A DNA stretch of 64,000 nt from Adineta vaga (Eukaryota; Animalia; Rotifera): assembly GCA_021613535.1 (NCBI GenBank), contig CP075497.1, forward strand, positions 3,162,001-3,226,000, given 5' to 3'. Below, piece by piece: positions 1 through 64,000 of this stretch; position 1 is the first letter of the stretch, and each line of letters starts with the position of its first letter. The translations under genes were made by a program, and so were the position numbers. The notes beneath the pieces are model-generated. The model was not told the DNA's origin. It made no database searches and worked only from the letters and a program-made list of their open reading frames with translations.

Positions 1-3000
1 CCTCGATTATATTGGAGTGGAAATAATGCTGAAATATATTGATATTTGAAAAAAAAGAGAAACAGAAATCAACCCCTTAAAGCCTTACTATTGAGTCGAC
101 GAAGTAAATACGTCGTTGTAAATGCATTTCGAGATTCATTAATCAAGGTTAATTCATGTAGATCAGCTGTTTGACAAGCTGAATAACGAACAGGATCACC
201 TGAAGATAATCATCAAAGAAAAATTACGACTTTAATGAAATTTTCATCTTTTGTTTTTACACAAATATTAGAATAAACAATTAAAGAAATGTCAAAATAA
301 AGTGGCGCCACATACACTAATATTTACATATAAATATATCGATTTCTCTCTGACATCTAGCGGCATCATTTCGTAAACTGATCTTTACCTTTATCTGAGA
401 CTGTTTTCTGAGTTCGTAAGAAAGAAGATGTTAGTAAAAGATCATCCAAAAGTTGTTGATGTACGGATTGTTTTTCTCGATTGTTAGTTGTTATGAGTTT
501 ATAAACTTCAGTCTAGAATAAGGAGACCAAGCAAGTTACACACAGATTATTAGAGGCGGAGGAGAAGAAAATAAATCTTTTTTAGATAACTTCAAATAGA
601 ACTCATCCATACCATGAGTAGCTTTGAATATTTGCTAGAAATTCAAATTGCCGAATTTTGGAATAGCATTCTATGTTATTTAATTCATACCTGTGATCGT
701 CGTGCTCTTTCATCAGCTGTTGCTACGCGATTGTTTGGAACTGATGTCGGTGTTATAGTTGGACAACGACTTGCTCGACTTGTATTATTACTCGTACCTT
801 CTAATCGAACTGGATCAGTATTACAAGTATGAAGTCGACGAGCTGACATCGAGACTCTTGGTTTACCCATGTCCGTAATCTAACAAAAATAGAGCGAAAT
901 GTACAATAGATCATCGAAATAAAACAAAGTAGAATTAAAATTAGAAGAAGATAAAGCAAAAGCTTTGAAGCAATAATTAAAGCAATTAGTTTCGCATATT
1001 CCTTAGCAGAACATATCGTAAAAATGTTTAATATATATTAAGTTAAGGAGCAAAGAAAAGAGCAAGTAGTAGTATTATCGATGATTTTGAGTGTATATAT
1101 ATATAATGCAAATATTTTTGTACCAATGGTATTTCAGTGCGTGGAAGTCGTGCATTTAGACAGGCAACACATTTGCAAACGCGATAATTTTGAAGACCAC
1201 GAGCTCGTCTTCTCTTCCGTTGCTTGTTTTCACCTTCCGTCTAGAATTTGTTTTCGATTTTAATTTAATAATAACATAGATTCAAAATCAGAATTGTTCA
1301 TTTTCATTCATATCATCCATCGAAAGAGAAAAACACGAAGAAGAAGACTGACGTACTAAACTTACCTCTGATACGGGTGGATTATTAACTGTAGTTTCTA
1401 ATAAAGCCTTGAAAATATGAAAAAGAGAAAAAGGATGCACAACATAACCTTTGCAAAGTTAAAGTTAGTTTATCATTGGAGATAGTGTGATGAGAATAAG
1501 AAGAATAATGAGAGAAAACTCAGAAGACTAAGAAGGAATAAAGAAGAATTGAAAAACTTACAATATTTGGAAATTGAGAAGTACGAGTTTTGGACACGGT
1601 TAAACCTGTAGATTTATTCTAATTCCAAACATATGTTTAAATAGGATTAGTAAACACGATCAGACAAATTACTTTAAGAGAATTTTCTTTGTCGATTTCA
1701 TCTTTCTTCTTAACTTCTTTAATTGGTTTTGTTGGTGTGACTTTTTTTCTTGTTTTTTTCAATTGAAGCTAACGAAAACAAATGATTTTGAAAGTGAATA
1801 TTATCTAATAAAATGTACTTTTGCTGCTGCAATAACTTCCAAATGTTTCGGTAAACCATCATCAGCTGATGAATCAGATCCATCATCATCACTGAAATTA
1901 TTGAAAAAAGAAATCATTTTTCTATTCAAACCTTTTTTTTCTTTTATTGTCTACCTTGAATCATCATCGGATGAGAATTGATCCAGATCAATATCTGCTA
2001 ATGATGATGGATTAATACCACGTGCTAAAAGTTTCATTCGTATTGATTGTCGCAAATCATCTTCTAATTCATTTAGTACACGATTTCGCTAGAGAATAAA
2101 AAAAACATATCTTTTAAATTTTCTAATCGATTTTGAAGATAAAAGGTTGATCCAACGAATAACAATAGTTAAACAAAAGAAGTACGAAACGAAATGATAG
2201 GGAAGTACAGATGGAACATATTGAAATTACGGATAAAATAGACTGAGAAACATTTATAGTTATTTCTTTTTGTTTCGTTGGTACAATTAATTGAGATTTG
2301 GAACGACGAACAGTTGGTGCACTTTTAATACTACGAGATTTATCTATTGTTCGAACTTTGGAACGTTTATCATCGATAGCTATAGATATTTCTCGTTTTA
2401 TATCAAATCGAGTTTTACTTCGTTGAATTGAATCATCTGTTGCTGTACAAATATCTAAGAGATCATCTTGTGAAAGGAGATTTCCATTCAATAATTCATT
2501 GTATATATTTTGACGATATTGTTCCTATTGATTAGAAGTTAATGCGAAAGAAGAAATCAATGAAATTCTTTTGATTTATCTCAGAAAGATTTCTAACATA
2601 AAGAAAAAAGGCATAGTCATCTACTTACTTTTGTTTCATCTGGATCACAATAATCTAATAATGAATCGAGAAAATGATGGCCAATAGATTCTAAATCATG
2701 CGTTGTAAAATGTTGACCAGCACGATCACCTTGGGTAGATCCACAAAATGTTGCCTAATTAAGATTATTGTTTTCATTAATATGAAGCAATTCATTGAGA
2801 AAAAAAATATCCTACTTCTAATGTATAACTATTCATGATACCCATTGACCACATGACAACTCGTCCGGTTCCTTCTTTACTTTTTTGAACTTTGAATTTA
2901 CATGAATAATATGAGAACTAAAAGAAAAATTGATTTGTATGTAAATTAATCATGAAATTTTGATGTTCATAAATATCTAATTTCTTATCAAGCAAACATT

Positions 3001-5604
3001 TGACATATTCCTCGTTGATACTCAAAGGCATTTTCGATCGAGAAAAGAAAAGGTAACAAGAACAATAGAGAATCTTTTTTTAGATTAAGTGATTATTTAG
3101 CCCGAAGGAGAAAACAAGTTATATTCGTGTTCGACTTTTTCAACTTTGAATAAAACATTATTACAAACTTTTGAAGGATCATTCTTCCCTAACATTGCTG
3201 GAAATATTCTTTCTTTTAATCTTTCATTTGGTAAATGTTTATTTTCACAACCATAAACAAAAACATTTTGTTTTCTTGAATGACCATGAAAATCACAATA
3301 GAGAACAAGTTCAGTTTCAGACATAAATCTAAATGAAATCAATAAGAAAATTCAACTAATTAATTATTAAAATAACCTTTTAATCATTTCTCGTGTATGC
3401 CAAATTGATGGATAAGCATCTTTGAGAACTGTCTTGTAATTACGATTTAAATCACGACCAGCTAATGAACAACGATAATTTCCCACAATAACACCATCAG
3501 GATTAAGCATAGGAATAATTTTAAATATAAAATTATCACGTAAAAGCTATCAAATCACAAAACATTGTTCATGTCATTTTTTCAAACAAAAAAAAAAGAA
3601 TGCATTTACTTTTGCATCAGCAGAATCACGAGTAAGAAATCTAATAAACCTTTCATCATCCATGAGCCATTTGTTTCACCTGGATGAACACGTGAAGTAA
3701 TAACAACACCTTTCTTTACTTGATGTTCCGAAGGTAGGCCAATATTAGCTGTTTGCGGTGGAATTGGATTAGTTATTGTTAACATATAAATAAAATTGCC
3801 AGCTAAAGTTCGACAAAGAATTTTTTGTTTACAATAATCACTTTTAAATCGATTATTTTGTATTTCATTTAGATAATCCTATGAGAATATTATAGAGATA
3901 TTTTGAAAAGACTTTAAATCGAACCATTTACTTGTAAATCAGAATATGTATATGGATAACAATGAGCGAAGTAATATGTATCGTTATTATTTGGGAATTT
4001 ACATGTCCAAGTAAGGGAATACATATTTGTAGAATTATCCGGTGAGCTAAAGAATAAATTATTAGAAAATTTAATTCGAAATCATTTTGTTTACAGTAGA
4101 TTATTCTTATAATAAACAATTTCTTCGCCCCATCTTCTCCATCCGATTCCTTTCATCTCCGCATCTTGCACACTATACATCAATGGTCTCATACCAACAC
4201 TATATAAACTTGTTGGCTAAATAAATCCATTCAAATATACATTACAATTGAATAAATATATCAATGATTACTTTAAAAAAATTAACAATAGTAAAACGAT
4301 ATCTTTTCTCATTTTGAACGTTTTGTAAACGAAAATAAAACCATTGTGTATTACGTTTTGTATAAAGATCATATCGAAGATAAAGTTCATAATCAAATTC
4401 GCCTCTAGAATATATTAAAGAGTACATAAGAACTTCTTCACTTTTTAAAACATACACTTGAACTGCTTTCATTAAATTTCCACTTTCAAAACGTGATTCA
4501 AATAGAACAGTTGTATCATCAGTATTTTGTAAAGGAACAGCAGCTGATCGACAACCCTCTCGATTACCACCAATTCGAGATCGTACAAACTATCATTACA
4601 AACTAAATTCATAATTATACCTACACATTGTCACTTACATAACCACATGTCTCAGGATTATAATTAAAAACGACTCGTCCATTATTCTCATCAAAACTAC
4701 GTACAAATGGTCCATGATCTGTTGCTAAAATTTGTATACGTAAATAAATTAAAAACTAAGTACAATTATATAACAAACTTGACTTATAGAAAAGTTCTGG
4801 TTGAGCCGGCGAAGTATTAATATGTCTAATTCGTGGTTCATTTAAAACTTCGATTTCAATAGGCCATCGAGGTTCAGATGATGATTCATCATTTAATCCA
4901 CCTCGAGTATTTAATCCAAATGGAATTCGAGCTTGTCGAAGAGGCTAATTAAATTCAATAGAACAATTGTAAATTCATCTCATTTCACTTACTAATTTTA
5001 CATCGGATACAAATGGTCTAGTTCTATATTCTAAATTAGAAAACGACATCGGATAGAAAATCGATCAATGATATGAGAAAACTATGACATCATGCAACAA
5101 TCATCAAGCTTCTAGTTTACCAGTTCGAATCAATCGATTAAATGATGTACGATATCTCATATGACTATAGACTGAGAAAAACAAACAAAATATCATTAGA
5201 AAAGAGAATTTCTTCAAGGAAAATGACATGAAAGAATCATGAACATTTTATTGGTTTTCTTTTTTCTTCTTCTTTTTTTTATATTAAATAAACAAAAGAC
5301 ATACTTTCTTGTTCTTCTTCACTACTACTTGATTCTGAATCACCTGATGATGGAAGTAGTTGTGATTTCGATGGAAGAAAACCATATTTTTTTATAATTT
5401 CAGCTCGACCTATGAATAAAACAACTCAATTTCTTTTCATTTCTTCATATCAACGAACCAGTAAAATAACCATAATGTTGAAGATGTTTTCTCATAAAAC
5501 TATCATAAGGACTCTGGAAAATGTAATTATCATAATCAATTACTTTCGAACATAAAGAAAAATCTTACCGATAATAATGAATAGTCTACTTCACTTAGTT
5601 CCAT
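1..5604 (-). CDS. AGBL2: Cytosolic carboxypeptidase 2/3 (M14D tubulin deglutamylase), multi-exon; 3' end lies beyond the window's left edge; apparent 1-nt frameshift near 3640
   Basis: Spliced minus-strand exons give [12 protein letters not shown]|[17 protein letters not shown] (CCP2-type N-terminus), [88 protein letters not shown] and catalytic YTLE|ATF. ATG is at 5604. Confidence 0.93.
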
Positions 5605-6071
5605 GGTTGTTAAAATGTCATAAAAATATAAAAATAGAATCTAACTATGATAAAACTAGAATATAAAGAAAGATTTTGAAGAGAAAATTTTCATGATTTC
5701 AAAGATGATTTGATCTTTTCTTGATTGAAAACAGAATGCGAAGAGAGAGAAAAGAAATATGTCGTTAGACGAACGTTGTTTTTTTCTCGTCTTTAAAAAC
5801 ATTTTTATGTTTGTCTTTTTGACAATATTTTCTTTCTTAAAAAAACATGATCATTCTAGTTGTAATAACTATTTCAAGGACAATCTATGTTCGACTAAAA
5901 TGCTTGTTTTTTTAAAACAAAAATAAATGTTGATTGCTAGTAAACGAAGAAATCAATCACAGAAGAAAGAGAAAAACTCACATGCTCTTCGATCTAATTT
6001 GTTCGATAGAACTTTCAAGTAAAATACGATACGCACTTTCTCTCTTCTCTTCTCTCCTCGCACTTTTTTTT

Positions 6072-6099
6072 CTCGCTATAGCAACGATCCGGCCAATCA
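6072..6099. promoter_or_regulatory. RFX X-box-like element with adjacent CCAAT box, upstream of AGBL2
   Basis: ctcgctatagcaac (reverse complement GTTGCTATAGCGAG, 12/14 match to the palindrome GTTGCTATAGCAAC) lies about 470 nt upstream of the AGBL2 ATG and is followed by ggccaatca. RFX boxes are typical of ciliary gene promoters. Confidence 0.45.
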
Positions 6100-6723
6100 A
6101 CTAGTATGATTATAATATTATTATTATATTAAATCAAAATTAGCGACATCATTCTCTTGTTTTTCTACTGAAGGTACTGAATTCGATCAAACCTTGATTC
6201 CAATAACAATCAATATACATACAAAAAAAAAGAAAGACATAGATCATATTCCGAGCACTTGAGATCTAATCATTATATTGAGCATCTTATAGAATATCAA
6301 AGATAAAACAAATCGTATCGATTCTTTAACTTAAGTTAAATATACAATCATATCAGTAATGGCTTTCCTATCAGTACATATTTGTTATTTAATAATGCAA
6401 TAGAATATAGAAATAATCATACTAAAAGAAAACTATGACATATTTTTCTACTTTTCTCTTTCTTTTCATAAAACTTATAATTCAGTTTGATTCTAGCTAG
6501 ACATGACTAATCAATCATAAGGAAAAAAAAGAAATAATCAACATTTTTCTTGTTGTGTAAGAAAATAAAATATATGTTTCACACATGAATGCACACGTTG
6601 CGGCTTTCTCCTATTTGTTTTTGCATACCTGAAAAGCAGTAAACGACCTTCAAACTGTTTGAGTATACATTAACTAACGTTGTCGACAAAATCAAGTAAA
6701 AAAGGTTTATATTAAATCGAAAT

Positions 6724-7808
6724 ATGTCAAAAGAAGAAGATACAAAAACTCCAGTGAAATCTTCTATTATTAATTATGTTGAGAATTTTGTTGAAAAACG
6801 TAATACTGAATTGCGAGCATCGACAGGCGATGATAGTGATACATCAATTACTCATGAAATCAACAAGGATTCAATTGTAATAAAAACTGGCCATGACGAA
6901 TATCGAGAAGATCATTTAGTAAGTACATTTTCGAAATCATGTCATATTATATTTTTCTCGAATAAATCATCGATTCATTGTCTTTTGTTTAGGATCCTCA
7001 TCAATCAGCATCGACGGATATTGATGCAGACGATCTTAATTTAGATTCTGATCCAATTGTTGAAACGCATGAAGGTGGAGAACAAACATATAAACAACAA
7101 GTCTATTTACGTCAATATCAACCACCAACACCTGAACCTATTGATATTCAAGTTCAAGAAGTCGCTGTCAAACCACAAATTCAACGACCACCTATTCATG
7201 TTCATGTTGGACCAAGTAAAAACAGAGAAGCACAACGTACTCCGTCACCTATTCTAATCAAAAGTGGTCCTCCACCTCCACCACCTCCATCTGAAGAAAC
7301 TGTTTTCTATAACAAATATGTTCCACTAGAAACTGGACCATTACCACAACAAGTATATATATAAATATATATTCATAGAAAAAGAACCCGATAATATCAA
7401 CTGCATTTTCTCTTCTACTAGATTATCATACATCGTTATCCTGAACTACCACCAAAACCACGTAAGTTATTTTCCTTTCAATCGATAAACATTCTTATTA
7501 CGTTTTGTTTTTTAATATTCAAAGGGCCTATTGTTGTTGAACAATGGCTTCCAAATAAACCTGCACCAAAACGTATTACCTATCATCATTTGAATCGTGA
7601 AGAATATGTTCAAAATGAAACTCAACGGTTACGTAATCGTTTTATTGAATATAAAAAACCACATACAACTATCGAAGTTGAAATTGTTCGTTTACCTGTC
7701 GTAAAATTAAAACCAGAAGAATATGATAGTCGTTCACCGGAATTGACTCAACTCGATCGTGTTCGTTTGATGACACAAGATCCTAATACACTTAATTGGC
7801 GAATTTAA
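6724..7808 (+). CDS. Proline-rich uncharacterised protein, 4 exons
   Basis: In-frame GT-AG exons at 6724-6918, 6993-~7352, ~7422-7461 and ~7525-7808 give ...QQVYLRQYQPPTPEPIDIQVQEV...TPSPILIKSGPPPPPPP...QQ|IIIHRYPELPPKPR|PIVVEQWLP..., followed by AATAAA-like signals. Confidence 0.75.
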
Positions 7809-10800
7809 TTCTTAAAGAAAAAATATATATTTCGTAGAAGACTACAAATTCATTTTTTTTCGCACATAATTAATTTCAAATAAAGCAAACGAAAATGAAT
7901 CAAGTAAATAATCTTTATCTTAATACAATCGCTCAATATATCGTACTTGATTTGTCATTATTAATACTAATCACATGAAAGAAATGTAAAGAGTAATTGT
8001 ATTCGTTTGCAATATGTCTGTAAATAGTGATCATATGACTTTCAAGTGACTTAAATTACAGTTATCGATAGATACAGTACAATATATGTGTGTGTGTCAT
8101 GATTAATCGAGCAAAACAATTTTGAACTGTGATCGATTAGCGAATGTTTAAAGCAGAAGAAAAAAAAGAAAATAGCGGCGCGTCAATCGATTGAGACATG
8201 TACAGACAGTCTGATAAATATCCGAAAGCACTTTTTTTGTGTTTCTTATCTACCTTCATTGTTAAATGTTGCAAATTGCGGTAAATATATATGGGTCTCT
8301 TTAGAAAAGATACGATGTTGATGTGTTGAACATTTCAAACAGTTTATTTGAAGCGCCTTTGCTCTTGAATTTCAAGGATTCTTATCGAATATAATCGTCA
8401 ATTGAAGTATGTTATATCCAAAATGAACGGAGGCTAAATATAATCACTCGCTGAACACAAATAAATGAATGCATACATTGAGACATCTGTTATCAATATC
8501 GATTTTCTCTTTTCTTTTCTATTTGATAAACTATTTATTATAACAAACAGAAGAAATGAATTGATACAGATCAAGATCAATCATAGTGATGCAATGCACA
8601 ACGACAACTTTGCTCTCTGTACTATTTCCACACGATTTCATTTTCACATATATATGATTAGCTGAAATTGAAGACAATCGGTAATTTTTACTCTTCGATT
8701 GTTCCATTCTTTTTTTGTTTTTAAGTGACAATGACAAGATGATGTTGTCTCGTCGCTTGGGAATGTTGCTTTATTTCTTTGTAGTTTAATGCGATAAAGA
8801 AAAGAACCAAGTGTTTAATCGCATTTATATGGATCACACCCATTTCTATTCTTAATTTAATATTTGTCGACAGAAAAAAAGGAACGAGAGAACAGGTAAA
8901 ATTGAAATTCTGTATAGAAATTAAAAGGTAAAAGAAACTGAACGTGTCTAATCGACTCATCTCAATGTTTGCATATACATTCACAAAATATCATCTCTAA
9001 TTTTTTTTCTTCTCTTCTCTTTTATTCTCTTTTGTAGGAGGGTATCGTTGTATATCGAATATCATTCTGATACGTTCCTTTTTCTCCTTTATAATCATTA
9101 TCATTTGTCTGAAATTTGACATAAGGTAAGAAACAAAACTTGTATTATTTTATGACTAGAATCTTTCTGGTGTTGAAAGAATCTGTTATCATTGATCTCA
9201 TTCAACGCCGCTAGAAAACAGAATGATGATCGGATAAGACATCACTTCACCTTGATATTCAGCATTTATTTCAATATCATTATCTTTGTTTCATTATACT
9301 TCTCTTAGATTCCTATTTCAAAAAGATGAATATTCTTCTTTACATTGAGGTGCAATATGAGCCTTTCGAAGGTCATCTTTTGAGTGAAGATATATTTATA
9401 TACATATACATATGTATTTATATCTATATTGTATAATAACGTTCATCCCTCTTCTTGAGACTTTGCATTAACATACGAGAGATTTCCGTTAACCTTCGAG
9501 TTCAATTCATGTATAAAATGTCTATGTACATGTTATACTTGTCTCTATATACCCGTCATATAAGTAAGTGAAGATGAGCCCTTGGTTTGGTTAGGATAGA
9601 AAACGAAGAGTCTCACACCCAAACGAAAAGAAGAAAAAAAAGAGAAAAAAAGAGACTGAAGGGTGATTTAACATGAAATTGACATTCGTTTTTCAAGGTT
9701 CAGTTCAGTCTAAGCTGTATGGCGAATATGAAGTAAAGTTGCTCAAGAAGAATGAATAAAGTGAATGTATATTATAATGATATGTTTCTGCAATGGTATG
9801 TTAAATGATACATATAATTTCGTGTCTCGTTCTGCTGCCACAGTGTACATCTAAGTGACTATTAAGAAAGAGAAAGAGAAAGAAAGAAAATATATGAACA
9901 AAATTCTCTTCATTGCTCATTCGAGTAAGAATTAATCACTAAGTAGAAAATCTTTCGGGATCAAATTAGTTGTTCATATATATAGGTTATTCGATAGAAA
10001 ATGAATAATTTTGAAAGTAGATGAGACATTGAAAATGAAGAGTTGATTGAAAAAAAAGTAAATCTCACTTGTCTCTGTCAATATCAAATCTATATATATA
10101 TATATGTGTATATCTCTTTCACTTTATTTGTTTTGTTTCTTGAATGAATGTACTTCTTGAGTTTGTTTAATCAAATATTAATTACACTCTCTTTCTCAAT
10201 CTATACTCTTCACTTGACGTCATCTGTTCATACATATCCGAAGAATTTGACAATTCGACACCAGACTCTTCTATCATATCATACCATATCAAATAAACTA
10301 ATTCCTTTTCTTTTTCAATTGCTTTCGACCCAGAAAAAAAACACACTTGACCACACACCTTTTGACGGATAAATTGCATCAGTCGATCTGATTTTGATTA
10401 GAAGAGATGATAATGACGACATTTTTTTGCCTTCTTCTTTTTATGTGTCGAGACGTTCGAAAATGAAATCAAGGATAATTTTCGAACTACGTTCGATAAT
10501 AAGGTAAGGATTAGTCTTTTTCTATTCAATCCTTGATAGTCTTTCTCTTTGTCTTCAATTCATTGTTGACATTATATGTGTGTGCAAAATAGTTTCTAAT
10601 GAACTATTCAATTCTGTAAATGAGTTGATCAATGAAAATTAGGATCATTATTTCTACTTATATGTTCATTGAAAACAACAGAATGTAGGTATATTGAAAA
10701 AAAAAGAAAAATCATTTAAGAGTTTATTTATGTTTCGTAAATGACTGAAGGATGACCAACGGTCTGTCGCTTCACAAGGCTATTTGTGTGTCTATCAAGT

Positions 10801-13800
10801 ATGCCCTTTAGTTGGATATTGAGACGCAATCGAAACAGCAAGATAGAAGTGTGAATTTGAGACGAGACGACGATTTAAGGACAAATCAATAGATGAAAAA
10901 CGTTTGATCTCTTCTGGATGAATAAAATTCTTGTGGAGAGAGCAAGAGAAAAAAGTAAATGAATTAGAATCGACATTGACCACTCATCATCATCATCATC
11001 ATAAAAACTCTTTTTTTCTTGCTCGGTCAGAATATGTTATTCATTGATCTATCATAGTTAGTTCTAATACGCATGTGACAAACATACAACACATTGGCGT
11101 GAGGTGTTCTATGATGAGTAACTTTCTAAGTTAATTGTTTTTTTTCTCTATTTGAACGTACGTACGTTCAATACTCACATGCGTCTATATTGATATACAT
11201 ACATACATACATATATATATATCGATTGTAGATCAAAGGCAGTGTGATTGTCTCGAGTGTAACATACAATAGAATTAGAAGTAGTAGTCGTAGTATTATT
11301 ATTATTATTTTTCTTCTTATCATTCTGATGCAACAAAAGACGCAGTTGTTTAACTTGAACAGGTGATATGATCTCTAATGATTTCTTTTTCTCTGTCTCT
11401 CATTAGAAAGTCTGCGATGACATATACATACAAACATCTTATCAGTACGTGTTTTCGTCCATCATTTATCATCATCATATTATTTGAACACTCCTCCTTC
11501 TACTGTAGAGTGAGTATGAGACATATGAGCATGTGCGAGAAAAGAAGTTAGGCATGTTCTTGCTTGTCTGATAACGGTTATCATCTATCCCGAAGGGGGG
11601 AGAAAGAGAAGAAGAAGAGAGTAATATACTACTAGAAGTTGTTGGCTGTTGTAGTCTAGTCATGTTCATATTCTTGTCGTTTTTCGGTAAAAATAAAATT
11701 GATTTAGAAAGAAACTGAGATAAAATTTTGTTTTTATAAGATTTCTCTTTGTTTGTTTTTTATTAAAAATTGAAGAAGTATTCATCGATTAAAGAAAAGG
11801 AAATGCATACGGTATGATTTAATCAATTTAGACATTTTAAAGTGAGTTCTATGTATGATTATTGTTTGATTTTTTAGTATCTATCGGTTTAATTACCTTT
11901 TTTTTTATTATCGAATATCACGATTAAACATACATAGATGAAGCCTAGTTTGATTGTACAGTATGACAAATTGCAAGAAGCCTATTCTTCTGTATAAACC
12001 TGTTCAGTCATACATATTACACACATATACATGCATGTAAGCTATTCATTCATTGTTGTCAGTAACCCTTAATGGATTGTTTAAATTCATTATTTTATTT
12101 TCGCTTATATAATACTATTATTCGTTCTGTGCTTTATTTCGTACATACATATATGTAGACTTAGTGTTTTAATGAGACTACTACCAATTGTATTATTTTA
12201 TGTTACATTCGCAAACGCGCGCACGACACCATTGTATAGGAGAACGAGAAGAAAAAATAATACCAATAAGTTCCGTTCAAGTTATACAATATTCAATGCC
12301 TATTGTTATTCAGTAGCCAGCAGTTATGAGTTAAGAATATCAATCAATAATCGTTGCAATAGTTCTACCTGTCGTTCGATTTTGATAGGCAATCAAAGCA
12401 TACATGTTTGATTTCATGTGTCAGCAAGCAGAACTATTACGTCGATATCTTCTTCTTCTTCTTCTCGTTCTCTTTCTCTGTATATGCAAGCGTGCGTATT
12501 TATTTATGCACATTGTTCAGAATCAGTGAATATGTATATGCGATAAGTAAGAACCTTCAATAATTCAACTGTTGCAACATAAAATATGCATTGACCTCTT
12601 CTGTTGTTCTTGAAATCTTTCTCTTCCGCTTGATGCAACGAATTCTTTTCAAACTGACCGTTTATTCTTCTTTCTCTTTTTTGACTTCATTGAATATAAA
12701 AGAAAAGAATTGAAGTTACGATGTCCTTCTTTGGACAAACATTATCGATGATGAAAAAAAAACGAAACGATCTTTCAAAGAATCTATTGCATAAGTCATA
12801 TTCATTACGCTGAGTCATCATCCTTCACTTTTTACTGAGTTATTCGTCATCTCAAACAACTTACGTTTTTCTTCTCTCTCTCTCGCGCTCCTTTCTTCTG
12901 TGTCTCTTTTTGCAAACTTACTGGTTATTTTTTTCTTCTTTAATGTTTGCTTGCTCTTAAAGTAGATTTATATATTCGTCATTCTTTCTCGGTATATATA
13001 TATATATATATGGAGTCGAATCTTAAAGTGACAAGCCGACAAAAAACTTGACAAAGTAGGCTGTAGGTGTTTTAATACAAAGAAAAAACGAAAAAGAGAA
13101 GGAAGTCAGTTATACATCTTGTTTTTGTCATCTGTTGTCTAACATCCTCTTGTAATCTCTTATCAAAGTATAGCTATTAACTACGTAGTTGAATATCCAT
13201 GTTTAGAAAGGTATGTATTTCAATGATTTTTTTTTCTTTTATGTAAATTTCTTGTTTTTTTGATCATTCATATTGAATGACTCGCCCTCTCTGTTATGCT
13301 ACTGGTATTATGTTATAAATATATAAAGGTGTATTGATCGTTGTTTCTCGTCTAAATATATGCAAAGAATACATGTATATATATATATAGTAGACATATA
13401 CGTTGAACAACGATGAATACGAAATGAAGTGGTACTAGGAATAGGTTAGTGTCTGAACAATTTTGATTTAACACATCGATTTGTTTTGTTTTCTCTTTGT
13501 TGATTGTGTAATGAATATGTGAATAGAACTCGTCTCATATCCATCTTCTCGATTTGTATATTACCAAGTGGGTGCAACAAGAATTCATTTTTTTTTGTAT
13601 TCTTCATCTTCTTCGTTTTTTTTTCAATTTTGAAGAGCACGACGCGTCGAGAATAACAACATAATAACAACATCGGATCGATTGCATGATCGATCGAAAT
13701 AAAAGAAGATGAGAATATAAAAGTATTATTCAAAACGTGACCTGTTCAAAAAAAAGAAAGAAAGACATCATTGCATAAAGAAAAGATGATCAAATTTCGT

Positions 13801-14029
13801 TTAAATGATTTTTTCCAATTGGAATTTGTCTCGACGCATGTGTCCTTGTTCTATTTATCGATACTTTCTTTTCTTTTCATTCTCTCTCTCCCTGTATATA
13901 TATATACATATACATATATCCAGGCATCTCGCTATTGCCTGATTTTATGTCCTCCGAAAATATGTTTTTCTTCATTTCAGATGGCCATAAATGAATTTCT
14001 TTAAAATTGTTACCCACACGCACACAAAT

Positions 14030-17000
14030 ATGATCAATAAATCAATGAATTTCTCAATCTTTTCTTTAATTCTTATATTTATTCTCAGTTTTGATCAGAA
14101 TGTTACTGCATCAAGTAAGTTCAAAACAAATCGATTAATCATATATTTATATTGTCTTCTTTCGATTCACTAGTAACAAAACGAGGCAATGAAGTATTTC
14201 AATTACTAAAAGAAACACGAGACAGAGTAAAACATGGCACACGTATGTATCGATGATTCATTTAACGAACAAAAGAAAAGAAAATGAATGGAATTTAATT
14301 TTTAGAATGTCTTCCACCATCAAAATATTTTGCTGGCTCATGTTATACATATATGCGAATGTTACCAGCAACATCATGGGAACGAGCATATAATAATTGT
14401 TTGTCATTACCAATGACAAAAGATGCTCGACTATTAGTGATTGATTCTGTTGCTGAATATGAATTTGTTGAACGTGAACTTATTGGACCGAAATCAGGAT
14501 CTGATAGTGTGTCAGTTTATGTTGGATTACGTAAAATCAATGGTAGTAAAATCAATAAATTCGTTTTGTTTTGATTGATATATTTTTCTCGTTCATTTTA
14601 GATGCATGGATTTGGACAAACGATGTACCATTAAAAGAAACTCCAATATATCGATTTTGGGTAGATAATAATAAAGATATTCTTGCGTATGATTGTGGTG
14701 TTCTTTGGCTTGCTCGAAATAAAAGTGTATTGACAGCAGCCGCATGTGCTGAACAAGCTTTACGACCATATGTTTGTAAACATAGTAAGTGATCTATTTT
14801 TGTGACAGGCAAAAAACAAAATAACAGAACATAATCATTTGTTTTTCTAGCCATTGATCGTTGTTATAATAATAGTGGTGGTTGTGGAAAATATGGAACA
14901 TGTATAAATTTACCACTGATCAATTCCTATAAATGTCAATGTCGATTTCTCTATAATGGAATTCGATGCGAAAAATGTAAGTGATTTAGTTCATTGAATA
15001 TTGTGAAGAAGAATTACAATATCTAAAAAATATAATTTAGGGAGTAGTCAAGGTTTACAAGCAATCATTGGTGGTATTATCATTGTAGTGGCATTAATTG
15101 CTTCCTATATCATTAATTTGGATCGATCAGGTGATCAGTGGTCTTTTCGAAAATCAACAGCTGAACATTATCAAGCGTAAGTTTTCGATTAAGTAACAAT
15201 GAACAAGTAATATAATAAAATTCCTTCTTATTCATTTGAATTTTAGTGCTTCATTTTACGGTCAAAGTCGTCCAACCTCATATATGCCCCGGTCACCGAA
15301 TGCGATTGATCGCGTCATATTCAATCCATGTTTACCTTCTCATGGTGAATTTTTTAATGCTTCAACTCCGAATGAAAAACGTTATCGACGTACTTCTTCT
15401 TCCTCAACTCCTCCACCAATTCCTCCACCTATTGGTCGTTCAATTGAACGTAAACATCGCTATTCATTTCGCCGTAGTGTACAAGAACTTCAAGTTACAT
15501 CTCATCTACGTAATTTAGTCATTAAACCAAAACGTTTAATCTTTATTGTTTTACCAATTGTTTTAACAATTATTATTTCGGTGATTATCATTCATGCAAG
15601 ATCATATATCAAAGAAAATATTATAAATGCATCTTATACAAATTCAACAAGATTATTTCAATTTTGTGCCCTATATGATAATAATTATTATGTAAATTTA
15701 GTTACATTACCAATTGCTGTTGCTATTATTCTATTAATTATAGTTAATGAAACACGTTCAAATTGTTGTCGATCAAATAAAGAAAAAAATGCTGAGAACT
15801 TTTCTATTTATACACCCATACCATATAATCCATTTTCGAAAGTCGGTCGTCTTGATACAATGATGCTATGTGGTATTGTTAGTCATGAAATTCTTCAAAT
15901 AATCGAAGAAATTTTTCTTAAAGCAACACAAATGAAATTGTTAACAATGCGTGGACCATTATTTGATCTTATTCGACAAATTGGTCTTGTAATTATCATT
16001 GGTTTACGTTATTATCCCATATATACCGTTGTTGAAATGGTTAATGCAAATATTCTCTATTATGCATTATGTGCATTGTATATGTGGATTGATTTAATAC
16101 TTCGAATTATTGAACAATCGTATTGTGTAAATATTGGACCATTGATAAAGACTTGGCATCGATTTCAACAATTTAAAAATGAAGTTTCAGCAAAATTGGC
16201 GACAAATTCATTGATGACAACAACGATGCTAATGAATTTCGATCATGATGAATCACGACCAGAAGGATGGAAAGGACATATTCAAAAAATAAGAGATCGA
16301 TTACCGCATCGAAAATTTCGAACATCATCAACAACAATATTTCCAGCCATTCAAGTAATTCATTCGTTGACATAGTTTCGATTTTCTTTTTATTCTAATT
16401 CGTTTTTCCTTTTATAGTCATTATCAATGAATACACATCCTACTCAATCATTAAATTGGTCATCAATCTATTTAAATTTTTCATCTATCACAGATCGTAA
16501 TGAATCTCAATCAACATTCGAACAATTTAATATCGATTCATCAATTATCGGTGTCTTGAAATATACGCCATATTATTTATGTTTAACATATATTTGTATT
16601 CGTTTAACTTATTTATTTTTCTCAAAACTTTACTATTTACTTCGTCATTGTAATCAAGATCCAACTAATTCTCAAAAACATTCATTAAAACATATCTATC
16701 ATGAACCAGATATCAATTCATTTTCTTCCTCATCTCAAAAATTATCCGTAGAATATCGTTATGTTCGTCATTTATTTCAAAAAACTCAACGTATATTAAT
16801 TGAAACAAATGAAAAACTTTCATTCATTAAATCTACACTTTATAAAATCTATCGTCCAAATAAATATTTTCATTATTCAAAACAAATTTTAAATATGTAT
16901 ATCATTGCATTTATGTTAACTTATTATTTAACATTTAATATTCTTCAAGCTGGTTTTTATATCATCGAAAAACTTTATAGTATATTCGCTATACCATTAA

Positions 17001-18219
17001 TTGTCTTGTCCGATGAACTTGATCTACCCCAACCTCAACCATTCAATTTAAAATATGAAATTATGATTGCTTGTTTTCTAACCGCTTTTATTTATTATAT
17101 GCAATTATTATGGGGAATGAAGAATTATCAAAAACATATGCTCGATAGTTATAAAGGTAAAATTGATTTGAATAGAAAAGAATTTTAAATTATGATTGAT
17201 GTGTTTTCTTTTTTAAGGAATTTTTATTGATATTCCACCGAGAACAGCATTTAAAAGTATACGATTGATATCAAAACATGCACATTATCCAGGCTATTGT
17301 CTTGCGTATCTTGGTTTTGCTTATATATCCATGGGAAATGTCATATTCGTAACAATTGTTGTCTTACGTGTGACTTTCAAACATCTCTATTTTGTTGAAC
17401 AAATTGTTAAAGTTCTCATACCAATATTGGTGATTTATTTATCTAAATTTATCTTAATGTGGTTTCTATCTCGAACATTTTTCATTCAAAAGTAAGTTAT
17501 TTTTGTATTAATAAATATTAGAATTGTAATTTTAAAATGAAAATTTCAGACATGGAAAAACGATGGCATTGAAAAATCTTCGTGCATTCTTTGTCTTTTC
17601 ATATTTCAATTTCTTCTTCGATTGTTTTCTTGGTTTTGTTTCGTGCAGTCTTCGTGTAACAAAAGCATCCATCGCTGCAATTATCTTTCTTCCACGATTA
17701 GATTATTGTATATTTGGACGGACATTAGAAAAACTTGATTCAGGTTTTATTTCATACGTTTCATTTATTCATATGGAATGTCTTCATACACATCCTGTAT
17801 TAATTTATTATTGTTCAATAGTCAATGAAAAAATTCTTCGACGTGAACAATATTATCAATCAATTAAACGTGAACTTCGTCATTCAGAAATGTATGCATA
17901 TAGACGTCGTCAACGTGCTATGTTTCGTTGGGCATTAGCTTATACATTAATACGAAATATTCAATTAGTACAATTGAGAAAATATCAAATCAATCATTTA
18001 CAATTACCATCAGCTGAAAGTTTTAATGAATTTTTAGAACGAAAATTTTTCAATCGTTTTCAATTACCAATAACAAAATTTTCCTTCACAAAAAGTCAAA
18101 CAAATTTACATTCTAATGGAACAATGAATTCGAATACAATTATTCGAAATCAAGCAACTGCCTGTACAACTCTATTATTAGATGGAGATGAACATGATGA
18201 TAGAAAACCATCATTTTAA
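14030..18219 (+). CDS. Signal peptide + C-type lectin-like domain + EGF + 2 TM fused to a STRA6/STRA6-like (RBP receptor family) multipass membrane protein; 10 exons, 1208 aa
   Basis: Exons 14030-14114, 14174-14242, 14306-14542, 14602-14784, 14851-14976, 15041-15176, 15247-16354, 16418-17156, 17218-17491 and 17550-18219 all splice GT-AG in frame (3627 nt). CTLD: CLPPSKYFAGSCY..SWERAYNNC..VYVGL..WIW..DCGVL..C..PYVC. EGF: CYNNSGGCGKYGTCINL..YKCQC..YNGIRCE. STRA6 C-terminus: PRLDYCIFGRTLEKLDSGF..HTHPVL..RWALAYTLIRN..LRK. Confidence 0.88.
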
Positions 18220-20335
18220 AACGGAATTCTTCCATGAATAAATCAGTCTTTCAATGAAAATAGACAAGAATTTGCTCAAAATGAACAGTTCCATCTAAGA
18301 AATAAAAACAGAAAAGTGTGTTTTGTTTTCATCTATTGCTTTTGATAGACAGTATTATCATGATAATTATTTCTACAAAACAGCTTGTGTGTTTTGTAGC
18401 ATTGTTGTTGTTTTTTTTTCATCATTTCTAGTTCGTTGTTTCTCCTTTGTATATAAAAACTTCTTTTTTCTTTTTTTCAGAACATTTTCCAAATCATTGT
18501 GTGAGAATGTCTATGTGTGAATTTTTTTTTCAATGTAGTCTATTTTTTGACAAAGAACAGATTTCAATAAAATACTTTGATATATTTGTAATATATCAGA
18601 TGTGATCTAAACATGAAATAATCTTTCTTGCTTGTCAGATGATTATTTATTCAATGATTTCAAAAATGATTCTTCATATGTCATTAATGATTCAATGAAA
18701 ATATGTATGCTTAATATTAGATGAATTTATTCGAAGAAAAAAGAGCCTATTTATGTATTCAATACCTGGAAGATATTATTTGTGCCAAACCTCTTGATAA
18801 TCAAGTATATTTTCTACTTGTAAAAATGAAAATGAAAAATTCGATTTGACAGACGGTTTCTTTCTTCTTTTTTTTTCATTTGTCGTTGCCAGATTCTTCG
18901 ACTTTGTTCGTTCTATCAAAGCCACAGTAAGCCCCTCGAATGCAAATAATACTATCGAATGAATAGGCGGAATTAATGATTTGAAAAAACGTAAGAAAAT
19001 TACCATAATCAAGTTGTTTTTCTTCGGTTCAATCATTTTTTATGACTCAAAACTTTTAATCTTTCTAGTTGAATTGATTTCATTCAGACAGAGAAGGATC
19101 AATTTTCTATGTTGTTGTTATTCAATATCTAACTATATTTCGTCTGTAATAAACATTGTTTTCACTTCGATTTAACCACGGCATCTGATATCTGACTGTG
19201 ATAAACCATTTCGACAGAGAGCAAAAAAGAATCTGTACTAAAACCACCTATTCTTACTGGTTATATTCAGAATGGTGAAGCTATTAAAAAATACTTCAAT
19301 CTATAAATGAAAGAAGAAAAAAAATGAAAGAAAAAGTAAAAGAATGGAAGAACTATTGGTTCAAGTATTCTTCGACAAACGACTGAAGCTTCCCTTCACT
19401 CAATATGGCTTCGAAAAACGAAATCGAATAAAAGAACGCAAGAATCGAAACAGCAGTTTGATATTTTAATATCCCTGGTCGAACAAAAAAAAACAACACG
19501 TAAGATACCATCAGTTGAATATACAATAAAAAAAGAAAGAAAACTACTGAAATAACAAGACAAAGGTTGCAAACATTAGTGACAATGGGGCATTTTTTTC
19601 GTATTAAAATAGAAACTAAGTGGATGTGTATGTAGATGTAAGTGGATGTAACTTTTGTTTCTCTTGTAGAAAAAAATTCAAAACGAAGAACAATTCGCAT
19701 CACTAATTATTTGACGTTTTAACTTCAACAAAAACACGACCGCTTATGGAAAGAATGGTTTTCATCAGATAGAAAATTAATGGTTTGTATCAGTAAATAT
19801 GTTACATTATCTTTTAGAAAATGAAAGTTATTTTAATGTCTTTTAGTATGAGTTGAGTGTCTGTATTCGTTTATTTTTTGTTTTATTGGACAAACGCTTC
19901 TTCTTGATATCTGCCTAAGATGAAAACAAGATATGGTTCTTCCATCGAAATGTCAGTTGGAAGGGACACAAAAAAATATTTAGCTTTAGATAAAATAGAC
20001 GAATACAAATAGAGATTCCGTAAGACCTTGATACAGACGATATTCTATTTCTTCGAAGGGGTCTCACAGAAGGAGAAGAATCAAAGAGAAAGAAACCGAG
20101 GGTATAGACTCATTCTCGAAGCAATTACAAGTGTGAAATGGATTAGACAGCCATCGAATAGCCTTCTACAGTTCGAGCGTACATAGACAGATACAGAACC
20201 GTATCGTCGTGGTATGTATATATTGTTGTTTGTTCTTTTTTTCTATTCATATATAACTATTACTAGACTCATTTCCTTCAAATAAGACTGTCTAACAATA
20301 TATACATATAGATATATATTTTACAATGTTTCCTC

Positions 20336-20411
20336 TAGTTTTTTTTCTTCTTCATTGATAGTTTTTTTTCTTCTTCATTGATAGTTTTTTTTCTTCTTCA
20401 TTGATAGTTTT
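20336..20411 (+). repeat. Tandem repeat, 3 x 23 bp (tagttttttttcttcttcattga)
   Basis: Three identical copies at 20336, 20359 and 20382 plus a partial fourth. Confidence 0.9.
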
Positions 20412-20463
20412 GGCTCTTTGAAAGAACAAGTTCATAGCCAGTTTGCCATTAATAAGGGCAACT

Positions 20464-22962
20464 ATGGCTGCACGAAATTATTTCGACCGTACACTACCAA
20501 GAAATAGTTTGGGCGGATTTTATACATCAGCATCATTGACGGACAATCGGGGTGCATATTCATTACCATCCAGAAGATTTGTATGTAAAATTTTCTTCGA
20601 AAGATCTTTCTTACATTTATGATCATCAAATTGATCTTATTTTATTCTTCATAGCACTAGTTGTACGTGTTTATTAGACATAAGTTTAGAGCGTATATGT
20701 ATATCGAAATCATTGTAGCAGAAAATAAAGAATGACTTGTCTTTCGATTGAGATCTATCTTTGTTATAGTAATATAAAAAAAGAAACCTTTTGTTTTAGC
20801 AAGTATGCGTAACAGTATATTGCACGAAATTGGAGATGTTTCTTCTTTTTTTTTACATAAAGTTTATCTCTTTGTCTTTTTTCTCTTTTGTTCTCTTTTC
20901 TCTATGTTATATATATATATATATATGTGTGCATAGAATGATTGACATAATGAATTTCTGTTTCATTTTTCTATTTTCAAATGATGTCATTTACTTAAAC
21001 TATAAAAAGCAAAGTAGAAATAATAATCATTGCAACAGTTCGTCATTTATAAAAGAATAATATAACCTCACTTTGTATGTATTTGATTGATTCGTTTGTT
21101 TGTTTTAGGGACAGCATTACCTACACGATACAAACCTTTATAGAGGCAAGGCCTTTTCTTCTTCTTCTTCTTCTTCTTCATTCTCTACTACCCAACCGCC
21201 GCATTCTTCTATAACTGCAGATTCCTATTCAGGACACGTTCGTGAACGTAGTATATCACTAACACGATCACCATCATTCTCTCAAATGTCTTCACCACAT
21301 TATCAATCATCTCTTGATCTCGTTGCAGCATCGTTGAAATGTGATGATTGTCGAACCAATGATGGTCTTTTTCAATGTTGTCATTGTGACCAACGTCTAT
21401 GTATTCAATGTTGTAATAAACATTATAAAAGTATTACTGTTGAACTTGAACGTTTGCATGAATTAAGTGACCGCCTTGTTGCCAAAATCTTACATGCTAA
21501 AAATGATCTTGAAAGACAAAAAAATGAAGCACTTGAACAATGTCATAAGTGGCGTGTCGATACAATTAATACAATTAATAAAGCACACACATTAATTGTG
21601 CAAACAGTTCATGATGAATATGAAACACTTGGAAAAGAATATGAATCCTTTGTTCAACAAGGCATGACACATATACATGTCGATCAAAATGAATTAATGC
21701 GTATGAAAAAAAGTAATTTAGGTTCATTATTATCAGCACCATCAACGGATGATTCAACGAATGCAATCGATACAATACGACGGCGTATTGAAACATTTGC
21801 GAAAACTGTTGATGAAACAGGAAAATTTTCTTTTCAAGTAAAATTACCTATATTTTATATTGATGATAGTCTTCGAGTTGAAACACGTTTTGGTGATGTA
21901 TCACGTAGTACAAGTGCAACATGGAAAAATGATGATACTATGCCAACTTCATTATCTAAAGATCGATGTGAAACTATTAAAACTCAAGAATCAAGAAATA
22001 ATACTGATGTTCCAACGGAAAAACCTGATAAAACCAATGATAATTCGTTGGACAATGATCAGAAAATAAAGCCAGATGTGGAGTCTTTACCTTTGATGGA
22101 AGAGTTTGTTGAAGATAAGAAATCTTTTGAAGATATTCAACCAAATGAAACTGAAATACTCTTAACTGATGATAAAAACGATATCATGGCAAATTCAAGT
22201 CCACAAATTATTGAAATATCTGACAAGTCAGATTTACAAGTAAGTTACACATAATACGATGAATATTTTTATTCTTGACATTTATCTATTGTCTTCTTCT
22301 TCTGCTAGGAATGTGATATGGAACCGTCATCAAGGAAATCCTATTCTTTACCTTCTTCTCCAAGAAAATCTGAATTAAATGATAAGAATGTTATATTACG
22401 TCCATCATCACGTTATGCACTTTCAGTTGAAAACAATGTTGAACTTCAACAACAACAATACTATTCTCCAACATCTTGTAGTGAAAATTATGATAATTCT
22501 CCTGCAACAACTATATCATCTCCGAATCGCTCATCACCCAATCCTCCTGATCATTCCTTAAGTGTTGCATTACATGACCCATCATTTAAAAGACGTTCCT
22601 GTCCCATTAATAATGGTTCAGGTACATTTCATAATCATCGTCATCAAAACTATTCATTTCCACGAAATACATCACCAAGTTTTCAAAACAATGATAATGA
22701 AGATGCATTTCGTAGTATTTCATATGTTCAATTAAAACGTGAACAAGATGGTTCACTCGAAGGTATTGCTATTCAAATAGAACAAAGTCAGCAAACGAAT
22801 GGTAAAGTACAACGACGTCGCACATGTATGGAATCATGTGGTGTACGACGACGTGCAACAATTTTACCACCTCGTTGTCCTTCATCAACTCGAGAACGGT
22901 CATCAAATGACCAATGTGGACTTAGTTATCGAAACAATTCAACTCCTGCTTCTATTAACTAG
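20464..22962 (+). CDS. B-box-like zinc finger plus coiled-coil protein (RING-less, TRIM-like) with Ser-rich disordered ends, 3 exons
   Basis: Exons 20464-20580, 21109-22239 and 22309-22962 are in frame. The motif CDDC..CCHCDQRLCIQCCNKH is followed by heptad-rich helices. Confidence 0.75.
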
Positions 22963-25085
22963 AAGAAATATTTAGATTTTTTTTCTCGTTCTGTTTCGAA
23001 ATCAAGCACAAATCTTTGCGCATAATTCTAATAACACTTCTAAACTAGTTGTTGTTAGTTCGATCCAACGGTCTGCTTTATATATACATATATTCTTTGT
23101 GTTTCTTTTTCTAATCACTAGAAGAAAATGCAATTCTTACTGAATACTGTCGTGAAAACTATATATACACGTACACATTTAATGTATTTTTTTCCCATGG
23201 ACGACGATAGTAGGTCATTTTATAACATCGAATTTCTTTTTTCTTTTCTCAATATCTTTAATTAATTTATAACAAAATAATTATATTTTCTTGTCAAACC
23301 TATTCGTTATTATAATTTTGATATATTGTTATGTATCAGTTTCTTTTTCAAATTATATATATATATATATATATATTCAATAGTTTTTGATAAGAATAAA
23401 TGATTTTTTAAGTGACAAACGTACTTGATTGAAGGGCGTTAAGCGAGATGTATGGCATTGGAAGTGAGATTTGATCAACAGGAAACATATTGTAATTTGA
23501 TTCGAGTTTTGAAAATGAAACGATGTTTAACAATAGAATTTATTTAGCATAAAGAAATATGTTCTTCAAATGACAAATAAAACTACTCGATAGTTGCTAG
23601 AATACTTACTGATCGTGTTTGATATAACAATAGACTTTTTGATGAAACATCACATTGTAATATAATTATTACTAAGAAACTATATTGTTCTTATTGAAAG
23701 AAAAGAACGAAAACAACAAAATGTTATTATGACAATGGAAAATGAACATTAGATGAGACTTTTTTTCTTTGTTTACATTATTCTATTGTATGATTTAATT
23801 ACTCTACATTATTTATAGATGGTTTGATTGATATAGCTGATAAAATTCCTGTGAGAATAATGTAGCAATTATCTAAAGTCGTGATCTACGTTTAATCATT
23901 CCCGTTTCTAATCAATATGACTGATAATTCTTATTGAACATCAAGAGATGTAGCTTCATGTACCATGAAATATTCACAATGACAAGCTATTTTTTTTCTG
24001 ATAAATAGAGACCGGAAGTTAAATGTCAATCGAACAATCGTATCTTGCGGTTTTTTTGGCGAAAGAAAAAGAAAATTCCTTTTCTTTTAATCAAACAACA
24101 ATGATTTATTATTATTAAATGAACATATGGAAGATTTGACAATGCTAGAATAATAAGCAATGGATAAAAGAATTGATTGAAAGATGACAAAAATGATCGT
24201 AATTACGTATTGCATCATCAGACATGATTCTTCTCAAGATCGATCGGATCAATCGAAAAGAAAGGAATCAGTAATATGTTCTTCATCAACAAGTATTAAC
24301 ACTTTTAATCGGATTATAGACGAAAATTTCCAATGATTCTCAATGATTTTTCTTTTTCTAAATAAACTCGATCAAATGAGTGCATAAACATCGTTTTTCT
24401 TTCTCTCTCTCTCTCTCTGTGTTCTAGATTCTTATTACGCTTCATGACAATATAAATACATTTCAGAAAGAGTATAGTACATTTTGTAATTTGTATTGTT
24501 ACAAACTACTGTGCTCATTAATATAACATCGTAACTTTATAATCGGAAATAAGTTGACATTATATTGGTTACAAGTTGTTTTCAAGGTTGAAATCTAGAT
24601 TTCCCTTTTTTTCCTTCTTCGACCTTTGTCGAATCCATGTTAGTTTTATTCAATTTACATAGAAAATATGCAAATGAAATTGATTTAAAAACCTACACAC
24701 ATGCCTACACAAGGTATTCAACGACTAATCTGAGTATTACTAATTATTGACATGGTTTTCGTCTGCTTTCTTTTCTTGAATAATCAACAAATTGAAGAAT
24801 ACATAAATATCAATTGAAAGAAACTTTATCAATCTTGATTTGTAGCATTTTTTTTCTTACTTTATAAAGATACCTTTTACTTTCTTTCTATTTTCCTTTT
24901 CTCCTTTCCTTTTCTACACATCGTACACGCGCACTACAGAAGTATTCGCCGTTTTTTTTTATAACAGAACAAAATTTAGAGTATGTGAAGGACGTTCGTC
25001 GCTTCTCCAAACCAATGTGTGCAGGCATATAGAAAAAACATCCCAGTTCCTTCATCCGTCAGTCGATGTTCTTCAGCGCGGTTGC

Positions 25086-25116
25086 ACACACACACACACA
25101 CACATAGAGAGAGAGA
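25086..25116 (+). repeat. (CA)n(GA)n compound microsatellite
   Basis: cacacacacacacacacacatagagagagag. Confidence 0.85.
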
Positions 25117-26819
25117 ACGCATGCGCATAACAAGAGAGACTGAAAGGAAAAAATGTCTTTGTTTTTGTTCTTGTGGCTTTGTTGCTACTGCGAGCTCTTC
25201 AGATGCTATTTGACAAAGAGAATACTATATAGACAAGAGCTGCCTAGTTGACTGTCTTCCATCACGGAAATCGCTTATGTCTAATATATTTGCACAATAA
25301 TTAATTGGTAAGTTAATAATCGACTGGTTTGTGTCTACAAAATGAAAAACATCTCATCTATTTTTGTCCTTCTAAATAGAAGAATTTCAAAACAATTTGT
25401 TTTTCTATACGAGAAAAGAAGAGAAAGACGCAGAATTGTTTTGTTCGATGAGTCAGTGTTATGACATCTAGTTAAAAAATGTATTTCGTATTTATATACA
25501 TGTATGTATGTATGCATGTCTGTATCTAGATTTATTATTATTTTTTCCTCGTTGATTTCCGTATGTTGACAACAGTATCTAGAGATCGATCAACAGATGC
25601 ATCAATAAAAATAGACAACTATAAATAACTAAATGTTCTGATGAATAATCTTTTATTATCGATTAGAAATGAAAATCGTCTCTAGCCATCCATCCGATGG
25701 GAATACTTCAGGTGTATCCTAAGATAATATTCGATTTGCATGACAACAACTGTTGTCAAACCGTTTAATTCTTACAATACGACCTTTTACTATTACCATA
25801 CTTATAATACATATATGAAAAAAAAAAGAATAGAATGTTGTATTTGCAATCCTTCATATCGAGGTGACGTAATAGCCATCAGCATCATACTACATCTGAC
25901 ACATAAATTAGTCAATTCCTTTTCCCAAAATCTCATCAGAAGTACAAGTGAGAAAAAGAATGATAGTGACAGTAAAGGCAACATCCATTTATATATGTAT
26001 GAATGCATGTGTAATGGTGTCTCGTGTCCCAGAATATTATATTTATTGACGAACGCCTAAATGGCGTCCGTCCTTGATTTGCAACTGTGTTATTTTTTTC
26101 CTGCTGGTGCACGTACTAGTATGTTCTTATGCAGTAGCTTAGAAGCACAGTGAGATACCTCATCCTATCTATCCTTTTCTCTATGGTATCTGTGATTATT
26201 AAGAGGATATGTCTATTATACTAAGAGAGTGCGTTTGATCTTTCGTCAAAGAAGTAAAGAGGAGGAAGAGGATGTTACTGCTTATGTTCTACATTTAGAT
26301 AGATTAATACATACGTTGACATGACAAGTGTTGAATTGCTTGTTTGAAATCATAAATATACAAATATCTAGATATTTGTATTATAAGGGTAGAAGAAAAA
26401 CTACTGACTGTCACTATTTGATTTTAATTTTGTCCATATGATTGCACAAGTGTTCCTTACCCTTTCATAGAATGGTAGCAATCGAGTGAAACTCGATCTA
26501 CTTAGGATCAGTCGTTGTGCTCGTTGCCAATATTTGTTTGCCACAAGTAAACTATTCACACATTAGATGTGAGAGTATACGATGCTTATTTTCTCGTTCT
26601 CTCTTTTTTCATCCACATTCTCTTTTCTTATGTCGATCCATTTATTTTTTGTGTGCTATTTTGCCATAGTTCATTACATGAAGAACTAGTCGTGTCATGT
26701 TCGTGTGCATTGCACATGCGATATGAGTGTTTAATGGTGTCAGTGAAGGTTGTCTGACTACTATATGCAAGGTAATAAGTTTCTCTATCATTTTTAGATA
26801 TAAAAAGAAAAGAAGAAAA

Positions 26820-29481
26820 ATGTATAGCAATGAGAATTTACCATCCGAATGGTTTTCATCCCGTAAACGACCACGATCATATCATTATTTACCACCCATG
26901 TCTCGACCTGTTTCAAAAAGTTTCAATCGAATCTCTGATTTTATCTTTCCTGATACTGTTCATATTCGTCTCCAACAACAACAACAACAACAACATCCTT
27001 ATTACCAAAGATATCAAAGAACTGAAAACTATAGTTTGCCTGTGCTGAACCGTCGAAGTCTTAACCAACATGATTTAATCGTTGTAGAACGTTTACCATT
27101 TCAAGAACTTGACAATGTAGATTTTCTTTATCGGGAACAATATCAAAAGCATCAAGAGCAACAGGAACAACAGCAACGATATCAACCGAGTCGACCAGTT
27201 CGACGTCGTTATACATCTATCGTTAATGATCGTCGTGCACCTATCAATGAAAAAATGGTACCTGGATTAGTTACTCGACCAGATGTTTATCGAGAGCGTA
27301 TTCGTGATCGACGAAAACGTCATACAACCGATAATGCTTATCATTCAATGATGAAATCAATGTTAGAAGAAGAGGAATCTCAGTATTTGAATGATAATGA
27401 TGATGGTGATGGTGTTGGTGAACCTAATTATATTATTTCATATACTACTACATTAGATCCAATTACTGATTCAGAATCGATAAATTCTATACACCACCAA
27501 CAATCTACAAAGAATATCTCATCGGAAGAATGGAAACGACACACTCATGGTCGTGTACCAATCAATGGAACAGTACCTGTCATAGTTGAACGTGAACGTT
27601 CACGTCAACGACAACACAGTTCATCATTAAGTAGTCGAGATTCATCGAGTGATACAGATATTACTGAAAGACATCCAACTACAATGAATTATAATCATTA
27701 TCAACAAGATGAATCAGTACGAAATAGTCTTCTTTTTTGTATTTGATTATTAATATCATCTGTGTATACATATATATTTAATGTTTAGTTCATCACTTCA
27801 TCAAAAGAGCTTCCGGATACATCGACTTCTCGTCCAGCTGTTTGGGAACGTCTTCGATCTGAGCCTGTTCGTCTTCGACATCAACCTGACATATTCATTC
27901 CCATTCTCCCAGCAACAAAAGCAGACACAAACAATCAAGAAACATTGTCTTATAAGAATAATCTGATCAGTTCAACGCCATTTGATAATGTTGCCGATTA
28001 TCAGATAAACAATCAAACATCATCTCAACCAGTTGATAAATCAACACATCATGTTTCTTTATGCGTAAATGATTTACATACAACATTATTTATTGAAGAA
28101 GATGCTCTCAATAATACAAAGACGACGACAAATAGTCATAATAATACTAGCAAAGGTACCGACTCGAAAGAAAAGAAAAATCGTATTGTACAGATGAATT
28201 AGAGTTCTTATCTATATATTTATTAACGCAGTAGACAAGAAAGACAAACAACTAACATTCTTTTCTTTGATTTCTTCTTCTTTAGTAATCATAAAAACAT
28301 TCATCGATCGAATCATCAAACGTCTACAACATTTTAAACGATCACTCGATGCTGGACTCAGTATGTTTTTTAGATTTTACTTGAACTTACAATAAAAGAA
28401 CATTTTCGAGGACGCTAATTCTCTACAACTATTTTTAGTTCATGTTCGGAAAAGAAATACATTAGTCAATGGTCCTATTGTTAATGTTGATTATCATGCA
28501 CAAAGCGAAATTACTCAACGAAAGAATGAATATGATCAATCTAGTGATTATATTCCTAAACAACAACCACTTCGATCGCCATCAATTGATACAAATGAAG
28601 AGACAAAACTTGTTCGACCATATTTTCTCATTAGGCCACAATCAGTTCTCGTATTACCGAATGAAACAGGTAATTGAATAGATGAAAATCTCATATTCTC
28701 TCTTGTAAGAGAAAAACAAAACTGAAAGTAATTAAAACCGTATCTATTTACTATCATTTCTTATTTAGCTAAATTCAAATGTTGTTTCGGTGGTGATCCA
28801 CTTCCTACACATGTCTGGTCTCATAATGATTCACGTGTGCCTGAAATAATGGCCGCAGGCGGTACAACATCATCTCAATATCGTGTACATAAACTTCATG
28901 ATATATATTATTTGGACATTGGACCTGTTAGTATTCGTGATAATGGTCAAGTAAAATGTACACTTATGAATAGATATGGTCGAGAAGAAGCTATTGCTCA
29001 ATTGATTGTTGCTCGTAAGAGAAAATAACTTGAAATCAATGATGAATTTCTTTTTCTTTCTTTCTCTAGCGTCAGCAGCGGATGCTACACCTTCGATTAC
29101 TCAATCATTGAATGATATTACAATCATTGAAAATCGTCCTTTGAAATTATCATGTGGTATTGTTGGTTTTCAAGTAACGGTGAATTGGTTTCATAATGGC
29201 AAAGTATATATTTCATATTGTCTTTCAAAATTTTGAAATTATATCGTTTAGTTAATATCACCAATGACGCAATCAAAAACGGATTATAACGGTGAAAATG
29301 CCATTTTCACTCTTTCACAAGTACATATAGAAATATGAGATAAAATTGTCTACGATTAATTTTTGTTTAGTGTATGAGAACTGATGCTGGTACAATTGAT
29401 TGTCTTGTTAAAAATCGTTTTGGTGAAGCAAGAACAAGTTGTCGTATAGAAGTGGTCAATGATCCTGAATTTGACCGGTGA
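26820..29481 (+). CDS. Long disordered Q/R/S-rich N-terminus plus two C-terminal I-set immunoglobulin domains (palladin/myotilin/titin-like intracellular Ig protein)
   Basis: Ig1: RPYFLIRPQSVLVLPNET|AKFKCCFGGDPLPTHVWSHN..DNGQVKCTLMNRYG. Ig2: PSITQSLNDITIIENRPLKLSC..VNWFHNGK..DAGTIDCLVKNRFGEARTSCRIEV. No signal peptide. Stop TGA at 29479-29481. Confidence 0.8.
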
Positions 29482-32400
29482 ATAAATATCTTGTTTTATC
29501 AAATATAAGAGAATGGATTGCTTCATTGGCTTTTTTTTTAATCTCGTAAAGACAAAAAGACGTATTTACTCATTTCCTTACTGTGTATTTCAAACAACAT
29601 TTCTTCTGTTTTGTGTCTATTTTCCTACTAGTCTCATATGTTGATTATAATCTTTTCTTTTCGTTTTCTTTTTGTGATTGTTGTATTGTAGGATTCTAGT
29701 GCTTTTTTATTGTCAATGTGAATGAATGGATAGTGAGAATTAACAAAAAGAGAAGAAAAAAAGAATCAATAAATGAAAATAATTATTGAATCTATCTGAG
29801 GAATTTAACTTCTTTTTCGAGAAAGGATAAAACTTATGTCACGAATGAATCTGTTATTAAATTCAAATCAATAATTGATTTCCTGCGTTAATATTAATAT
29901 TATCGACAATACTTAACACAATGGAACATTGTATGGGCTGAAGAGGTAGAAAAAAATGATTGGGAAAATGACATCATAGTAATCATATATGCTTTTTCAA
30001 TTGAATAGAACTATATATAGAGATAAATAGATTAGAAAAATAATTGATTTGAAGTCGACAATTGATTCTATAAAGAAAACTAAGTACGTTCTGTTTTTTG
30101 TCTTCTAAATAATAATCATGAGAAGTGCAATGACGTAATCAAGTACGATAAGACCGCTTTATTTAACGCGGTCTATTCTTCACGATGTTATTCATTTGAA
30201 GGTCATGTCTATAATGCGTGCTGGTATGTACATTGACGAGATATTTAGTGAGAACTGGAACCGTTTATTTCATCCCTTGATCTTGTAACGTATGATGTCA
30301 TGATGATCAAGATTCAGGATTAGAATAGATGTAAAACGAAGGAAAAATGTCTTGTTTATCATATATTTGCGTGAAATTTTTACACATATAGTAGAGAGAT
30401 ATGTCTATGATTCGAGTATTTAAATGATCTCCTCAATTCAATGACGAAAGCAAACGAGAATGTCTTAAATTTCATGTTGATCTGTAATGAAAAGGTTTCA
30501 AAATAAAACAAAAATGTGCTTATCTAGAAAAGCCAACATGAAAATAGAGATAGTGAGTTCTCATTATTTGACATAACCCTCGATATGCTTATTCATTTGA
30601 TGATAAATAGATGATAAACAATCTGTATTTGTATATCATACACGGATAAATCCATGATAGAAAAATGATAAAATTTTGTTTGTCAAAGATGTAAATTTAA
30701 ATTTATTGCGAACTTTAAGAAAGAAGTCATAGTTCGTAAAGTATTAACTTTACATTTCTTGACCGTTTAGAACATTCGAATGATTTCATTGCGCTTGTTA
30801 TCTGATGACATAGTTAAGTATCATTCACTCATATTGAATCATAAGAAAAATCATATTTCGTAATACATAATGAGTCATGAGGAGGGATATTTTTATTTAA
30901 ATGAAAATTATGTATTTTGGGGTGAAATATATTTCCCATAAAATGAAATATTTCCTATGTTTCATAAAGTAAACTGATAAGTAGGAATTTTTTCCTTGCT
31001 GAGCTATAAATGAAGTAACAATAGAAATGATAACGCCCATTTCTGTTGATGTCAGTATATATGTATGTGATAGTCTGTTATGGTAATGCGCATTCGAACA
31101 TAACTCCAATCATAGAAACATCGAACGAATTCAATTTCAATAGAAAATATTCTTTTAGAAGAGACTATAGTGTAAGTACCACAACTGAGATTTTTAGCGG
31201 AATCAATCATTTAATCCATAAAGAATTACTGCCATAAACTAAAATTACGATTGAGTCATCGGTTTTCCCTTTCTTCATGTATAATGCTGACATGTTGGTG
31301 TCATCTGGACTATAGCTAACAATATAACTCATCAACATATATAACCTATATTTAGCAAAACTTAGAGAGTACTATTATTCGTTTTTGTTAAGTACAAAAA
31401 AATACACAAACTGCAATGCAAGCATATTTTTCCCACTTGTGAAAGATTTGACACGATCAGTCAATTTTACCATTTTGTTTCTTAGCAACTCATGACTCAA
31501 AATTTGTTTTAGTTGAGAACAAGATCTTATACTGGATTTTTCTCGTATAGAGCGCCATCTACTTCCAAGGAGTATTGATTCTCGAATGTATAATTCTGTC
31601 GCACAAAAAATACGTCATATATACAGCATGTGATTAGTTAATCAAACTTCCAATGATAAACTAAGGGAGAAAGAAAAACAAGAAAAGACATTTTAAAATA
31701 TAGATAGATAGATTGACAGAGCAATTAGTAATAATTGTAGATTACCTAACCAAACTTCAAGCTAGAAAAATTGTTTTGTGCATTTATTTTCTATTCACGT
31801 CCGTCCTGTTTATCGACACATATTGACCTGTTTCACGCGAGAGCAACTTATAAGCTGTGTAACCTTATACCGACGTCGACGTCAATTTTTAAGGAAAAAG
31901 ATTGCAATTTCAATTTCAATATAATTTCGGTCTATTAACCGGTATGACATTTCTTTTTCAATTTATTTTCTCAACCTACGTTGCAATTGATTTCAATCTA
32001 ATCCCTATCACATGTCCGCTTTTATTTAACATGACTAATAATACACCAATGATTTAAGATGTAATTTTTACCTTATTTTCTTCCTACACAGTCACCGTGA
32101 TGGAAGAATCATTAGTAGTCAGGTGTGAAGGTTGCTAGGAGCAGAAATATGTATTGCGAAAAACAAAAGCAATTAAAACAAGTGATGAAACTATAATATT
32201 TCAAGTTGTTGACTCACAGAGATTAACATTGACGTATAAGAATGAGAGTAGCAAAACGATAGAACATTAATAGTTTCCTAGGAAAGATATCAGAATAAAA
32301 TGATTTACGATCTTTAACCTTATGACACATAGAAGAATTTCGAACATTTCTTTTTTTCTATTCTCGATTATATGATGGAGTCATGTGCAAATACTGATAA

Positions 32401-32512
32401 GAATTTTATTTCTCTATATTTACATATATTTTCATTAAAGAGTTTTATATTCATTCTTTAGATTATTGTGTGATGATATTTTCAATCATTTATTCGGGAG
32501 CCCTATAAGTGC

Positions 32513-34543
32513 ATGGCTTGCCTTAGTGAATGTCGATTTTTAAATCGTACATTAACAATCGATGATATTTCGAAGAAACCACAATGCAGAAATTTGAAAT
32601 TTAAACGGGCTTTTCAATTTCTACAACTGCTTTTATTACAACGAGTTTATGGAATTGATATAATATCGTGTCCAGTATTACGACGTTCTATGAAACATTC
32701 TCAACAAAAGCGCACACAGGAAGATAATTGTCAAGTCTTTCTTGGTGGTTCGTGTAATCCAACAACATGGCGACATGATCAAGCGATACCTTATTTTCAA
32801 TCTCGATCAGTGTCGTTTTATAATCCACAAGTATCAGATTGGACGCCAGATCTTGTCGAAATTGAACATCGAGCAAAAGAACTAGCTCCATTATTATTTT
32901 TTGTAATTGATTATGATACGAGAGCATTATCATCGATTGTTGAGGTATGTTATTTAGCAGCACGTGGTCGAAGTATTATCGTTGTTATGAATCCAATGCC
33001 AGACAGAAACTATACGAAATTTATCCAACAGAAAAATAGTAATAATGAGAAAGATAATGAAGATGATTATGAAAATGCATGTGAAGCTCGAAGAACATTA
33101 CGTGTATTATTACGAGGTCTTAATATTCCATTCTTTGATAATATACGCTTAGCTCTTGAATGCGCTGCATTTATACTTGAGTCAACTAAACGAACAGTAA
33201 CTAATCAGAGTACTTTTAATGAAGATAATCAAGAAAATCATAATGATCAAGGTAACTAATATATTATTATTAAAATAAATATCATATATGTATATATGTT
33301 TATCATTAGATATTCTTACACCATTACCAAAATCACCTGGTGATTATGATGATAAACGACCGTCATCTGTCGTTGTTATCCGTTCTCTATCGAATAAAAC
33401 ATCATTTGAATCACCGGATGATTTTTATCAACAAATGCATCAGTCAGCAATGACGACATCTATGTCACCTTTTCATCGACGACATAGTTCAACGCCGGAA
33501 TCAAGTATAATCAAATATGAATTCATTTTGTTCAGTTAGTTTTTATTTTTTCAATTCATTTTTACAGATGATCCACAATTTCGTGGAACAAATACTTGTA
33601 CAAGAACACAATTATCATGTTCAACAACTGAAAGTGATGATGATGGTTATTGTTCACTTTCGTCAAGTAATCGTACTCTATCATCATCATCTCTCTCAGT
33701 TTCTTCGGAATTATTTGAATCAATCAATGATCAACAACGAGAAGATAATGTTAATGGGTAGATTTACTTATTCATTTCCATCAAAGATATATTATCAACT
33801 GTCTTCGTTTCTATATCTTTAGATCCGATAAAGCATCTAATAATACAATGATGAATAATTTGATTTCGACGTTTTATTCTTATGTTCCATTTGTGAGTTC
33901 TACACAATCAGTACCAGCACCATCATCAGATTCATCAGTGACACAATCACTGTTTGTTTTATTTACTCTTCCTTTTCGTTTTATCAAAGATACTTTGCTT
34001 TCTCCTACTTTACCAAAATCACCAATATCTGCATTCTCATGTTTAGCAGAAGCTAATGAATCGAATTTAGCTTTACCAACTGCTTCTAATCGACCATCTA
34101 CGCACATATTCGATATTTACATAGCATCCGGCACTAGTGATGAATGTTGGTTAAATACATTTGCTCTTCCAACTCTTAAACAGCTCAATGTAACTTTTAC
34201 GAAACGACAATCATGTCTTGAAAGTGATCAACTTGATGCAGTCTATGATATGCATATACGTAAACAATCACGTGTATTATATTATGCAATCAATGGCCGT
34301 GAACGTTTATCACATTTAACAAATGAACTTGCATTTCTCATTGGTGAACGTAAACATAAAATCATTGTTTATATGCAATCAACTATTGATGAAGATACGG
34401 AAGAGATTCTCTCACCATGCGAACGACGAGATATTCAACGTTCGAGAAAATATTTAGAAGATTTAATTCGAAAAGAGAATATAACTTTATGCCATTCACG
34501 TGAACAGAGTTGGGAGCATGTTTTAGCTTTTTTCAAAACATAA
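32513..34543 (+). CDS. raw: Raw/OLRN-1-like protein with two nucleoside-2-deoxyribosyltransferase-like (Raw repeat) domains, 4 exons
   Basis: VFLGGSCNPTTWR..AIP..SFYNPQVSDW..EHRAKE..LFFVID..TRALSSIVE is the characteristic Raw repeat. A degenerate second copy reads DIYIASGT..W..ALPTL..ELAFLIG..DIQRSRKYL. Introns splice in frame. Confidence 0.8.
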
Positions 34544-35188
34544 TCACTTGTCGAAGAAATTTCTTTCTTTCTTTATGATTATTCTAATCCTTCCGATTAA
34601 CATTCATCGACATATTGATGATAGTATTCTTTTTTCCATTATCATCACATATGAATTTGCAAGATGTTTGCTAATTTGGAAGTTTTCTTATCAACGAATG
34701 TCTGGACAATGAGCAGAACAAAAAACCTTATTTATCTTAGTCATGACTTTTTGATGCTATAAAACTACAGCAAAAAAGATATTTTTATAAATATATATAT
34801 GTTTGCGCGCATGTGTATGTATGTATGTGTGTGTATGTGTCTTCTGCTTATTTTTCTATTAAAATGAAACGATTCCATATAGAAAAAAATGACGAAAAAA
34901 AAAATTCTAGTCTCTTAGATGTATGCTTATCTAACAAAAGGTTATTCAATGTTGTTATTTTATTTTCATTACACACTTTCTTTTGTAGATTTGTTGCCAT
35001 ACGTCAGATAGAACAAGCGAAAAATAACGGTGCTAATAATATTAAAAAAAGAAAGAACAGACAGAAAGAAAGAAAAAAGCTGCAATGTTTTTGTCAATAA
35101 GAAAGTATGTATAGAAAAAGAAAAATACCGAATCTAATTGATAAAGTTTTACATATCTGATTAATATTCAGATAACTGATTGGTGAAC

Positions 35189-37745
35189 ATGGCATTTACT
35201 CTTGGTTCGACAACTTCATCGATTGATTCAGATGATTATCATTCAACATTAACAACAGCTATGTCTAATGAACATCAAGTAACAAGTTCCGATCATGCAT
35301 CACGGACAGTATCGAAAATTTCTTCATATCTTCGACAAGGATTTCTATGTGACGTCGTTTTTATTTGTGGACATGGACAAATAAAACAACGAATTAATGC
35401 TCATCGACTTGTTGTTGCTACTTTATCAGATTATTTTCGAGCAATGTTTGAAAGTAATATGCTTGAAACCAAACAACGTGAAATTGTTATTAATGATATT
35501 GATCCAGATGCATTAGAAAAATTAATTCTGTATGCATATGAAGGTAAATAGACATGTGTTTTTTTTCTTCCTTCTTTAGAATGCATTTCAAATGATTTTC
35601 TAGGCCATTTGGAACTTCATCAAGATAATGTTACTCATGTTCTTACTGCTGCACATATGTTTAATATCACTGAAATCATTGATGCTTGTTGTAAGTATAT
35701 CGAAAAACAATTTCATCCATCGAATTGCCTTGGAATTCATAAATTTGCTCTTCAACATGATTTACATGAATTGACTGAAACTGCTTGGAATTATATTCTG
35801 GTAGAAGAACTATAACAATTAAATGATAGAATTATTTCAATCATCTATTTTTTCTAGGAACATTTTACAAATGTAATTCAAAATAATCATGAATTTTTGG
35901 AATTATCTTTCGATGAAATTAAAGAACTTTTAGCATCAAGTAAGTTAAACTGTAAAATAAATCATTTAGCTGATTTATAATATTGGTTTGATCTTCTTTC
36001 TCTCTAAGCAGTATGAATGCATGAAAAAATGACGAGAAATTATGTTGATTTGATCTTCCTTGCGATGCAAAGTCTATAGAAATCTGATCCCCTTTCAGTT
36101 GATCAAATATTTGAAGAACTAAACAAGATTTTGTATGTATTTTATTAGATGATATTAATGTGCAATCAGAAGAGATTGTATTTGAAGCATTCCTTTCTTG
36201 GATTGATTATGATCCAAAACGGCAAGCTGATCGTTTAGCACAACTCTTTGGTCTAATTAGATTACCATTAATTGATAAAAAAGTAAAAATTTGTAGAAAT
36301 ACTATTTTTAAGAAAAAAAGAAGAAAAACGTTTTTTTTTCGATTTATTTTAGTATTTAACGGATCATATTGATACAGATCTACGATTTAAGAATGATACT
36401 TCATGTCAGATGTTGATTATTGAAACCATGCGTTATCATTTAGCTCCTGAAAAACGATCAACAATGCAATCTATAAGAACAAAACCAAGAAAAGCAACAC
36501 TCGGTGCTTTGTATTGTCTTGGTGGAATGGATAGTGCAAAAGGTATTTGATTTCACAATTTATAAAAGATCCTGATGTATATTTAAAATAAGGTCCTCAA
36601 ACGATTGAACGATATGATTTTCGAACACGTTCATGGCAACCAAATGGCCATCTAAATACTCGTCGTTGGCAATTTGCTTGTGTTATTTTAGAGAAAAAAT
36701 TATATGTATGTGGAGGACGTGATGGATTGAAAACGTTAGTTGATATATATATATATAATTATAAAATGTTATACTTTGCTGTTATTTAATAGATTAAATA
36801 GTATCGAAATATTTGATTTTCAAAAGAAAATATGGAATATTGGACCACCCATGTTAACAAATCGACATGGTTTAGGTGTAGGATGTATCGGTGGTCCATT
36901 GTATGCCATTGGTGGTCATGATGGATGGAGTTTTCTCAATACAGTCGAACGTTTTGATCCAGAAACATGTGTCTGGTCATATGTTGCATCGATGACTAAT
37001 GCACGATGTACACTTGGCGTTGGTGTTCTTGAAAATCGGTGATACATCTATTTTGATTATGAATTATTGTATTCTTGTTTATTTTCAGTATCTATGCAGT
37101 TGGAGGTCGAGATGGTGCTGCAGGTCTTCGAGAAACAGAATCTTATGATCCACATACCAACCGTTGGTCACCATGTGCACCAATGCAGAAACGTCGTGGA
37201 GGTGTAGCTGTAGCAGCTTGTAATGGATTTTTATTTGCGATAGGTGGTCATGAATCATCGGCTACAAATAAATGTGCTGTAAGGCACGATGATGGCGAAC
37301 GTTATGATCCACGATGTGATCAATGGACATTAATTACTTCGTTATGTCGTCCAAAAGAAGCTCTTGCAATTGCTGCTGTTAGTGATAAATTATATATTGT
37401 TGGCGGTTTCGATGGTAAAGTACTTGATGAAGTTGAAAAATATGAACCAGAAACAGATAAATGGACTAAAGTAAGACAATTCTATATAATAACTAAAGAA
37501 AATAACGAATATTTACCCTTCAGTGTCCGTCATTGGGAACAAAAAGAGCTGGTGCTTGTCTTATTCATGTTTCAAATTCTATTCATCAATCATCATTACC
37601 AACATCATCATCACCATCATCATTTTCATCATTATCTCTATTAACTACAAGTTCTTATACTTTACCATCGACAACATCATTAACTAAACGAAACAAAGAT
37701 GTATCAGCTAGTTGCCATCAATTAAGTCGTCTTGTCCTTTCATAA
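35189..37745 (+). CDS. KLHL5: Kelch-like protein of the KLHL1/4/5 group (BTB-BACK-Kelch)
   Basis: [22 protein letters not shown]; [12 protein letters not shown]; [48 protein letters not shown]. All exons are in frame. Confidence 0.88.
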
Positions 37746-38041
37746 CACATTTTTATTAGCTCAAATTATTCGTCCTTCTGTTTTTTTATATGATATTTCG
37801 TGATTTCTATTTGATAGACAGGGAACTACTATTGTCTTCTTCTTCCTTTTTTTCTAACCTCATTCATATCTCTCAAAGATTATCACAGTTTTATATACAT
37901 GCACATGCGTGAATTTGACTATCGTAGAATATTTGTTCTCTTTTTTTTCTGTCTTTTATATGAAATAATGATAATCAATATGAAGTAGATTTTTGTTTGA
38001 ATATAACAATAATATATCTTTTTTTCTTCATCTTAGACCTT

Positions 38042-38993
38042 ATGACAGAATCTATTGCTCCGCCTGATACAGGTGTTTTTGCAGATCAAGAACGACCAAA
38101 AAGAATTTTTAAAATTATTGTTATTGGTGATTCACATGTTGGTATGAGAATAGAGATTAGAAGGAAAGAATTCTTTAACTATTTTTGATTGATTGATTTT
38201 TTTTAGGTAAAACATGTTTGACATATAGATTTTGTTCGGGAAAATTTCCGGATAAAACTGAAGCAACGATTGGTAAGATTGAAATCTTTATCAATGAATC
38301 GTTGAATTATCTGTATGTTTATTTTGTAGGTGTAGATTTTCGAGAGAAAACATTAGATATTGATGGTGAAATATTCAAAGTACGTATCTATGAAAATTTG
38401 AAACGAATATATATGATATTTTTATCTTTATTTACAGCTTCAAATTTGGGACACTGCTGGACAAGGTATGTCGTATAGAATTAGCGAACTTATTTTGATC
38501 ATTTTTTTATAGAACGTTTTCGTCGTTCGATGATTAATCATTATTATCGGAATGTTCATGCAATTGTCTATGTTTATGATGTAACTAATTTAGCTTCGTT
38601 TGAAAATCTTCCTGGATGGATCAATGAATGTGATAAACATGTTCTTGATCAAGATTTACCACGAGTTCTCGTTGGCAACAAATGTGATGTATCTAATGAT
38701 GATATTGTAGTTCCCAATGCAGTTGCACAACGATTTGCTGTATGATTTACAATTTTCATCCTATTTCTCAACTATTTTTACTTTTCTAGGATGCACATAA
38801 TATCCCATTATTTGAAACATCAGCTAAGGCTGATGAACATCAAGATCATGTCAATTCAATATTCATGTTACTTGCACATAAACTTAAGCATTCAAAACCA
38901 CTTATGTCTCAACCAAAACTCTACGCAAATCGTGATATTTCAATAACATCGTCACCGACAACAGCGACTGAACCAGGCTTTTGCTCGTGTTAA
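38042..38993 (+). CDS. RAB33B: Rab33 small GTPase
   Basis: [70 protein letters not shown], with a C-terminal CSC prenylation motif. Confidence 0.92.
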
Positions 38994-39459
38994 GTCTCAA
39001 TTAGATTTGAACTTATTTATTTATATCAAGCACTTTAATAATACATGCAACTTACTTGGATAATCATATACATATTGTCAGCCACATCCGTTCTCTCTCT
39101 CTCTCTCTTTCTCTTTCTTTTCTTATGTATAAATAGATATGTAATAATCAGTTTTTTTTCTATACCATTCCCATTATTTATTGCTATATTGACTTTATTT
39201 TTTGCTTCTCTATTGTTGTTACTATCGCCAATATAATTTTCTTTTACGTTTGATTGCTTATTTAATTTGAAAAAGAGTTCATAATCAATAAGTAATATTT
39301 CTAACAACCTTGTGTACGATGATAGTTTTATTTCTGCTCATTTACCAAAATGACAGAAAAAAGTAAATATAAATATATTCACATATGAAGGAAAGGGTTT
39401 CTTACGAACAGACCTTTTACCAAGAATATTTTTTTCAAAATAAAGATCATAGATTTTTA

Positions 39460-40086
39460 TTACTTCGTGACCAATAATGTTTCTTCACCTTGTAACAAAG
39501 CTGATTGACGATCAGAAAACCAACAAATTATATACAAAATTGCATCGACTAAATAGATAATATCACCAACAATAATAATAATCTGTGTAACTGGTACAAG
39601 AGTAAGAAACGCTGCTAAAACATATGATAATGATCCTAACAAGTTGAGAATATTTGCCCAAGAATAGAACATGCTTGTTCCACGAACCATCATATTAACT
39701 AGAGCAGCAACTGCAAATAAACTTATACCGACAATATTACATGTCCAGATAGTTTTTGAACTCGTAAAAGCAGTTGCGACAAATAAAGCACCAAAAAAGT
39801 AAGCTACACTACCAATTTTATCAAATATAGCTGATAAAACCATAATATAATATCGATGCGTACTACTATTGATATGATAGATTGATAAAATTTGAAAAGT
39901 AGAGTTAACAACGAAGATCGCTGCAAGAAAAACATAAATCCAAGATGATAATGTTGAATTGATAGCCGTAGGACGCATATAATCAAGTCCATCCATTAAT
40001 AAATAACCAGTCATACCAAATAAAAAAATAAAATTAGCCCAGAATGACCAGAAGAACGCCCGAGTACGAAAAAAGTTACTTTCCAT
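39460..40086 (-). CDS. Intronless 208-aa multipass membrane protein (about 6 TM, three internal hairpin repeats, YrhK-like)
   Basis: Single uninterrupted hydrophobic ORF with repeats WANFIFLFGMTGYLL / SAIFDKIGSVAYFF / WANILNLLGSLSYVL. The YrhK resemblance is judged from motif pattern only. Confidence 0.7.
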   Translation of the reverse strand: MESNFFRTRAFFWSFWANFIFLFGMTGYLLMDGLDYMRPTAINSTLSSWIYVFLAAIFVVNSTFQILSIYHINSSTHRYYIMVLSAIFDKIGSVAYFFGALFVATAFTSSKTIWTCNIVGISLFAVAALVNMMVRGTSMFYSWANILNLLGSLSYVLAAFLTLVPVTQIIIIVGDIIYLVDAILYIICWFSDRQSALLQGEETLLVTK

Positions 40087-40273
40087 ATCTGATCAGTTGA
40101 TAGTAATGATATCTTTTTCTTTTTTCTCATGCAAAAATAGGGTCACAGCTGGTAGTATACTTAGATACCATTTAATGAAACCTATCATTCTTTTATTTCT
40201 ATTATATTATTATACGTAGGCAACCATAAAATAATATGTAAACTATTTCAAATAAATCTTATACAACAGTTTC

Positions 40274-40325
40274 GGGTGTGGGTGAGGGTATTTCCTCTTC
40301 TTTTACACCCATATCCACACCCTCA
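40274..40325. repeat. Short inverted element built from telomere-like hexamers (TGTGGG/TGAGGG)
   Basis: gggTGTGGGTGAGGGt - spacer - acacccatatccacaccctca (reverse complement TGAGGG TGTGGA TATGGG TGT). A related tract lies at 57944-57961. Confidence 0.6.
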
Positions 40326-40716
40326 GTGATGACTTTCATTGCATAATTCACTATGAGATCCTCATTTCCGAACTGAATTCAAGTATCGAATAGAGTTTAT
40401 GCAAACGAAGTGCATATATATCAAAAGAGATAAAATATATCGGATATTCTTTTAAGCTTTTTAATAGAGTAAAGGCGAGTTATTCCTTTTCGGACGAAAC
40501 TAATTCTTTAACATTTGTGAACGATAGTGACATCTTTATACGTGATAATACGAAGAGTGCTCGATTGGTTTCGAAATTCAAGTAAAGAAAACTTTACGCA
40601 GTTCCCAGTCTCAGTTTATTCATTCGTTTACACACTGTCTCATAAAAAAACAATCATCTATCAAAAACTATTGGGTTTCCTATACTCTTTTCTTTCATCG
40701 AAGCCTGCTTTAAAAC

Positions 40717-42316
40717 ATGACTAGTTCAAGTCATCTAGAAGCGACCACATCGACGATTTCTGATGCTCATACATATTATAACAATGCTCAAGAGCAAGGT
40801 TTGGATCGACGAAACGAAAGTATAATTCTCTATCTACGTAATTTCAATAATTGGATCAAAAGCATATTAATTGGTATGTTGTCATATACAATAACTTATT
40901 TCAATTATCTTTTATATTCTGTAGATGAACATTTGAAGTTGTTAAGAAATGAACGACCAGATCGTAGAGATGATATTCATGTATTTGATATGGGTTGTGG
41001 AAAAGGTAAATAACTTCCTATCTCAACGTATGACATGTTATCTTTTCTAGGAGGAGATCGGAAAAAATGGGACGTTGGTCGAGTTAAACATGTTACTTTT
41101 TCTGGTTAGTTAATAGCATGAATTCCAATATCATTGATCTTTTATGTATACTATTTTGTAGATATAGCGGAGAATTTAGTTGAAGCATGCAAAGAACGTC
41201 AAAGAACGAGTGGTTGTCGTTACGGTACAACGTTCTTCCCACTAGATTGTACCCGAGTATGCATTTCCCAATTTCTGTCTACATACACAAACATATTTGT
41301 TATCTATTAGGGATTAGTTCGGGATAAAGTTCGCACGACGGAACCCTGTTTTGATCTTGTCAGTAGTCAATTTGTTCTTCATTATTCATTTGATAAAATA
41401 GAATCTGCAAATCGATTTTTACGTAATGCCGCTGAACTGTTACGAGTCGGCGGCTATTTTATTGGTACTACGGTGAATTCTTGTGCACTTGTGTATGTTT
41501 TCTTTCTCTACTTCAATTCAGCCAATATCATAATTAGTTCTTTTACTTTAGAGAACGTTGTCGAAAATCACCTGATCAAACTATTTCTAATAATGTTTTC
41601 AAAGTAGTCTTTGATTCTTCCATCAATCTTAATACAACAGATACAGAAGCAATTCCATTATTTGGAGCCAAATATCATTTTAGTCTTGATGATGTAGTCG
41701 ATTGTCCTGAATATCTTGTCTATTTTCCTTTACTTGAGAAGTAAGTTGTCAACATTTCAATGTTTTCTACCAATTGATTTTTATAGATTAGCAGGTAATC
41801 ATGGTTTGGAACTAGTTGATCGACAAACATTTAAAGATTATTTTGATAAACATGCAAAAACTAGTGATGGTAAAAAATTATTAAAGATAATGAAAGCTTT
41901 AGAAGTAAAAAGGAATTATTTGAATAATAAATATACGATGTAAATTTTTTTCATGTATTTAGCGCTATGAATCTTCAACAAATGATACACATGCACGACG
42001 AATCGATCGTATTCAATATAAACATGCGGAGAAGTATATCAATGAAAATAGTGAAAAAGATTCAAATCCGACGAGATCTTGTGTAAGTTGCCATAATCAT
42101 TGGATTATAGTTATTTATAATATCAATAACGTTTTATTCTTTAGCGAACTCTATCCCAACAAGAATGGGATATAACAAGTAAGATTGAATTGGAATAATG
42201 GAAGGTTACGTTTGTTTTCAATTGATATTCTAGGTCTTTATGTTACATTTTCTTTCAAAAAAGTGCGTCAAGTCAAATATGATGATAATGATCATGGAGA
42301 ACCTACAACTCAATGA
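40717..42316 (+). CDS. RNMT: mRNA cap guanine-N7 methyltransferase
   Basis: [99 protein letters not shown]. Multi-exon and in frame. Confidence 0.95.
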
Positions 42317-42778
42317 GTCTCATAATGTCTTCATTTTCTTTTGTTGTTCATCAAACTCGGTTTAATCGAGAATTTCTTGTACTTATGAGTGTAGTTGACA
42401 GTTATTTTTGTTGTGTTCTTAATATGAAATAAAAATCAAATGTATTAAACTATTCTCAAAGAATAAAGCTTTTCGTATGAATAAAATGTAGTTGATCGAT
42501 TTATTCTACTATGTTTTATGAAACGCATAAATGAACATTAGTCAAAAAGGTTTCAAGTCTTCTTGAATAACGATAGTTTTACTACGAAAACGTTAGATGA
42601 AAGAATTCAAGTATATAACAGTGATGTCGCACTTGTACATATTCATTTATTTAATCCTATTTTCTCTCTAATTCTTTCTCATCGTCAGATCATGTCTTTC
42701 TTTTCTTTCTGGTCTTTCTTCTCTTCTATTTAGTTTAGTTATATATGTATATATTCAATTGAATTCAAAGACAGAACA

Positions 42779-44541
42779 ATGAAAGGTGAACCTCGTATAA
42801 CTACAACACCTGTTACAGCGAAAAATATTCGTCATCGATCAGCATCACCACCGCCTAGTATTACTGCAACTAGAAATAAAAAGAGTACTGTGTCGACGAA
42901 AACAACAGGTACAACTACTAAACGAAAAACAGTTAAAACTGCGGATGGTCTGTTATTCACTTTGATTGTTTTCTATCTGATCGATATTTGAAATTTATTT
43001 TAGTTCAATTATCACGTTCGAAATCATCTGTGACTCGTTCTACACGTTTGCCAAATACGACACGTCGAACAATTCGCCGACAGACCACTTATTTATCTAT
43101 ACCATCTCTTGTAAATGGTAATTCTAAAGGTGGTCAAGTATTGGCTGTTGGTGAAAATGGTATGACCCAATTAGGTCTAAAAAGTTCTATTGATCAACGA
43201 AAAAATCCTCAACCTGTACTTATTCCTGAATCTGTTGTACAAATTGCTGCTGGTCCATTACATTCTGTTTGTTTAACAGATCAAAATAATATCTATACAT
43301 TCGGTTGTAATGATGAACATGCATTGGGTCGATCAGACAGTAATGATGATGATGATGACGACAGTGATCCATTTGGAGAAGTTGATTTTAGTAAAGTATT
43401 AAATCTTGATGAAGAAATTATTATACAAATTGTTGCTGGTGATAGTCATACAATTGTTTTATCGAATCTTGGTAAAGTTTATGGTAGGATTTATCGATCT
43501 TCTTTTTAATGACATGTACTATTTCATATTGTTTTTCGAATGTTTCACGCTGGGGCACATTTCGTTCGAGTACAAATGGAATTTATGGTCTTGTACGTAA
43601 GAATAAAATGGCGAAGAAACCAGTAGAAATCTCATTACCAGAAAAGATTGTTAAATTAGCTAGTGGAAATGATTTTGTTTTGTTTCTCAGTGAAACTGGA
43701 CAAGTTTATTCATGTGGTAATGGTGAAACAGGTCAATTAGGTCGACTGAGTCGATATGCATGTGAAGATGGTCGTCGAGGAGGCACTGGTATAATTATTA
43801 CTGTTTTAATAATGATAATAAAATAACACATATGATTTAGAACGATTGATAACACCAGCACCTATTCTATACAATCGATCAACGATTAAAGAAAAAAAGT
43901 TAGCATTTGAAGATATTTTTACCGGTGCTCATCATTATTTTTTAAAAGTACAAGGTCAACCCTATGTACTTGCTGGTGGTTTGAATAATTTTCATCAAAT
44001 TGGTAAACTTTATGTCTTTTATTTTCAAAGAAAAACGAAGCATTTACATATGATTTATAGGTTTATCAACGGCTGATTCTGTCTTCTTTCCAGTACACAT
44101 TCCTTCACTTGATGGTTATCAATGGAAAAAATTTACTGGTGGTCTACATCATACACTTGGCCTTACTGTCGATGGTAAATCTCTTTCTTTATTCGATCAT
44201 AGTAGAATTCTTTCATTGCTTTTTAAGGTAAAGTCTATGCAATGGGTCGTTGTCATGAAGGTCAGTTAGGTATCGATGGTTTAACAACTCATGTTGATAA
44301 ACCAACTCTTATTCCAAATGTTCCCAAAGCTATTGATATAGCTTGTGGAAATCATGTTTCATTTATAATCGATGAAAACGGTAAAGTTCATTCATTTGGT
44401 GCTGGTACATCTCTTCAACATGGACATGGAGAAGATGATATAAAACTTCCACGTGTGATGTCATCAAAATTTATGGATATAAAAAAAATACTTAATGTCG
44501 CTGTTGGTGCTCAACATACAATTTTTCTCACTAAAGAATAA
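42779..44541 (+). CDS. RCC1: Regulator of chromosome condensation (RCC1, Ran GEF); one intron lacks a canonical AG acceptor
   Basis: Basic N-terminal tail, then RCC1 repeats QIAAGPLHSVCL, YTFGCNDEHALGR, IVAGDSHT, WGTFRS, LASGNDF, SCGNGETGQLGR, GLNNFHQIG, GGLHHTL, VAVGAQHTIFL. Confidence 0.92.
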
Positions 44542-44769
44542 TAATCTATTTCTCTTTTGTTCCTTTCTGTTTCTTCTTTTCTTTACAATAAACAAAAAAC
44601 AAGGAATATAAAACGATGAATTATCATTATTTTGCACATGACCAATCAATTGATGCTTGGCTCTAAGAATACATATACATACACACCGATGTAAATGACA
44701 CCGAGAAAACAAAACATGTACAAAATGAAAAGAAAAAAAAAACCATGCATTTGTTTTTCTGTTTCGAGT

Positions 44770-46361
<1,592 letters not shown>

Positions 46362-48102
46362 AACGCAATTTTCTCTTCTCTCTCTAACGTTTTTTTCTTC
46401 TTATTTGCTAGGAATTGGTTGGTTGAATGAACTAATTTTGAACCAATCGTTAAACGATCCGGTATTAAGCAAGCGAATGTGTGTGAACAATTCTATCTGT
46501 CGATTTCCGGCAGTCAACAACACATATTAATCAATGAATTTATCCTAAATGAGTATAATCACAAAAAATATACACATATATATATCAACATTAAAATATC
46601 TAAAAGTTTTCTTCGCATTTTTATAAATATGAAAAAAAAACCGAGCACAAAAACAGGTTTTCTAGAGGAGCAAAAAATAATATAAACAAGTGTCATCGAA
46701 ACGTAGTATCTTTTTCTCTCATGATTCGTTACGCATTGCCTATATTCAAAATATAACTATTGACACGTATGCGGAGGCGCTTACATTTTTTCTTCGATTG
46801 CGCGTTGTACACCTTCGTCTGACGAAAATCGATTGTCGTTTGAGTAATAGCAACATGAATCTTTTCTGTTCTGTACAAAAAAAAGCCGACGCATACTTTG
46901 TCGAGTGTTTTCTTTTACTCTTTCTTTTTCCTTCTCTCTTGTTCACCTTATTATACTTCAACATGCGTAAGCAGAGGCAAGGCTACAAATGATAGTTGAT
47001 TTGATCCATTGTGAATGAGATTTATGTGAAGCTAGTTTATTTATTTGACAATAATTGTCTTTATGTTTCCTTTCTTTCAGATTGTTTGGTACAACTATAT
47101 ATTTTTCGATTTGCATAAACACGACTAAAGAAACCTTTCAAGTAGATCGAACCTGGTGGATACGTTTCTTTTTGATTTTGCATAGAAAATTTTAATTTTG
47201 TTGTTTTTTCTTTTAGCTCTTGTTAGATTCATTGTCATGAAAATTCAATTTTCTTTTTTTTTCTCTTTCTTTAGATTCAGATCGAAAAGAGTGAAGGAAA
47301 GATTTGATTCGAAGGGCATGTTCGAAAGTTGAGAGGTGAAACAAAATCGAATAAAAAATGAAACAGATTTAAGCTTTTGTTAGTATATCTTCATCAGCAT
47401 GTTAGTTATCTAATGAGAGTGAAGATCAACATCCTGAGTATACATTGATGACACACCCAACGATTAACTCATCGGACTCTCGTTTGGCCACGTGTCAATA
47501 AGATTGATACATTGAACGGAAAAAAGCATGTACATACGTGTATAAAGACATCAAATTAAATAAGCAAGATATCTTTGTATATATTTCGTATGTATGTACG
47601 AAATGAAAACGATAGATAAACATATCATTTAATCATGTTCAATATTAGATTTATTCTTCGATGTATATTTGAAAAAAAAGAAGAAGCAGAAATTGATTTT
47701 TCTCTTCTCACTTGTCTTGTCGGCACAGGAAATAGAGAAATATTTAGATAATTGAAAGAAAATTATATCGCAGATTGTTGTCGTATGCGCATCGATTGAA
47801 AAAGTTGATAAAAGAACGTCTCTATGTATATTGACGTAAAGATGAACTGACCAAATACTAATAAAAGTCTTTATTTTCTTTTCAATTCGATTTGATTCAC
47901 TTGTATAAATGCCGCTTTGTCGATTTATTGACAAACGGAAATCACTCATCAATAATAGTCAACACCATCAACAACCCATCCTTTCATTCCGATCAAACAT
48001 TGTTCGATGAAAGAGAAGAAGAAAAAAAAACCAAAAGCATTCATGCAGAACACTAAAAGTACATATACACTGAGGGTGATGTCATATGTAAAGTAAAATC
48101 AA

Positions 48103-49079
48103 ATGATGAAAGTTGTTCGAGTGATTGTTGAAAAATTATGTGTTGTAATAACAATTATTCTTATTTATGAGAATGCACTTGTTTTCTATCAACATCTTTT
48201 TCCGTATTGGTGGTCTCGTGGATTTTATGGACGATTTTTCTTTAATTTTATTCTGGGGCATTGGTTATTAGTTAATACTGTGAGACATTATTATTTAGCA
48301 ATATCGAAATCACCAGGTTTTGTTTCTGATTTAAAAAAAGACTTATCATCAGTAGATGAATCCAAGTATACAAAATGTTTGAAATGTAATATTACGAGGC
48401 CACCTCGAGCACATCATTGTAAAATATGTGACAAATGTGTTCTTCGGTTTGATCATCATTGTAAGTAAAAATAGAAAACAATTCCTATTAACACTCAATG
48501 GTATAAAAGATGTACTCGTAATTTTACTGATGATCATTCATATGTTTAGGTCCTTGGATTAATAATTGTGTTGGATATCGAAATCATGTACATTTTTTCT
48601 TATTTTGTATTTATATGGCAATGATTGCTGCTTTTTCAACAATTGCTGCACAACAACAGTTCCAGTTAGTTATGTTTCATGATCAGATACTTTTTCGTTT
48701 GTTTGATCCAATTCTTCAGCCCTATAATATGACTGTAGCTGTTATAGAACATAATACTATAGGTCCAATCACTGGCGTATTGACACTTTTTCTTTTTATT
48801 ATTAATCTTGTTGCAATGGGTCTTGTATTAAGTTTAACTATATGGCAAATGAGTCTTATTACAAAAGGTCAGACATGTGTTGAAGAAAAGATTGATAAAT
48901 CCATAATGATTAATAATCAACAACAACGACGACGATTCTACGATTATGGATGGAAAGGAAATTGGAAAAGATTTTTTGAAATCAATACTTTTCCTGAATT
49001 ATTAATTCGCTTGTTAATACCGTATACGTTTCAACCGAAATCTGATGGTACACAATGGACATTGAAAGATAATAAATAA
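48103..49079 (+). CDS. ZDHHC16: DHHC palmitoyltransferase, ZDHHC16-like, 2 exons
   Basis: [50 protein letters not shown]|[41 protein letters not shown]. Confidence 0.85.
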
Positions 49080-49584
49080 ATCTGTTCTTATATGTACTTT
49101 TTCGAACTTATAGTTAGATATTTGAAGAAGATTCGAAGTATAGATGTTTTCGATAATGTCATCGCGGCCGATAATGTTAATATTACACTTCCAATATAAC
49201 AAGTAGAAATAATATAAAATAAAATGTACACACTGCATTATTTCATTGTAATATACAAAGAGATTTTATTATGATATACACGTTCTCTCCCAATATTATT
49301 TATTCTAGATGTTTAATTGTTGAGGTTCAGGTCAATGAAGGGTGACTTATCTATTGTAAATATGATCTTCCATTTCTTCAGACATATTTTCTACATTTTA
49401 ATATGCTCATTCAATAAAAATTCATAACAGTTTTTTCAGTCTAAATTTTTTCGTCGAGGTTAGCAATTCGTATTAATCAACGATGATAGCGGACGGATAC
49501 ACCAATGAACTCACACACACACACACACATATATGTATATATATATATGCATACATAACAAGAGAATTGTTATTTGAACTCAAT

Positions 49585-51334
49585 ATGAATCAATTTAATA
49601 TTGATAATCTTTTGATTTTACCAAATGAAATAGTGCTGAACATTTTCAAAAAGCTCAATAATATAGATGTTCTCTATTTATTACTATATACTAATAATCA
49701 TCGACTTGAAACACTAATACTAGAAAATAATTTCGCTAGTATTCTCAATTTTGCAACAACAGCATCATCGTATAATACTTTTGCAATTTATGGATTCTGT
49801 ACTTCAGTATTACCAAGAATTCATTTACAAGTTAAAACTCTTATAGTCAATTCAATGTTTATTAAAGATGTTATTCGTTTCGCTTGTCTTCCCAATTTAA
49901 TGAAACTTCAACTATTTAATGTGAACAGAAATACAATTGAGATATGTTTTGGAGGTAGATAACTAATACGTTGATCAGCTTGAACATTTCGATTGTAACA
50001 GATAAATTAGATAATAACTGTTTGTTCTTCTTTCAGGTGAAACATCATCAAAAACTATTTTTCCACGAAACATAAGAGATCTTACTCTTGTATTCGAAAA
50101 TGTGTCCTATCAAGCATCATTGGAATTCTATACGGTACATCTCTACGACCGTATTTTGAAAATCTGCGAAAATCTAGAACATTTATCTTATATTGGATCA
50201 TATCCACATTATTATCCAGGTTTGAAACTTACCAATGTGCCTTTCACGTCATTTTCGTCTTCAACTCTCAATAAATTATCTATTCGTCTGAAATGTTTTG
50301 ATGATTGTCTTGCTTTACTGGATGGCCGTTTGAAACAATTAATGACTTTGATCATTGTTATTGAGAGTATGGAATACGATTCATCGAATGTTTATAATAT
50401 AGTAGGCAAACGTTTATAAAGAAACTTATTATATACTTATTTTTATATTTTTTAGGATGATCTGCCTAATATGAAATGTTTCTCTTTAACAACAACATCG
50501 TATTGTTTAACGAACGTGTATGATAACCATTTTCTGCCATTTCTTCGTCGTATGTCCAATATTGAAGAATTAACTTTACATATTACTATAAAAAATCGAA
50601 CTGTATTTATAGATGGTACTCATATTTATAATGAAATTCTTATTCACATGCCACGAATTCATTTATTCAACTGTTATATCTGTACGGAAATTATATCGGA
50701 TGATTTAATTCACTATTTATCAAAAGATGACATCCAACAAACTCTTAACAATATAGAATATCAAGAAATGGATTGTTTAGTAAACTATAGATATTCTACT
50801 GCCATATGTTATTTATTTTCATTACCATTTCTATTTGAAGAGTTCACATATATGGGTAATACATTTTCTAATATTATTTTCAATTATGTTAAAAGATTAT
50901 CTGTCAAAGATGATATTCCATTCAAACATGATTTTTTCCATGAAATTGCACAGTGTTTCCCATTACTTGAATCATTATGTATTATTAATACTGAACCACA
51001 ATCAGTAATATCATATACATGGAATAAGATTAATAATGAATGCTATCCAGTTGTTCAGTATCCGAATCTTACATCGCTTCATCTCGAAACTGTTCATATT
51101 GATTATGTTGAACAATTTCTTAATGAATTCAAAACAGATTTACCTTGTCTTACCGAATTAACTGTCAATTATGATCATTTATCAATCGTTACAGAAGATT
51201 TTACAAGAGATGCAACATGGACTAATTGTATGAAAGTAAAAACAATACAATTTGGTGAAAATGTAGAACTTCCAAACCAATTCTATGTTTATTTTTCGTC
51301 TTATTACATTAATGAAACGAATGATGCAGAATAA
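49585..51334 (+). CDS. F-box plus degenerate LRR protein (bdelloid-expanded type), 3 exons
   Basis: N-terminal LLILPNEIVLNIFKKLNNIDVLY F-box; DDCLALLDGRLKQL, LRRMSNIEELTL, FPLLESLCI, YPNLTSLHL, LPCLTELTV. Introns are in frame. Confidence 0.82.
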
Positions 51335-51648
51335 AGATTATTTATTACGCATACTTGTTAACTTTGTAGTTTTCTTTTCTTGAAATAGATCAAAATAAAA
51401 TATGTATTTCATTATTTCAAAAAGATGAAAAGCCAGACAAAGATTAATTAATATTTAAAAATTTTAATGTTAGCGTTAACTGAAATATATCAAAGTTAAA
51501 CTTACTTTTCTACTTTCAATTAGAAAAACATTTGATGAATTATGAGATTTCAAAAGTTCTCTTCAGAATTTGATGTTAAACATTACGAGAATATAGAATG
51601 CCTTTATTAGAATAAAATAGAAAGATCAATATTCGATGCGAATGTTTT

Positions 51649-52156
51649 TTAACGACCAAGAAAATATTGAAATATGGATGGTGATTGTTGAGCTTTTGGA
51701 TCAGTGTCCCAAATCTTTGTTTTTGGCTGATGCACTTTTTTACCTGTAGATGTAACTGAATCCATTGTTGATGATCTTTGTCGGCTATCGTTTGTGAAAA
51801 CTTGATTAACGGGAGGTCGTCCACGTGAAAGACTAGGTTTAGCAGGTGGTGGTGTACTTGTTGTTGCAGATCGTTCACGTGTATAAGATTTATCATGATG
51901 CCCATGAGACGATGTCGCATTGGTTATGGTCTTTTGTACCCATTGTAAAACTGATCGACTACGTTTTCTTGGTTGATCCTGAAATGAACAATGAGTAAAA
52001 AGATACAATTAAGATTGTATATATTACGTCTTCATGTGTTTTCGAATGTTGCGACGTATAATGTTTATCTTGTTTTATTAATGATTCAGATAAGTGTTCA
52101 GTTGGCGATTGAATCGTTGAATTCGAAGTTTGTTCCGCATCCATGTTACTTTGCAT
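51649..52156 (-). CDS. Small disordered Ser/Thr/Arg-rich protein, 2 exons
   Basis: MQSNMDAEQ...HSKTHED|DQPRKRSRSVLQWVQK...IFQYFLGR*. A short GT-AG intron joins the two annotated ORFs in frame. Confidence 0.65.
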
Positions 52157-52500
52157 TTGAACTTAAAAAGAAACTACGTCAAAATAAAGCAACTCACTGA
52201 GAATATTATCTATTTTATCTCGATAAAGAAAATAAAGAGAGAGTAGACATGTGATGAAATACTAAGCAATCTACAAGTCATGTTGAAAGAAAAAATGTTC
52301 TACTTTTGTATGATAAAGAACATCATTTGAATATGTAAAAGAAAAAGGAGTTTTTGCACAGAAAATTAATGAACTCCTTCCTTACGATAGCGATATCTAT
52401 TGAAGAGCATTCTAGTTGCTTAGAACAATTCTAAAATAAACGACTTTCATATTCGTTCGTTGAGTGATTTTATTTCGAATGAAATAAGAATAGTTTAATT

Positions 52501-53286
52501 ATGAATAAGAAACGAAAATCTTCATCTTCAAAATCGAAACGAAATTATGATCAACAAAACTATTGGAATAATCGTTACACTGCTAAGTTAAAAGGAAAAT
52601 ATGTCAATGAAGATGATGATGATGATCATACCGATGAATGGTATTTTTCCTATTCAGATATTTCAGATGTATTAAAATCACATTTAAAAACATGCCATCG
52701 ACAATCTCCTGTACTAGATATTGGGTGTGGTTTATCAAATATTTTTGATGATTTATCTGATGATTCTTTCAATGGCCCATTTGTTGGTGTTGATTATTCT
52801 CCAATTGCTATTAATCAATGTAAAAAGATAAAGAAAAATACAAATTATCATTATTTAATATTAGATATGATGCAAAAATCGAAACCATCTTTACCATATC
52901 AATCTTTCGGTCTGGTTATTGACAAAGCAACAACCGATGGAATTCTTTGTAATTCATCAAATCTCTCAAACATTACAAATATCTATGAACATGTATCAAA
53001 TCTTCTTTCTTCAAATGGAATATTTATTCTTATTACCATTAAAACAGTGGATGATAGAGCTTGGTTTGAAGATTGTCTTATTCCATCACTAATTCGAGGA
53101 AGTGAATATCAACATACAAAATTCATAATTCATTTTCATCGTTGTGTGACATATACAGATGGAAGTGAAAATGGTCCAAATGTTTTTGTTATTGTTAAAT
53201 ATGTCTGTAAATCGTATCCATTGCGTTCTTCAACAAAACGTATGAAACATGATGTATCACAAATAGTAACTGTTAAATGTTACTAG
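52501..53286 (+). CDS. Intronless class I SAM-dependent methyltransferase, EEF1AKMT4/METTL13-N-like
   Basis: YWNNRY..DEWYFSY..VLDIGCG..GVDYS..FGLVIDKATTDGI..LLSSNGIFILIT, in a 261-aa single ORF. Confidence 0.82.
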   Translation: MNKKRKSSSSKSKRNYDQQNYWNNRYTAKLKGKYVNEDDDDDHTDEWYFSYSDISDVLKSHLKTCHRQSPVLDIGCGLSNIFDDLSDDSFNGPFVGVDYSPIAINQCKKIKKNTNYHYLILDMMQKSKPSLPYQSFGLVIDKATTDGILCNSSNLSNITNIYEHVSNLLSSNGIFILITIKTVDDRAWFEDCLIPSLIRGSEYQHTKFIIHFHRCVTYTDGSENGPNVFVIVKYVCKSYPLRSSTKRMKHDVSQIVTVKCY

Positions 53287-55924
53287 TTGATTTAATCTGA
53301 GAAAATAAAACAAGAAAATTTCATTTTAATTTGCTTGAAAAGATAATTAGATTTAGATTACAAAGAAATGAAAGAATTTGTAAAATGTGTAAGACAATAA
53401 TATTCTTTGATTTCGATCATCACTAGCTTCGAAGAATGAATGAAGACTGAAAGACATGATCAATCGGAGAAAACAGTAGCAAATGAACGAGGAAGAATTC
53501 TCTTGCTCCACAGTAATTTCAAAAGTCCAATATATTATCTACGGGTGTAACTAGCTGTAGCTCTGGACAGAAGATTTCCGGTCTATTGCATGATTCTCGC
53601 CATGAGCTGCCTAACTCAAATTCGAATATAAATGACTGAACTTTAGCTAAAGTTTTTCTACAGAATAGGAGTTGAAAGAAATAGGAATTATTTTATTTTG
53701 ATTGTCATCCATTATAATCCACAAATATACACATATGTGTCTGTGGTTACGAGTTATATTTATGAGTCACAAGCATTAAATCTTAATCTATTGAAATTAA
53801 CGTTTATGAGCGGTTTTCTTTTCAAAATTATCATTTATATTCGAAGTCGAATTAAACAGTTGCTCTCCTTTTGGGGAAAGCAAATCTATAGAAGTACTTC
53901 GGTCAAGTATAACTTATGTGGCATACTAGGTCACCGCTGCATACGCTACAGTACATACGAAAGCTTTAGGGTCTTATTTATGATTAATCTTTTGAAGTTA
54001 TATAAATATTCAGGCATATTTCATCGGTTAACAAAAAGATTACTAAAACTAATATGAAAAAAACAAGTTTTTATTTTTTAGAAAATATTGTAGAATTTAA
54101 CGTTTTCTAGATCTCGGATTCTAAATAGCCCCTTCAAAAGTGTTCAGAAACAAACGAAAATAATTCGATAAATTCAAGTTTAGAATCTTGGCTTTACAAA
54201 ATGCCGCAAATGTTATATGTACCCCGTTATTGATATTACGTATGTATTAGATAAATTATTATTGTATTACGCGTGAGTAGAGAGTAGGTATACAGTTTGT
54301 GTGTTGATAAATGACAGAAAAATTGGCTCAAATTGTCAATTGGTTGTGATTAAAAAATACGAAAAACTGCATCAAGATCATTTGTATCTTTTAAGTTAAG
54401 GTTTGTAATAGTTATAACATCAATTTAAAAGTCTTATTCGTTGATAATGATCGATAGAAGATCGAAAATTCAGAAAAAATAAAATAAATTATATTTGAAT
54501 TATATATGTGATCATTTCAAAAATGAAAGATCGGATGATTTTCATGCTGTTAAACGATCGAGCGATGGACGACATAGCTATTAGTCATTTTTTCATGAAC
54601 ATGAAATATATTGTATATTTTTCACTTTTTCTCATCATCGTTTGCACTGTGGGTTTGTTAATTAACTTCATACTGTACAACTATTTATTACTCTACACCA
54701 GATTTATTATAAAAAAAACTCTATTCTGTATAAATAAAACTATAACAGTCTAAAAGAATCTTCAATGTAACTGACATTTTTTTTTAAAGAATAGGTTATT
54801 TAAATCAACAGGACACATTTCTATTGGACACGAAATTTTCATCAAAAGCTTCTTGCTATCACGATAGGATATGTTTATAGCAATTAATTGATTTTTCACG
54901 TGTATAAAAATCTTTTGATCATACGAAAACTAATCAAAGAATAATGAAATAATTAAAAAGAGAAAAAGTTGGTGATTTTTGCTTTTACTTAATTCAATGT
55001 AATCATCAACATTCTGACCAAAGAAATACATTACTTCATCATTAACACATGTGCTATTCTTAGATAATTATATAAGAAGGAGAATAGACACTATTGACTG
55101 AATGTTACACTCAACGAACATCTTCCTCATATGTTAGACTGTTTTTTTTTCTAGACTGACGAGGTGAATGAGAGAAAAGAAAAGAAAATGTCTATCGATA
55201 TTTATATGAACGGAATTGTTTTCTTTTTTATTATTATATCAATGTTATCAATGAATGAAACATTGTCTTTGTTTTCAATTTAACTTATTATAATGAGCAA
55301 CGAACGAATGACATGTCTCATTAGTATGCGATCACGTTTACAAAACCATTTACAGTTGTATCACTAATTCAGATGTACTTTGCTGCTCTTAATATTAGTT
55401 TCCTTTGTGGCTTTGCGATTTTGTTCATAATCTCTAGTTGTTTTCGTTATATGTGTCATATAATGCAATCAAATATTCGCTTGGGATCCTGTTCACCTTT
55501 TAGAAGGTATACTTATTTAGCGATTGTATTAATCAAGGAAGTTTTGCTAATGTTAGTTTACATTCTATCTTGCTGTATATTTCATTGGCTTGGATTGTCA
55601 AATAGCGGTACACAAATAACTTGGATCAAAGTACGTCAATGGTGTATCGAAGCTACAAGTATTCCAGTTCTTTGTTTAGCCTTTCTTCCCGAATATTCAG
55701 TTGGACAGACAAATTTTATATTTGATGAACATCAATCATATTATTTCGTGATGATCTTCGTGAAACTTCCTCTTTTTTTCATGATGCGTTTTGCTGAAAG
55801 TCAATCTAATTTTTTTTTGAATCACTTCGAATTATTTTTGCTACGGAAAACATGTGAATTTTTTTTTGCATGATTTTATATAAATAAATACCTGAAAAGA
55901 CATGACGAATTATTCTTTTCTTAA

Positions 55925-57085
55925 TCAAGTGAATTTGCTAAACGACAATAGGTTGATGCATTATATTCAGTTAATGCAAGTATGTATGGAGTATATGATT
56001 TTCGAACGAGCAAATCACAACTAAATTTACATAGAGATGTCGAGAGAAGTAATTTTTTCAGCTTCGTTTTTATTTAGTTTGGCCAGTTTTTGTTCCTTTT
56101 CTCAAAATGCAATATCTCAAAATCAGAGTGAGTTGAGTAATGATGAACTCGTTACAACTTATCTTCTTAATGAGATTCAAATTCAATCTGAGATAGATGC
56201 TAAAGCAGAATTATTCAAAAATAGTTTATCAATTCGGGTCATTTCATTTCTTAATTATTTGAAAATTGCCACTCAAGCAAATCACTTAGTTACTATGCTC
56301 TTAATACAAATTACATGATTTTACCGTATTATGTGGAAGAGTATAATGAATTCGGTCTTCTTTCCTATCAAACAAGGCATGTTGAGGAGGAAGAAAGTAA
56401 TGCGCCAGCTAGCGTATTTTCTTATTGTGGAATCGATAATCCACCAAGTACGATTGGTTTCGGTTGGATCTCATTGTTTGAAGATTTTTATTCTCACATT
56501 GAATGGTACAGTTATCGTCGTGAATGGTCTAACGATTACATTGAATTGAAACAAATAGATGGTGTTTTTAGTAGATGCCCTCCGCTCGAAGTTCTTTTTC
56601 AAAGTGCACTGGATTGTTTATACAACATCGAATGTCTTGAATTAATATTGTATTATTTTCCAAATTTTATTTCAGTTTGTATTGATCTTATTTCATATCA
56701 CTTCGAAACATATTTTTTATTGTTTAGATTCACCTAGATTTGAGTAATTATCGTCTAACATCACTATATGAGAATATTTCTGTCAATGATCATTTTCGTG
56801 AATTATTTGTGAAAGAAAGATTAATTAAAATCAATTATTCAGAATATTATGATAGTTGTGCTCCTTCATTATGCACATACGCCGACACTGATCGAACTGA
56901 TTTTTCTTATGCAACCACTTTATTCATCAGTCTTTATGGTGGTCTTGTTTATTACACTTCATTTAATTGAACTAGGAATGGTCGGTTTCGTATTGCACTT
57001 CAAATACCGTTCAAGTGATTTTGTTAGTGACCGTTGGATATCGATATTGAAAAAAAGTCTTTCTTACAATCAATCATTAGATTAG
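55925..57085 (+). pseudogene. Decayed copy of a large Cys-containing, membrane-anchored, rotifer-type uncharacterised gene family
   Basis: Fragments SSEFAKRQ*VDALYSVNASMYGVYDFRT (in-frame TAG at 55949-55951), FSLASFCSFSQ, LFQSALDCLYNIECL, YSEYYDSCAPSLCTY..TTLFISLYGGL and SSDFVSDRWISILK lie in shifting frames, with stops and an apparently broken splice donor. Confidence 0.65.
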
Positions 57086-57230
57086 CGAAATCGAGCATTT
57101 ACAGTTTCAGTTATTGTCAAATCTTTGTGAATTGTCTGACCAAACGGTTGAAGACTCTATTGATAATTTCCTCTCATAATCTTTCGTTATTTCAAATATT
57201 CTCAATAGAACTGATCTCGAAATACATTTA

Positions 57231-57470
57231 AAGGTCCCCATGTCAATTTAGTACGACAGGAACCGGCCGGATCAATGAATTTCCGCTGATTTCCTGCGAC
57301 AGGATTTCAACTTCGTATCTGGGCATCCGTTTCCAGTATCGTTCCAATTGATTTCGCGACGCGGGTTAAATCTTCGGATACAGCCATCAGATCCGGACCG
57401 GTTTCTGATGAAGGATCCACTGGTCTTTTGTGAAGGATCAGACAGAAACCGTATCTAATCGGTTCCTTTA
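57231..57470. mobile_element. GC-enriched, internally palindromic non-autonomous repeat (MITE-like remnant)
   Basis: Abrupt GC increase. Inverted pairs aggaaccg (~57258) / cggttcct (~57460), cggtttctg / cagaaaccg and atcaga..tctgat. No coding capacity and no clear target-site duplication. Confidence 0.45.
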
Positions 57471-57943
57471 TGATCATAATTACATAAATCAAGATTTTTT
57501 AATACTTTTATATTTGTAATTGTTGAACAGGACTTTCTTTATTAATCTACATTTTGATAAACAAATATTTTCGAGTATGGTATTGTCACAGCAAAATACT
57601 ATATAGTAAATGTAAATGTATTATGAATTCCGATAAGGAATATGTGTATTGTACCCGACTTGATTCGAGTCGAAAAATCACTGACTTGCCCATCTCTGTA
57701 CTATATCATAGAGTTCAGGTGCGGATTTCAATTTAAGAAAAAGCGAATTATACGAAAATTTTTTCATATTCGTGTATATAAGAACCGTTAGGTAAGAACG
57801 ACGCTGAGTATTCCTAACGAATAATGAGTTTCTTCTTCTCCATGAAGCGTCGTGAGTTAGTTGACAAAAGGATGATTACTGAGTCACTTTTGTAGTCATA
57901 TAGATATTTCATCTTCTCACTATTATATTTTTCTGTTATTTCT

Positions 57944-57961
57944 TGAGGGTGTGGGTGTGGA
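57944..57961 (+). repeat. Interstitial telomere-like tract TGAGGG TGTGGG TGTGGA
   Basis: Read directly from the sequence; related to 40274-40325. Confidence 0.55.
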
Positions 57962-58787
57962 TATACCTATGATCAATCAATTAGATACATAAACTTTCAC
58001 TGTTACTCTCACCTTGCCTCTTATCCGTGAATGGGAACATAGAGATATTCGTCGCTAGTTTCATTGATATGAAACGTCTAGTTGATAAACAACCAAAGTG
58101 TTTCTGACGCTAAAATTAGACGAAATCAGTTGTATTTTTTGAAAGGAAATATCTACTATCTGATTTCTTAGAACATTTAAAATCTTGTGAATGAGAGATC
58201 TACTCGGGCAATGTTTTGTCTTTAAATTCCTCAACATTTCATTCAGTTGATGTTTTATAAGTTAAATATAACGATCATAATATTCTCTCTTAGAAACAAA
58301 GATGTGGAAATAATAAAAGAATTCAACTCTAAAAAAATGAATTAATATTTCAAATTTGATCAATATTGATATTGATAATAAGTCAAAATTGACTAGTTCT
58401 TATTACAAATGATGTTTAACGAAAGAATTGATTCAATTGAATTTCAAATTCTAACGGACTAAATTTTGAACCTAAAAACGTTTGTGTTTATTATCAGATT
58501 ATGGACAAATAAGAGAAATATTGCAAAAAGAAAAACAAAACATACACATAAACACAAATTTGTAAGATGTATAAGTATAAGACGATAGTATTCTTTTGTT
58601 TTGATCATCACTGTTTTTGAAGAGAAAAAGAAATCAGAACTGAAAGACATGATCAATCAGACAAAAGCAGTAGCAAAGTAATGAATAGATGAATAAATGA
58701 ATAAATATACATCGAGCACAAAAGTTGAGAATGATAGGAATGTAAGAAAAAAAAGACAGTAAATTTTATTGTATATTAATTAATATC

Positions 58788-62423
<3,636 letters not shown>

Positions 62424-62678
62424 ATTTATATCAGCATTACCAATGCCGATAGAAAATAATATATACACGTGAAACAATTGAAGGATCAATTTATCTTTGA
62501 TTTCTATTCGTTCGACACTTGTACCATTAAAATACATAAAAAAATTGTTCATATCATGACCTCTATCGACTAAGTATTTTATACGTGCTTATGTTTTTCT
62601 TTTCGAAGTGATGATATGTCATCAATCAAACTATTTATGAATGATCTTTACGTACATTTCTAAATTTCTATTAAACCA

Positions 62679-63570
62679 ATGAGTGGAAGTCGAATTCTTC
62701 TTCGAATTTTTTCACATGGAAAATCTCATGTAATTCATTTCTTTTATTTTAATTGAAAATCTGTTCAAATCCTTTGCTTATATAGATTTCTCGATCATTC
62801 AGTTCGATTCAAGTTCAAGAAAAAATCAATAATGATTTGAAAACATATCCTATTTCAGGCGCACGAACAGTATTTACTGGTCTAGATTCAAAAACAATGT
62901 TTGTTGCTCAAAATACGTTATTACCTGAACTTGCCCCAGGAGAAATTCTTGTTAAAGTAAGCTCACAAAAATTTATTACAAATAATTGATTTTCTTCATT
63001 ATTATTCAAGGTTCGTTTAGCATCGATCTGTATGAGTGATGTACATACGATAACAGGACATCGCATTGAGCCAACACCAAGGTATTGAATACTTTGTTAT
63101 CTTCTTTGAATAACTTAATTCAGAGAATTTTCTTTCAATTTAAAGTGTTCTCGGTCATGAAGCTGTTGTTGAAGTTGTTGATCATCGACGACCTAATAGC
63201 GATTTAGCTATTGGTGATCGATTAACATTTTCTGTTGCTGATTGTTGTGGTAATTGTGAATTTTGTTTAAAAGGACTCAATCAAAAATGTGTTAAATTAT
63301 TTAAAGTATAATTAATCTCAATTCGTTTTCTTTCACAAATGAATTTTATTTTCTATCGAATTTTAGTATGGTCATTCTAAATTAAGTGATGGTTCAGGCT
63401 ATAATGGTTGCTATGCAACACATATTATCCTTCGTCGTGGTACTCATGTCGTGAAAATACCAGATTCTATATCAGATCGATGTGCAGCACCAATCAATTG
63501 TTCATTGGCAACGACTATGGCTGCATTGGAACATGTACCAAAAATAAAAAATGGACGAGCTTTTGTTCAG
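62679..63570 (+). CDS. Zinc-dependent medium-chain alcohol dehydrogenase, HpnZ-like (phosphonate-catabolism-associated type); 5' partial, with a putative mitochondrial presequence
   Basis: Five in-frame exons: MSGSRILLRIFSHGKSH|ISRSFSS..PELAPGEILVK|VRLASICMSDVHTITGHRIEPTPS|VLGHEAV..GDRLTFSVADCCGNCEFCLKGLNQKCVKLFK|YGHSKL..GCYATHIIL..APINCSLAT..RAFVQ. The NAD-binding half is not seen in the window. Confidence 0.85.
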
Positions 63571-64000
63571 GTATAGTAAATGGCATTCTATATTACTTAC
63601 AGATCATCTACAGGATGAAATACAATCGATTGGTATTTAACTTTAAGAATTCAATGTAATTCTGCTTTTTATATTTTATACAACAAGTTTTAATCTATAA
63701 CATGTATGTTAAACTTCATCGCTTACACAATCGACAATGAAGATTTTAATCATATAGAACAGATATGTGTATATACATATTGAGTATTATCTCAAATTAT
63801 TATTATTATAATATAAACTTTGATTAGTGTTTCCAATCTTTGACTAACAGTAATTGCATCTAATGTAATTTCTCTTTGTTATGCATTAAGAAACAAGCAA
63901 TCAGAATATTTGTAAAGAAAAAAAGCTTCTGTCGGCTTTCATTAAGACATTCGATCTTTGAATCGACGAAGTACAAAGATATGTCAGTAAAAATAGTCGT

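Follow-up and report, generated by a model that had tools for sequence, protein, structure and literature searches.

The rotifer Adineta vaga expresses a gene in which a lectin-like and EGF-like module and a complete STRA6-family membrane body are joined in one open reading frame. The encoded protein consists, in order, of a signal peptide, a spacer, a C-type lectin-like domain (CTLD), an EGF-like domain, a first extra transmembrane helix (TM-A), a disordered linker, a second extra helix (TM-B), and a complete STRA6 body with its nine-TM region and tail helix, an anatomy that we regard as practically certain. This design is old and selected: it is shared by a duplicate copy of the gene, by most paralogues (at least as EGF–TM–TM–STRA6), and by monogononts and acanthocephalans. 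The gene occupies positions 14030-18219 on the + strand of the window, which is a 64,000-nucleotide stretch of contig CP075497.1 (assembly GCA_021613535.1); all positions below are those of the window.

When the exons are joined by a local script, the resulting 3627 nt form a single ORF of 1208 codons, the first in-frame stop being 18217-18219. All nine introns are bounded by GT..AG and are 58-70 nt in length. The preliminary description had proposed exactly this arrangement, namely ten GT-AG exons forming one gene with a 1208-aa ORF, whose halves are connected by an ordinary 70-nt phase-2 intron with no stop between them; the script and the spliced RNA contigs bear out both points. Retention of this joining intron would introduce a TAA at 15178-15180, truncating the protein directly after TM-A. 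The transcript is organized as follows.

13976..18306, + strand: transcribed span, with approximate mRNA ends from RNA contigs
13991..13993, + strand: alternative in-frame start codon (ORF 13991..14173), 13 codons upstream of the ATG at 14030
14030-14114, + strand: exon 1, start codon and signal peptide; junction 14114|14174 present in RNA contigs
14174-14242, + strand: exon 2, charged spacer preceding the CTLD, with 71% identity to its counterpart in the duplicate
14306-14542, + strand: exon 3, first part of the CTLD
14602-14784, + strand: exon 4, second part of the CTLD
14851-14976, + strand: exon 5, EGF-like domain
15041-15176, + strand: exon 6, TM-A and juxtamembrane motif
15177-15246, + strand: joining intron 6, 70 nt, phase 2, GTAAGT..TTTTAG
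15247-16354, + strand: exon 7, linker, TM-B, loop and start of the STRA6 body
16418-17156, + strand: exon 8, STRA6 body
17218-17491, + strand: exon 9, STRA6 body
17550-18219, + strand: exon 10, STRA6 body, tail and stop codon
18237..18242, + strand: AATAAA signal, about 65 nt upstream of the contig ends

The 5′ UTR measures 54 nt or more, as record 1 of run X1 carries 208 nt before 14306, of which exons 1 and 2 account for 154 nt, and the 3′ UTR is about 87 nt long, contigs of runs X1 and X2 both ending at 18306. The ATG at 13991 lies within the transcript (the contig begins near 13976), and the protein may therefore gain 13 residues; the −3 position is T for this ATG and A for the ATG at 14030.

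Splicing of all nine junctions is confirmed by intron-less contigs from runs X1 and X2 (study P1) and X5 (study P2). The joining junction 15176|15247, for which the preliminary description had called for RNA evidence, is crossed in all three runs, and hence in two studies, by contigs with 112-136 nt on the shorter side. A single 1244-nt contig begins in the 5′ UTR, covers the exons for the CTLD, the EGF-like domain and TM-A, and reaches 15600 within exon 7. This evidence consists of assembled contigs, none covering the whole mRNA, with which minor isoforms or trans-splicing are still compatible. Contigs from which nine introns are missing at exact GT..AG borders indicate an origin from spliced RNA. 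The genome contains no second, 100% identical intron-less copy of the gene, and a retrocopy as the source of these contigs is rejected, since neither exon 7 nor exon 10 has a near-identical counterpart elsewhere in the genome. The apparent joint 17637>17923 in run X6 (GT..TG, same length, diverged) is a paralogue contig, and short loose-ended pieces at 17923-17958 are likewise contigs of paralogues; neither represents splicing of this gene.

The features of the ectodomain are located as follows.

14030-14107, + strand: predicted signal peptide, aa 1-26, with hydrophobic aa 9-22
14308..14783, + strand: C-type lectin-like domain, aa 53-191, exons 3-4, with intron 3 (14543-14601) inside
14851..14976, + strand: EGF-like domain, exon 5, aa 194-233, with six Cys at aa 196-231

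The CTLD has the cysteine framework of the long form (C53, C64, C83, C162, C179, C189), and all six cysteines are kept in the duplicate copy. Profile A3, which includes the CTLD exons, matches the CTLDs of DEC-205, PLA2R and the mannose receptor (per-domain E down to 1.9e-7), and matches E-, L- and P-selectin across both the lectin and the EGF domains (E-selectin 1g1t_A 7-155, 9.4e-15). A local HMM matches the homologous proteins P0023 (1.5e-17), P0005 (1e-12) and P0037 (6e-10). The homologous region of P0037 is recognized by Pfam as Lectin_C (PF00059; 31.3 bits against a cut-off of 22.6), the local HMM match falls on this same region, and P0037 also carries RBP_receptor. For the EGF-like domain, profile positions 139-182 match Notch EGF domains (about 1e-8) and the selectin EGF, and exon 5 gives Pfam matches to EGF_3 (7e-5) and EGF (4e-4), both just under their cut-offs. 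The three Pfam families anticipated in the preliminary description fared differently on single exons: RBP_receptor is matched by exon 10, but Lectin_C has no match on the CTLD exons and EGF stays below cut-off.

The calcium- and sugar-binding motifs EPN/QPD and WND are absent from the CTLD in alignments read by eye; a shortened stretch without Pro occupies the EPN position, and the WND position reads L-T-A. Sugar binding is therefore doubtful and the designation "lectin" is not established. The proposal of selectin-like lectin-EGF recognition accordingly stands for the tandem domains, which the profile supports, but is weakened for recognition by the lectin. Selectins resemble the rotifer protein in having an N-terminal CTLD followed directly by one EGF domain in a membrane protein (the profile aligns to 1g1t, 3cfw and 1g1q), but they are single-pass type I proteins whereas the rotifer protein is polytopic and has no EPN/WND ligands. 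Pfam detects no sushi domain in any exon, and identity with selectins is rejected on the grounds of the missing sushi repeats, the polytopic membrane part, and the absent EPN/WND motifs. CD93/thrombomodulin-type type I proteins have a CTLD and then EGF domains near the membrane, and polycystin-1 and others have a CTLD-bearing ectodomain joined to a polytopic membrane body. The concept is shared with these proteins, but the membrane domains are unrelated, and homology is claimed for the CTLD/EGF modules at most.

Between the ectodomain and the STRA6 body lie two additional helices, a linker and a loop.

15058-15126, + strand: TM-A, first extra helix, aa 240-262, hydropathy peak 2.59
15247..15526, + strand: Pro/Ser/Arg-rich linker, aa ~263-372 when the last residues of exon 6 are included, with predicted disorder and a predicted cytoplasmic location
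15527..15598, + strand: TM-B, second extra helix, aa 373-396, hydropathy peak 3.38
15599..15685, + strand: short loop, aa 397-425, containing the sequons NAS and NST and residue C419; counterpart of the N-terminal segment that STRA6 exposes outside the cell

TM-A is followed by a juxtamembrane motif, DRSxDxWSFRK, that is conserved in the duplicate copy. The linker has pLDDT <50 over residues 1-73 of the exon-7 model, which forms a helix over residues 94-131 (TM-B), and TM-B lies N-terminal to all segments that align with zebrafish STRA6. C419 occupies an invariant column of alignment A2, corresponds to zebrafish STRA6 residue 31 in the profile alignment, and is the residue just before which short STRA6 proteins begin. 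Hydropathy and the STRA6 alignments thus agree with the earlier claim that exactly two TM helices were added after the ectodomain and, as both lie outside the STRA6 fold, the argument drawn from them for an N-out STRA6 body stands. Two details of that claim, the TPPPIPPP stretch of the linker and the NAS/NST sequons of the loop, are present in this protein but missing from the duplicate copy; the missing sequons make glycosylation unusable as topology evidence for this gene alone. Given a signal peptide, an ectodomain rich in disulfides and two added helices, the CTLD and EGF domains probably lie outside the cell and the linker in the cytoplasm, with TM-B returning the chain to the outside. 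In this orientation of TM-A and TM-B, STRA6 would keep its usual N-out, C-in topology.

The remainder of the protein is the STRA6 body and its tail.

15665..18024, + strand: STRA6 body, aa ~419-1144, spanning the remainder of exon 7, exons 8-10 and the intervening introns 7-9
17890..17997, + strand: predicted C-terminal amphipathic helix, aa 1100-1135, aligning with the zebrafish STRA6 tail helix (~605-628)
18028..18219, + strand: cytoplasmic tail and stop codon, with the acidic, leucine-rich end motif TTLLLD.DE

Exon-wise profiles are collinear with zebrafish STRA6 residues 28-637, as expected for the complete STRA6-family body originally proposed: exon 7 matches 5sy1_A 28-296 (E 4e-26), exons 8-9 match 227-477 (E 5.6e-21), and exon 10 matches 478-637 (E 3.5e-13). 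Exon 10 also matches Pfam RBP_receptor (PF14752) at profile positions 454-604 with 94.1 bits against a cut-off of 25 (E 1.1e-26), and full-length homologues span profile positions 11-605. Pfam finds no match on exons 7-9 taken singly, and phmmer of exon 7 against PDB sequences returns nothing relevant. The structural model of exon 7 (pLDDT 67, moderate) places 5sy1_B first among 48,161 chains with VIA-align (Z 9.4, a middling score among helical proteins; rmsd 3.4 across 128 residues), and gives no Foldseek match at E <= 0.001. ESM Atlas look-ups contributed RBP_receptor clusters only. Calmodulin binds STRA6 mainly at its cytoplasmic C-terminal tail (review PMC8595884), and the tail helix aligned with that of zebrafish STRA6 is a candidate calmodulin contact. 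No single-exon calmodulin gene was found among the best EF-hand loci of the genome. The TTLLLD.DE end motif is conserved in the duplicate copy.

Compared with vertebrate STRA6 (zebrafish 5SY1, human), the rotifer protein shares the N-terminal Cys, TM1, the region of the RYYP-type motif, the C-terminal membrane part and the tail helix, but pairwise identity is low and about 420 extra N-terminal residues are present, comprising the signal peptide, CTLD, EGF, two TM helices and cytoplasmic linker. Invertebrate STRA6-like proteins of about 650 aa (P0021, P0022, P0046 and P0119; Mytilus, Solemya, Saccoglossus and Branchiostoma) have the same body, and their N-termini align with the rotifer loop just before TM1, including the invariant Cys, but they have neither the ectodomain nor the extra helices. 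The ectodomain is absent from all five mollusc and deuterostome STRA6 proteins examined.

The duplicate (ohnologous) copy, which lies on another chromosome inside a collinear block, has an intact ORF of 1116 aa. Exons 2-6 have identical lengths in the two copies (136 nt for exon 6 in both), and the joining intron, 49 nt in the duplicate, is identical in position and phase 2. The CTLD (77% identical) and the EGF-like domain (76%) are the best-conserved parts, and dN/dS between the copies is 0.12-0.48. The intact ORF, the identically placed joining intron and the conserved CTLD and EGF uphold the view that the fusion was selected and is not accidental.

The fusion is no isolated case: an expanded family in the A. 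vaga genome has it as its standard design, and it is found across Syndermata (rotifers and acanthocephalans). The A. vaga genome contains at least 13 STRA6-like loci. Among the 12 others, 11 have an EGF exon upstream of the STRA6 half; a recognizable CTLD is present in four, all of them EGF carriers, and seven have a recognized EGF alone. Unnamed predicted proteins of the same CTLD/EGF–STRA6 design occur in Brachionus calyciflorus (P0023, CAF0764307.1), Rotaria sordida (P0064, CAF4013125.1), Adineta steineri (P0138, CAF1214242.1), Pomphorhynchus laevis (P0037, KAI0985416.1, and P0005, KAI0985120.1) and A. vaga itself (P0059, UJR16802.1). In these syndermatan homologues a CTLD, an EGF or both occupy roughly residues 35-300, with hydrophobic helices and then RBP_receptor further on; they share the overall architecture, but they are paralogues or distant orthologues of the 14030-18219 gene, and the databases list them only as "hypothetical", "unnamed" or "EGF-like domain-containing protein". 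A quick tree of 24 chosen rows, with all other family members left out, places all Syndermata opposite Mytilus, Solemya, Saccoglossus and Branchiostoma across a branch with 100% SH-aLRT, and the ectodomain label needs a single change; the P. laevis protein P0005 groups with the present gene (95% SH-aLRT). Word-index homology searches returned close Brachionus-type relatives or nothing, a reach too short for a survey of the architecture across phyla. The literature searched contains no description of a CTLD–EGF–TM–TM–STRA6 architecture, in line with the earlier statement that it was undescribed, but unnamed predictions are already in public databases.

Vertebrate STRA6 depends on the soluble carrier RBP4, which docks on its outer face. 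Since RBP4 is considered a protein of vertebrates (review PMC5133064), the rotifer protein would have to have a different ligand. In animals without this carrier, each family member might bear its own tethered recognition module, which would bind a protein or glycan ligand without using the classical calcium-sugar site and would deliver or gate lipophilic cargo at the STRA6 cleft, while the conserved tail helix would permit calmodulin-type regulation. This mechanism as a whole, a tethered recognition module serving the STRA6 cleft, is put forward tentatively, as a possibility short of probable; the complete explanation, in which anatomy, topology and mechanism are combined, has roughly even chances of being correct.

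Alternatively, and in our estimate rather unlikely, the protein is a recognition or adhesion receptor and not a transporter: the CTLD and EGF domains would sense a ligand on a surface or in a matrix, be it one of self/non-self, food, mate or pathogen, and the STRA6 body would be a signalling scaffold without cargo, acting for example via calmodulin and the cytoplasmic tail. On this view the family would have grown to at least 13 members as its ligand specificities diversified, in the manner of innate-immune or chemosensory receptors, which fits the divergence of the ectodomains (the profile recognizes a CTLD in 6 of 14 loci) beside C-terminal STRA6 parts that are 35-63% identical. That the CTLD is the part best conserved within one duplicate pair is likewise expected for specific binding, and vertebrate STRA6 also has signalling roles (review PMC8595884). 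However, purifying selection acts on the entire STRA6 body including the regions that line up with the cleft of the zebrafish structure, seemingly beyond the needs of a scaffold.

It is improbable that the protein is a processed precursor, cleaved or shed at the linker to give a type I lectin-EGF protein and a ten-TM STRA6-like protein, or that, in a variant of this idea, the ectodomain serves only for folding or trafficking. With its length, disorder and rapid evolution (34% identity to the duplicate, with large indels amounting to 50 gap columns), the linker might be a processing region, but it has no conserved cleavage motif. Same-subfamily proteins of Neoechinorhynchus are predicted with TM-B and without the ectodomain, although these models may lack 5′ exons. 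Linkage is kept in many paralogues and in three classes of Syndermata, which suggests that the two parts serve a function together.

The reading of the model as an artefact, with a lectin-EGF type I gene and a neighbouring STRA6-like gene either combined by mistake or connected by nothing more than occasional read-through transcripts, is scarcely credible and largely refuted, because, although the RNA nature of the runs was guessed and the evidence consists of contigs rather than single reads or full mRNAs, it is opposed by the exact loss of nine GT..AG introns, the joining junction in three runs of two studies, the separation of the halves by a mere 70-nt intron with no stop, the duplicate copy with identical junction, phase and open frame, and the same architecture independently predicted in other species.

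To our knowledge, work on STRA6 has dealt almost solely with its vertebrate role as the receptor for vitamin A carried by RBP4. According to one review, invertebrates have no STRA6 (PMC5133064). Here, a whole animal clade has an expanded STRA6 family, with at least 13 loci in one genome, and a built-in recognition module, probably extracellular, has been added through a two-helix adaptor that would be topologically exact, providing a clean example of how an N-out polytopic protein can acquire an ectodomain. A survey of rotifer lectins admitted only proteins without TM regions (PMC8878817) and for this reason missed membrane CTLD proteins; those identified here fall outside it by design. Through this family, the role that STRA6-type proteins play independently of a carrier becomes open to concrete tests. 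It is conceivable, if unlikely, that Syndermata swapped the soluble-carrier logic for self-contained receptors in which diversified CTLD-EGF modules pass lipophilic cargo to the STRA6 conduit; just as speculatively, each module would have a different ligand or carrier, and the cargo would be a retinoid, a carotenoid-derived compound, a sterol or another lipid. If true, such self-contained receptors would constitute a new class of lectin-domain-gated lipid transporters and would reveal an ancestral, RBP4-independent job of the STRA6 family.

The ten exons of the lectin-like–EGF–STRA6 gene, re-joined by script from the window sequence, give 3627 nt, or 1208 codons with a sole, terminal stop, in agreement with the preliminary description. 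All nine introns are GT..AG introns of 58-70 nt, including the joining intron between the two halves (15177-15246; 70 nt, phase 2), and these very short introns lie in an AT-rich region (~30% GC) of a genome of 100.8 Mb in six contigs, in which the window occupies C6 3162001-3226000. A second in-frame ATG at 13991, 13 codons upstream of the start at 14030, has the weaker context (T at -3, versus A at -3 for ATG 14030); because it lies inside an RNA contig, the protein may begin there and be 13 residues longer (1221 aa). At the other end, AATAAA precedes the end of contig coverage (18306) by about 65 nt. Contigs from runs X1 and X6 stop at 13747 and have unlike sequence before it (window 13747-13765), which resembles an exon border belonging to the upstream neighbour gene, ~230 nt from the transcript start of the window gene.

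Transcript evidence comes from public A. vaga runs, whose labelling as RNA is only a guess and whose contigs were aligned to 13300-18900. Every one of the nine introns is missing from these contigs, with the breaks exactly at the modelled GT..AG borders, and the contigs are therefore derived from spliced RNA. Contigs of X1 and X2 (study P1) and of X5 (study P2) span the junction 15176|15247, for which spanning reads had been proposed as a check; the shorter flank measures 112-136 nt, and none of the contigs on 13300-18900 starts or has a loose end at 15247. X1 record 1 (1244 nt) extends from ~54 nt before ATG 14030 to 15600, taking in the exons for the signal peptide, CTLD, EGF and TM-A and the beginning of exon 7, and X2 record 5 covers 15041-15176|15247-15714. 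The gene is expressed as one spliced RNA; this evidence consists of assembled contigs, each shorter than the whole mRNA, and is compatible with minor isoforms. A retrocopy was excluded, as exons 7 and 10 each have a single 100%-identical place in the genome. Other X1 and X6 contigs match only short stretches (16426, 17596-17637, 17923-17958), followed by unlike sequence, and include one 285-nt replacement of the same length but diverged; they look like paralogue transcripts, in which case expression would extend to further members of the family.

Exon 10 alone matches Pfam RBP_receptor (E 1.1e-26, 94 bits) and residues 478-637 of zebrafish STRA6 (5sy1_A; E 3.5e-13), tail helix included. Exon 7 alone has no match in Pfam or among PDB sequences; the A2 profile, which combines exon 7 and homologous sequences, matches 5sy1_A 28-296 (4e-26), and the A4 profile of exons 8-9 matches 5sy1_A 227-477 (5.6e-21). 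Together these exon-wise matches cover 5sy1_A 28-637 and indicate, at the level of sequence profiles, that the STRA6 body is complete, as had been proposed, and collinear with zebrafish STRA6. The extreme C-terminus (window 18140-18216) carries an acidic, leucine-rich motif, TTLLLD.DE...RKP.F, which also ends the ORF of the nearest paralogue and may be a sorting signal.

For the ectodomain, the A3 profile was built from an alignment in which each of the two CTLD exons and the EGF exon formed a row of its own, next to N-terminal portions of three homologues. It matches the CTLDs of DEC-205, PLA2R and the mannose receptor, the Notch EGF domains, and E-, L- and P-selectin over lectin plus EGF (1g1t_A 7-155, E 9.4e-15), a profile match in which the window CTLD–EGF is selectin-like. 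Six cysteines are present in the CTLD (long form) and six in the EGF domain. Neither EPN/QPD nor WND calcium-sugar motifs were seen in the window CTLD when the alignments were read by eye. The claim of a C-type lectin–EGF ectodomain thus stands for the CTLD and EGF domains but not for a demonstrated lectin, and the domain is classed, from its sequence, as C-type lectin-like.

Strong hydropathy peaks lie at aa 242-260 (exon 6), 376-394 and 427-445 (exon 7). In the A2 alignment, STRA6 proteins of ~650 aa from Mytilus, Solemya, Saccoglossus and Branchiostoma start just before an invariant Cys (window C419, aligned by profile to zebrafish STRA6 residue 31), N-x-S/T sequons are frequent near their N-termini, and their first TM aligns with helix 427-445. 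Whereas these mollusc, hemichordate and amphioxus proteins have their N-terminus just before the C419 equivalent, the window protein extends further N-terminally, with TM-A and TM-B. The AlphaFold model of exon 7 (pLDDT 67) has residues 1-73 disordered, a helix at 94-131 (TM-B) and more helices from 147. Foldseek found nothing for this model; in a Foldseek-independent comparison with 48,161 chains, 5sy1_B ranked top with a Z of 9.4, middling for helical proteins (rmsd 3.4; model 142-294 on chain 35-172), a span that would leave TM-B outside the STRA6 fold. The structure match agrees with the sequence mapping without proving it. STRA6 has nine TM and five extracellular segments, i.e., its N-terminus is outside (review PMC8595884), so the earlier argument holds that, with exactly two helices added, an ectodomain outside the cell can be placed ahead of a STRA6 whose N-terminus stays out. 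The CTLD–EGF and the loop 397-425 are probably outside, and the linker and tail inside. The juxtamembrane motif DRSxDxWSFRK right after TM-A (window 15058-15165) is kept in both this gene and its nearest paralogue; elsewhere the linker is not conserved.

This paralogue (C3 12073788-12077693, minus strand) lies in a collinear, inverted block of conserved exons (window 3100-46162 versus G000:C3:12054760-12087554). The pair thus sits in an ohnologous C6/C3 segment, and the C3 copy is an ohnologue retained from the ancient genome duplication. It was modelled with nine GT-AG exons, and its ORF of 1116 aa is intact. Exons 2-6 have the same lengths as in the window gene, and the joining intron (49 nt) has the same position and phase. 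The ohnologue locus (L015; G000:C3:12072800-12078800, minus) has lost its equivalent of window intron 8 (17157-17217), exons 8 and 9 forming one 986-nt exon; all other intron positions are common to both copies. The CTLD (77% identity) and EGF (76%) are the best-conserved parts of the pair, and the linker, at 34% and with 50 gap columns, is the least conserved. By a simple Nei-Gojobori estimate with partly saturated synonymous sites, dN/dS is 0.12-0.48 in every part.

The exon 10 search yielded at least 14 STRA6-like loci in the A. vaga genome and 576 family members among 1.84 billion representatives. Twelve of these loci were examined together with their upstream DNA. In 11 of them an EGF-like exon lies 250-2060 nt ahead of the one that encodes TM-B and the STRA6 N-terminal half, and an iterated local profile recognised a CTLD in four (L016, L017, L018, L020), as it did in the window gene and in the ohnologue. 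Ectodomain carriers were taken from the best 150 of the 576 members.

Ectodomain carriers among the best 150 family members (protein handle, accession)
Brachionus calyciflorus: P0023 (CAF0764307.1)
Pomphorhynchus laevis: P0005 (KAI0985120.1), P0037 (KAI0985416.1; passes Pfam Lectin_C and has RBP_receptor) and P0017
Adineta steineri: P0138 (CAF1214242.1)
Rotaria sordida: P0064 (CAF4013125.1)
Rotaria sp.: P0024
A. vaga: P0059 (UJR16802.1)

Lectin_C is also found in Brachionus plicatilis P0174. The fusion is not confined to one gene: 11 of 12 other loci have the EGF exon, and Brachionus, Rotaria, A. steineri and Pomphorhynchus proteins have the ectodomain. On a quick tree, made by quick search from 24 chosen rows with all others left out and having several long branches, a branch with 100% SH-aLRT parts all syndermatan sequences from five mollusc and deuterostome sequences, one change suffices for the ectodomain label, and the window gene groups with acanthocephalan P0005 (95%). 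This tree and the taxon spread suggest that the fusion, together with some of the family diversification, is older than the bdelloid/monogonont/acanthocephalan split.

Several members depart from this pattern. Locus L023 (G000:C4:13246000-13253500) has a last-exon piece only and is therefore a partial tandem duplicate or pseudogene; a last-exon-like piece 16.7 kb away, in L022 (G000:C4:13262700-13270200), scores the same 94.1 bits, and L022 has the full EGF–STRA6 set. At G000:C6:8783439-8785087 a STRA6-like locus is weak and fragmentary, with open frames of only 136 and 55 aa, and may be a decaying copy. Neoechinorhynchus agilis P0014, P0049 and P0026 belong to the same subfamily; their predicted sequences have TM-B but no CTLD–EGF–TM-A, reflecting either truncated gene models or secondary loss. 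P0018, P0035, P0056, P0073 and P0111 (1121-1291 aa; one is a Brachionus protein, the others are metagenomic) match RBP_receptor over just their final ~270 residues, and the ~850-1020 residues ahead of it have no Pfam match. P0017 (2335 aa) has several matched stretches and may represent merged tandem genes.

Among the papers searched, none treats STRA6 in rotifers or STRA6 fused to a C-type lectin. A rotifer lectin survey kept only TM-free proteins (PMC8878817), so that the ectodomain-bearing STRA6 family was excluded from it. A 2016 review describes STRA6 as absent from invertebrates (PMC5133064), a statement outdated by the named STRA6 proteins of mollusc, hemichordate and amphioxus. The window protein is a STRA6-family member with a clade-wide N-terminal architecture, previously undescribed as judged by this search.

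To the observed architecture, conservation and distribution of the gene, a function may be added only tentatively, by analogy with vertebrate STRA6: the tethered ectodomain would be a stand-in for RBP4 docking. The main rival, that the protein is a recognition receptor using its STRA6 body for signalling only, is rather unlikely. Processing into two proteins is a lesser and improbable alternative. An artefact is highly implausible, and the anatomical interpretation of a lectin-like–EGF ectodomain fused to a complete STRA6 is upheld by the spliced contigs and the exon-wise profile matches. If the tethered ectodomain does replace RBP4 docking, it would supply the extracellular ligand-binding step that this docking provides in vertebrates and would pass lipophilic cargo to the STRA6 cleft or gate it there; calmodulin-type control may be made possible by the tail helix, which is conserved.
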